Source: Octopus vulgaris
Taxonomy: Eukaryota
NCBI GenBank assembly: GCA_951406725.2
Contig: OX597822.1
Coordinates: 34,844,001 to 34,908,000, forward strand
DNA length: 64,000 bases
Reading direction: 5' to 3'
Shown here: positions 1-64,000 of the stretch, in pieces
Numbering within the stretch: position 1 is the first letter of the stretch
Layout: every line of letters begins with the position of its first letter
Program-made: the position numbers and the translations under genes
The notes under the pieces: model-generated
Told to the model about the DNA's origin: nothing
What the model saw: only the letters and a program-made list of their open reading frames with translations
Database searches by the model: none

Positions 1-222
1 GCTCCAGTTTACTCAGCTTTAGAAATGAGTTGCGACTTCACAGGTGCCAAGCTGCATTGGCTTTTGCCTTTCCCTTGGATGACACTGGTGGCGTGGTGAG
101 GGGAGACCGGTATGCATGAGCAACTGCTGATCTTCTACGAATAACCTTGCCGGACGTATGCATTGGAGGGCAACTTTCTAGGTGCAATCCCATGGTCTGT
201 GACGTGACTGAAGGGAGTTTCA
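1..222 (+). mobile_element. 3' portion of tRNA-derived SINE (family C, same family as 1461-1797)
   Basis: Aligns by eye to 1575-1795 (GCTCCAGTT..ACTCAGCT..AGAAATGAGTTGCGAC...GGAGGGCAACTTTCTAGGTGCAATCCCATGG); followed by (TA)n. Confidence 0.85.
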
Positions 223-225
223 GCA

Positions 226-321
226 TGTATATATATATATATATTTATATATGTGTGTGTGTGTATATATATACATATATATGTGTATTTATATGTACAT
301 ATTTTTATATATGTGTATATA

Positions 322-408
<87 letters not shown>
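226..408. repeat. (TA)n/(TG)n microsatellite
   Basis: Directly visible. Confidence 0.95.
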
Positions 409-412
<4 letters not shown>

Positions 413-684
413 AGGTTTGGAGATGATGTACAGGTATTATATATTAGAAGAAATGAGGTAGTCAGATCGGATGGTTCATATTTATAGATATTTATTTATA
501 TATTACATTTTTTACATATATATATCATATCATTCAAATTTGATTTGAAGACCCCACTGGAATGGGAGAAAGCGCTAATAATCCGAATGATATGATCTGA
601 ATGATATGATATATATATGTAAAAAATGTAATATATAAATAAATATCTATAAATATGAACCATCCGATCTGATTACCTCATTTC

Positions 685-696
<12 letters not shown>
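408..696. mobile_element. Foldback element in (TA)n, probably PLE pseudo-LTR derived
   Basis: About 99-bp inverted arms at 438-536 and 598-696 with ~2 mismatches; degenerate hammerhead core in the loop; (TA)n on both sides. Confidence 0.7.
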
Positions 697-733
<37 letters not shown>

Positions 734-1258
734 GTGTGTGTGTATATATACATATATATTTAATATCTATTACATTATAAACGGTGTTTATATTGACTAG
801 GAATAAGGTACGCGATGAATATCCAAACAATCTTATTTAAACTGCATTAAACTTTGGCAAGCTTAACTTTAAGTATTCTGAGTTACTTAAAAGGTGATGT
901 TCCTTTCTCATTCTTCTATTTGTTGATACCTTTGCTTATCTACCAATGCGATGTTTCACTTTAAGGATGCTTATTTACCCATCCATTATGATATTTCGGC
1001 TGTTGTCGATTGTTTGAAATATGTTTTAGCATTGTCATTCTAGCCCTTTTTAAACAATCACATATGATTCTTCGCAAAGAATCAACCTTCAAATAAGAGT
1101 TTTGCTTCCACTAGTGAAAGCTAAACGTATCTTTCAGAAAGCCAGGCATTAAAATACGCTTCAACACTCGAATTCGCATAAAGATTCTTGCAAACCAAAT
1201 ACAAAACGAAATCTATCTATCGATATATACAGATATACATTCATACATACATATATAT

Positions 1259-1289
<31 letters not shown>

Positions 1290-1371
1290 CATTCATACAT
1301 ACATACATACATATATACATTCATACATACATATATACATCCATACATACATATATACATACATTCATACA

Positions 1372-1404
<33 letters not shown>

Positions 1405-1411
1405 GTATGTA

Positions 1412-1460
<49 letters not shown>

Positions 1461-1463
<3 letters not shown>

Positions 1464-1797
1464 GACGCATGGCTCAGTGGTTAGTGCGTCGAGCTTACGA
1501 TCGTGAGGTTTAGAGCTCGAATCCCGGACCGGGCTGCGTGTTGTGTTCTTGAGCAAGACACTTTATTTCACGTTGCTCCAGTTCACTCAGCTGTAGAAAT
1601 GAGTTGCGACGTCACGGGTGCCAAGCTGTATCGGCCTTTGTCTTTCCCTTGGATAACACTGGTGGCGTGGAGAGGAGAGGCCGGTATGCATGGGCGACTG
1701 CTGGTCTTCCATAAACCACATTGCCCAGACTTGTGACTAGGAGGGCAACTTTCTAGGTGCAATCCCATGGTTAGTGTCGTGATCGACGGGGGTCCCC
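1461..1797 (+). mobile_element. tRNA-derived SINE (family C), full length, in (TA)n
   Basis: A box TGGCTCAGTGG, B-box-like GCTCGAATCCC, central GTGTTCTTGAGCAAGACACTTTATTTCAC; related copies at 1-222, 21237-21355 and 39300-39485(-). Confidence 0.85.
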
Positions 1798-1798
1798 C

Positions 1799-1862
<64 letters not shown>

Positions 1863-2999
1863 GTATATGCATACAAACACATGTATATATATATTCCAGC
1901 ACATACAGACAGTGATTCTGCTACACACATACATTCTAATGCATACTTCCTTATTCTATTAATCCTATATATATATTTTAATACACGCATATATATTCCC
2001 GTACACGCACACGCACATACATTGCGGTACACATACATTTGCGAAAGAAAATGTTTCCACATCCCACCTGATTTCTCTCCGGCAAATGCACACACAGACG
2101 AACGTACGCGCACGCACACATACAGACACACGCACACACTCTAACGGCTAATCATTACCACACACACACACACACGCGCATTTTTACATAAAACTGTTAC
2201 CTTATCTGTAAAATGTTTACGTCACACATACATACACACGCAATTGCACGCATGCACACGCGCGCGCGTAAATTATTTATGAAATAAATTTATCTTCAGT
2301 AACCATCACAGAAAAAAAAACTATACATACACATAGATACTTTCGGATAAGTACTGGCTTTTTTATCGTTGTACTTTTACCTTCTGTGTCTCCCTTTTTC
2401 AAATGTACTCATTCTCTCAATTTCTCTTCCTCTCCCCCTGTCTCCCTGTCTCACACACATTCTCACTCGGTCTCACACAAACAGACACTTAGACACACAC
2501 ATGCACACACACACGCATACACTTGATAAACTTTTATATACACAGAAGCACGTTCTGTCACCTTCCCATATAGGTAACTAAGTAACTTCCCAAATAAAAG
2601 CAAAAGGAAATATTTCGATGAATTAAGTATTCAAAAATACACTCATTTCCGGGAGCGAAAATATATTTAAAAGTAAATAAATAGATAAATAAAGAGATAA
2701 AGGAATAAATAAATGAAAAAATGAATAAAGAAAGAAAGAAATGAATAAATAATTGTAAAGTGAGATAACTTTTTCGTGTTTTTATAAATGTCATTCTAGA
2801 CACGCAGAAATAGTAATAGTGTGACGTGGTTCTCTAATGTGGTGTGTCTTTAGGGGAGGCATATGTGTACTGAAAGAAAATAGAATAACACCAAATATAA
2901 CACCAAAATATTTTCTTGAAACAATTATTCATAAAAATAGATAATGGGGAAAAAGCGAAAAAAAGAGCGTCCATAAAGATCGTTGATGTATGGGCTTTG

Positions 3000-3042
<43 letters not shown>

Positions 3043-3068
3043 ATACATCTCTCTGTTTCTTTCTCTCT

Positions 3069-3126
<58 letters not shown>

Positions 3127-3199
3127 AGGGAAAAGGAGGAAAAGGCAAAACAACCAAAGCTGAAACCCCAACCCACCACACAAACAGCAGAGAACCCCA

Positions 3200-3638
3200 T
3201 GGACGATCCAATGCCACCCAGTACACTTCAGGAAAGAAGACATCTGGAAGGCACCGAAGAACCTGTAAATTCTACCTGCGGGGCAAATGTTGGCATGGTG
3301 AGGACGGCAAAAACTACCGGTTCGCCCACCCGACACCCCGCCAGAACTTCAGGGGACTCAAAGAGAAAAGCTTTAGCAAGGGGACACAAGAAATGTGTCC
3401 CAGGAAAAGTTTCAAAAACGAAGTGCGCTCCTCAGACGTTCTGCGCAACGCAGCAGCTGAGCAAGAGTCTTTTTTATGCATGGCGCAAAGAATTGTCCGG
3501 CAGCTAACCTGGCTACACCAAGCACAGAGAAGGAACCCTGCCCACCAGAGAAGGAACTATGCAAGACCACCACAGTCAACAGACACGGGATGGCCTCCCC
3601 TAACGCCTGCACAGCCGTCACCCCAATACTTTTACTAA
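3200..3638 (+). pseudogene. LINE ORF1 remnant with CCCH-type zinc finger
   Basis: CKFYLRGKCWHGEDGKNYRFAHP: the third Cys position reads Y; lies immediately upstream of the APE domain. Confidence 0.6.
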
Positions 3639-6583
3639 ATATTGGGGGCCTGTTGCATCAAAATAGAAACAAAATGTCTTTCCTGCGAGATCTTACTGCA
3701 TGCAATCAATCCCTATGCATAGCACTTGTGGAAACTCACCTCAACCCTGATATAGAGGACGCAGCAGTACACATACCAAACTATGCCATACTGCGAACAG
3801 ACAGAAGGGAAAGGAGCTATGGTGGAGTTGCTGTATACATCCGAGATGACCTCACACCCCAGGTCTTAATGACATACTCAAATTCGGTATGTGACACTTT
3901 AATTGTATACATAAGAAAACATAATATAGTCATATGCAATACATATTGCCCACCGGATGCCTCAAATCACATAGGCAAGTTTGAAGATTGCCTCACAAGA
4001 ATTAAATAAATCCTCAGGAATCTGGAACACAACGTGACCATATTTCTTATGGGTGATTTCAACTTCCCCAACGTCAAATGGCCCGAAGGTCACATACTAT
4101 CAGGAAGGAATCATTGCAAGCAAGTACAGGTGGAGTCCCTGCTCAACCTCACCAATGCCTTATTCATGGAGCAAGTTGTACTCAAGCCAACTAGGGCGAA
4201 TAACATTCTGGATCTCTGCTTCACCAACAATATGGACATCATTCATGATGTGAAAGTGACACTGACATCAGTTGCGGATCACAACATAATAGAGCTGTCT
4301 ATGTTTGGGCCAAAAATAACCAGAGACATACAGCTTAAAGGAAGCACCCGAAATCTCTCCAATCTGAAATTCCACAAAGCAGATTGGAAATTGATCCAAA
4401 AAGGGATCGTCAGAGAGGACTGGCCGGAATGTCTCTCCACACCAGACATTGACATGAAACTAGAATGTTTCATATCTTCTGTGCAAGCCGTATGCCAGAA
4501 ATATGTCCCAGAGCACAAGGCCAAAACAAATAGGAGCAAGATTCCAAGAGACAGGAAGATCCTCATGAGACGACGGACAAAGGTTGCAAATCGTCTCAAC
4601 CAACATCCCAAAACTAGCGAAACATCCCGCCTAAAAACAAAACTGATGGAAATCGAAAAAAGGCTGCAACAATCCTATGTAAAGGAGAAAGCAGACAAAG
4701 AAGCCCGGGTTATAAAAAGCATTAAATCAAACCCAAAGGCCTTCTTTCATTACGCGAAAGAAACAGTCTCAGTGCACTACAAGATAGGACCCACCTCCAA
4801 AAGGATGGCTCCTTCACAGACAGTCCAACTAAGATCAGTGAGATGCTGAATGACCAGTTCAAAAGTTTCTTTACCACCCCGTTGGAACACAGACAAGTGA
4901 ACGAATGAGTGGACTTCTTTGCCGCCTCACATATAACCAGCGAGGCGGTTACAATAGAATGTATTGACATTAGCGAAAAAGATGTCCTACTAGCCATAGA
5001 TGAAGTGGACTCAAACTCAGCTGCTGATCCAGATGGTTTCCCAGCAATCCTCCTCAAAGCGTGTACGATGCCCTGGCAAAACCCTTCAAGATTCTCTTCC
5101 AGAGCTTTCTTGCGAATGGCAAACTGCCAAGCAAGCTGAAGGAGGGAATAATATGCCCAATACATAAAGGGGGAAGTAGAGCAGATGCCAAAAATTATAG
5201 GCCTATCTCTCTCACTTCACACATCAGCAAAGTCATAGAATGGATAGTCAGAAAGAAACTGATCGCATTCCTTGAGGAAAATAACTTGCTGAGTGATACC
5301 CAGCATGGTTTTCGACCAGGTAGGAGCTGCCTGACCCAGCTCTTACAACATTATGACGGGGTGTTGAGGCAGTTACTCAACAAATCAAATGTGGACGTAA
5401 TCCACCTTGATTTTGCAAAAGCTTTTGACAAGGTTGATCATGGTATGATATGCCACAAACTGCGTGACCTCGGTATAGCTGGAAAACTTGGAGTGTGGTT
5501 ACATTACTTCCTGAAAGATAGGAGTCAAGCAGTAGTGGTTAATGGAGCCACCTCTATGAACACACAAACGGTGAGCGGTGTTCCACAGAGCACTGTCTTG
5601 GGACCACTGCTTTTTATAGTGGCCCTCTCAGATACGCCCTCAAATGCCCGGATAGCCACTCTGGCCAGCTATGCAGACGATACGAAAGTTTCGCAGAAAA
5701 TACAGAACCCCAGCGATGTTGCACACCTGCAGCAGGAGTTGGATTCAATCTACAGATGGGCTGAGGATAATAATATGCAGGTTAATGCTGAAAAATTCCT
5801 GACCCTGCGCAACCAGCATCCAAAACTGAATATTAAACTTACAGGATACACTGGTTCACAGGGAATTTCAATCCCAGAGCCTAAGTCTGTGAGGGACCTG
5901 GGTATCGACATGAGTGATGATACCTCTTTCCAATGCACATTACCAGGATGGCGACAGAGTGCAGACGACTGGCTGGGTAGATCCTAAGAACATTCAGAAC
6001 CAGAGATAAGGAAACCATAATGGTTCTATGGAGGACATTCGTTCTCAGCCGCCTGGATTACTGCTCACAGCTATGGTCACCCACCAGTGTAAAATTAACA
6101 GCGGACCTTGAAGCAATCCAGAGAAGATTCACAAAGAAGATCGTCTCTTTGCAACAGCTCAGATACTGGGAAAGGTTGAAACAGCTAAGACTCTACTCCC
6201 TGGAGAGAAGACGGGAGAGGTATGCAGTAATATATGTCTGGAAGATCCTGGAAGGAATTGTGCCAAATTTTGGCATTGTAAGCTACACCAGTGCTAGAAC
6301 GGGAAAACACTGCATAGTGCCAAAGATCGCAGCAATACCATCACGCTTCAGGACCAGCTTCTGCAACAGCCTGGGTTTCAAGGGCCCACAGCTTTTTAAT
6401 ATTCTCCCAAAGAGTCTGAGGAACTTGAACAAAGTAGATGTAGCGGTTTTTAAATCAAAGCTGGACATCTTCCTGTCGAGAGTCCCAGATGAACCTACCT
6501 CACGGCAAGAGGTGCACATGAGAGTAGCTATATCAAAGTCCATTCTTCACCAAGTGCCACATATTACACGAGGTTCTTCGTAA
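3620..6583 (+). pseudogene. LINE ORF2 (APE endonuclease + reverse transcriptase), disrupted
   Basis: APE motifs LLNIGGL, ALVETHL, GGVAVYIR, MGDFNFP, LDLCFTN, DHN; RT motifs NYRPISLTS, QHGFRPGRSC, LDFAKAFDKVDH, GVPQSTVLGPLLF, YADD. In-frame stops at ~4007 and ~4906; frameshifts near 4795, 5065 and 5930. Confidence 0.93.
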
Positions 6584-6854
6584 TAACAGTGTAGCACAAA
6601 ACGGCGGTGCATCAGCATGGCCGCAGCTCTGAGCTGAAACTAGAGAAAAAAAAGAATATATATATATATATATGTATATATATGTGTGTGTGTGTTAAAA
6701 TTATAATTAACGGTATCTAAGAGACACCACCATGCTAGAAATAGCAGCAAAACTTGACAAATGTTAATAATAATTATTACCTTCTAGGTTTTTATTCCCA
6801 TGCTAGCCACCTGATAAGATCGGTATCTAAAATAACGTTCTCATATATATATAT

Positions 6855-6906
<52 letters not shown>

Positions 6907-6908
<2 letters not shown>

Positions 6909-7509
6909 TAAGAGAGTTGATGTATGAAAGCACGTGGCTGGATGTATAAAAAATAAAAATGAGTGAAAAACTACAGAAGGCTTGTGTTATAATGTTAAAG
7001 AATATATTTAAGTCGTTTTGTTAGAAAAATGTTAGAAAATTTTGTGTATAGTAACATAGTTTTGGGAGAAATAACCAGTTTCGTATTTTCTTTTCAAATT
7101 TCTGAAATGTCTTTATCTACATCGTGTCATGTCTTTGCTAGGTTGTGAAATATGGGGTTCCAGGCAGGGGAAGGTAATCAGGGATTTCTTCCGGTATAAG
7201 AGAGATAAACAAACTTGTTGGGTATGACTAAATAAATATTATTTAGTTTAGAAGAAACAGAATGTTGTCAGCTTTTGCTTTATATCTTTTCTCACAAAGA
7301 TCCCCACAAAAAAATAGATCCTCACAAAGGCAAAATTGTTTTCTGAAATAACGGATGCAAAAGTAAAAAAATGTGGTAGACCAAACTGCGCAATATGCCC
7401 AAACCTTCTAGAAGGATCAAAATTCCTCTTCAAAGAGGGACAAAATTTCAAGATCAAATCTAATTTTACGTGTGCTTCAGAAAATATCATAAGGTGTTCG
7501 GGCTGCCAG
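6907..7509 (+). mobile_element. Penelope-like element fragment (Cys-rich linker upstream of GIY-YIG endonuclease) next to (TA)n
   Basis: 7318-7509 encodes ILTKAKLFSEITDAKVKKCGRPNCAICPNLLEG...FKIKSNFTCASENII-RCSGC, matching the Cys-rich linker and start of PLE GIY-YIG domains; preceded by non-coding pLTR-like sequence that starts at the (TA)n edge. Confidence 0.75.
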
Positions 7510-7923
7510 TGGGTGGTGGCGATCCATGCTGTACTCTCTCGCCACAACTTTCTCTCACTCTTTCTTCTGTTGGCCTGCTCGCGTAGCCAGCGGGGTGGCG
7601 TCATTTGAAGGCTAAAACAATGCGAAGCACATTGTGACCAGCGATGTGTAGCAACATGTGATTGCCTGGTCGGTCACGTGATCACGTGATCTATATGTAT
7701 GTATACGTATGTTTCATATTGAAAGGTTAGACTTATATAGAAGGTAGTCTGAAAAAATATGAGAAGACAAAGGAATAAATGATATCTTATGAACTTCATC
7801 AAATTACAGCTGATTCTCCTATAAGATGCAATGGACTCATAGTTGAGCCTATGAACAACACCTAATAGCCTCATCACAGCTATGGGTCTACTGCACCTTT
7901 TGGCAGGAACAGTTGTTAGTTTT

Positions 7924-7967
<44 letters not shown>

Positions 7968-7997
7968 TTGTTAGTTTTCATATATATATATATATAC

Positions 7998-8031
<34 letters not shown>

Positions 8032-8662
8032 ACACAACTGGGCTGAGGTCCACTACAGCTGTTTCAAATGTGCTTTTCATTTCAAATCAATTACATCATT
8101 TATAAAACATGTTTTTCATCGGGTAAATTAAAATTGAGATAAAATAATATTTAACACCTAGGATTTTATGCACGGAGAGTATATAATTTATATTGACAGT
8201 CATTTCGATACGGTTGAGAGTTAAATAGAGGAATGCTATTTTGATGTTAAATATATGCGGTAATAAATCTGTCCACACATCCAGAGAAAGGGGAAGGAAG
8301 AAAAAGAAAAAAACCTCACATCCACGTCATAAGAAGCTAAGGGATTCAAGGCAGTTGGCGCCAGTTACTAGATAAAACAGACAGAATGGCTCAATGAGTT
8401 TGCACGCATGCTGTGAAATACAGACAAGGAAATATTATATGATAGGTAATAAAAGTAAAAATAGAATGAAATAAAAATTACAAGTAAAAATGAACAGTCA
8501 TTACAAGGAAATGATAAAAAAATGACAAAATTAAAGATATAGATACAGGCATATGTATGTATACAAATAGAAACGGGGGAACCACATAAGCTTTCGCACA
8601 CGCTAAACAAACACCTCGTATATATATATATATATATATATATACGTACACACACATTTATA

Positions 8663-8885
8663 TACAAGAAGGTGCTGAAAAGTTCCTGACTTTAGCTAAA
8701 AGAAAATACAGGTGAGGGTCAGTGAATTGTGAATTTACTTAACATATTCTCCCCTCAAATTCACACACTTATACAGCAGTCCTTCAGATTTTTCTAATCA
8801 CTGGAAAAGAACGCAGAGGTTTGGGCCTCCAACCGGGCTTTTCACGATGCCCTTAAAGCAAGGAACTTCCCAGCACTTCTTCCTG
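8663..8885. mobile_element. Tc1/mariner-type MITE
   Basis: Imperfect TIRs GGTGCTGAAAAGTTCCTGACTTTA and TAAAGCAAGGAACTTCCCAGCAC; TA at the left edge; no coding capacity. Confidence 0.7.
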
Positions 8886-9120
8886 TGATTCTTTTACTCG
8901 TTTCTGTCATTAGACAGCGGTTAATTTGTAGGGTTATTTGAACAAAACAATCCCAATACATATGTTAAACCTGTATTTCTATCCTTTTTTTTTCTTTTCA
9001 CGAACTGGAATTCTACGAGTTAGTAAATAAAACAGCGCCGGTTACAAAGATGTGGGGTAAGATAAACGCACACCAAATGACACATGAACATAAACACACA
9101 CATACATACATGTAAACAAT

Positions 9121-9460
9121 CTTTTACTTGTTTCAGTCATGTGACTGCGGCCATGCTGGAGCACCGCCTGAAAGGCAATTTTAGTCGAAGAAATCAACCT
9201 CAGGATGGATTCTCTGTAAGCCTAATACTTATTTTTATTCTTCACTTTTGACATAAGCCCACCAATATTGGTTGTCAAACGAAAAGAGACACAAAGACAC
9301 ACACACATAAATGTATACACATAAGCATACACCCACACATATACGACGAGCTTTTTTCAGTTTCCGTCTATCAAATCCACTCATAAGGCTTTGGTCGGCC
9401 CGAGGTGCTTTGCAAACGGACTGAACTCGGAACCGTGTGGTTGGAAAACAAGATCTTGCT
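9121..9460 (-). mobile_element. tRNA-derived SINE (family B, LINE-like 3' tail)
   Basis: Minus-strand tail GGCGGTGCTCCAGCATGGCCGCAGTCACATGACTGAAACAAGTAAAAG, internal CA repeat and degenerate head. Confidence 0.85.
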
Positions 9461-10553
9461 ACGCAGTTACGCTTGTGTCTATTTATACGACCAGCTTCCA
9501 TGCAATTTTTTCCGAACAGATTCTCTCACAAAGCAAGTCTATAATAGGAGACATTTACCCAGGTGCCGTAAAGCGGAACTGAACCAGAAACTACCTGGTA
9601 GCAAGGGAGAGTTTTAACTACGTCATCTTACCTGCAAAGGTAGGAAAAAGAACGCTTAACTTGGGAATATGTAGTGTTTATTGCCTTTAGCACACTCGCC
9701 ATTTTATCTCACGTTACGATATTTCAACGGGGTCAAAACATTTAGAGACTGAATTTCTCATAGGACAAAAAATTTGTAAAAATATCATTTGATGTCTTGA
9801 TAAATTTTACACCTCATTTCTAAACTTCTGTTAAGTCCAGCGGCGACGGATAAGTTTAAGGTGTGTAAGCGACTGAATACAGAATCATAAACTGAATGTG
9901 GTCGGCAAAGCGATTTTGATAAAGTCGTTTCTTTAATTTATCATGCCATCATAAATAGATCCGAATGGGGGTTATCTCTAAATAAGTAGAGAAATATGCA
10001 TCAGGAAGTAATACATGAAAGGGAATTGATAGCAACAATGTATAAATATGTATGTGCGAGTGTGAGAGCGTGGATATATACTTAAAAATAAAACAATATA
10101 CATACACACTCATAGGCAGACATACAATAACATATACACACATGTCCATCTAATCACAATATACACGTATGTATACATGCATATACATATATATATGTAT
10201 GTGTTTGTGTGAATTCACATATATAGATATTATAGTGTGTATATGCTCGTGTGTGGGATGTATATGCGTCTATACATGTGCGCAAGATTACGAGAGTGTG
10301 TATGTACGAGTTCATGAGTATATGTGAATACAAACTAGAGACACTATCTCTCTCTCTTTCTCTCTTGTTTATATGCATATATAAAAATAAATAAATACAT
10401 AAATATAAATATATATATACATGTGTATTTAGGTCTTACTATATGGGTGCATATGCAGGTATATATATATAAGGGTAAAGACTACCTTTGGTCATGAACA
10501 AACCTGGGATTGCGCCTAGAATTTTCCCGATCTAACTATTCAGGCCATGTGCG

Positions 10554-10603
<50 letters not shown>

Positions 10604-11782
10604 GTATGTATATATGTATGTATGTATGTATGTACGTATGTATGCATGTATATGAGTGTGTATGTGTGCGTGTAAGTATATATGTGTGTATAACTCTTTC
10701 TTGCACTTTATTATTATTTGCGTTACTCTTTCATTTTGTCCCCAACTATCTATACAACCGCTGATTGCTAACTACATAGAAACGCTTCACCCAAATGCGA
10801 ATCTTGCACTATTAGATTCTCTGTCTGAAGAACTCCGTATTAGGAAATCTGTTTTAAATTTTTTCTTGAAAACACATTTCAAAATAGGATGCACTTTAGG
10901 CAATAATATGATTATAGCAAATAAAACATTAGTTAAGACGATATTGAATGTTATTTACGAGTTTCCATTATTAAAAAAATTTCAGAAGATATTAATTAAC
11001 TTCCAATTTAGTGAAAATAAAATGTGAACCTTGAGGGAAAATGACAGCTATGAGTGAAAAATTATTCTCAAACGATGCGTAAATCCTAAACATTTTCCAA
11101 TTCAAATGCATAATTCTTTATCCCCCTAGCATCGCTTAACAACCGATACGTTTATATCCCCGTAACTTAGCGGTTCGGCAAAGAGTGACCGATAGAATGA
11201 GTACTAAGCTTACTAAGAAAATGCCCTGGGGTCGATTTGCTCTTTCACACACACACACACACATACGGTCACACATACACACACACTCGCTCACACACAA
11301 ACACACACTAACACACACCAACACGCACACACACTTATACCCAGGTGGTATCAGAGCGTTCCTGGACTTAGTTCTGTAGCAGGCCACAGTTGCGTGCTCA
11401 TTGAGGGCTAGCATTGATCTCTATGAGGCAGAGTGCCGAGTGATATCACTGGGTTTACTTCGCAAGTTGTGAATTTCTTTGTTTTTGTGATCACGTGTAT
11501 GCTGTAGTCTGCGAATTTGTCATGGAGAGGAACAAAGAGCGAACACAAAATTTTGCGTTAAACCTAGGAAGTCTGCTACAGAGGTATTGAGCATGCTTCG
11601 GCAAGCTTACGGCGACGAGGCAATATGCCGCTGACAGTGTTTTCAGTGGTAAGGGCGAATCAAATGTGGAAGAACGTCCCTGGAAGATGAGCGATATTAA
11701 AGCCCTACTTCGAGCGGAAATCACAAAAATTCACCAGATTTGCATGAGGGTAGTCGGAGGACAATCAATAATTGCTGATGTT

Positions 11783-12160
11783 AAGGCGGAAACGTTAGCA
11801 CGCCGGGCGAAATGCTTAGCGGTATTTCGCCTGCCATTACGTTGTGAGTTCAAATTCCGCCGAGGTCGACTTTACCTTTCATCCTTTCGGGGTCGATAAA
11901 CTAAGTACCAGTTACGCACTGGGGTGGATGTAATCGACTTAATACCCATGTCTGTCCTTGTTTGTCTCCTCTATGTTTAGCCCCTTGTGGATAATAAAGA
12001 AATAGGTATTTCGTCTGTCTTTACGTAAATTCCGCCGTTCAAATTACGTTCCGAATTCAAATTCGGGTTCGATAAATTAAGTACCTGTTGCATACCGGGG
12101 TCTATCTAACCGATTGGCCCCCTCTCTAAGAATTTCGAACCTTGTGCCTAGAGTAGAACT
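11783..12160 (+). mobile_element. SINE family A (partial dimer) inserted in mariner
   Basis: GAGTTCAAATTCC B box and CTTTCATCCTTTCGGGGTCGATAAA core; probable TSD TAATTGCTGA(T/C)GTT at 11769-11782 and 12165-12178. Confidence 0.85.
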
Positions 12161-12269
12161 GAGTAATTGCTGACGTTGTTGGTCCGTCATATGGGTCCGT
12201 GCAGGCAATACTATCGTCAAAATTGAATACGAAGCGTGTCTCTATCAAGTTTGTCCCCCGTTTACACTT

Positions 12270-12477
12270 ACTTTTTTACTTGTTTCAGTCATTTGACGGT
12301 GGCCATGCTGGAGCACCGCCTTTAGTCGAGCAAATCGACCCCAGGGCATTTTCTTAGTAAGCTTAGTACTTATTCTATCGGTCACTCTTTGCCGAACCGC
12401 TAAGTTACGGGGATATAAACGTATCGGTTGTCAAGCGATGCTAGGGGGATAAACACAGACACACAAACATATACACA

Positions 12478-12537
<60 letters not shown>

Positions 12538-12705
12538 CATACATACATACGACGAGCTCCTTTCAGTTTACATCTACCAAATCCACTCACAAGGCTTTGG
12601 TTGGCCCGAGGTTATAGTAGAAGACACTTGCCCAAGGTGCAACGCAGTGGGACTGAACCCGGGACCATGTGGTTCGTAAGCGAGCTACTTACCACACAGC
12701 CACTT
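12270..12705 (-). mobile_element. SINE family B, full length
   Basis: Minus-strand head GTGGCTGTGTGGTAAG...GGTTCAGTCCC, CORE-like CCTTGGGCAAGTGTCTT, internal (TA)n and LINE-like tail. Confidence 0.9.
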
Positions 12706-13145
12706 TAGGCGTACTTGCTGATCTTTTAGTAGAAAGAACAACGCACCGAAGTGTGCCAAGATCTCTGTCAACGTGTCGCTGATGACCCATCTTTCATGTC
12801 GAGAATCATCACCGATGACAAGAATTGGGTGTGCAGATCCGACCCTGTGACGAAGCAGCAGTCGTCATAATGGAAAAGTCTTTCTTCTCCATGGCCGAAT
12901 AAGGCATGACAGAGCCGCAGATCAATCAAGATCATTCCCATCGTATTTTTCAACATCCGCTGTATTGGGCATTCGTTTCTCAGGGCCTGAGCGTCAATCG
13001 AGAGTTCTACAGTGATATTTTGAAGCGTTTGTGGGTGGATATTCGGCGAAAGCGACTGGATCTGTGGAGTCCGAAGAATTGGATTCTTCATGACAACAAT
13101 GCACTCTGTCATCGAGTTCTCCTCACTGGTGACTCTCTTGTCATA

Positions 13146-13378
13146 AAGCGGCGAGCTGGCAGAAACGTTAGCACACCGGGCGAAATGCTTAGCGGTATTG
13201 CGTCTGTCGTTAGGTTCTGAGTTCAAATTCCGCCGAGGTCGACTTTGCCTTTCATCCTTTCGGGGTCGATAAATTAAGTACCAGTTACGCATTGGAGTCG
13301 ATGTGATCGACTTAATCCGTTAGTCTGTCCTTGTTTGTCCCCTCTAGGTTTAGCCCCTTGTGGGCAATAAAGAAAGAG
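13146..13378 (+). mobile_element. SINE family A monomer
   Basis: GCGGCGAGCTGGCAGAAACGTTAGC...GAGTTCAAATTCC...GCCTTTCATCCTTTCGGGGTCGATAAATTAAGTACCAG (resembles the MetaSINE central domain)...GCCCCTTGTGGGCAATAAAGAAA. Confidence 0.9.
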
Positions 13379-13708
13379 ACTCGTCAAAAACAAGTTATGA
13401 TCGCTTCAGCACCTACCCTATTCGCCAGACGGAAACTGTGCGCTCGCAAGAATGTGTGTATGTGTTTTTGTATGTGGGTATTTGTGTGTGTGAGAGCGTC
13501 TGCAAGTGTGTGTTTGTGTGTCCGTGTGCATATTTTTGTGTCTGTTTTTCTCTTGCATCGGTTTTGGTATGTTCGAGACCACGTGACATAGCAGTTCGGC
13601 AAAAGGATTGCTTCTAGGTTTTAAAAAAAGCTGGAGTTCATTCGTTCGACTAAAATCTGCTGACTGAAAGAGCAGAAGATAAAATATATAAATGCAATAT
13701 ACACATAT

Positions 13709-13822
13709 ATGTTCAGTCCCACTGCATGACACTTTGGGCAGGTGTCTTCTACTATGGCCTCGAGATGACTAATGCCTTGTGAGTGGATTTGATAGACGGA
13801 AACTGAAAGAAGCCCATTGTGT
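13709..13822 (+). mobile_element. SINE family B 5' half (its 3' half is at 17530-17697)
   Basis: GTTCAGTCCCACTGC...TTGGGCAGGTGTCTTC...GACGGAAACTGAAAGAAGCCC, then (TA)n. Confidence 0.8.
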
Positions 13823-13825
13823 ATA

Positions 13826-13860
<35 letters not shown>

Positions 13861-13864
<4 letters not shown>

Positions 13865-15027
13865 ACGGAACGGACGGAATCGCCCGTCGTCGCCCGTCCC
13901 GAACGGCTCACACAAGTTCCGCCACGGAACCCAAAGAGGCGGAGAGAGGAGATACAGATAGATACTGCCACAACCTCAACAGCACAGAGATACAATCCAA
14001 AGAGAGGCAAGGCAACAGAGACACTGGCTTATATATTCAACAGCTACCAGTTTATATGACAATCAATTGCTACACATCAAATACATTTAAGGCAGACATT
14101 TAAAGGAAGACATGCACGTGACTACTCAATACATCATACAACAGATCAAAGCATAATACAACAGCAATTCATGTAACAATATATCAGTCCGGAGACACAA
14201 CAAGTCATATACAGTATTTCAAAGGTACACGTCCGAAGACACAGTTCTATTAAAGTCTGTCTCTACACATCACAGATAACGTCACATCAACAAGTCCTTT
14301 ACTCTTCAATTCACAATGTTCTTTATCGACTACATCGACAGAGTCCTTGACTGTTCTTTTCACTGTTCAATACACCGTGACACATATCAATGCACAAACA
14401 CATACCTCAATTCCTAATTGAATCTGCCAGTGTCCCATTCCTCTCAATACTGCTAAATCCTCTGTACATATCCCTTCTGTGCCGCCAAGCTTTCCCGCAT
14501 CAACTTGCTCCTAAAATTCCAACGCTTCTAAGATTCCATCTACTCGCTCTGACTTCCAGGATCCGACTGTCTTCTTCGAGGACCGGCCAGCGACCGCAAG
14601 ATCCGTCTGTGTTCTTCGACGACCGTTCAACGACTCCAAGACCTCACTTCGTCTCTGTCCTTCTTCCACTCCCTCATCTCCCTCTGTACCGCTCACACCC
14701 TCTCTAACTGCCCTGGTCCCTATACTCTATCTATATCCTCAATCTGTCCCTTACTGCTTATCCTCTACCTCTCTCATGACAGCTCTACCAAACTCTCTGC
14801 CTGTCCTTCTCTCCTACTGTCAATACCCTCTCCATCTGCTCTTAGATTCCCTTAATCTGTCCTCCTCTTCACTTCTTCAAGGGGTGCTTAGAATGACCTC
14901 CAATCGACCGCACAAGGCCAGAAAGGTCTCATTAATCTCCCAGTAGACAAAGGACCCGTCACATTTTTACCAGGCATGCTGGCACCATAATTCCTAAGTG
15001 GGTCACCAGAAATGCACTTAGCCAACA
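13861..15027. mobile_element. Probable solo LTR (Gypsy/BEL-like)
   Basis: About 1.17-kb GC-richer non-coding block bounded by TGTT...AACA with TATAT on both sides, inside a TA tract. Confidence 0.65.
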
Positions 15028-15136
15028 TATATACTCATATATATATACACACATATATATATACAAAACTACTAAAAATAAACAAAATATTACCGAATGC
15101 AAAACTTCAAAACACATCATTTTAAAAAAGAATTCA

Positions 15137-15200
15137 GTTACATATCACATGTGATTTCGCATTTAATGCAGAATATGCATTTCATGTTCGTCAGTGCAAC
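15137..15200 (-). ncRNA. Type I hammerhead ribozyme (minus-strand copy)
   Basis: GTTGCA CTGACGA ACAT-GA-AATGCA-TATTC-TGCATT-AA-ATGC GAAA TCACATGTGA TA TGTAAC. Confidence 0.8.
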
Positions 15201-15540
15201 AAACTCAAGAGATATAAGAAAAAACATAACATTACAAATTGCCTAGTCGGAATAAAAATTCAGTATTGAACTATTCCGGTGAAAAATATAAATTAACAAT
15301 TGAGGATAAAATCTTTAAAAGAAATTATCAGTAGTCAGCGTGAAAAACCTCGTAAGAGAAAAAATCCGTAAATTCTTCCTCTTTGAAAATATTCATTTAT
15401 ATTTGTTACCGAAATGCATTGCGAAAAAGCCCGCCATTTTCATAGATATGTAAGGATAAACATTCGTACATGCTACGATGAATTCTACGGTTGGCTATCG
15501 AGTTTGTAATGTTATGTTTTTTCTTATATCTCTTGAGTTT

Positions 15541-15604
15541 GTTGCACTGACGAACATGAAATGCATATTCTGCATTAAATACGAAATCACATGTGATATG
15601 TAAC
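15541..15604 (+). ncRNA. Type I hammerhead ribozyme
   Basis: Stem I GTTGCA/TGTAAC, core CTGACGA (15547-53), stem II AATGCA/TGCATT, GAAA (15583-86), palindromic stem III TCACATGTGA, AUA cleavage triplet. Confidence 0.78.
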
Positions 15605-15844
15605 TGAATTCTTTTTTAAAATGATGTGTTTTGAAGTTTTGCATTCGGTAATATTTTGTTTATTTTTAGTAGTTTTGACCGCATTGGTCCCTCTTAGCGT
15701 GTTGGTATCTACTAATAGTAGTACCCTCATTATAATATCAATGAATATTTTCAAAGAGGAAGAATTTACGGATTTTTTTCTCTTACGAGGTTTTTCACGC
15801 TGCCTACTGATAATTTCTTTTAAAGATTTTATCCTCAATTGTTA

Positions 15845-15846
<2 letters not shown>

Positions 15847-15878
<32 letters not shown>

Positions 15879-16195
15879 GTATATATATCTATATATATAT
15901 ATGTATATATGTATATGTATATATATATATGTATATATATATATATGTATATGTATATATATATATGCATATGTATATATATATACATATGTATATGTAT
16001 ATATATATACATATGTATATGTATATATATATATATGTATATGTATATATATACATATGTATATGTATATATATATACATATGTATATGTATATATATAT
16101 ACATATGTATATGTATATATATATATATGTATATGTATATATATACATATGTATATGTATATATATATACATATGTATATGTATATATATATATG

Positions 16196-16230
<35 letters not shown>

Positions 16231-16463
16231 GTATATATATATGTATATATAGATGTATATATATATATGTATATATATATGTATATATATATGTATATAT
16301 ATATGTATATATATATGTATATATATATATGTATATATATATATGTATATATATATATATGTATATATATATGTATATATATGTATATATATATGTATAT
16401 ATATATATGTATATATATGTATATGTATATATACATATATGTATATATATATGTATATATACA

Positions 16464-16508
<45 letters not shown>
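15847..16508. repeat. Compound (TA)n/(TATG)n microsatellite
   Basis: Directly visible. Confidence 0.95.
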
Positions 16509-16585
16509 GTAGGTCCCGGGTTGAGTCGGGGTTAACCACAGTAAATAAGGTACTCAATACATAGCAGAGTAAATTAATTTATATG

Positions 16586-16632
16586 CTTCCTGATGATTTC
16601 ATTTGAATGAAACAGTTCTAGTTCTGTAGAAG
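16586..16632 (+). ncRNA. Minimal type I hammerhead ribozyme
   Basis: CTTC CTGATGA T-TTCA-TT-TGAA-T GAAA CAG-TTCTAGTT-CTG TA GAAG; stems I and III pair perfectly; GUA cleavage triplet. Confidence 0.82.
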
Positions 16633-16649
16633 ATCCTTCTATAAAATAA

Positions 16650-16707
16650 AATATATATATATGTATATATATATATGTATGTATATATATATGTATATAT
16701 ATATATT

Positions 16708-16738
<31 letters not shown>

Positions 16739-17234
16739 GTATATATAATATGTATATATATATGTATATATATATATGTATATATATATATGTATATATA
16801 TATGTATATATATATATATGTATATATATATATGTATATATATATGTATATATATATATACGTATATATATATATGTATATATGTATATATATATAGAAG
16901 CATATATATATATATGTGTATATATGTATATATATGTATATATGTATATATGTATATATATATATGTATATATAGATATATATATTTATGTATATATATA
17001 TATATATTTATGTATATATATATATATGTATATATATACATGTGTATATATATATGTGTATATATATATATATGTATGTTTATATATATATATGTATATA
17101 TATATATGTGTATATATATATATATATGTATGTTTATATATATATATGTATATATATATATGTATATATATATGTATATATTTATATATGTATATATATA
17201 TATATGTATATATTTATATATGTATAAATATATG

Positions 17235-17265
<31 letters not shown>

Positions 17266-17466
17266 TTATATATATATATGTGTATATATATATGTATATA
17301 TATATGTATATATATATGTATATATATATATATGTGTATATATATATATGTATATATATGTAAGTATATATATATATATGTATATATATATATGTATATA
17401 TATGTATATATATATATGTATGTATGTATATATATATATATGTATATATATATATACATGTATATA

Positions 17467-17504
<38 letters not shown>

Positions 17505-17520
17505 GTATGTATGTACATAT
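16650..17520. repeat. Compound (TA)n/(TATG)n microsatellite
   Basis: Directly visible. Confidence 0.95.
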
Positions 17521-17529
17521 TTATGTATT

Positions 17530-17697
17530 TGGTGTCTGTGTTTGTCCCCACACCTTCACTTGACAACCGATGTTGGCGTATTTACGGCCCCGTAACTTAG
17601 TAGTTTGGCAATAGAGACCGATAGAATAAGCGCTGGGGTCGAGTTGTTCGAGAAAAGGCGTTTTTCCAGCATGACCGCAACCAAATGACTGAAACAT
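17530..17697 (+). mobile_element. SINE family B 3' half
   Basis: TGTTTGTCCCC...TTGACAACCGATG...CCCCGTAACTTAG...GACCGATAGAATAAG...CCAGCATGACCGCAACCAAATGACTGAAAC. Confidence 0.85.
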
Positions 17698-19312
17698 ATA
17701 TGTATATTTCTTTTACCTTTAAGAAGCAGATAAAGAGTACACACTTTTAGAAAATGCTTAGATAGAAATAGAAATACATACCTTAGTAACATTGTTACCG
17801 CCAACTATATCGGATATTACATAATTCCGTTCGGAAAACAAATAATCTCCAATATACTGAAATTGTTTTATTTGGCGTTGGCTAAATATTTTCCAAAAGA
17901 CAATAAATACTATAGAATTTTTAATAAAAATTGGGTTAGCTTTCTATAATAGCAAAAATCTAGCACAAATAATAGCTATACAAAACGACAGTAAATTGAA
18001 AATGTCCATATGAGTCGTAGCAATAATAGTAACGAGAATCAAAATTATAGATCAATAAATAGCGATAATGTCAACATGAGCGGACAAACCGTGGGTATCA
18101 GGATAGGAACTATGGTTTGACAACCAATGAAGCTGAAGAGACCCGAGGGAGCTCCACAATTGGTTTAGAAGTTGTGGATATGAATCCTAGAGAGCTAAGT
18201 ACTCAGGGTGTTGTGTCTGTGGAGAGGACTCATAGCTTAGAAAATAGTCAGGAAAATATAAAATTCACATCTAGAGTAGTTAGAGTGGATGATAGTAATG
18301 GATGTACTAAAACCACTAGTTGCGATTGTGCAAGGTACAGGTTCCGTTCGCTTCACTGATTGTAAACATGAAAATATCATATGCAGATTTAAGATTACCT
18401 CAGAGAATAGAGAATATTTTTTATAGGAGTTAGCTCATGTTATATTAAGCAGAGAATTGCCACTCATTTAAGTTCGTTTGAAAGGGACAAACTGAATATT
18501 ACCAACCTTAGTAAGATAATTTAGGTACGTAAAGATAGTAAAAAAGTATTTTTGATTGCTTGAGAAATTAATAATAAAGCAAAACCTTATAGAATAGGCG
18601 ATAATAGATGAAATCTTTGTGTAGAGGAAATGTACCAAATTTTCTTTTCTAAATATACTATTATAGACACAAGACAGGAACAGGCTATAAGATGTCCACG
18701 TTGGATTAAAATATACGTTTAAACGATTTAAAGAAACATAAATTACCATCTGTATTAATTATTCTAGTAATTTATACTACTTGATTGAACAAGATTGTGA
18801 TAAGGTAGTTTTGCAAGTAATTCTAAAATAATTTTAGTTATAATAATAATGATATTAATTGAGGGTGTAAATCCAAACATAAGTGAATTACCTCTAAATA
18901 AATAATGTAGTCAATGCAGTAAAATGTAAAACTACTACAAAACTACTACAATTGAGTGTACTATGAATGAATAGTAATACTATTAGTGGTGAGTATAAGA
19001 CCAAAATTCAATTGAATTTAAAAAGTAACGCTAAAATCTTCAACTGAATACCAACGCAGGAAGCTTGTTTGAATTAGTTCACTTTGAAAACGTCGTAAGT
19101 GATGGACCCTTGATGAAATTGCAGTGACTAAGATACATAATTGCATACAGAGCAAGGTGTAGTTGCTACAATTGAAGCATGTGTTGGTCAGTGTTATTTA
19201 TATATGCCGTAGAACAATTTTTTAATAAAAATTTCCGATGATGTGAATAAATCTCCACTCTCCTCTTCGTTTTCAATTCTGTGTGTGTGTGTGTGTGTGT
19301 GTGGATGGATGA

Positions 19313-19368
<56 letters not shown>

Positions 19369-19369
19369 C

Positions 19370-19772
19370 CTTTACTTGTTTCAGTCATTGGATTGTGTCA
19401 GTGTTGGAGGCCACACGTGGATAGTTTTAGTCGAACAAACAGAACTACAGAACTTCATTGTTCTAAGTCTCGTGGTTATTCCCTCGGTCTCTTTGGCCGA
19501 ACTGTTAAATAAGAGGTAAATAAACCAAAACCAGTCGTGAACTGGTGGCAGGGGGACAAAAGCAAGCACAAAGACACACACACTAACACTCACACTGACA
19601 CGTACACAAACACACACACACACATACAAATTGTTCTTCGCCGTTTCCATCACCGAAATTCACTCAATAAGTGATGTTTGGGCTGGGTCTATTGGAAATC
19701 AATTACCCAAGGTGCTGCTCTCTGGTACTGAGCATGAAATCACGTCGTTACAAAGCGAACTTCGTAACCAAA
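19370..19772 (-). mobile_element. SINE family B, old degenerate copy
   Basis: TTTACTTGTTTCAGTCATT tail, CA repeat and degenerate head. Confidence 0.65.
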
Positions 19773-20243
19773 CAACAATATAAACGTGAAAGTACATGTT
19801 CTAATATTTATGAAGTTGGTCTCATGTGTTTTAGGAAGTAGGTTCGATTTCTGATCCGGTTAAAGCGTTTTGTCCTTCAGTAATGTACTTCAATTTACGC
19901 TGTGTTATTCTATTGAAGTTGTATGAGTACAAGCTGATTGCTGGTGCAGCTTTTCCTGCATATGGATTTCATATCGTGGATGCCTCACTAAGATAATGAC
20001 GTGGGGAAAGAGACGGTAGCTATGACTTATCGTAATAAAGTAAGAACTTTCCAGTTAGCGAAACCATAATACATGCCAATAATTCATCCTCAGTCATTGG
20101 GTTTAGTAGTTTATAAATATATATGAGATATATTATATGTGAATGTGTATGTATGTTTATGCATATCTATATAAATGTATGTAGCTGTATATATGTGATG
20201 TGTATGTATGTAAATGTATATATCAATATATACATATATGTAA

Positions 20244-20286
<43 letters not shown>

Positions 20287-20424
20287 GTGTTTACGTATAT
20301 GTATTGATCTGTGTGTGCGTGTATGCACGTGAGCGTGTGCGTGTATGCACGTGAGCGTGTGCGTGTATGCACGTGAGCGTGTGCGTATGTATGCGTGTGT
20401 GATTCATATTCGTATATATGCATG

Positions 20425-20457
<33 letters not shown>

Positions 20458-21683
20458 ATGTGTCCCAAAATGGCCTCAGCCTTTCGCCTGGAACCCAAAT
20501 TATACGCAGAGAGTGAGCAATAGAGAGGAAGAGAGGGGAGAGATACAGAGAGAGAAAGTGGTAAATAGATAAATATAGAGACAGATGTCTTGATAGATAG
20601 AACAACAGAAAGTCAGAGCGGTAGACAGAGCGACAAACTCACAGATCGATAAGTAGACAGACAGACAGACACACACACACACACATACATACATATATAT
20701 TTAGACCTTTTTTGCACTAAAACTTGTAAATACAATATATTTCCATATTAGCCTTTGGCAGAAATCGTAAAAATAATAAGGAAATCTTTTATTTTATCTT
20801 TAAGAAATTGGAATGAATATTTTCAACTACCTTAAACTAACTAGAGATTTGCAAGAACTTATTTTTTCCTTATTTGCTATACAGTTGTTTATTCTCTTTA
20901 ACTGTGTGTATGCATGAACCCCACGTATAATCGGTAGATCAACCAGTAATATCTTGATTCCAAGTGTCATCTCTTTTTCTCTCTATACGTAAACATTTAG
21001 CTATTTTATAATTCCTCCCCGGATCAGCAGCCATTTGGAGGTCACATTCACCCAGTTTTTGTCATGCGTCTTTCAGAAGCCCCTTACGATAGTCCACTGC
21101 GTTTTTCGAAGAATATTCTGTTAAGCTGATTTCCTGCGTGGTGTGAAGGAATCTAACGTTTCGGAGTGTTGTCCTTCTTCTCAACGAGGAAGACATATAC
21201 AAAGAAATATGTATGTGTAGAAATGTCTGTCTGGTTGCGTGTAGCTCAGTGGAGAGAATCTTTCATTCAGGATTTTAAGATCGTGGTTCTAGCACCTGGA
21301 ATAGGTGATACATCATGTTCTTAAGCAAAGAATTTCATTTCACGTTGCTCAGTCGACATTTTTTCTCTTCCCAATTCTGTTCTTTATATCCATTTGAGGA
21401 TTTTTCCCAGGCGTTAATCCATCATTCTCGTGTTTGGCTCCAACGCTGTATATATTTCTTTATTGTCTTCGCCTACCGTTTCAAATTACTGTATTATTTT
21501 GTTTGCTCGAGCCCTAATACTCCGCAAATTTTGCGGGTACCGCCGACATACGAAGTTCCTAGTCTTATCGTTAAAGGCATGAAACTTGGTATTCTTATTC
21601 TTCGGTCGATAACTGATGAAGTACGAGGGTTCTGGTGACTGTCCTACATGTACATTTTATAGTATTTAACGCATGTTTCATTA

Positions 21684-22049
21684 TCTCTCTATAAATATAA
21701 ACGGCAAAATGTCTGTGTGTGTGTGTGTATCCTTTATACAAATCCACATTCCGGTAGATGGCTCACACTTTCTATGGTCATTCAAAACCGTCCAAAGGTG
21801 GTCATGCACATCTTTATATTTCCCCAGTCACCACGCATAGCCATTAAAAATCAATAGGAGTAACTTTTTGTGAATTTTCTATCCAAAACCCAATCAAAAT
21901 GCCCGAAACTTGATACGCCAAATGAATGCCAGCTAGCTGTATGTAATTGGTCGGAGATTTGGACAGTACTCGCGTGTATGTGCGCACGCACGCAGCTGTA
22001 TATGCATGCACTAGATCTATGACCCGCCAACGCCGGGTCATAGTGATAG
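21684..22049 (+). mobile_element. Non-autonomous Helitron
   Basis: A|TC 5' end followed by TATAAATATAAA; 3' hairpin CTATGACCCG-CCAACGC-CGGGTCATAG then GATAG|T (mutated CTAG). Confidence 0.7.
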
Positions 22050-22434
22050 TATATATATATAAATAAATATATATATATATACATACATATATGTGTGTGT
22101 ATGTATGTGTGTGTGTGTGTGTATGAAGTAAATGAAATTAAATTCACGAGACTCCTTATTCACTACGATCATTTCGAACCATCGTGCACTGGTAACTCGC
22201 AAGTGAGATGTTATGTAAAAAATTGTAACGTATATTAGGTACGACTGTGTCTCGTCAGGTGACTTGTCAAACGGTATCCGCTTCATATTCGCCGCTTCGC
22301 TTATTTGTATAGCAATCCATTTTAGTAGTTGTGGTGTGCTGTGGTCTATACAAAGAAATGACATACAATAAAGAACCCATCCCGTATAAATAGTCAGATA
22401 ACTTATGCAAAGAATCGAAAGTAAAAAAATGAAA

Positions 22435-22940
22435 TCTATATATATAAAACTCTAGTTGTGTGAGTGTCTGTCCCCTTCGATTTAGATTCCTAACTCCTCC
22501 CACATTTTGCGGTGCAGTTTAACCAAATTCGGGTATCTTATAGTCGTGATTCATATCGAGCCCGTCTGACTATTAGCGCGCGTCAACGATGAGTCTACGA
22601 TTTTAAAAATAATTTAACATCATTTTTTATTCCATTTTAATGCATAAAATGCATCGTATGTCGATGGCGGCGGAGTTGGCGTCCACGCTCACAGCTGCAC
22701 CTGTTTGCTTCTCCCCCTTCCCTCCCTCGTGAAGCTGTGGGGAAGGGAGTGTAAAGAAATCAACGTCGTAATGCGTTGTGAAGGAAACCAGCGTTCTTTT
22801 AGAACAACGACTTCATGGCTTGAAGACACCAAAACAAAAATGGCTAAGAAAGCCCGAATTTATAAGGGAAGTAACTCTCTAAAAATGCTTATATAGTTAT
22901 TTCCCTTACAAACCCGAGCAACGCCGGGCGATACTGCTAG
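22435..22940 (+). mobile_element. Non-autonomous Helitron
   Basis: A|TCTATATATATAAAA start; CCCGAGCAACGCCGGG hairpin; ends CTAG|T. Confidence 0.85.
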
Positions 22941-23206
22941 TATAATATAAAATTCAGTACACGTGTCACACACAACTTTATACATCGATAATGAAATACT
23001 GTTACATAAAATCGTAAAGGACCACAACAAAACCTACCATCGAGATAACATACACAAAAGAAGCAATCGGACAATCAAACTGACCTTTACATTTTTACAA
23101 AACAAATAATCTAGCATAGCATGAACGGGCTTTAAACCGCACACTACAAGGTGTATATCCGAATGTAAAATTATGTGTATGTGTGTAGGATTCTCCACAC
23201 TGTTTC

Positions 23207-23625
23207 CTATTTCTTTATTACCCACAAGGGGCTAAACATAAAGAGGACAAAATAGGACAGACAAACGGACTAAGTCGATTACATCGACACCAGTGCGTTA
23301 ACTGGTACTTAATTTATCGATCCCGAAAGGATGAAAGGCAAAGTCGACCACGGCAGAATTTAAACTCAGAAGGTAAAGACAAACAAAATACCTATTTCTT
23401 TAATACCCACAAGGGGCTAAACACAGAGAAGACAAACAAGGTCAGACAAAGGGATTAAGCCGATTATATCGACTCCAGTGCGTAACTGGTACTTAATTTA
23501 TCGACCCCGAAAGGATGAAAGGCAAAGTCGACCTCGGCGGAATTTGAACTCAGAACGTAGCGGCAGACGAAATACCGCAAACTATTTCACCCGGCGTGGT
23601 AACGTTTCTGCCAGCTCGCCGCCTT
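23207..23625 (-). mobile_element. SINE family A tandem dimer
   Basis: Two ~185-bp units plus head; short GTTTCC direct repeat on both flanks; sits inside an older family B copy. Confidence 0.88.
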
Positions 23626-24346
23626 AGTTTCCATGTACCAAATTCACTCACAGGGCATTAAACCGCCCAATGCTACAATAGAGGGCAACTGTTCAAGGTT
23701 CTGCGCAGCGGGATTGAAACTGAAACCACAGGTTTGGGAGGGAACTTCTTAACCACACAGCATTGTCTGCGCCTATAATTATTTTGTCGATAAAGTATGT
23801 AAATTTTTCTCTCAATAAAGCCTAGTCGTAAGACAGCCGCAATCCTTCTTATATTAGTGGACGGAAAGGAGCCAGCCAATAAACAGCTGCAGAATAATTA
23901 GATAGCAATTCTATTTTAATTCTGTTTCATGTATTTCTGAAGTGGTATCTCATAGCTGATAGGAGTGACCAATTCAATACAGTGCTCGCCAATTCAATAC
24001 AGTGTCAAAATAAGCACCTCGCGGTTAGGTGTCATTCACTCTCATGAGCCTTGAACTTTTCAGTTCATTGCAATACAGCGAATAATTAAATAGCTTTGTT
24101 CTTATACTGGTGAATACCAAATATTTATATCTTGTATTGGGTGTCTGCTGTCGTCGCTCCGACTAACGAGAGTTGAGCAAGACACAGCTGCAAATAATGT
24201 TGGTGCCCTGCTTTGCTGAAAAATCTGCACGATAAATATTATTATAGTTTGTGCAGAGCCAGTCCTACTATCTTGCATTTTAAATTTCTTTTCGTCCACT
24301 GCGACGAGTGCTACAACCCCGGTGTTTATCAGGATGCAGGATTTGC

Positions 24347-24419
24347 ATGGAGTTACTTATTTCTCAGAGGAACACCCAACAACCTGATGCGTCTTATTTG
24401 ACCGAGTCCATTGAACTCT
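24347..24419 (+). CDS. Candidate host coding exon (MELLISQRNTQQPDASYLTESIEL), unknown gene
   Basis: ATGG start, open frame and GTGAGT donor in unique sequence; no recognised homology. Confidence 0.25.
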
Positions 24420-24930
24420 GTGAGTGACTTTCTTCTGAATACTAAATAGTGACATGCTAATTAACCAATAGGAGTGGTCATCACAGGTGCTACTGGTTTG
24501 CGTCATAGTAACCCTAGGTGGTTTCACACTTCTCGAAATCCTGGAGCTCCTTACTCATGACACCACTAAAGGGTGCAGTTTAAAATCATATGTAGGGCAT
24601 TTATATGTCATATACAGATACAATACAAAATCTTAAATCCTAAGTGAGAAATACACACCTGTACGAAGGTATACATTTCTTGACTGGCACTTATTTTGTT
24701 GACCCTGGAAGGATTAAACTCAAAGTTGATCTAGGCAAAATTGAAAATTAGGGCATAAAAAGTCGTACAAAGTAAGATAAGGGATTTTCTCCAATGTTTC
24801 TATTAACTCTGCAAGTCTATCCCCCTGAATATTGTTACATTGTTATCTATCATTGTTGTGAAGTGAAATAATTATATGTAAATTCTCTTTAAGAACTGCA
24901 AGTATCTACTGGACGTGTTCTTTGTTACAG

Positions 24931-24949
24931 GCTGTGTTATACTTAAATG
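24931..24949 (+). CDS. Candidate 19-nt microexon
   Basis: TTCTTTGTTACAG acceptor and GTAAGA donor; phase compatible with the preceding candidate. Confidence 0.25.
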
Positions 24950-25260
24950 GTAAGAGGCAAACACTACTGAATACAAAGGAGAACCGTGGCGTAAGGTGTA
25001 GTATTCATCATTAGTATTCGTGCATTTGTATTAAGGTCGTTTAAGAATTTCAGTCAATCATACCGACACAGTGATAACTTAAGTCAAGTACTTCTTTCAT
25101 AGATCTATAATTATCGAGTAACTAACATAATATCTGGCGTAAAGGGTCACTAATTTCTATCACTATACATAAACACACATACACATATGTGCGTGCACTT
25201 TATACACACACACACACAAACACACATATGTGCGTGCACTTTATACACACATACACACAA

Positions 25261-25308
<48 letters not shown>

Positions 25309-27220
25309 TTATGTGTGTAGCAGGCTTCTACACACTCTCCATTTATCTAGCATATTCTAAAAAAAACGTAGACCCACCTCAAGGTTACATAGCGTGAGAT
25401 ACTTGTTTAGACTGGAATTGAACTTGGAACCTGACGTGACTGTACTCTGCACACAGCAATAAGGAAATGACTAAAATAAGCTTTGAACTCGAGGACTATT
25501 ACCTAGCTGTTGAACACGAAACGTACGTTCGCTTCTGGGAAATGCAAGAATACTATATTCATTAACACAAGTTCTCTTAGGTTTCAATACTGGCTTTGAA
25601 AAGTTTTAAAGGTGTGTGAAATGCAACAAGAAACAAGAGGGTGTTTATTTGTGTGTGTATATTTACTAATTAATCTGAAGAAATGGAGCGTGGTTGAGTG
25701 GATTTGCATGCGTTGCAAGCTGATCATATTAATGCGGTTGATGTTTTCTGTGAACATCTATAGTCTGGCGCACCCAGGATTAAAAAAAGATCACAAAAAG
25801 GAAAAAAAGATCGAGAATGCTGATTTATGGGGAAAATTTTGGGATGATGTATATTTAGTGTAATATTTGATAGGTGAGTTATTATTGCCTTTATAATAGT
25901 CATAAGGCCAGGAATTTTCAGGAAGACATTAACCGTTTAAATCAATCCCAGAACTTAAATACTACATTATTTTATCGTCTCAGACAATGAAAAACAAATC
26001 TGACGTCGGTGTGATCTGAATTCAGAAAGCATAGAGACATAATTAAATACTAAGAAATATTGCAACCAGATCACTAACAAATCTTTTCAATCCATTGGCC
26101 TTAGATGAGACATAATAGATGATACGCGAGAGAGGAGAGACATATATATCGTGTAGGAAGATGTAGGTATTCCATTTGGCAGGTCAGCAGAAGGTCTTCC
26201 GATCTCCGCAGGTAAAGTTATAATCGTAAACACAAAGTTCAAAACCTTTTGCAAAAATCACAGAGATTCTTATAAAATGTTACATTAGATATCACATTAT
26301 CAAATGAATAATCAGGAATTAAATTAAAAAATTAATTTAATGAACATTTTCGAGAAATATCAGTAATCTTCGGCAGTATATATTTCTTTCTAATTCTGAA
26401 ATCTCGTAATCATTTAAATAGAAAATGACATTATTTAACATTTTGCTGCTTTTAAATAACAAATTTAATTTCTTTTCTATGTATTCAAAGGGTTTCAGCG
26501 CAATATTTTTTTTAATTTTTATTTTCTCGTCAAAATTTACCAATGAACAAAAGGATTAAAATTTAAGAAAAGGAGAGTTTCATCGGATATTTTCTAATCA
26601 AGTGCTAAATATAGTTTTTTTTTAAAAAACAGCATGTCAAAATGACTTACTTTATTTTGCTTTCATTCATCGAAACACGAACGATATGACTGGAGCACTG
26701 CAAATACAAAGAAACACTTCATTAACAAAGGATAGTTTCATAAGAAGATATCGTTTATAAATTGATATCATTTTATAATTGTTTTATAAATGTGCATCTT
26801 ATATATTGTGTGTTTCAGAAACCGATATATGATATACTCTGAATACGGGCTTCAAATTTCAGGGGAGGAGGTAATTCAATTAGATACACATCTCTTACAT
26901 ATTTTATAGACTCCGAAAGTATGATAGGCAAAGTCGGTCTCCGCGGATTTGAACTCAGAACGTAAGGACAGACGAAATGCCGCCAAGCATTTCCATCGCC
27001 GCGCTAACAACTTTGCCAGCTCGCCGAATATATACACTGAATATTAAGGACTTCTTGACTTAATACATGATTATAACGTTATCACTGACATTGGTTATCT
27101 CTCAGTAAACACCCGTGGAACTAATCTGAGCATTTCTGCCTTCTTAGAGCTACCGAGGAATCAATTATTCGTTATCGAATCAATCTTCTTTAAGTCTTGG
27201 AAATTTGCCTGTATTGTAGA

Positions 27221-27618
27221 CTAGCAGCATCGCCCGGCGTTGCTCGGGTTTGTTTCGACCCTTTGGAATTGGAATTTTTCAAAAGTAAAAATGTTGCATT
27301 ATGTAGCTTCTTATTCTCTTTAAGTGAACATTTTTCTTGTTGAAATACACCGAAAAATGGCGACACAGCAGTCAAAAAATCGTAAAAAAGTAGAGATTTT
27401 CATAGAAAAAAAAGCAACTTTTTGATGTAAATAATTTTTGGTGTTAACATGGTCCGATTTGAGTTTTTTCTTCTACAGAAAAAAGAGCAAGCCTTCTCCT
27501 ATCATACTGTCAATTTTGGTCAACTTGCGCCGCAGGGTTTCGGAGGAGATAGTGTTAGTTGAAGGCTACTAAACTTGCCATACACAGACAACTTCAGCTT
27601 TATATATATAGAGAGAGA
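27221..27618 (-). mobile_element. Non-autonomous Helitron
   Basis: Plus strand A|CTAGCAGCATCGCCCGGCGTTGCTCGGG is the reverse complement of the 22940 3' end; TTTATATATATAGA at the other end. Confidence 0.85.
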
Positions 27619-28661
27619 TTAATTGACTTTGTAGAGACATACTCATAGGTTGCGGAAACACTGTGTCAGAAACAGGATAATTGAGTACATCGAACTTAGT
27701 ACTTAATATTTTCTTAATCTATGGGCGTGTAAAGATGAAAAGCAAAAATGTTTCCCAAGAGATTTGAACTTAGGGCACAAAACTTAGGCAACGCAAAATC
27801 ATAAAGCATTCAATCTCAAGTTCCACCAACTCTATTATCTATTGCTCAACACAGAGTACTTTCGGTATTATCAAAAACAAGAATAAGATATTGTATTAGG
27901 ATGCCAATGCACAATTCTTGAAATGACATATTTTACTGGCATTTCAAAATATACCAGGTTATAAAGTCATCTGAATTTGAATACAGTTATAAGAATACGT
28001 TAATTATCTGTCGGTTTGGCACTGCAATAAGAATCATTCCTGCTTTGCTTTACGTTGCAAAATATAATTCATAAGAAATATTCAAGCAAATCTGTGATCA
28101 GAGAGTCTTCTTCCTTTTGTATTATTTCCATTTGATGACAGGTCCCATTACCATGTTCGTTTTTCTATAAGATCTGGCTCGTCAGTGAAATTGAATCTGT
28201 TTCTTTTATAGGACTGTAGTCATGCTGAGGCATTATCCTGAAGGGTTTATACTAACAAAAGGCCCTGGTACTTATTTTTAAGTCTGGTACTTATGTTATC
28301 GGTTCCATTTGCCGAAGCACTAGATTACGGGCATGTAAAAAGAACAATAGCTGCCAAGTGGCAATGGGAGACAAGCATAAACATAAAGACACACAAACTA
28401 CTCATGCGCACGCATACACACACACACACACATACAGACAGACACACGCACAGATACACATATGTATATACGAAGGACTTTCTCACAATTTCCTCTTATC
28501 AAATTCACGCACAAAGCGCTGGTCGGCTCTGGGCTCGAAATCACGTGGTTGCAAAGCAAACCCCTTAAATACACAACCATAGCTGCACTGTCAACATTTC
28601 GGGATAAAAATGCACTGTTAATCGTCATCAGCGACTGATGTTACAATACAACGCAACAGAA

Positions 28662-28986
28662 AAGAAAAAAAAAAAAAAGAAAATAGAAAAAAGAAAAAAA
28701 AGAAAGAAAGAGAGGGAAAAAAAGAAAGAGCGAGAGAAAGAAAAAGAGAGAAAGAATGAGAGAGAGAAAGAAAGAGAGAAAGAAAGAGAGAACGAAAGAA
28801 AGAGAACGAAAGAGAGAAAGAAAGAGAGAGAGAAAGAGATAAAGAAAGAAAGGGAGAGAGAGAGAGAAAGAAAGAAAGAGAGGAACAGAAAGAAAGAAAG
28901 AGAGAGAGTAAGAAAGAGAGAGAGAAAGAAAGAAAGAGAGAAAAACGAAAGAAAGAAAGAAAGAAAGAGAGAGGGAGAAAGAGAAA

Positions 28987-29076
<90 letters not shown>
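28662..29076. repeat. Polypurine (GA)/(AAAG)n tract
   Basis: Directly visible. Confidence 0.95.
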
Positions 29077-29077
<1 letters not shown>

Positions 29078-29526
29078 TTCATTCATTTGTTAACAAGTAT
29101 TAAAAGTAAATCAGGCCGGATTTTAGTTGCTGTGTCTCCATTGTATTTAGGATATTTTAGCTCAGAACTGAGCAGGAGGAGGTTGTGAACTGAAGATCAT
29201 AAGCTACAAACAGGTAACCGACAATTCAACAGTGTTTCTCCTCTCGTATTTTATTATATTTAATGCTGGAAAGGCTATAATAGCGGAGGCGTTTTTCTTG
29301 GGGAACCACGCAGAAGTAAAATCAAAGACATAAAACTTTGATCTTTCGTCCGATTTACATAACGACCTCCCACTCACATCTCACAAATCACAAATACTTA
29401 AATCTCAGAAAGGGCAATTAAAATATCACAGAATGTCGGCGAAATCCCAACAGATAATATCCACGCTGTTGCAAGTGCAAAGCAACCCCAAATTAATCGG
29501 CTTTCAGTGTTTTATATTTGTTTTAT

Positions 29527-29735
29527 TCATTAGACTGCGGCCATACTGGGGCATTGCCTTCAAGAGATTTTAGTCGAATGAATCGGTGCTAGCACTTATT
29601 TTGTTTAAAGCCTGGTACTTATCGTATCGGTCCGTTTTGCCGGACCCCTAGGTTACGGTTAGGTAAAAACACCGACACCAATTGTCAAGCGGTGGTGGCG
29701 GAAAAAAGACACAAAGACAAGCACACACACACACA
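29527..29735 (-). mobile_element. SINE family B 3' half (its head is at 31145-31292)
   Basis: GACTGCGGCCATACTGGGGCA...TATCGGTC...TTGTCAAGCGGTGG...CA repeat. Confidence 0.75.
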
Positions 29736-29736
29736 T

Positions 29737-29980
29737 CTATATAATAAAGGTGGCTTTATTTACATTATTTACATTCGATGGATATTTGTCCTCATCTTGT
29801 TAACACAACGTTTCGGCTGATATACTTTCTAGCCTTCTTCAGGTATCTTCGGGAAATTTCGAACCTGGATTCTGATTTCTAAAGTATTTTTCGATGTTAT
29901 TATTATTATTATTGTTCAGGTAACTGCTTGGAATCGAACTCGGAATCTTGAGGTTAGTAGCCCGCGCTCTTAACCACTAC

Positions 29981-29988
<8 letters not shown>
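29737..29988 (-). mobile_element. tRNA-headed (Pol III) element carrying a hammerhead ribozyme
   Basis: A box TGGCGTAGTGG (29984-29974), B box GTTCGATTCC (29939-29930), (AAT)n linker, hammerhead at 29847-29802; abuts (TA)n. Confidence 0.75.
29802..29847 (-). ncRNA. Minimal type I hammerhead ribozyme
   Basis: GATAC CTGAAGA A-GGCT-AGAAAGTATATC-AGCC GAAA CG TT GTGTT; palindromic AACGTT stem III of the minimal PLE type. Confidence 0.72.
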
Positions 29989-30069
<81 letters not shown>

Positions 30070-30308
30070 TTAAGGGTAGAAATTGATATTTATCAATTAA
30101 GACCAGTGGTCTAGCATATTAAAAAAGAATCCGAAGATTAAAATATTTATATATACCAATTAAGGACTGAACACGAAAAGTGGACAGTCAACATGCTAGA
30201 TATAGACGTCAAATCGTCATTCTCCACAAAAGATTATGTTCTCAGATCAAACTCAACACAAAACCATAGCAATAAACAAGTGAAAAATATACGAAATAAA
30301 ATAATTAC

Positions 30309-30373
30309 CCATGTACTAACTTAGTTTCAGCTGTTATTTTCCGCAAGGAAAACTGCAGCCATCATCAGCATGG
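30309..30373 (-). ncRNA. Type I hammerhead ribozyme (minus-strand copy)
   Basis: Reverse complement of 30467-30531. Confidence 0.85.
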
Positions 30374-30466
30374 TCCGTTATAAATGTAATTTACAAATTA
30401 CATTTATAACGGACCATGCTGATGATGGCTGCAGTTTTCCTTGCGGAAAATAACATTTATAACGGA

Positions 30467-30531
30467 CCATGCTGATGATGGCTGCAGTTTTCCTTGCGGA
30501 AAATAACAGCTGAAACTAAGTTAGTACATGG
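30467..30531 (+). ncRNA. Type I hammerhead ribozyme
   Basis: CCATG CTGATGA T-GGCTG-CAG-TTTTCC-TTGC-GGAAAA-TAA-CAGCT GAAA CTAA-G-TTAG TA CATGG. Confidence 0.87.
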
Positions 30532-30682
30532 GTAATTATTTTATTTCGTATATTTTTCACTTGTTTATTGCTATGGTTTTGTGTTGAGTTTGATCTGAGA
30601 ACATAATCTTTTGTGGAGAATGACGATTTGACGTCTATATCTAGCATGTTGACTGTCCACTTTTCGTGTTCAGTCCTTAATT

Positions 30683-30738
<56 letters not shown>

Positions 30739-31144
30739 TGAACGTCACGCATTCTCTTCCAAGTAAGTTTTATCTTAATAATTCTGATTTACACCCTATA
30801 CGATCTTTTTACTCTTTCATTTTTCTCTCTTTCTCTCTCGTATTCTTTTACCTCCTTTTCTCGTACTACTGTATCCTATTACTCTATCACTCTCCTCCCT
30901 TGCTCACGTGGCTCCCGCGTAACCATCGCACATCTTTCTTATTTTTCCTAACCTGTGTTTCTTCCACTCCGTTGTAGCTGGAACAAGGAAGACGCGTTCT
31001 TGTCTGTCCAAGCTTGATTTACTACAACTAAGTTTAGGCTTAGCAGCCCTTCCTGTTTGTTTTCACTGCCCTCTTTGTGTTACCAATTTTGACCCTCTGC
31101 AAAATCACAAATTTGTATATATATATATATATATACACATACAT

Positions 31145-31292
31145 ATACACGATGAGTTTGTTTCAGTTTCTGTCTAACAAATCAACTCACAAAGCTTTGG
31201 GCGGCCCGAGGCTATACTAGAAGACACATGCCCAAGACGCCACGCAGTGGAACTGAAGCAGGAGCCATGTAGTTGGGATGCAAGCTTCCTAC
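31145..31292 (-). mobile_element. SINE family B 5' half
   Basis: TTTCAGTTTC..TC...CTCACAAAGCTTTGG...AGAAGACACATGCCCAAG..CCACGCAGTGGAACTGAA. Confidence 0.8.
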
Positions 31293-31510
31293 CTCAAAAT
31301 GAAGGAAAATATTTATCATTCATTTCAGTTATTGGTGAACCTTTATTTACCGAGTAAGATAAAAATGTACTAAACTTATGTCAACAAATAATTGCAAGTT
31401 TTGAATAGACTGATAGACAACTTTTTTGACGGTATATAATATAACTTTGAAACTCTGCTTTGTAAACTAATGATGCGTCGGGTAAGTATTCCGTATTCTT
31501 GTTTTTACAG

Positions 31511-31622
31511 CCTAAGAGGTATGAGTTTTCCATTGTATATTCTGACAGCTTTGCGGAGACAAGCTGGTTCTTGTTACGTATCCCAGCCATGAAAACAATT
31601 AGTGACTTGACGCAAAACAGAG
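31511..31622 (+). CDS. Candidate host exon (PKRYEFSIVYSDSFAETSWFLLRIPAMKTISDLTQNR)
   Basis: Strong acceptor TTCTTGTTTTTACAG, open frame and AG|GTAATT donor in unique sequence. Confidence 0.4.
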
Positions 31623-31907
31623 GTAATTATTTTAGTGAATTGACAACATGCTTTACAGGCGACTGATACTAACTGACTTCATCACTATTTCTAATTTGAA
31701 AACAGAGTCTGGTTTTTAAAAGTGCACCTAGATAGATAAGTTTATATTTTCTGTCACTGTCAATTAGCAAAAAATCGTCAAATTCTCATCCTTCTGCTTT
31801 ATCATTATAAATCGTGGTAAAAAAAAATGTATATGGTTATTTCAAACCAGCAACTGTTTCTATACTAAATATATTACGTAGAAAATTGGCAACGTCAAAA
31901 AAACAAA

Positions 31908-32123
31908 AAGGCAGCGAGCTGGTAGAAACGTTACACGCGGTATTTCGTCTGCCGCTACGTTCTGACTTCAAATTCCGCCGAGGTCGACTTTGCCTACCAT
32001 CATTTCGGGGTCGATTAAATAAGTACCAGTTACGCACTGGGGTCGATATAATCGACTTAATCCGTTTGTCTGTCCTTGCTTGTCCCCTCTATGTTTAGCC
32101 CCTTGTGGACAATAAAGAAATAA
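31908..32123 (+). mobile_element. SINE family A monomer
   Basis: Aligns to 13146-13378. Confidence 0.88.
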
Positions 32124-32920
32124 GAACTATGGTACATATTCTAGCATCTAGCTTTCTCAGTTCAAATAATGATGGATATAACATCATAATCGAGATCAAA
32201 ACGGTGATATTAAATCAATACACTGATAGATTTAACATCATTCCCTAGTGCTTGAGTGTCTTTAGAGGAGTCCACTCTGTTGCAAGTCCATGCCCCCAGT
32301 CAAAGTATACCTCCCTCACACCCATATAATCAGTTTTAAGACCCTAATAAGAGCCGTAGTCATTGCTATTTCGCCGCCTGACCAAATGATAAAAATATTT
32401 ACTGTTGCTTTCTGTACACGCAACAATTTTACATCTGGTATTTTTATTTCGATGAATTACGATTGATTAATATGATATCGATTTCTTACATTGGCACATC
32501 ACCAGATGTTCACTGAAGGAGAAGAGTGATTGTCTATAGAAGCGACACCAGTTTATTCCTTATACTTATTTTATCGCCATTCGGTTGTTTCAACCATGTA
32601 ACACATGAAATTTTAAAAATACGGACATAATAGATGTTCTCGCTTACATACACGCAAACGCAAAATCAGACATGCAGACACAAACAACACGCCCGGTGCG
32701 CGCGCACACACACACAGATGCACATACACAAATATTCCTAACAATACTATTAATGTTTTCCGATTTATACACCATCGATCCTAGTATTTGACAGGCACGA
32801 TATCGATCTGAATGGATGAAAGGCAAATTCGAACGCGGCAGGAAAGTAACTCAGAGCGTAAGAACTCGAAAGAACTATCAAAAAACATTCTTTTTCGATT
32901 TTGCTATTTCTCCACCAATA

Positions 32921-32959
<39 letters not shown>

Positions 32960-33879
32960 GTAATAATAATAATGATAATAATAATAACAACAAGCCCTGA
33001 TGCAGTACCAGGCAGTGGCTCTTGTGGCTTCTGATCTTAACTGATTGGAATTGTTATCATCTACATAGTTTTGTCTTAGTATGATGATGATGATGATAAT
33101 AATAATAATAATAATAATATTGTTTATAATTTCGACATAAGTTTAGCAATTTTTGATGGCGGAGTTAGCTGTTTACAATGTTTCGACCTGAGGCCCAGTC
33201 GCCCAAATGTTTCATCCTTATTGTAATATTTACTTGGATATTCAATAGTGGACAGCAATTTCGGTGCTCATTAAGTTTAAATTGTCTGATGATGTAAAAG
33301 TTATTTACGATAATATATAAGAAAAAAAAAAACCGAACTAAGCTCATCAAACATTGTCAGTTCATTAATAAGAAAATTGTATTCTACAAATGGTCCACAC
33401 TTGAAGAGTTTACCAAATTTTAAGTAATTTAGTTTGCATATTAAGATATACTTTGTACTGAAGCGACAAAATGAACTGACATCAAAACGAGGTAGACATA
33501 GACAAACAAAGAATTGGAATTCAAGAAAGAATAGATAATACAAGAGTCGAATAATTGTACGTTTCACAAGTATTTAGATATAGATGAGAGAAAAACGTTT
33601 TGGTGTGTTAAGGGTGTCCGAAGTAGAATAGAAAAAATGAACTATTTGACAAATTGAATATGATAATAACGTTTAGGTCAGTTGCAAGAATACTGTCATG
33701 AACACATTGTGGTTTCATGGTATTTGGACTGCAACGTACCTGAACCAAACTTCAGAGATTGTAATATGAGGAATCTTGAAAAATAAACACCCGCAACTCA
33801 TTAAGTCTGATCGTTTGAAGCTGCACAAATCTAAAAAAAATTGGGTGTGGTACGGACCATAGAGCTATACGGAACAATA

Positions 33880-34101
33880 TATATTTCTTTACTGCCCACA
33901 AGGGGCTAAACACAGAGGGGACAAACATGGACAGACAAAGGGATTAAGTCGATTACATCGACCCCGGTGCGAAACTGGTACTTTATTTATCGACCCCGAA
34001 AGAATGAAAGGCAAAGTTGTCCTCGGCGGAATTTGAACTCAGAACGTAACGGCAAACGAAATACCTCTAAGCATTTCGCCCGACGTGCTAATGTTTCTGC
34101 C
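33880..34101 (-). mobile_element. SINE family A monomer
   Basis: Reverse complement of the family A unit. Confidence 0.88.
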
Positions 34102-34553
34102 ATAAGTGGGTTGTCATTAGCGAAGGTCATTGGCTTTTCAACTCATGAGACGTTTCTCTCCATATTTTAACTGACTATTTTTAAGGAATGATCGCAATCT
34201 CGAATATCTGTAGCAACAAAATTCTTGCATAATACGTATTAGTATCCCAACAGAAAATGTATACACCTAATATCATGTATGAATGTATATGGATAAACGT
34301 AGATACGAAATACGCAATAAATTCAAATTGATTTCTTAGTTGGATAACTGTATGTATGTATGTATGTTTGTAAATAGGTTGGTATATGTGTGTTTGTATT
34401 GAAGGCCGATATTTCCAAAAGTTAGATTGCTCCCAATAGACATCATTTTTTTCTGGTAAAAATATGGACGAGTATATCAGAAACAAATGATAAACTTACA
34501 ATATATTCACAATTTTTATTTAAAATGTAAATACATTTTTCGTTGAATAATAG

Positions 34554-34615
34554 AGCAGGTTCCACCTGAAGTTCTGCATGAACTTCAAAGGGAATCAATG
34601 GTTCTTATGTTCTTT
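34554..34615 (+). CDS. Candidate host exon ((E)QVPPEVLHELQRESMVLMFF)
   Basis: TAG acceptor, phase compatible with 31511-31622, possible GTTAGC donor. Confidence 0.33.
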
Positions 34616-35183
34616 GTTAGCGATTCATATTATTAAAAAGACATCAAGTGAAAAACATAAGACGAATATATTCAATAAAGAAACTTGTATTTAATATTCA
34701 TATCAGATAAGTAATCGTTATGCCATCTGCGAGATATATTGTTACCCATTTGATAGCAATTTGCCTGAGACCGTCGTTGCTTCTGTGATGTATAATTCTG
34801 TTTCTAAGTGATGATCTAATTGAAAAACTTATATAAAAATATCGTCCAAAAATTATTTTCAAAACAATAGCTTAATAATGATTAAGTTCTTTACTAAATT
34901 ATTCTATGATGTGCATATATGCTTACAAAAACAACACGAACAAACATTATTCATTTATTAACATTATTATGATTGTTTTCGCAAGTATGAGGACATAACT
35001 TTGAACATGTTTTGGTCGCTAAACGAATCATTTTGACCTCTTCTGGGAATTATCGATTTCACATAAATTAAGGTAGTAATTTTATTTATCCGCAATATCT
35101 AAAATAATTCCATTTATTACCCACACCTCTTTATTTCGGCAGCAATTTGGTGCTAATTAATTGGAGAAACGGTTAAAGCTCCC

Positions 35184-36058
35184 CTGTATATATAACTACT
35201 GTTTGTTGTTTGTTCCTTCCCTCTCACTTCAAAGAAAATGTCGCCTTTTCACTTTATCCTCTTTTTCAATTTCTGCTCTCTTCAAAGCATACAGAAATTA
35301 AAACAATTTTACGGAAATTAACGAACAATCATATGATCTCTTCGCTTCTTCAAATGAAAGAATGGCATAAAAGACTTCCTTTGACACATGCATACACACA
35401 CTCTAGGTAAAACTCCTGTACGAATTATGTTAATTCTTGCAGTGTACACGTACAAATTTACAGCTCAAACCCAAATGAAATGATGTTTTCTATTGTGTAA
35501 TTTTTGTTTTTGATGAGCGTATTTAAAAACTTGATCTTCGATATAAACTCAAAACGAAGTCTTTCCAGAAATCCTGTCCTTTACGTCTTCTCTCTAGCAT
35601 GTCCGAAGTGAAATTTGTGTTCCCCCACCTTATTTGTTTCCCAATTTTCTGATTCCTATGTTTGCGGTGCAGGAGATTAGGATTTCACCCACAAAACACG
35701 TTCTGAATATTTTAATTCTCTCCCTCTCCAAACCAAATTAATTAAGAGTACGAATCTTCAAGAATTTTACACAGCACCTTATCAATCAAAAAGCTACACA
35801 CTCCCAATATTCTACTTTCAGCTTTTTGGAAAGCAGGGAAGTTTCGTCAGAAATAATGTCGTTTACGTGTTTCTAGCATGTCGGGTTTTCTGGTGGTGGT
35901 CTGGTATTTTTTTAAGTCTACTATTTCAGTAGAATTCTACGCATGCGGGAAACATCAGACAAAAATGAAAGATTGGGAGATTTTAGCTTTTTGAAAGCTG
36001 GTAAGTGATGATTGGGCGTGGTGGGAAAATGGCACTGAGGGTTTCTTTGAGAAACCTC

Positions 36059-36123
<65 letters not shown>

Positions 36124-36412
36124 TAGATTCGTAATCTCTGTATTTTTCTACGTAGATAGAAATAAAATAGAAAAAATGTTATAATTTAAGAAATTGCGGT
36201 CGGGATAAAGGGAAATAACATTTTGAATGCTTGATTTCTGGACAATGATAAAACAATACATAGTTTCTGATCTTTATTAAGAACAGAAAGCACTTTCATG
36301 CAAAGCCATGCAGATTGTACCCCCCGCTCTTCACTGTCAAACAAGAAAGGAGCCAATAATACAATGTGCTTGTAGGTCATAACATCCGGGTAACGCCGGG
36401 ATGCATTGCTAG
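35184..36412 (+). mobile_element. Helitron-like element (3' end clear, 5' end uncertain)
   Basis: 3' CATCCGGGTAACGCCGGGATG hairpin plus CTAG|T at 36409-36413; the 5' boundary is a guess. Confidence 0.45.
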
Positions 36413-36419
36413 TTAGATA

Positions 36420-36866
36420 ATAAGAAGAAGAAAGAGAAGAAAAAAGAAGAAAAAGAAGAAAAAAGAAGAGAAAGAAGAAAAAAGGAGAAAAAGAAGAGAA
36501 AAAGAAAAAAGAAGAAAAAGAAAGGAAGAAAAAGAAGAAAAAGAAGAAGAAAAAGAAGAAAAGGAAGAAGAAGCAGAAGAAGCAGAAGAAGAAGACTTAT
36601 GTACTGTTCTGGTATATACTGTAGTTTCAACATAACATGCCTATGAAGAAATTTTCTGTCAGAGAAAAACCAGAGCATCATGGCTTTCAACATTCTATTT
36701 TCACTTTGTACGATACATAGATGGCATGTTTAATTTAATGCTGCTTCTATTGTGTTCACGATCTATCTATCTAACTATCTATACATATATATATATATAT
36801 ACACACATATATATATACATATATATATACATATATATATACATATATATACATACATATATATGC

Positions 36867-36945
<79 letters not shown>

Positions 36946-37201
36946 CATATATATATACATATATATATATACACATATATGTATACACATATATACATAC
37001 ACTTATATATATACACATATATATACACACACATATATATATATATATATATACATATATACATATACATATAAATACATATACATATATATATACATAT
37101 ATATATACATATATATATACATATATATATATATATACATATATATATGTATGTATGTATATATATATATGTATATATATAATTATATATATATATGTAT
37201 G

Positions 37202-37236
<35 letters not shown>

Positions 37237-37475
37237 GTATGTATATATATATATATGTATGTATATATATATATATATGTATGTATATATGTATGTGTAT
37301 ATATATATACATATATACATATGTGTGTTTGTGAATATCTATCATATATGCATTCATACATATTGATATTTACGTACATACACATGTAAGTATGTATATA
37401 TGTGTGTACGTATGTATGTATGCATACATGTTTGTATGTAAGTATGTATGCATGAATGTATATATGTGTGTATGT
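36420..37475. repeat. (AAG)-rich tract and long (TA)/(TACA) microsatellite
   Basis: Directly visible at 36420-36595 and 36780-37475. Confidence 0.9.
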
Positions 37476-37790
37476 ATTGCACACTTATACATTTAAACCT
37501 AGTGAAAGATGGTGAGTCATGGCCGGAATGGCTTTGTTCACATATCCGTTCAGACACAGTTGACCTGAAGCTAATCAGCAAATATACCAACGACGTCGAC
37601 ACAATAGATTGCAATACTAGAAGGAACAATTGTCTCGGTTGCCATAGGAACGTAAAAAGACTAAAGAAGCTGCGATACAGGGGAATATGACTTTAGTTCA
37701 GAAATGTGATAGCAGCCATTTGACATATAATTAGCGCTGAATTACTAAAATCGTCAGAGCAGCGAATGCTTAAATGTATTTGTTCCGAGT

Positions 37791-38582
37791 AAGGCGGTGA
37801 GCTGGCAGAAACGTTAGCACGCCGGGCGAAATGCTTAGTGGTATTTCGTCTGCCGCTACGTTCTGAGTTCAAATTCCACCGTGGTCGACTTTGCCGTTTC
37901 ATCTTTTCGGTGTCGAGTAAATAAGTACAATGTACGCACTGGAGTCGATGTAATCGACTTAATCCCTTTGTCTGTCCTTGTTTGTTCTCTGTGTGTTTAG
38001 CCCCTTGTGGGTAGTAAAGAAATAGGTATTTCGTTTCTCTTTACATTCTGAGTTCAAATTCCCCCGTGGTCGACTTTACCTTCCATCCATTCGGAGTCGA
38101 GTAAATAAGTACCAGTTACGCACTGGAGTCGATGTAATCGACTTAATTCCTTTGTCTGTCCTTGTTTGTTCTCTGTGTGTTTAGCCCCTTGTGGGTAGTA
38201 AAGAAATAGGTATTTCGTTTCTCTTTACATTCTGAGTTCAAATTCCCCCGTGGTCGACTTTACCTTCCATCCATTCGGGGTCGAGTAAATAAGTACCAGT
38301 TACGCACTGGAGTCGATGTAATCGACTTAATCCCTTTGTCTGTCCTTGTTTGTTCTCTGTGTGTTTAGTCCCTTGTGGGCAGTAAAGAAATAGGTATTTC
38401 GTTTCTCTTTACATTCTGAGTTCAAATTCCCCCGTGGTCGACTTTACCTTCCATCCATTCGGAGTCGAGTAAATAAGTACCAGTTACGCACTGGAGTCGA
38501 TATAATCAACTTAATCCCTTTGTCTGTCCTTGTTTGTCCTCTCTGTGTTTAACCCCTTGTGGGTAGTAAAGAAATAGGTATA
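37791..38582 (+). mobile_element. SINE family A tandem tetramer with TSD
   Basis: Head plus four ~183-bp units; TSD TGTTCCGAGT at 37781-37790 and 38583-38592. Confidence 0.92.
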
Positions 38583-39299
38583 TGTTCCGAGTATCTCTGC
38601 TCGGAATTCTAGTGCGGTGGTTTTGTCAAACTGTGACAGTGGCGTTGAATGTCTTGTGCTGTATTTTTCCAACCCTTGGCGTTCTGAGTTCAGATTTTAC
38701 CAAGACTTACGTAGGTAGATTCTTTAATCCCTCGTCCTGCTTAAATCAACGTCTAGCATCTTGAGTGATCGTGTGGTGTCCATTCTGTTGCAACCACCAC
38801 AATGTTCAGTCAATGATGTATGGTTGCTTCTGTTCCCCCATGAAGCTAAGAACTACGCATGCGATGTACAAGCTTGTGATAAGATCCCTCATGCTGGAGA
38901 GACCATAGAATAGATGCAAATCCATCTTTTATGAAAGGTGAAACCGGGATTTCATGAGGCAATCATCCCTACGAAGAAAAAAAGTTACAGAAGCATCGAA
39001 GACAATATAAAACCATCCAACAAAACCTGAAGAAGTTGAAAACAGTGGAGAAAAATCATTGAAACCCTTTGCTCCATACAGAGAAAAGGGTTTAACTGAA
39101 TTGATTTTGTTTAACTATTTTAAACAAGCCTCCGTTTTGGTACTAGCTTCATAACTCTCTCCTACCAACCAGCCTAGGAGGTCAAGTAAAGGATCTTGGG
39201 GAATGCCTTCACTCCTGATTAAAAGATAAAATATTCAGTATAGTAGTGTATTCCTTTCTGAGTGATACCAACTCATAAGAGCTAGTTTCCTTAGCCTAT

Positions 39300-39485
39300 A
39301 TATTTCCCACCTGGATGGGATCACAGTCCGTCACAGGATTACTAGTTTTTCCCAGCTGAGTGGACTGGAACAATTTGAAATGAGGTGTTTTGCTCAAGAA
39401 CACAACGTGTCACCCAGTCCAGGAATCGATACCACAATCTTACGATCAGGAGTCCAGCACCCTAAACACTAAACCACGCACCTCT
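39300..39485 (-). mobile_element. SINE family C-related head
   Basis: GCTCAAGAACACAAC...CCAGGAATCGA...CCTAAACACTAAACCACGC. Confidence 0.7.
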
Positions 39486-39687
39486 ACATTATCGTAGTGA
39501 ACCAGACTTGGATAAAATATCAAATATAATCACTAAAATAAACACAATCAGTGAAATAAATGAAAGAAAAATAAAAGATAGAAGAACCAAGCCACCCGAT
39601 ATTGGTAGCTAAGATATCAGGTATGTCAGTTTGTAGTTGGGAAAGATTTATCATTGTCTCAGAAAAGTTGATTATATTTTCTTAAGT

Positions 39688-40015
39688 GCAGGCGTGACTG
39701 TCTCAATAAACGTTTGCTTCTCAACAACATGCTTCCGTGTCCAGTCTTGGACAGGTGGGTTCTACTCTTGCCGCGAAGTGACAAAAGCTTTGTGACTGGA
39801 TTTAGTATACATCTACATGTGTTTGTGTCTTTGTGTTTATGTGTGTCCCTCTCTAACATTGACAACCAATGCTGGTCAGTTTACATACGGAAACTTACCA
39901 GTTCGGCAAAAGTGATCGATAGAATAAATACCAAGTTTTAAAAAGCAAGCACTCGGGTCTATTCATTTGACTAAAACCCTTGAAAATGGTGCTCCAGCAT
40001 GGCCGCAACCCAATG
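39688..40015 (+). mobile_element. SINE family B, degenerate
   Basis: TTGACAACC...GATCGATAGAATAA...GGTGCTCCAGCATGGCCGCA. Confidence 0.7.
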
Positions 40016-40267
40016 ATTTAATAGTGATTCCGCTATACCTGTTATGTAAATTAGTCTGTTATTTTACTTCTTACGACTATGAAGATAATCATGTTTGTCA
40101 GTTTTGGTAAATTGTTGAGTCTTGATCTTATATCGTCTTCCTATATGGAATTGGTGACGACTGCCACTAAACAATTAATTTCCATCTCCAGAATCAGAGA
40201 TAATTTCAACAAATCAAGAATTAAAATTGTATGCTATTAAATAGTAATTCATTTTGTTTGCAGAAAT

Positions 40268-40305
40268 GCATATATATATATATATATACATACATACATA
40301 CATAC

Positions 40306-40336
<31 letters not shown>

Positions 40337-40471
40337 CATACATACATACATACATACATATGTATATATATATATACATACATACATACATACGTACATA
40401 TGTATATATATATATATATACATACATACATACATACATACATACATACATACGTACATATGTATATATAT

Positions 40472-40504
<33 letters not shown>

Positions 40505-40697
40505 GACATACATACATACATACATATGTATATATATATATACATACATATGTATATATATATATACATACATACATATGTATATATATATACATACATA
40601 CATACATACATATGTATATATATATACACACATATATATATATACACATATATATATACACACACATATATATATATACACACATATATATATATAT

Positions 40698-40752
<55 letters not shown>
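40268..40752. repeat. (TA)/(TACA)n microsatellite
   Basis: Directly visible. Confidence 0.95.
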
Positions 40753-40753
<1 letters not shown>

Positions 40754-41027
40754 TTTAATTAGATTTAAAAGGTGATCTAATACTACTGGTTACATGCTGA
40801 GATTCGGCAATTTTTAACTAGAAACAGGAAACTGAAAACAGGCCTCGTGGTTAGCGACAATTTCCTGAAAGCCATAATGGAGGAATGACATCGGTCTAAA
40901 TTACACCGCAGGGTATGTTATCTCTCAGCAGACCAGTGTTTTTCACTCCTATAAATTCCTTATAAAATTCATACAAATTCACACACCGCACGAACACACA
41001 TTCCCATACGCAGACACATAAGTGTAC

Positions 41028-41161
<134 letters not shown>

Positions 41162-42645
41162 ATGCATTCACGTATATAGTGTTATCTGACGCAACTGAGT
41201 GAATTTTGAAGAGAACCTAAATGATTGAGAAAAAGTTGAATATAATGTTAACCAATTATGTATATTCATTGTGGCTCTACCTTCCATTAATTTCTAATTT
41301 GATATCTGTGTGTCCTTCCTATTCTTTCATTAGCACTAAGCTAAAATTTTCAAACTTTCTTTATCTCTCCCTGTTGAACAACAAGAGAATTCCAGACTCG
41401 GAGTTTTGCTTTCTACAGGAGGTTCCGAGTTCTGTGCTCGGGATTCCAATTCTATCGAAGTCAAATTTCCGTCTTTCGTTCTCTCATTCTTTCAAACCAG
41501 TTTGATAATTTGGGTAAACTGTGAGAATATCGTTGAATGTCTTTTATTTTTTTGCGGCCCCATAGTTGTGAGTTCAAATTCTACCATGACCTACGTAGGA
41601 AGATTCTTTAATCCCTCAGCCTGCTTAAAGTGATCCTTCGATGTTAATTACCTGACACGCATCAAATTTGCTTGTTCAGAAATGCTGATCTGTTTTCAAT
41701 TGAAAGTGATAATCATTCGGGATTAATTATATGAATAGAAATATTTGCACGCACAAGTATATACAGTATGTAAGCGTAGGATTGGCTGTGTGGTAAGTAG
41801 CTTGCTTACGAACCACATGGTTCCGGGTTCAGTCCCACTGCGTTGCACCTTCATGCAGGATTCTTCATACCAACAGCCTGTCGAATACAGTTCAGTCTAC
41901 CCTGTACAAGAAACGGTATTATAAATTTAGATAATATATAAGGCGGCCAAATTTCTAAGCCAGCTATATGTGGGTCTACATAGATGTCTGTATGCATACA
42001 TACTGCTCTGATATACTATTTAGAGGAACTGTATTTAACGGGAGGTTTTATGATCGAGAGTATATCGTAAGAGATTATAGCACTATGTGTTAGCATACCT
42101 TTGAAAGAAAACAGAAAGATTGAACAAAAGGCATTATTCCCCTGAGAATGCACACAGATTTCAATTGAACTTCTATAGAATTTCAGATATTTAGCAAACT
42201 TAAATGTTAACAATTCGTGTTTTGGCCACTCCAAACATCGATACATTTTTACCTGAATAGCTTTTATTTTTTGAAAGATTTAAAGTTAAGATAGCATTTA
42301 CAATAGTTTTATCTGAAAAACTTCACGACAATCGATTAAGATATACTTAATACTTGAAGTTAGGTTTATAAAGGATAGAAACCGAGGGTTTATCAATATC
42401 AATTTTATTCTTGAATGGAGAGTGTTCTATTGTTAGTTTCTATATCTACTGGACTGCTTTCTTTTTATGTTGAATGCAGTGTAATGAATATATTAGCCTC
42501 TGTAAATCTTTTAAACTTAAGGACACTATCCTTTAAAATTAAAGACAAGCACTGATCAGTCACACTGATGTACGCGAGTGTGTATGACGTCAACACTGGT
42601 TCTCTCTCTCTCTTTCTCCCTCTCATTATGTATAATAGATACAGA

Positions 42646-42954
<309 letters not shown>

Positions 42955-44176
42955 TTAAGCAAAACAAAAGAGGTGAGTTTCTTCATAAACAGACTCCTGC
43001 TTTCTTTCGCCTTCTGTATGTACTCTGTGACCTACGCGACTGTAGATTTCAAACAAATTGAACTATAATAGCAATTCTCATAATTTCCCATTTTGATATG
43101 ATGAATACACATGGAATACTGGATACTTCTATTAGTCATGCATCCCCTTGTCCAGGAACCGAGACTACAATGTTATGATGAATGCATCCAACGTCATAAT
43201 CATTAAGTAGGAGCCTCCAAGAATATAGATCTACGCTGGCCTTCCTGGTATCCCATCTCGTGATCGTTCCTGTTTTTTGTTGTGGTAGGGGAGACGTCAC
43301 CTAGTCCTTGATTGCCTTTAGTGACGTCAACATCATTGTAAGCGTTTTGAAGATCTTCGATCTGACATTTTCGTTTTACTGTGTCTTGTCAAGGTGCTCT
43401 TGGCATCTTGTCACAGAAGCTGTTCTTCCTTCTCTGACTAAATCATTGAAATTCCAATTAAAGAAGATGTCTCCCCACGAAAACTCAGCAGTGGATTTCC
43501 GGAAAAATAGGAGTTATGCACCGTAAGACCTGTGCCTTATACGCTCATTTATTTCTAAAGATTTTAGGAATCAAATAAATCGTACCCTGTAATGCCTTGA
43601 TGCAGGTATACAATGACGCAGGTATAATTATGCAATTAATAAAACGCTTCGCAAATACTTGGTTCCGCCAAATCGCTTGATCTCACAGTGCGGTGCCTTA
43701 TGGGAATGTCTTCTATAATAGCAAAACCAAGTTGTTTGGCGGTAACTGTAGAAAACCCACATTCGCATACATATGTATATGCGTGACTGTGTGCGTGAGT
43801 GAGGCGCATGTTGGTGTGCATGCGTGGTTTCCGCTGATATATATTAGATAATTGTGTAAATATCGGCGGAAAAACCAAGGAGAATATAGCCTATGCTTTT
43901 CGGACGTAGTTGGAGATATTCCCTTGTTAATCTCAACGACAAATATTGGTCTGTTGGAAACTAGTAATCAGTGACAGACACAATTTGTTTATTTAGAATT
44001 TTGTTTTAAATCCGTAAATAACTCATAAGCTTTCGATATAACGATAATGTTTTATATTTTAAAACTTACTGCAGAGATCTTTCAATATTCCTCCATTGGC
44101 CTTGAAATTCATATAAATCAACATTAGTAATGCGTGGATTAACTAAAGATCCGCTTATCTTTGTATAATGCGATGA

Positions 44177-44481
44177 TAACCCACAAGGTTATCAACCACC
44201 TCACCAACAACAACACTGAACACCTTTTTGATCTCCATGTGTCTAACACACGTGGACATGCCTACAAAGTCAGAAAACAGCACAGCTCCCATGACTTTCG
44301 GAAACATTTTTTCACGCTCAGGGTTGCTGAAGCGTGGAATAAACTGCCTGTATCAGTTGTTGACTGCCATGACACTGCATCCTTTAAGGCCCTCATGCTT
44401 CCTGAAATCCGTCCAAACTACACCTGATTATATATACACTTTAGATGAGTTGTAGTGCACCTGAGCATTGTACTGTACACA

Positions 44482-44511
<30 letters not shown>
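44177..44511 (+). mobile_element. CR1-type LINE 3' fragment
   Basis: THKVIN...NTRGHAYKVRKQ...RKHFFTLRVAEAWNKLP..VV...SFK is a typical CR1 ORF2 C-terminus; (ATT)n tail. Confidence 0.85.
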
Positions 44512-44512
<1 letters not shown>

Positions 44513-45429
44513 CAAATTTCAATCACTGACGTAAATTCAATGATTAATACAAATTCCTAATGATGGCGTTGTATGAATTCGAGTGTTATGCTTTTGTCAT
44601 TGTGTATATGTTTTGTGTATTGTGTATATGCAAATTGCCAGGCACATGATTTATATTACAAAGAAAGTAAGAGTGATTTCATACACAGTTACAAAATTAA
44701 AGATATAAACTAAATGAAAATAAATGTTTGTAACGTTCGTACCATTCTCCAGGAAGTCAGTAGTTTTAGTTTGTAATATAGATTGGAGCCACCATTGCAA
44801 AACTAGATTCACAGATCCTTTATATAAAATCGTTTACATCTTGTTCAACAGAACTGTGAAGTAACGAATAAATATTATTTATATTACTACAATATATACA
44901 TAAGTAAAAGTAATGCCAACAAATAGCACTATTGACTGAAGAAAATAAAGGATGATAGGTAGTTCATACTTTCCGGAACTATATTAATCATTGCCATATA
45001 ACGAAATTGAAGTACTGCCATCCAGAGTTCGTTATTGAAGAGGCTACTGTTAAATTTGATATCAGCAACTTCAACTAGAAAACGATTTTAATATTGGAAA
45101 GATTTCGATTGCTAACAGTTATATATACACACCGAAAAAAGTTTATCCTATTTTCTAATTGTATTTGATATCCGTGTTAGGTAAAGGTTATAAATTGATT
45201 ATAGTCTAGACTAAGTTATTGACTCAGATAGTTTAGATATTTTATGCCTAAAATGTGTGAGATTCAGTCCAGCAAGTCTTTCTTGAAAATATAAATGTAT
45301 TGAGATTAAATCAATATTCTCTTTCTGAGAGCAATATTAATTTTCTGTCTTTGGAAATATTGAAGCACACACGCAAACGCACACACGCACATTCAAATAT
45401 ATACATGCATACATACATAAACTCACACA

Positions 45430-45641
45430 CGCTACATATATATATATATACATACATATGTATAAACACATATACATATATATATATAAACATATATATA
45501 TATACATATACACACATATATATATACATATATATACACACATACATATATATACACACATATATATATATATATATATACATATATATATACACACACA
45601 CACATATATATATACATACATATATACATATATACACACAC

Positions 45642-45690
<49 letters not shown>

Positions 45691-45723
45691 CATATATATG
45701 TATATACATATATATATACGTAT

Positions 45724-45788
<65 letters not shown>

Positions 45789-45800
45789 CACATACACATA
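45430..45800. repeat. (TA)/(CA) microsatellite
   Basis: Directly visible. Confidence 0.95.
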
Positions 45801-46389
45801 AACTTATATGATGCGAGGTCATTAAACAATGGAATTGAAATGAGATACGAACAAGATTTACGATAGTGTATTTGTTTGATTTTCGCCTGTTACTGAAGTG
45901 GAACTGAAGAAGTAATATTTCATTGAAAAATCTAAAGTTGCGATTGAGTTGAAGAATTTCTATTCACAGAATCACATAAATAAAACCATGCATTTGTATA
46001 ATAATAATTTCAAATTATAATAAATCTATAAAAATTTTTATATTTTTCATAAAAATTCTTTTGCTTTATAAAGGATATCAGAAGCCAGAAATTATAATAG
46101 GGGGATGTTTTTATAGATCTAAGAGCAACCATATTTCAAATCCACAGCCTGGCATTTATCTTGGGAAAATGTCATTTATGATAACAATGTGAATGGAATG
46201 GGATCTACGGAAACTGTGTGGAATACTGTTAAATGAATTGTACACGTATTTCACGGTAAAGCATAGTCACGGGGAAATGCTAAGAATTCTGTCCATGGAA
46301 TGCCCTACCATTTTCTCAGGCTAGCTCAATAAAGAGGTAACTGAGTAGAGCGAATAATTAAGTAACTTTTATCGAAATGAACAGGGGTC

Positions 46390-47300
46390 AAGGTGGTGAG
46401 CTGGCAGAAACGTTAACACGCCTGGCGAAATACATTGTGGTAGTTCGTCTGCTTAGATCTATAAAAACATCCCTCTATTATAATTTCTGGTTTCTGATAT
46501 CCTTTATAAAGCAAAAGAATTTTTATGAAAAATTTGAAATATGGTCTGAGTTCAAATTCCACCGAGGTCGACTTTGCTTTTCATCCTTTCAGGGTCGATA
46601 AATTAAGTACCAGTTACGCACTGGGGTCGATATAATCGATTTAATCCATTTGTCTGTCCTTGTTTCTCCTCTCTATGTTTAGCCCCTTGTGGGTAGTAAA
46701 GAAATAAGTATTTCGTCTGCTGTTACGTTGAGTCCAAAACTCGCCGAGGTCGACTTTACATTTCATCCTTCCGGGATCGATAAATTAAGTACCAATTACG
46801 CACTGGGGTCGATGTAATCGACTTAATCCGTTTGTCTGTCCTTGTTTGGCCCCTCTGTGTTTAGCACTTTGTGGGTAATAAAGAAATAAGAAACGTTAGC
46901 ACACCGGGCAAAATGCTTAGCAGTATTTCGTCTGTCTTTACGTTCTGAGTTCAAATTCCAACGAGGTCGACTTTGCCTTTCATCCTTTCGGGTCGATAAA
47001 TTAAATACCAGTTACCCACTGGGGTCGACGTTATCGACTTAATCCCTTTTGTCCTTGTTTGTCCCCTCTGTGTTTAGCCCCTTGTGATCAATAAAGAAAT
47101 AAGAAAAGCCAGCATGCCGGGCAAAATGCTTAGCAGTATTTCGTCTGTCTTTACGTTCTGAGTTCAAATTCCACCGAGGTCGACTTTGCTTTTCATCTCT
47201 TCTAGGTCGATAAATTAAGTACCAGTTACGTACTTGGGTCGATCTTGTCGACTGGCCCCCTCCCACCAAAATTCAGGCCGTGTGCCTAGAGTAGAAAAGA
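46390..47300 (+). mobile_element. SINE family A tandem array (4 units) with templated insertion in the first head
   Basis: Repeated GGTCGACTTT..CTTTCATC..GTCGATAAATTAA units; the last unit has the alternative tail GGCCCCCTCCC...GTGCCTAGAGTAGAAAAGA. Confidence 0.9.
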
Positions 47301-47391
47301 AATGAACGGGTAGCATCTGAGAAGTTTATAAGTGAAGTTTTTTAAAATGATAGTAACAAAGGCTTCTGAAAAAAAATCCGTTGTGAACAGG

Positions 47392-47965
47392 AGGCGTGGA
47401 TGAGTGGTCAAGTAGCTCACTTTTCATCCACATGGTTAAAGTTCAGGCCCATTGCGCAGCACCTTAGGCGAGTGTCTTCTGTTATATCTATTTGCAAACC
47501 GAAGCCTTCTGAGTGTAATTGATAGACGGAAATTGTGTGAAAGCTTTTTGTGTGTTTCTTTTACTTGTTTCACCGTCATTGGGCTGCGACCATACTGGGG
47601 CACCGTTTTGAAGGATTCAGTCACACAAATCGACCTCAGTATTTTTGAAAGCCTGCTTCTTATTCTATTGTTTTCCTTTGCTAAATCACTAGGTTACAGA
47701 GACGAAAACAAACCAACCCCGGTGTGTTAAACGGTGATGTGGGGAAAGGACAAACACAAAGGTATAGACACACTCATATACTCAAGCAAGCAAGCAAGCA
47801 AACACACACACACACGCACACAAACGTCTTCTACCAGTTTCCGCCTACTAAATTTGCACACAAGACTTTGGTCGGTCCGGGTCTTAGTAAAGTATCTGAC
47901 CCAACGTACCGCGCATTGGGAATGAGCCCAAGCCCATATGATTTGGAAGCAAGCATATCCAGACA
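47392..47965. mobile_element. Two family B SINE remnants (plus-strand head; minus-strand copy)
   Basis: Head at 47392-47550(+); tail-to-head copy at 47558-47965(-). Confidence 0.65.
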
Positions 47966-50429
47966 GGTACTCCTACACTTATATGCATGACAATGCGGGA
48001 ATGTGTGTTTTTGTGTCTGCAAAAGAAACAGGAGGAATATCTACCAAACTTCAAAAATAGATACAGGAATCGATATATACGACTAAAACACTTCAGGGTG
48101 GTGCACACTATCACCACAGTCCAATGACTAAAATCAAATGAATAAAGATGAAAATATGATAACAAATAATATGCGTCCATTTGCCTTAGAACGTATTATG
48201 TGAATATGTAGAAAATATTAATATTCTGAATCCACAAAATCTTTAAAACACAGAATAATGCCTTCCAGATTTTGTTGTGTCTCTTTAGGCTCTGTACTCA
48301 AGTACCATTGAACTCAATTTTGGCTTTCATTTTACCGGAGCGATAAAAATAAATGTAAGTCAAGTCTTGAGTTCGCTATAGTCAACTTCTTCCTCATTCC
48401 AAATGCCAAGGAAAGAATTGAATATTTCAAATAGCAAGGGTGGTGGATTAGCAGAATCGTTAGCATTAAAAGATCTTGTGGTATTTGATTAGAGAAATTT
48501 AAGTTCTAAGTTCAAATCACACGTGGGTCAAGCTTGTGCTTCGTTCTTCCGATGTTTGAAAAATCAAGTATCAGTTACGTACTGGAGACTATATAATCGA
48601 TTGTTAGTCTTATTTATATTTGATAATTGATGCTTAAGTAATAAATAAATAAATACTTAAAAGAGAGTAATCTATTTCGATGAAAGTATTGATGACATCT
48701 CATTGACTACGGAAGACTGTAGCGGAAAAATGCTCCCCTAGTGTTCTACAGAATCTGTTAACCAAATGAAATATAGACTTATACACAATACATAAATGAG
48801 TTACTTAATTTTAGACTACCATACATTATGTGCTGCACAGAAAATGATAATTTTCTTATCATTTGAAACCATAACTATGATGAACAGAATAGCCGTATTC
48901 GTTATGGAAAGACAGAGGAGATAATTTCCTTGTTAAATGCAGAAACGTAAGGATGAGCAGAATGAGACAGTTGGGTGTATGGTTTAGGACATTGGCGATT
49001 TGACAAAGCTGAGTGGACAGAGAGTCAATTTTGGCCATACTTTGGCACTGGATACAAACACACACAAGCACAAACGTACGTGCGTATGCGCAAACGCGCA
49101 CGTAAGGCGTAAACGTGCAGATGGGTGGAGAAAGAGTAGGGAAGAATTGAATACGATTGACAGAAATACTTTCCGTCCCCTTGTGATGAAGGAGAGAGAT
49201 CGAAAGAAACATTAAACTTCTGAAGGCAAATAAGCTGGCGTCGAAACAGCGACGTCAAATACGAAACCAAAATGGGTGTCTTAGCCACAAAAGAGGAAGT
49301 TTGATTTTGAAACATATGGTAAAATTTCGGAGCAAGTTTGTGTATAACTCGAGTTCCTCCAAAATTTGCATTGTTTAAGCGTGTTATTGTGAATCTAATT
49401 ATACAGTCTTCATGTAGATGAAACTTGTGAAGAAATTTTATGCGTCAAAATTTCAGTTCATTAAGAGGATGACCGGTAATGAATTGTTACTGCACTGAAT
49501 CTTTTTCCGGTATTCATTTCCTGCTTTTTACGTTCTCAATTCAAATAACACCCAGATCGACTTTGCCTTTCGCCCTTTTTAAAATTGACTTTTACAATCG
49601 CTGACATTTTTGCTCATTACTTTCATGACTTGAATTCATTAAAAGCTATTTCTGAAATTACAATCTTAAGTTCTGTAGCCGGCGATTAACTGTCATTTCA
49701 TCATGCAGAAAAAAGCCCTTTGAAAATATTCTTGTGTCATAAATTGCATATACATGTACTGCTTAATGTTGTAATCACATAGTATGAAATTGGATTATTA
49801 CTATAATCATATTCCGTTTTAACGACAATTAGTTTTCATAATCATTATCAGACGGCGTACTAGTATTTAATGAAGTTTTCTTATTTGTTTGATTAGATAT
49901 TGTTTTTCCATAGTAACAGATATTTGTTTTCTTAATAACACAATGTAATTAACTTCAACTTATTCCTTATGCACTTTTATGTTCTCCGCCTTCTTGATGG
50001 AGCAGACCATTGATCAAAAGAGTTTCAACTGCAACCACTCGCTCGTTTTGCCTGGATAAAAGGTGTCTACTATTACGCTGTGCATCGCCAGTGTGATTTG
50101 AAGTTTTTGTTTGCTGCCTTTAACAAAGTAGGTGTCCACAGTTACAATTTCATTGTCGCCTTAAACGATCCTCAAATAAAGCTAACTGTACTGAGATTGC
50201 CATGTATTATGAGTTACAGCACGAATACAACAAACTTCTACTCCCCTCTTCCCCTACCCTTTTGATAACAAACCACTCGGAAACGCCCCTGGCTTCGTGA
50301 TACAAACTTTGTTTTAATGTGGTTGAAATAAAAACCGTCAACCCAAATTTTATGTTTGCTTATGTTCCAAGCACCAGTCTAAAAATTCATTTCAAATTTT
50401 TGCTACAAGGGAAGCTTGGTATGAGTAAA

Positions 50430-50756
50430 TTACATCGACCCCTGTGTTCAACTGGTATTTATTTTATCGACCCCGAAAGGATGAAAAGCAAAGTCGACTG
50501 AACCTGAACTCTGAACGTAGTAACGGGTGAAATACCTACTTCTTTACTACCCACATGGGGCTAAACATAGACGGGACAAACAAGGACAGACAAACGAATT
50601 ATGTCGATTATATCAACCCCAGTACGTAACTGGTACTTATTTAATCGACCCTGAAAGGATGAAAAGCAAAGTCGATCTCGGCGGAATTTCAAGTCAGACG
50701 AAATACTGCTAAGCATTTCGCCCGGCGTGCTAACGATTCTACCAGCTCGCCGCCTT
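50430..50756 (-). mobile_element. SINE family A partial dimer
   Basis: ATCGACCCCGAAAGGATGAAA occurs twice; ends CCAGCTCGCCGCCTT. Confidence 0.85.
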
Positions 50757-52857
50757 AAACATCAATTTAATAATAACAATTATAATATAAAATTCTTCAT
50801 TATTTTTAAAACTGATTGAATCAAAGGCATGATATTTCAGCAGATGTATAGTAGTGAAAGGGTAACAAACTGAGTCCCACTAGGAAAATAACATTATTTG
50901 AATGTATAATCGGTTGCTCTCAATACAGGAATGATTTAAAGAGTCTGCCTTAAACATCTAATATTAGTTTCAAATTTTGGCCCAAGGGTAATAATTTAGG
51001 GAGAGGATTAAATCGATTACATAGACCCCAGTAATCGACTGGTACTTATTTCATCGACTCCGAAAGGAGGAAAGGCCAAGTCGATCCCTGTGGCATTTGA
51101 ACGCAGGACGTAAAGACGGACGAAATGCCGATAGGACTGTTAACGATTCTTCCTGCTCACGATCTCGAACTCAAATCTTATAAGTGATAATCAATCAGCT
51201 CTCTAGTAACATTCTTAAATTTTAAATTTACAATGGTTTTCAAATAATACAGAACAGTAATGATTTTATGTCGGGATTTTCGTAGATTTCGATCAGCTTT
51301 GTTTCCGTGGGGTTCGAAGAATTTACTTTGCGCACTCTTACCCACCTACTGCAAAGTCGGAAGTATCGTAGCTTTGCCCATAAACTGGTATTTTATTTTG
51401 TCGATATGTAATATACATTAGCTATGTTCAATCAAAAGTAATTTTATTTCGAGAAGAAATGATGTTGTTTCGCACAGAGTATAACCTATTTAATTTGAGT
51501 TCGAGAAAAGAAGGATGATTCTTGCTCCAGTAAGGTAGATAGATACACGCAAATAACGACTTTTGCGTCAAGATAAGGTTATTTATCTAAAAGAGAAATA
51601 TAAAACCTACTCAATCGACTCCTACATATGATACATACTGTAACGACTGAAAATAAACAAGGAACCAACCTAGCGGGGGGAATTAATTTCTGAATGTGAA
51701 AAATGTAAAAGTTTTAATTAGTTGTTCTATTGCATGTACCACAGCTCCTATAAAGTTTCCCTTTCCTCGAAGTTAGGTGGACTCCTACCACTCCTATAAG
51801 GCATAGCTGATCTATTCTACTCTCCACTAATCACTCATGTTATGTCGATCTCAGGCCTTACACTAATTTCCTTGCACACCCAGTCCTTTTTTTTACCAAA
51901 ACCTCGACCCACCTGCAATTTCCTCCCAACTTGTGTCTTTCCTGCAAAGCGGACCGTGAACAACAAAAAACAATCTACTGTTTGTAAACTAATGATCTCT
52001 GTCATATTGTATGTAAAATCCTCCGCTCTGTGTTACTGGGGCGCATTTCATAGAACATGGAATTACCAAATACATCGATAACCTCAGTAAGATTTGAACT
52101 TAGTAGCGTAAAATTTCAGAGTTAATCCGTTCCGTATCGAATCTCGGATTCTAAATTCTCACTTAACTTCCGTATTGATCCAAAACTGCATTAGATACAT
52201 GAATACCTTAAAATTTCTAAGTAATAATTATTATATAACAAAAGGCATATTGTTTATGAGTAAATCATTGTATGCACCATATTAATAAAATGCTATTATA
52301 TGTCATGGTAGAATAGTGGAAATTGATACAAAGTCTATTATATATATAGTGGGAACTTTGCACGACATACAACAGTTTAAAACACTGAAACTAATTACAT
52401 TAATTCTGTTGTTGTACAAAAACAAAGAGTTAAACCAACATTTGTTTTTGTTTTTGTTTTGTTACTTACCGAGAAGTAAATGTTAAGTAAGTGACATTAG
52501 AGAAATTATTGTAAGATCAAGATATTTAGGAATGGTAAATGGATAATGAAACCAACAAAATATAACTATAAGATGTAATTCAGAACATGTAACAGAAAAC
52601 GCTGAGTGTTTACAAAGCATAAAATCGAACAATAAAAGGAAGGACATTACTTTCTGCTGTGGAAATGCATTTCGTTTATGTCGCAATGAATAAGGCTCTT
52701 GATATATTCCGAGTGGTCTCTGAAACCTAAACTAAATACTTGAACATGATATATATATATATATCATGTATGTATACCGAATAAATATATATATACATTT
52801 ATACAAATATATATATATAAGTTATACATGCATTATATATATTATATATCCATACAT

Positions 52858-52889
<32 letters not shown>

Positions 52890-52922
52890 TGTATGTATAA
52901 ATACATCTATATATATATATAA

Positions 52923-52971
<49 letters not shown>

Positions 52972-53091
52972 CCTGCGTATACATATATAACATGTATGTA
53001 TATGCAATATATATATATAAATGCGTGTGAATAAATATATAAGCATATTTGTATATATGTATGCTTCTATCTCTCTCTCTCTCTCTCTCTC

Positions 53092-53137
<46 letters not shown>

Positions 53138-53194
53138 CCTATATATACAGATATGTACATATACAAATATATACACAAAAACACACATGCGCGC

Positions 53195-53233
<39 letters not shown>

Positions 53234-54973
53234 GGAGGAGGTAAGTTACTCATGCTGAAAGAAATCATGCCAGCATTTATATTAAACTTCAGATTGTTCG
53301 ACATCAAAAAAAGATCCGAATCGAAATTTTTACCGAAGTAAGCAGTTAATTTATATGGACAGCTTAACAATGATTAAAAGATAACAACAGAATCATCATA
53401 GCCGTCTCCGTCACAATCATCATCATCCTTTCTTACTCATCGTTGTCATTCTCATCACCGTCATCGACAACATCATCACCGTCGCCATCATCACCATTAT
53501 CATAAATGCTGCTATCATCCTCATGGACGACAACACTAATGGCAATAGCAAAATCAGAATCTGCATGGGCCTGCTTGACCAGCTAAAAGTAGTTAGCAAA
53601 TTCCTGTCAAATTCTCCCACATCATACGCCGTTTAAAACAGACCAAAGTGAAACAAGATAAAGCAGTATGCATCCTGGCAACTAAGACCCAACTACCGTT
53701 TGAGATAGCGGCCTGTAATCCAGATTTATTGAATTATCGAGAATTATTGCGGATTCTCTCGCTTTTACTCTTTCAGTTGAATTATCTTTAATGCAAATGA
53801 CATATATCTTTAATAAGATAATATCGGGTTATTGGAATTCATTTATAACTGGTTGCCTTAAGTAATATAGCCAATATTTAAATATATGCTCTTCATGCAC
53901 AATGTGTACTTGAGATGGTAGGATATAAGATTTGGAAAAAAAATTTGGCTGTTTTTTTCCCAGCATGAGTAATAAACGATAAAAAAAAGTTCCGACATTT
54001 TGTATATCAGCGACTACAACCTTCGATGTAACCAACTAATTAAGAAGCCGTATGTTATGACTTACGGGACCCCGTAGTGATTTTCTTGAATGTTGTCATT
54101 TAGTCCCAGCTTTTCTCAACTCGTCTGTACATATTGTAAAATGCGTTCAAACCCTGATCAGCGAATACATTCTCCTACCAGAGTTACCCATTTTTAGGGC
54201 TCTAGATGTGTGATTTGAGGGAGATTTCGTTTTTATGTTTCGCAGGTTCAACCAACCATTGAAAGGACACAGTTCTTGGTTATCATGAAGTTAGCTCATA
54301 AACAGGCTCCTGTGCAGCCTCAAGTTATGCTTGTTTGATCAGTCTTACAATAAATGTGTGACCATGTTACATGATTGTATACCAATGACCACATGACACA
54401 ATTTGCCGTTTCTTGTATAAAACCCAACATTCTGTGAATTGAGAGAAATTTGTCATCCATTTCAACCGTTTCAAGTGACCAGTGAGATAGTAGAAAACAC
54501 ACACACAAATACACACACACACACATACATACATATATATATTACTTGTTTCGGGTGCAAGGAACGAGCCAGGTTGGTAGGTGAAGTTAGGGCAGCTTTA
54601 ACCTTGGAGTCACAGTTATCCGTTACAGCACTTACCTAGCGTACCTAATCGTTTAGATGACCTGTGAACTAAACCCCATACTTTGCATGTATATATATAT
54701 ATGTGTGTGTGTGTGTATGTATGTATGCATATATATATCCACGTGTAGATAGTGACAAAAGAGACACTTAGAGCTATTAAATAGCATATACGCACAAACA
54801 CACTTATGTATGTATGTGCGTGTATGTGTGTGTGTGTGTGGGGGAGAATACGGGTGGCATACATTTTTGCAAGGAAAGTACATTATCTTCGTTCTTAATA
54901 CAAACGTACAAGAAATGGATATCTATTTATCTACATAACTACGTATCTATATATCTATCTATCTATCTATCTA

Positions 54974-55016
<43 letters not shown>

Positions 55017-55021
<5 letters not shown>

Positions 55022-55154
55022 AGATAAGAAAATGGAGAAATACATCTAAAACCCTACAGTCTCTTATGTGGTGGTTTAATAAAGTATGTGATTGAGTATT
55101 ATCTGGTAATTGATATTTGATTTAGATGTATTTCTCCATTTTCTTATCTTGTAT
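55017..55154. repeat. 34-bp perfect inverted repeat abutting (TA)n
   Basis: Arms at 55017-55050 and 55121-55154. Confidence 0.85.
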
Positions 55155-55323
55155 TAGTAATTTGTGGTAAATCATTTTACCTTTGCCCATATAATACAGT
55201 AAATGAATTGATTGCATCGCAATCATTAACATTTATGTATTAACTTTGTTGGGTACTTCACTAGCAGTATTTTGGATATATATTATCCCATGGAGGGTTG
55301 CATTTACAAGCCCTATCTCAATT

Positions 55324-55368
<45 letters not shown>

Positions 55369-56136
55369 CCCTCCCTCTGTCGGTTTGCCCCGCTCTCTGT
55401 GTCTCTGTCTTTCTCTTCGTACGTCTATCTCTTTTTCTTCTCCCTGAAACTCATTCTTTTTACGATAAACGTGATGTCCCTGTTGCATTGGGTTTCTTCT
55501 TTTTCATCTCTGCTGTCATTGTCTTTGCTATTGCTGACTGTCAACTTCAACGACTTGCGTGTATGTATATGCGTGCATATATGAGCGTATTTGTGTGTGT
55601 TTGTGTGCGCCTGTGTGTGTTTGTGTGTGCGTAGATGCAGATATAGTAGAGTTGCTATCAATGTCGACCAACATCGTAAAAGCGAAGTCCCATGAGAGAA
55701 AAACTACATTCTGTAATCGAGTCTGAAAGGATACAAATTAGAAAAATAGTAACATAAATTGATCCTAGTATCAGCATTTCTTTCTGTCTTCCTTTGTAAT
55801 TAATATCACATAAATTGATCGCTGTGAGTTGGTAGTGGTGCGTGCTTGTATATCACGCATCATTTTTTAAAAATTATACATATATATATATTAAATAGAG
55901 ACATTGTTTGTTAAACACTTATGTCCCTGTGACGCAGCCGTCTAGCTGATTGCGCTGTTAAAGGAAAGTTTGCTGGCTAAAACCCAGGCAGTGAGCTGGT
56001 ATAATCGTTAGCGTGTCGATCACAATGCTAAGCAACTTTTCTTTTCGTTTTGTTCGAATTCCGCCGAAATCGACTTTGCGTTTCGGCGTACACGGCTTGG
56101 CAATATATTTACCAGCTGAACATTGCAATTGATACA

Positions 56137-56737
56137 TATTTCTTTACTACCCACAAGGGGCTAAACACAGAGAGGACAAACAAGGACAATCAAACGGATT
56201 AAATCGATTACATCAATCCCAGTGCGTTACTGGTACTTAATTTATCGACCCCGAAAGGATGAAAGGCAAAGTCGACCTCGGCGGAATTTGAACTCAGAAC
56301 GTAGCGGTAGACGAAATACCTATTTCTTTACTACCCACAAGGGTCTAAAAACAGAGAGGACAAACAAGGACAGACAAACGGATTAAGTCGATTATATCGA
56401 CCCCAGTGCGTTACTGGTACTTATTTAATCGACCCCGAAAAGATGAAAGGCAAAGTCGACCTCGGCGGAATTTGAACTCAGAACGTAGCGGTAGGCGAAG
56501 TACCTATTTGTTTACTACCCACAAGGGGCTAAACACAGAGAGGACAAACAAGGACAGACAAACGGATTAAGTCGATTATATCGACCCCAGTGCGTAACTG
56601 GTACTTAATTTATCGACCTCGAAAGGATGAAAGGCAAAGTCGACCTCGGCGGAATTTGAACTCAGAACGTAGCGGTAGACGAAATACGGCTACGCATATC
56701 GCCCGGTGTGGTAACGTTTCTGCCAGCTCGGCGTCTT
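56137..56737 (-). mobile_element. SINE family A tandem trimer with TSD, nested in an older family A copy
   Basis: Three ~183-bp units plus head; TTGATACA at 56129-56136 and 56740-56747. Confidence 0.92.
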
Positions 56738-57034
56738 TTTTGATACAATCGAACTCACCCCGCACTTGAAAGTGTTGAATTTGCACCAGAATTTGAAATT
56801 GTGTCTCTTCGCAGACTGACTATTATATAAATCTGTTCAAAGAGTAATGAAATGTATTTCAGGATTTGTGTCAATCACGGACTATATTATTTGTTTTTAA
56901 GACACTATGTGGTTTTTCTGTAGATTTTGCTGCTACTTCTAGAAGACCGAACGAGTGTTTGCAGACTGATATATTCACACAAACAACACACAGGCAAAAA
57001 CCTACATATATGCAACACGTACACAAGCATATAT

Positions 57035-57533
<499 letters not shown>

Positions 57534-58190
57534 GAATCAGTCAGTTTACTCAGCTGTAAATCGGTAACCATGTGACGGACTAGACTTCTGATCAAGAGAA
57601 ATATTGGCTTGTTCGTCTAACCAACAAGGTTGACATCATTAAAAAGTTCAAACGATACGAACCGCATTGTGATCAGTCATGTATAACAACACTGACAGTC
57701 TTATCGATCACGTATTGTATATAAGTACATATAAAATATATAAATATATATTATAAATGTATATATAAAGAGAAAACATTTTAAGAAATACATTTTATCA
57801 TGGCAATATTAAAATGTATATAAGGATTGTATCTCTGTAGACCAAGATTATCTTTCTATTTGTCCCTATCACTACCTAAATAAATACGTAATCTATATAA
57901 CTACCTATTTATCATCTCTGCCTTTTTCTCCTCCAGAGAAATTACGTACGGACTGTTTTACTGAATGAAACAAACTGTTTTTTTTTTTTACATTATCGTC
58001 GAGGCTGCTCTTATACCTTAACATAGATTCTCTCCGGTGATATTTTATCTATCCTTTATTTCTGGAACATCTAGATGTAGTTGGTGTACTGTAAACAGCG
58101 TTGTAGAGCGTGAAGATTAGAGTTGTATTTGAGACAAGGAAGAATGGTAGCTATTTGTATACTGGAAATTTATATATACATATATATATA

Positions 58191-58523
58191 CTAGCAGTAT
58201 TGCCCGGCTTTTTACTTTTATTTTTCATGCAATTTACGCATGCTTGCACGCGTGGTGAACACAGTTCACGTCAAACAGCTGACTGAGTAAAGTTCACTAT
58301 TCAATGCATGGGATAAGGCCTAAACAAACACATTAACGATTTTTGCACTTGCGCGATGAATTTCGGAACAGAAATAGTGCAGTTCAATTTTCATTCGCAT
58401 AAACTTTAAGTGACCCATTTTTGGTGGTTCTACGATTTGTTGGCTAGGAGGAGATGTGCCGGGAAGTTAAACACACAGACACACATACAGATACACACAC
58501 AAGTTGAATTTTATATATATAGA
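58191..58523 (-). mobile_element. Non-autonomous Helitron
   Basis: A|CTAGCAGTATTGCCCGGC at the left end; TTTTATATATATAGA|T at the right end. Confidence 0.75.
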
Positions 58524-59445
58524 TATCAAGAGAGCAATAGAGAGGGAGAGATGGATGGATGGATGCATTCATACATTATAGTTGTATGTTTCCGTGCAGA
58601 TTCAGCCTTGATTGTAAAAACGGAATCCTACGAGGATAAAGTTATATTTTTATAGACTGGTCTTAAAAGCTGTCACTTGAGATATTTTCATGAATATATG
58701 GACGCATCATTTTTGTGCTATAAGCTACACACAAATACATTGATTGAAATACGTCGCTTTAAAATTTCGTTTACAATTTCCTCACATCAATTTTTTAATG
58801 CGTTTGGGCGGAAGTGACAATACAATTCTGCTCCTGCGCTCTAAAAGTACACAATCAGTCATATGTTGCAAGTAGTCCTATCCTTATATATCATCTGCTA
58901 CACGTGGGTAATTTTATCGATTTTGATGAAACTTGACACATGAGTAGAACTCATGGCTGTAAACCTCATGACATACTCATATTGTTAAAGAAAATCGATA
59001 ATAGGGCCCCTGGAATGGATACTTGTATATATCTAATATATTTTATTTTAAAAACCAAGGGAAATCATACATTCGATCCAGCAAGGGATCCTTATATATC
59101 ATTTTCCTAAATTATTGCAGTGTATCCAGTGCAAATCTTAAACAAGTAAATAGGATTTTCCTAATCAATAGATCCACTTATTTCGGTTAGTGACTTATTC
59201 AGGAATATACTAACACTAGCGCCCCTGAGGGTAATATTCTCTGTGAACGCACAAAAGCACTTTTCAGAGTTATTTACTTTGAATTGTTATTATCTCATAT
59301 CTAATTTTTCTGTTATTACGTAATATGCTTCACGATTTTTAGTATCTCCCCTATGTCCTATATACTCTTGGAACACATTAAAGCCCATTTCGGGGCTACT
59401 TTATTTGAGTTCTTTCTATCGAGTAACTAATTTGATGCTATTATA

Positions 59446-60590
59446 GAAGTCAGGTGGTAGTAACCAATGGGGCCACTTCCATTAACACGCAAATAGTGAG
59501 CGGTGTTCCGCAGGGCACTGTTTTGGGACCACTACTGTTCATAATGGCCCTCTCAGACATGCCCTCAGCCACGCAGAGAGCCACGATCACAAGTTATGCA
59601 GATGATACAAAAGTTTCACAGGCAATACAGAACCCTGAAGACACTAAGCACCTGCAATGTGAGCTGGACAAAATATACAAGTGGGCTGAAAAGAATAGCA
59701 TGCAGTTCAATACTGAAAAGTTTCAAGCTTTATGCTATCAGCATGCAAAACTAAATGCAATACCCAATAAATACACTAGACCTGGAGGGATTGCAATCCT
59801 AGAGGCACAATCAGTGCGAGACCTAGGTATTTACATGAGTGATGATGCAACCTTTCATGTGCATGTTGCTAAATTGGCAATGAAATGTAGGCGGCTGGCC
59901 GGATGGATTCTTAGAACCTTTAGAACAAGAGACCAGGAAATCATGATGGTCCTCGGGAGGACACTTGTCCTAAGCCACTTTGACTATTGCTCTTAGCTAT
60001 GGTCACCATCCAGTGTCAACTTAATCACAGAACTTGAGGCGATCCAACGAAGCTACACGAAGAAGATAGCCTCTGTGCAGCATATAAGCTACTGGGAAAG
60101 ACTCAAGAGACTAAGAGTCTATTCCTTAGAGCGTAGACGAGAAAGATATGCCATAATATATATCTGGAAGATCCTAGAAGGACTTGTCCCAAACTTTGGC
60201 ATCGATAGTTACACAAATGCCAGAACTGGGCGCTACTACATAGTGCCAATGACTCCAAATTTGCCATCAAGATGTAGGACAAGGTACTGTGATAGTCTGG
60301 GCTTCAGAGGCCCACAGCTCTTCAATATCCTCCCGAAGAACCTGAGAGACCTGCAGGGGGTGGATGCAGATGTCTTTAAAATAAAACTGGATCTCTTCTT
60401 GTCAGGTGTCCCAGATGAACCAACTTCACGGCAGGAGGTACAGATGAGGGCAGCTGTATCGAACTATCTCATGCACCAATTGGCAATTGCTAAAAAGCAT
60501 TCGTGAAGTAAAATCATGTAGCAACACCAAATGGCGGTGCCCCAGCATGGCCACAGCTCGTGAGCTGAAACTAGATAAAGATAAAGATAT
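59446..60590 (+). mobile_element. 5'-truncated LINE related to 3122-6655
   Basis: GVPQGTVLGPLLF, SYADDTKV, LERRRERYAIIYIWKILEGLVPN; in-frame TAG at 59994; same 3' hairpin; (GATAAA)n tail. Confidence 0.93.
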
Positions 60591-60782
60591 ATAACAGACT
60601 TCACAATTTAGGTATTCAAAACTTATTGGGAATTCCTAAAAGCAAGATCCTGCGTAAGACAGTTCGGTATTTTCTGGAAATGTACAAAAACCGTTTTAAA
60701 AGCTACATACTTTGAATTCTTGATATTGGAGTATCGAAACCCCGCTTTCTCAGGAATTACCGGGTGCGTCACCTACTTTTAA

Positions 60783-60854
<72 letters not shown>

Positions 60855-61062
60855 ATATGTATACAGAGTTAGTGAGAGATAGAGAGAGAAAGAAAGAGAG
60901 AGAGAGAGAGACTGGCGACGGAGGACAGTTACAGGGTCTTTAGAGTCTAGGCATATCGACACGTAGGACGCCATGAATGACTGGGTACTTTCTAGTGACC
61001 TCATAGTAGAGTAAGACAAATCGTAGTTGTAATTTATTCGTCGTATACTCCGTCTCCCTCTC

Positions 61063-61116
<54 letters not shown>

Positions 61117-61128
61117 CCTTTATTCTGT

Positions 61129-61234
61129 TACTTGTTTCAATCATTTGACTGCCGCCATGCTGGGGCACCGCCTTTAGTCGAACAAATCGACCCCAGGACT
61201 TATTCTAGCGATGGTGGGAGCAGAAACACAACAC

Positions 61235-61238
<4 letters not shown>
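61129..61238 (-). mobile_element. SINE family B 3' fragment (internally deleted)
   Basis: TACTTGTTTCAATCATTTGACTGCCGCCATGCTGGGGCACCGCC. Confidence 0.8.
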
Positions 61239-61286
<48 letters not shown>

Positions 61287-61287
61287 T

Positions 61288-61417
61288 TCTGTAAATGTAA
61301 TATGGGACAATTATTCGGTAGCCATGATAAAACCCCGAGTTTCGGATGCCGAGGTGGAAATCCACGCCGCCATTTCTTTATGGCTACCGAATAACTGTCA
61401 CATATTACATTTACAGA
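61288..61417. mobile_element. Small foldback abutting (TA)n
   Basis: 38-bp arms at 61288-61325 and 61380-61417 (2 mismatches); loop has a degenerate minus-strand hammerhead-like stem II plus GAAAC. Confidence 0.7.
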
Positions 61418-61567
61418 TATATTCCTCTATTTGCATACTATCGTGGTCACTTTCTTTCTTTTGTTATCTTACCGTTTTTATCAATATGTATATATGTGTA
61501 TGTATTATGTATGTATATATGTATGTACGTAGGTATATGTGTATATAAATATATGTATAGAATAAAT

Positions 61568-62046
61568 GTTTTGAATGGCACAACAATGCACTATAATACA
61601 AACAGCGGATTATAATAACTGTTGTTTATTTAATCCTCCATAGTTTGATATGATATTTCGGAATAACAATTCCTTCTTCAGCTATCCCTAAGAATTGATG
61701 TAGTCGCTGCTATAATCGGTTTCCCAACGGCTTTTTATTTTTATATGTATGTGAGTGCATGTGTATATGTGAGTACACTGATTTATTCATACATGTGTAC
61801 GTGTCTAATGTTGACCAAAAATATGTGAGCGTATTTACTCTGCATACTTATGCATAAAAACATTAAGATACAAAAAAACATAAAAAGAAGCCGTTGCAAA
61901 ATCGATTATAGCAGCGACTCCATCAATTCTTAGAGATACCTGAAGAACGAATTTTTTCTCAGAAATATAGACTATGGATGATTAAATTACACCAGTTATT
62001 GTAGTCCAATATTTGTGTTATAGTGCTTTGTTGTGTCATTCAAAAT
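61568..62046. mobile_element. Diverged foldback with a hammerhead core in each arm
   Basis: Arms at ~61568-61750 and ~61878-62046; minus strand CTGAAGA AGGAAT-TGTT-ATTCC GAAA (61681-61656); plus strand CTGAAGA...GAAA (61940-61965). Confidence 0.72.
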
Positions 62047-62099
62047 ATTTTATTCTTTACAAACAATTACACAATGCTTCAAGCGAACTACAATACTCT

Positions 62100-62224
62100 C
62101 ATATATATATATATGTATATATGTATATATATATGTATATATATATATATATATATACATATATATACATATATATATGTATATATATATATATACATAT
62201 ATATACATATACATATATATATAT

Positions 62225-62265
<41 letters not shown>

Positions 62266-62276
62266 TACACATATAT

Positions 62277-62317
<41 letters not shown>

Positions 62318-62339
62318 ATAACAAGTGTACGTACGCCGC

Positions 62340-62373
<34 letters not shown>

Positions 62374-62375
62374 AT
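62100..62375. repeat. (TA)n compound microsatellite
   Basis: Directly visible. Confidence 0.95.
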
Positions 62376-63119
62376 AAAATACAAAATGGGACAAGAACGC
62401 AAAACATCCGGACAACTAGGTGATACAAAATGGGACAACAAAACATCCAGATAGACGATAACCGGATCATCCTCGCAATTTCGGCTGATTAATCTTGAGA
62501 TTGCGCCAATCTGACCAGCCCCGAGGAGAAACAAAGCTAAGAGCATTAGATTCCTTGGAAAAAAAAGCATCGAATGTATACGAAACATGGACGGAAAAAC
62601 GGACGATGTTATACGAATATAAATACAAAAATACTACAAAAAAGAAAAAATAATAACAGGATATAACGCCTGTTGTTATGTCCTGTTATTATTGTGATTA
62701 TCATTATTATTATTAATAATATTATTAACAGTACAATCAGTCTTGTTTGACTTTCACTTACGGTAAGTCTCTTGTTATATAATATTAGCATTCTTATTTT
62801 TGTATTCAAAATTTTAAAACTTTTTTGAAATTTTTACAATTATTTCCATACTATCAGCTGCTACACTTCGCTTTAATAAACTAGTTTCTGGGATACGGTT
62901 AAATTTCTGCTTTTAAAATGCTTTCTTATCAGCACTGTGAATTGACTTGTTAACAGCGACAGATTTTCTCCATGATAAAATACAGTGAATGACTTTCTTA
63001 CAGTTTCTTAGTTTGGTTACCAATTTGAATATACCTTGGGCATATCTGAATTGTTAGCAAGTTAGTATAAAATATTTGATATTTACAGCCCCGAACCCAC
63101 TTTCATATAACGATACATA

Positions 63120-63178
<59 letters not shown>

Positions 63179-64000
63179 CAGACGTGAAAGTAAAATTCAA
63201 ATAATATAGCTGTGAAAACAGCAGGAAGATTGAGTATTTTACACTTATAAAACGGAAAAGAAGTTGCCAGCAGACAGCTACGGGAATCAAAAACGTACCC
63301 CTGAGATACAGGTCGAGTACTCTACCATTGTGCTAAACGGTTCGCTGATAAAAAGCTACCGTGAATTTTAACGCTAAAGAATAGATTTTCGAGTGCAACA
63401 TTTTATAAAGTAACCTTGGAAGCGTCAAATGTGCCTGGTATTTTACACACACACGCACACACACATTTATATCTAGTACGACCAAAACATGTGTCGTGTT
63501 GTCACCATAGATCTCTGTTTCGAACTCGTCTGCCTGCAGTTTCAGTCATTTTATTTTAACCAGTTTAAAATATCAAAAAGTTTCTGTATCAAGTATCGAA
63601 GTTTGACGATTCTTTATGCAGAAACATACCCCAAGGAATATTTTTACTGCTATTATTATAATTTTCCTAATCACTGAAATTATTTCTACGCAAAATAATA
63701 TACTTATTAATCGTTCTAAACTTTGGCACCTAACTAAGACAGGGCTACAATTTGAGATACAGGCCTATAATTCAGACTTATTGAATTATCGTGGATTTTC
63801 CCATTCTTCCTTTTTCTATTGAATTGTCTTTAATGCAAATGACATTTATTCTTATTATGAATAAAATATCGGCTTATTGGGATTTATTTGTAACTCGCTG
63901 CCTTGAGTAATGTAGCCAATATTTAACTATATGCTCTTCCTGCTAAATATGTACTTGGGAAATTTTCCAATGTCATTATTTCAATTCGCCTAATCAATGA

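Follow-up and report, generated by a model that had tools for sequence, protein, structure and literature searches.

How does a short locus come to carry two pairs of inverted arms that are interleaved instead of nested? This question is raised by positions 15064-15846 of the window (the whole stretch of 64,000 nucleotides analysed here, which is AT-rich, microsatellite-rich, animal-type DNA). The original prediction held that the order A, B, A', B' implied a circularly permuted hammerhead unit. In this study, we believe it very probable that a Penelope-type element left the locus behind as a short, recent remnant with no detected coding content, made of two overlapping inverted RNA copies in a TA repeat. 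Inverted overlapping copies in a TA repeat are a known habit of Penelope-like elements (PLEs) and are no proof of a circular RNA.

Self-BLAST and an exact-match dot-plot, the check suggested beforehand, confirmed the interleaved, non-nested block order A, s1, B, s2, A', s3, B'. Arm A (15064-15238, minus strand) matched arm A' (15677-15503; plus strand, 15503-15677) at 99.4% over 175 nt (174/175, E 9e-87), the single mismatch being 15160/15581. Arm B (15286-15403) matched B' (15852-15734) at 96.6% over 119 nt (E 2e-51); the cores of these arms, 15292-15397 (minus strand) and 15740-15846 (plus strand), differ by the mismatch 15335/15803 and one indel in a T-run, and the A and B arms together hold 3 positions of difference between the copies. 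The spacers s1 (15239-15291, minus strand), s2 (15398-15502, plus strand), and s3 (15678-15739, plus strand) are 53, 105, and 62 nt long, respectively, and all three are unique in the window. The block order supports the reading of a plus copy (P) with A' then B' and a minus copy (M) with B' then A', and P runs 169 nt further past the end of the A equivalent, where a PLE-mobilised insertion would have a tail of 30-40 bp at one end. The GC content was 26-40% across the segments. TA repeats start at both outer ends of the locus, which lie exactly on the boundaries of the left (TA)n-type microsatellite, the putative target (15030-15063), and of the right (TA)n microsatellite (15847-16510). Elsewhere in the 64 kb window, Self-BLAST found no second set of these arms or spacers (the best remaining match was 26 nt, E 0.043), and self-comparison found no direct repeats above 12 nt within 15040-15860 and thus no direct tandem at the locus. 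An exact 22-nt pattern had 0 matches in bacterial and archaeal genomes, which is uninformative. Two long TA microsatellites flank the locus, and PLE structures are known to trouble assemblies (PMC8557442, PMC3846280), so an assembly or library artefact between the arrays was considered. We regard it as very remote, because three positions distinguish the arms, none of the spacers has a second copy in the window, and fold-back chimeras yield nested arms.

As had been predicted, each A arm carries a hammerhead motif with a palindromic stem III. The CUGANGA, GAAA, and UH boxes occur in order in both arms, helix I has 12 bp with one bulge in both, and a 12-nt palindrome stands at stem III (15586-15597 and 15144-15155). 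The type I motif in A' spans 15535-15611 (+), with its core at 15547 and the predicted cut after 15598; that in A spans 15130-15206 (-), with its core at 15194, N17 and the predicted cut at 15143, and only 3 bp at the base of stem II. The outward-facing cores lie on opposite strands at a distance of 353 bp. A palindromic helix III and action as a dimer are described as typical of PLE motifs (PMC6765202). A structural descriptor, composed after the candidates were known, gave 4 matches in the window (15194, 29842, 30368, and 30472) versus 0 in 40/40 block-shuffled windows; A' fails it through an extra change at 15581, private to that copy, which weakens the base of stem II. In folding, forcing helices I and III cost 2.4 kcal/mol in either copy, and the isolated motif was no better folded than shuffles (z -1.2 and -0.85). 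The Rfam hammerhead families had no match in 15050-15845 at E<=10, where the 4 matches were chance ones and none a ribozyme. Over the whole window, Rfam gave 0 matches at the gathering score, and the matches at E<=1 were microsatellite-driven, with nearly all of them miRNA models among the 150 of 292 matches listed.

G10.1 of the G10.1-C11.1 pair is absent from both A and A' and is kept in the window motifs 29842 and 61681. This pair, after one unpaired nucleotide, is reported as highly conserved in the PLE motifs of Cervera and de la Pena (PMC4209133). A literature search on 10.1/11.1 mismatches found nothing, and the impact that we assign to the loss follows from the reported conservation and from general knowledge of the ribozyme. 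Because G10.1 is missing in both A arms, the odds of self-cleavage and circularisation would be lower, and the ribozyme in each arm, judged from its sequence, is probably damaged. The defect is common to both arms and was probably already in the template; the predicted cut site was passed intact in both M and P.

What class of element does the locus belong to? A profile of 152 PLE proteins searched in six frames gave a significant match only at 7303-7509 (iE 6e-18) and nothing significant in the locus, in which no coding relic of a PLE was detected. Open frames of 74 aa (15621-15845, +) and 84 aa (15590-15841, -) span A'-s3-B' and are probably due to chance. The 84-aa antisense ORF had no homologue among proteins of near length, and a sense frame at 15597-15842 had none among longer proteins, both being weak negatives; the one locus ORF scanned held 0 Pfam families. 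We rejected a decayed GIY-YIG C-terminus as the origin of B', with no profile match and tblastn E values of 0.001 or worse (821-nt subject) in inconsistent frames and positions. As far as these tests reach, the locus appears to be non-coding. It is not an autonomous PLE, having no RT + GIY-YIG ORF, and it does not qualify as a non-LTR retrozyme, having no head-to-tail tandem and a damaged core. The A/A' pair is a hammerhead-bearing pLTR-like repeat with an adjacent inverted 5'-truncated copy, as in PLE-mobilised insertions. The AT-rich, (TA)n target also agrees with such an insertion, weakly, simple repeats making up 8611/64000 bases of the window.

The window holds other repeats. At 30150-30690 (arms 30164-30676), a near-perfect inverted pair carries outward-facing hammerhead motifs at 30368 (-) and 30472 (+), a 53-nt partial tandem at its centre, and (TA)n on its right, which is a textbook truncated PLE insertion of another family. 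An older, decayed inverted pair at 61546-62069 (74% overall) has outward-facing hammerhead-like cores at 61681 (-) and 61940 (+), found by a loose pattern only and not by the strict descriptor. A solo minimal hammerhead motif (29842) with the PLE-type unpaired A and G-C pair lies at 29795-29856 (-). The PLE protein relic at 7303-7509 (+) matches RT/GIY-YIG proteins in the zinc-finger region before GIY-YIG, is 84% identical to P0001, and is presumably Neptune-like by its motif. No hammerhead match was found in a foldback between TA repeats (454-680), an 88-bp inverted pair of 95% identity around a core of ~330 bp (46036-46123/46452-46539), or a 121-bp inverted pair of 98% identity (11117-11237/12333-12453). 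An abundant dispersed repeat (11785-12113, 13144-13378, 23206-23626, 37790-38581, 46545-47253, 56132-56737, and others) has an internal tandem unit of ~184 nt in 1-4 copies, 85-95% identical, with no hammerhead core or Rfam match, and we take it to be SINE-like, presumably of the kind found in octopus. Broken LINE relics at 3461-6580 and 59436-60503, mutually 72% identical, contain endonuclease-like and RT frames (RVT_1 E 8e-29). Just left of the locus, 14380-14950 is strongly C-skewed and looks like a decayed minus-strand coding region; its plus-strand frame held 0 Pfam families.

Reverse transcription of a hammerhead-bearing, terminally redundant template in a PLE or retrozyme context was part of the original prediction and is supported by these data. 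The one common circle that it implied is not supported. The segment from B' to A' is 53 nt in the minus copy (s1 in its sense orientation, s1rc) and 105 nt in the plus copy (s2), so a single circle cannot explain the locus, and the permutation points to terminal redundancy, not necessarily to circularity. The faint similarity seen between the spacers stood at one end and fell at the other. At the B-proximal end, the first ~20 nt of s2 and s1rc match at 18/21 positions, in register at both ends of B (2/20000 shuffles), and form a 21-bp imperfect inverted repeat around B (15273-15415; halves 15273-15293 and 15395-15415); at the A-proximal ends the similarity is at chance (1173/3000 shuffles). 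The 18/21 match may reflect homology of two spacers that follow B', or a minus-strand RNA stem enclosing B', and the evidence does not separate the two cleanly.

A circular RNA of the non-LTR retrozyme kind could still have been the template if it existed as two spacer isoforms, A'-s3-B'-s2 of 449 nt and A'-s3-B'-s1rc of 397 nt. P would then be exactly one round of the 449-nt circle and M a permuted partial copy of the 397-nt isoform, both captured when the two ends of a break were primed together. The start of P falls 1-3 nt or less from the closure point expected, and the circular folds gave z -3.2 (449 nt) and -2.45 (397 nt), whereas other block orders reached -1.2 and -1.8 (with 60 shuffles for each fold). 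The size of this putative unit and the low GC content fit metazoan retrozymes (150-450 bp, <50% GC, as given in PMC7229834), and circles have been proposed as PLE templates (PMC4209133). We nevertheless consider this origin quite improbable. It needs two RNAs that are 98-99% identical in A and B with nearly unrelated spacers, the closure B'|s2 had no folding support (144/150), the locus holds no direct tandem, and both arms lack the G10.1-C11.1 pair.

Folding was also used as an indirect test of native junctions, nine in number. Only s2|A' had a significant folding interaction (z -3.75, 0/150 shuffles), a signal that was noticed before testing and is 1 of 24 duplex tests; it was equalled by 4/250 real genomic 105-mers (from 446 candidates), p about 0.02. 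The 24 duplex tests ranked s2 paired to the 5' part of A' first (1/200), and s2 with the 3' part was next on that strand (13/200). The predicted s2/A' structure is a long imperfect rod of 48 Watson-Crick and 8 G-U pairs versus one C-A mismatch, which pairs both flanks of the hammerhead. As the sole significant junction, s2|A' indicates that s2 would belong to the plus copy, and the folding models give moderate support for native s2|A' adjacency. A 397-nt circle, as the original prediction implied, leaves s2 unexplained, yet s2 folds with A'. The s2-A' interaction also disfavours s2 as foreign filler. Folding support was absent at s3|B' (58/150), B'|s1rc (146/150), s1rc|A' (126/150), and A'|s3 (15/150). 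Decay of a same-strand hammerhead copy into s2 was not accepted (4 to 1424/2000 shuffles over five gap-penalty settings), nor was decay of a hammerhead like 61681 into s1rc (E 1.8), and the s3-B' and A'-B' pairings in the MFE structures were not significant when tested.

The segments also differed in strand preference. B', a G-U-rich hairpin in the hammerhead sense, folded better on that strand (z -1.5/-2.0) than B (+0.4/0); s1rc, which has its own hairpin, reached z -3.1 versus -1.45 for s1; and s2A' reached -2.8 versus -1.2 on the other strand. s3 showed no strand difference.

We consider it very probable that PLE-type retrotransposition, taken over its three readings together, produced the locus. 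The reading that we prefer, to which we give an even chance, is that a PLE RT primed both ends of one (TA)n break on one terminally redundant RNA. A Penelope-like RT/GIY-YIG protein would have made the insertion in trans, using one template of about 677 nt with the putative order 5'-s2-A'-s3-B'-s1rc-A'-3'. The (TA)n tract would have been cut on both strands. From the left end, synthesis would have begun at the 3' boundary of the second, downstream A', where A adjoins the left TA repeat, and would have copied A', s1rc, and B' into M (334 nt); from the right end, it would have begun inside the RNA, where B' meets s1rc, and would have copied B', s3, A', and s2 into P (449-450 nt). The cDNA ends would then have annealed over 8-9 nt near 15397 and joined head-to-head (5'-5', 15395-15403). 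Thus, the A pair would represent the template's pseudo-LTR redundancy, and the B pair the stretch copied twice, where both cDNAs overlap. The spacer s3 may stand at the position of the PLE "tail" or body start, and s2 may be an older, diverged version of s1rc or sequence that flanked the source locus upstream. Impairment of the ribozyme probably goes back to this RNA, and both copies would have read through the cut site.

Read along the minus strand, the locus consists of X in reverse complement and then Y, where X is s2-A'-s3-B' and Y is B'-s1rc-A'; this arrangement is the product expected from double-ended priming on one RNA with overlap over B'. Template switching, which the original prediction called for, can therefore be dispensed with, since double-ended priming on a linear partial-tandem RNA yields this order with no jump. 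One new junction, with no foreign DNA and no jump, explains all seven blocks. The predicted folds are better on the assigned hammerhead-sense strand (s3 neutral), s2 and s1rc appear to follow B' alike in unit order with similar starts (18/21), and the window holds other inverted hammerhead arms and a PLE protein relic. Against linear double-ended priming, the junctions are read from this one copy of the family, and no PLE ORF ties the locus to a PLE family. Both microhomologies are at chance level and not significant in AT-rich DNA: 729/3000 shuffles do as well as the 7/8 nt at the right TA joint, and 433/3000 as the 8/9 nt at the head-to-head junction. Overlaps as long as 107 nt are not known from L1 inversions, which counts against a twin-priming reading here. 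In favour of double-ended priming, a PLE protein in purified form has been shown to cut AT-rich DNA and extend it on both strands, with initiation inside the RNA and no requirement for ribozyme cleavage; the same paper reports initiation without target homology, which counts against the microhomology prediction (PMC11167929). In L1 twin priming, one end primes internally and the cDNAs anneal at short complementarity, as outlined in PMC2912911.

A predicted stable minus-strand stem around B' (domain z -3.9 versus -1.9 on the plus strand) also speaks against the linear partial-tandem RNA and fits another template, s2rc-B'-s1rc-A'-s3, with one template jump. In that case, M would be the whole 439-nt minus stretch 15502-15064, the head-to-head joint would lie at 15502|15503, and P would begin with B' and continue, after the jump, from the 3' terminus of the RNA (s3, A'). 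In this reading, the 21-bp repeat forms a native stem of the RNA around B', at which synthesis could naturally stall, s3 corresponds to a PLE-like tail, and no foreign DNA is required. The folding results argue the other way: s2 folds with A' in the plus orientation and s2rc does not (z -4.4 versus +0.4), the whole minus stretch reaches only z -1.0, and two new junctions are required. We believe that a template jump is unlikely. For the elements that they studied, Arkhipova et al. ascribed head-to-head junctions to self-priming on an antisense template and not to twin priming (PMC3846280).

The order of the arms also raises the question of whether RNA was involved at all. A staggered-break inversion or a replication template switch gives A B X' A' B' directly, which counts for a rearrangement at the DNA level. 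It would have duplicated both breakpoints of an ancestral A-s2rc-B' or, in an alternative form, made terminal inverted copies from s1-B-s2-A'-s3. The s2-A' adjacency would be kept, and B is bounded by an inverted repeat. We hold this origin to be highly unlikely, as it needs filler inserts of 53 and 62 nt or an antisense B', both outer ends of the locus lie exactly on TA-repeat boundaries, and outward-facing hammerhead pairs recur in the window.

The mechanism behind the tandem and inverted insertions of PLEs is still debated, and the locus bears on it. Recently active PLE families have been reported in Octopus vulgaris (PMC13282606), which is relevant if the window is octopus DNA. An insertion that is young and compact, keeps its two flanks, and has junctions that can be read offers useful material for such work. 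A single locus is one more example of the known structural variety of PLEs, and genome-wide mapping of such junctions could separate linear twin priming, template jumping, and circular templates. Circular RNA as a PLE template is presented as proposed and not as shown where PMC4209133, PMC7229834, and PMC11167929 discuss it. If the circular reading were true, the locus would be the genomic footprint of a circular retrozyme RNA copied by PLE machinery; the start points of copies would be spread around a common circle genome-wide, which would test the circRNA-template step and the PLE-retrozyme link.

In the literature searched, which lacked most subscription papers, no description of the exact short non-coding A B A' B' form was found, and parts of it recur in known systems. 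Like L1 5'-inversion by twin priming (as set out in PMC2912911), the locus would have been made from both target ends primed on one RNA, with microhomology joining and a head-to-head junction. Unlike L1 5'-inversion, it has no poly(A) and no TSD readable inside the microsatellite, and it would have had internal starts on both sides, with about 107 nt copied twice from a terminally redundant template. The PLEs described from Adineta vaga (PMC3846280) also share features with it. Like Pen3, whose permuted overlapping halves lie in inverted orientation, the locus has permuted overlapping inverted parts, and like Pen1, with copies of 90% identity around unrelated spacers, it pairs near-identical copies with unrelated spacers. 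Pen1 and Pen3 are coding elements of kb length that lie on detached contigs, where little flank remains and copy collapse was considered; unlike them, the locus is 783 bp long and non-coding, and its flanks are present on either side.

In the account of PMC7229834, the non-LTR retrozymes of metazoans form tandem units of 150-450 bp and are expressed as circles, and an origin from PLEs has been argued for them (bioRxiv 10.64898/2026.07.22.740005). Like these, the locus is non-coding and low in GC, with a type I hammerhead, a putative unit of 397-449 nt, and a link to PLEs. What defines retrozymes is expression as circRNA and a head-to-tail array in which every unit has its complete hammerhead; the locus has no direct tandem, has a damaged core, and is known from sequence alone. 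The word "inverted" does not occur in PMC7229834.

A further close picture is that of truncated EN+ PLE insertions with inverted pLTRs (Penelope/Poseidon and Neptune, as treated in PMC4209133 and PMC8557442). Unlike these, the locus lacks an RT or GIY-YIG relic and G10.1 and has a second inverted pair, B/B'; its helix III of 4 bp plus loop exceeds the 1-2 bp given for most motifs of metazoans. Pairs of hammerheads on opposite strands, separated by 100-700 bp, have been assigned to truncated PLEs (PMC4209133), and a partial tandem flanked by an inverted copy with a truncated 5' end, with (TA)n or other microsatellite targets, is given as the standard PLE picture (PMC8557442). Like such insertions, the locus has type I hammerheads with a palindromic helix III, one on each strand with 353 bp between them, a head-to-head inverted copy, (TA)n flanks, and unequal 3' ends, and it behaves like a non-autonomous copy mobilised by a PLE.

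Follow-up and report, generated by a model that had tools for sequence, protein, structure and literature searches.

Relevant passages of two studies (PMC7229834; bioRxiv 10.64898/2026.07.22.740005) describe non-LTR retrozymes as tandem repeats with type I hammerheads, and propose that they move via RNA circles with the enzymes of Penelope-like elements (PLEs). Passages of the second study also record in vitro cleavage in one of nine predicted retrozyme dimers and PLE end-repeat homology for 24 of 57 Xenopus retrozyme families (bioRxiv 10.64898/2026.07.22.740005). EN+ PLEs, as portrayed in parts of PMC3846280 and PMC8557442, leave insertions with an inverted 5'-truncated arm and a one-sided tail of 30-40 bp in (TA)n targets. 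Sections of PMC11167929 explain this tail by two reverse transcriptase (RT) start sites in vitro and report that the PLE protein of Poseidon, from the green anole, cuts and extends both DNA strands at AT-rich DNA in vitro, using uncut RNA as template. An extra U after the core strand is reported as conserved in PLE hammerheads in passages of PMC4209133. The origin of PLE inverted arms and tails, and the copying of retrozymes from rings by PLE enzymes, are stated to be open in portions of PMC8557442, PMC11167929 and PMC7229834.

The palindrome analysed here lies within a 64,000-nt stretch of Octopus vulgaris DNA (contig OX597822.1, positions 34,844,001 to 34,908,000), hereafter the window. As judged from sequence comparison, it is one truncated copy of a young retrozyme-type family. 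It can be regarded with good confidence as having arisen when a non-coding hammerhead repeat of 505 nt inserted recently, in a single event, into a (TA)n tract, likely through a borrowed Penelope-type RT/endonuclease that primed from both sides of one break. The observed base of this reading comprises the unit, its copy number, the target, two fixed outer ends about 95 nt apart, scattered inner ends, and variants common to both arms. The features of the locus, in window coordinates, are as follows.

29984-30064, no strand: left (TA)n target microsatellite; nearly all sampled family ends adjoin (TA)n.
30065-30147, minus strand: the "tail", representing the 3'-terminal portion of the unit (positions about 410-497), present in the left arm only and recognised by family comparison; its outer end is TA-like and not placeable to the base.
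30148-30392, minus strand: left arm, consisting of an 8-nt TA stretch and unit positions 1-237; the RNA-sense strand is minus.
30309-30373, minus strand: type I hammerhead motif from the motif scan, with the predicted cut between 30314 and 30313.
30393-30394, no strand: head-to-head junction with the AC loop, placed by inverted-repeat alignment.
30395-30447, plus strand: extra 53-bp copy (tandem duplication) with an orphan 5' hammerhead half, from repeat and motif analysis.
30448-30684, plus strand: right arm, with the "short" end, running from unit position 237 to position 1; the RNA-sense strand is plus.
30467-30531, plus strand: type I hammerhead motif from the motif scan, with the predicted cut after 30526.
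30685-30735, no strand: right (TA)n target microsatellite, from repeat analysis.

The palindrome and both hammerhead motifs are real, but were partly misdescribed in the original prediction, which gave arms of about 245 bp around a 2-nt loop. The exact arms and the AC loop hold: the inner arms (30332-30392 and 30395-30455) are exact inverted copies of 61 bp flanking the loop, and the outer arms (30148-30387 and 30453-30692) form an exact inverted match of 240 bp. However, the right arm measures 298 bp, with 53 bp duplicated in tandem (30395-30447 and 30448-30500), and the left arm extends about 90 bp further, to about 30065, with family sequence lacking a mirror image. The 53-bp duplication explains why the inner and outer arm pairs lie on different diagonals, why the predicted span exceeded two 245-bp arms by about 50 bp, and why an orphan 5' half-ribozyme is found at 30414-30447. 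(TA)n tracts flank the palindrome on the left and right, with the tail end on the left and the short end on the right. The junction is symmetric (unit positions 237/238), and the short arm is contained within the tail arm. According to the open reading frame list, no frame of at least 100 aa overlaps 30065-30735. An autonomous Penelope-like element was considered as a candidate and rejected, as the locus has no RT + GIY-YIG open reading frame.

Other repeats are present in the neighbourhood. The left (TA)n tract adjoins a very abundant repeat on the minus strand (29735-29983), for which contig depth is very high in four sequencing runs. This repeat has a tRNA-like head at about 29983-29930 (by eye; an ARAGORN tRNA search returned 0 genes), and after it comes a hammerhead-like core (about 29842-29808) whose stem II is similar to that of the 505-bp family. 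Broken frames of LINE-like type, whose endonuclease and RT motifs were recognised by eye, also occur in the window, together with a mariner-like fragment (likewise by eye) and part of a PLE endonuclease matched by tblastn at 4e-15; these lie at 3461-6583, 59436-60506, 12768-13319 and 7318-7662. In addition, the window contains tandem arrays of a 182-213-bp repeat family at 23206-23559, 37857-38581, 46562-47253 and 56132-56687.

The 237-bp arm is part of a 505-bp unit that is repeated head to tail and contains one hammerhead per unit. For the arm, every one of the 40 scored candidates (of 1400 in the 2.8-Gb genome) gave a match of 100% identity, showing that the palindrome is neither unique nor a product of chance. 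The earlier claim that the insertion is recent is upheld. A 24-nt hammerhead motif has 380 exact matches in the genome, compared with 0 for a control pattern. Arrays reach seven units in one orientation, copies vary in 5' truncation and length, and their ends directly adjoin (TA)n. Three subfamilies were distinguished, the two others being about 94% and 78% identical to that of the window. With tandem units of a few hundred bp, one type I hammerhead in each, no protein coded by frames of 100 aa or more and no LTR, the family has the anatomy of an animal non-LTR retrozyme. No description of this 505-bp family or of two-armed retrozyme insertions was found in the literature searched, which consisted of main texts, few of them from subscription journals.

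The hammerheads point outward from the centre of the palindrome. They had been predicted to be intact on both strands, and one complete motif is indeed present on each, but the cores deviate from the canonical form and have no Rfam match: the Rfam search returned 0 hammerhead matches in the 64 kb at gathering score, and none among 36 matches at E<=10. The miRNA matches in the latter list were discarded, all being below gathering score and reflecting the perfect hairpin. [quoted passage not shown] All three subfamilies (12, 9 and 15 distinct sequences) retain CUGAUGA, GAAA and the GUA cut triplet. Counting of base pairs across subfamilies by anchored parsing revealed compensatory changes with both partners swapped, from C-G to U-A in stem I and from A-U to G-C in stem III. 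For a single arm, the predicted pairing probability is above 0.96 for stem II, 0.22-0.83 for stem I and 0.02-0.08 for stem III, while two copies of stem III are predicted to pair at -8.6 kcal/mol, with energetics pointing to a dimeric ribozyme. The circular 505-nt unit has a predicted fold of -137 kcal/mol (z=-5.6 vs 60 shuffles).

Two further observations concern the hammerheads. Just 3' of the motif, a donor-like GT is followed by a U-rich stretch and, about 140 nt on, an acceptor-like AG (30313-30166 on the minus strand and 30531-30674 on the plus strand, all by eye), an arrangement that, by eye, looks like the intron retained in the end repeats of PLEs. All three subfamilies keep the donor-like motif. 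In addition, the flanks of sampled loci (L113, L116, L129, L139, L142-L144, L146, L043 and L047) contain other hammerheads whose stem III is palindromic; these are of at least eight types, some of them on both strands.

Head-to-head arms are the normal insertion form of this family. The sample comprised 40 of 42 clusters among the first 100 listed motif matches, restricted to loci containing the hammerhead motif; the inverted, 5'-truncated arm typical of PLE insertions was present at 29 of these 40 loci, and the other 11 were in a single orientation. By extrapolation, the family has about 160 such loci. Outer ends fall at two places only, apart from irregular cases: unit position 1 ("short"), or about 400-410 ("tail"), which lies about 95 nt further 3' on the RNA strand. 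Among the 29 two-armed loci, 26 combine a short and a tail end, thereby displaying the one-sided tail of PLE-type insertions, three have one irregular end, and none has two like ends. The probability of obtaining 26 short-and-tail pairs without like ends by chance is 0.5^26 = 1.5e-8. Older subfamilies show the same pairing wherever two arms are visible, at loci selected by a query with the tail or the motif. By contrast with these fixed outer ends, the 69 inner ends are scattered uniformly over the unit (KS p=0.43), with three near the predicted ribozyme cut vs 2.3 expected; as inner ends are not enriched there, the cut site is no barrier to copying. At the 29 junctions, classified from approximate BLAST ends, the arms overlap in 19 cases, are blunt in three and are separated by inserted bases in seven. 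Two independent loci, L042 and L055, have their arms joined at one and the same inverted repeat within the unit (positions about 300 and 226), which is a helix in the predicted RNA fold.

Sequence variants bear on the template. A rare variant is common to both arms at 10 of 29 loci, and subfamily markers agree between arms at 15 loci and disagree at two, indicating that both arms derive from the same RNA species. At L016, a 26-bp duplication occurs in both arms of one insertion, a further sign of a common template. Rare substitutions within arrays were counted at sites covered at least three times per array, leaving out L042, L055, indels, the TA-like zone and two rearranged patches. Of the 54 substitutions obtained, 38 occur in one unit, nine in all units and seven in some units, which is mostly as repeated copying of one ring would give. 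A single ring alone is insufficient for the seven partly distributed substitutions, which need later duplication, two templates or a multimer.

Variants common to both arms would also be expected if one cDNA had folded back on itself, primed its own extension and copied back to yield the second arm, a self-priming route that passages of PMC3846280 argue for at palindromic PLE junctions. This origin is unlikely. Its strongest footing is the window copy, with its symmetric junction and contained short arm, together with four symmetric junctions among the 29 other two-armed loci, a mild excess (p=0.03). However, these symmetric junctions sit at self-complementary sites, where two cDNA ends would anneal too. 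Moreover, a fold-back copy cannot exceed its template in length, and the arm lengths vary both ways. The short arm is longer than the body of the tail arm at 11 of 26 loci, excluding copying of short from tail; the tail arm surpasses the short arm in length at 15 of 26, excluding copying of tail from short; and at three of 26 each arm has sequence absent from the other, excluding both. No single fold-back rule thus fits the family. Arm lengths rule out simple snap-back as the family-wide mechanism, though not for the window copy, and the excess of symmetric junctions leaves room for fold-back in a subset of insertions, the window copy included. The one-off snap-back event originally proposed is not supported by these comparisons, since the same layout recurs at 29 of 40 loci with different junctions.

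Perfect hairpins are a known class of artefact, and contig pieces from four sequencing runs, aligned to 29400-31400, cover the arms while none of the pieces listed crosses the junction or the whole stretch. An assembly or chimeric-read artefact at this locus is nevertheless very improbable: the flanks are unmirrored, the arms differ by the tail and the 53-bp duplication, and the short-and-tail rule is also followed by 26 further loci, by older subfamilies and by an autonomous element, whereas an artefact would obey no such rule.

A selected regulatory hairpin has also been considered, in which the ribozyme is masked by the antisense arm and the duplex feeds ADAR or Dicer to the benefit of the host. 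Folding predictions agree with the masking itself, as the original prediction had proposed: the predicted structure of RNA read through the palindrome is a hairpin of about -450 kcal/mol in which the ribozyme helices do not form, the pairing probability of stem I being 0.00 on either strand. The accompanying suggestion that a transcript of either strand could self-cleave is weak, because the arms are head to head and the antisense arm is therefore transcribed first in any read-through; only RNA initiated inside the palindrome is predicted to be able to fold the ribozyme, with stem III stable only as a dimer. A host function, however, is highly doubtful. The majority of insertions share this layout, their arm lengths being arbitrary, and many dispersed copies have exactly the sequence of the arm, which thus shows no sign of locus-specific selection. 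The nearby frames of the open reading frame list are all repeat-derived, with no host exon recognised. The hammerhead in this truncated copy is, on the predicted folds, likely masked and without a host role. Finally, a palindromic MITE of a DNA transposon with TA target duplication would account for inverted ends flanked by TA, but is scarcely credible in view of arrays of up to seven units, variable 5' truncation, unequal ends, a conserved hammerhead and 11 of 40 loci without an inverted arm, neither a fixed length nor matching terminal inverted repeats having been found.

The two-armed layout likely records Penelope-type enzymes pasting such RNAs into DNA, not a regulatory switch. In this two-sided priming, the enzyme would cut both strands in (TA)n, and the two DNA ends would prime on the same RNA species, either a ring or an uncut multimer, one of them from the tail site and one from the short site. 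Both cDNAs would then be extended toward the 5' side of the RNA, halt at variable points and be joined head to head, often via short complementarity. For the window copy, both cDNAs may have halted around position 237 of the unit, and the 53-bp duplication may have arisen by slippage at a repeat that matches at 7 of 8 nt. The use of the hammerhead to the family would be to cleave tandem transcripts into pieces of unit length, probably in dimeric form. A more specific version can be put forward only tentatively, namely that a dimeric Penelope-type enzyme carries a single RNA ring produced by the ribozyme and primes from the two ends of one (TA)n break, each subunit being committed to a different start site. 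If this were true, genomic copies would be the footprint of rolling-circle, two-ended priming, which would explain the PLE tail and inverted arm and link retrozymes with the enzymes of PLEs. Insertions of this kind would, in addition, scatter hundreds of perfect hairpins through the genome of a lineage with heavy RNA editing.

Penelope-type enzymes are encoded in the genome. A young family at 17 loci (L091-L107) contains an open frame of 771-781 aa with RT and GIY-YIG domains, and the cysteine linker in the 781-aa protein suggests the Neptune type, based on the motif given in a section of PMC8557442. Copies of this family terminate in (TA)n at one of two points separated by 40 nt. Among 17 copies examined, the end was found for 15, of which 12 are short and three tail, and both of the two inverted copies are of the short-and-tail form. 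The same loci have an upstream frame of 479 aa with no Pfam match. No CUGANGA core was evident in the scanned end regions of the intact element. No homologous PLE end emerged when the unit was compared by BLAST with 40 of the 148 GIY-YIG loci listed (6136 candidates), a comparison that may overlook divergent clades such as Hydra. A tblastn search of all sampled loci with the 781-aa protein likewise gave no PLE with a homologous end. At one GIY-YIG locus, an older relative of the unit is inserted beside the element. The RT + GIY-YIG element, which has no detectable sequence in common with the unit, shows that the needed activity is present in the genome; it is not evidence of partnership.

Although the palindrome itself is ordinary for its family, part of the value lies in the family-level rule of one start site per end. 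A young, protein-free substrate of 505 nt with two fixed start sites, one per end, provides a small template for in vitro work and many natural insertions for comparison.

The family is of the retrozyme type and is inserted in the layout known from PLEs. Like animal non-LTR retrozymes as presented in passages of two works (Cervera & de la Pena 2020, PMC7229834; Li, Clavereau & Pollet preprint), it consists of a non-coding tandem unit with one type I hammerhead, occurs as dispersed monomers and multimers, has a weak stem III and shares its genome with PLEs. The 505-nt unit also falls inside the 51-972 bp retrozyme range given in a passage of bioRxiv 10.64898/2026.07.22.740005. The likeness here is drawn from primary structure and predicted folds, whereas RNA circles and cleavage are features of known retrozymes. 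Two-armed insertions, the tail and the (TA)n target set the family apart, being absent from the passages and word searches of PMC7229834 and bioRxiv 10.64898/2026.07.22.740005; within the same coverage of these texts, "octopus" has 0 matches and no cephalopod is mentioned. In the hammerhead, the conserved G10.1-C11.1 pair of PLE-type motifs, as described in part of PMC4209133, is replaced by G.U in the window subfamily and by U.U in the oldest subfamily, and stem II differs from that type in being long with an internal loop. Like EN+ PLEs in the sections cited above, the insertions have a head-to-head inverted arm, a tail at one end only, partial tandems and 5' truncation, and they share the (TA)n target with the PLEs Naiad and Hydra. 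Unlike EN+ PLEs, the family is without an open reading frame, its tail measures about 95 nt vs 30-40 bp, and each arm may span several units. As in the reported account of Poseidon, two internal RT start sites bound the tail. However, Poseidon is described there as having no strand difference in start site and no homology between RNA start and DNA, whereas insertions of the octopus family employ a single start site at each end, and the two sites resemble the target in being TA-like.
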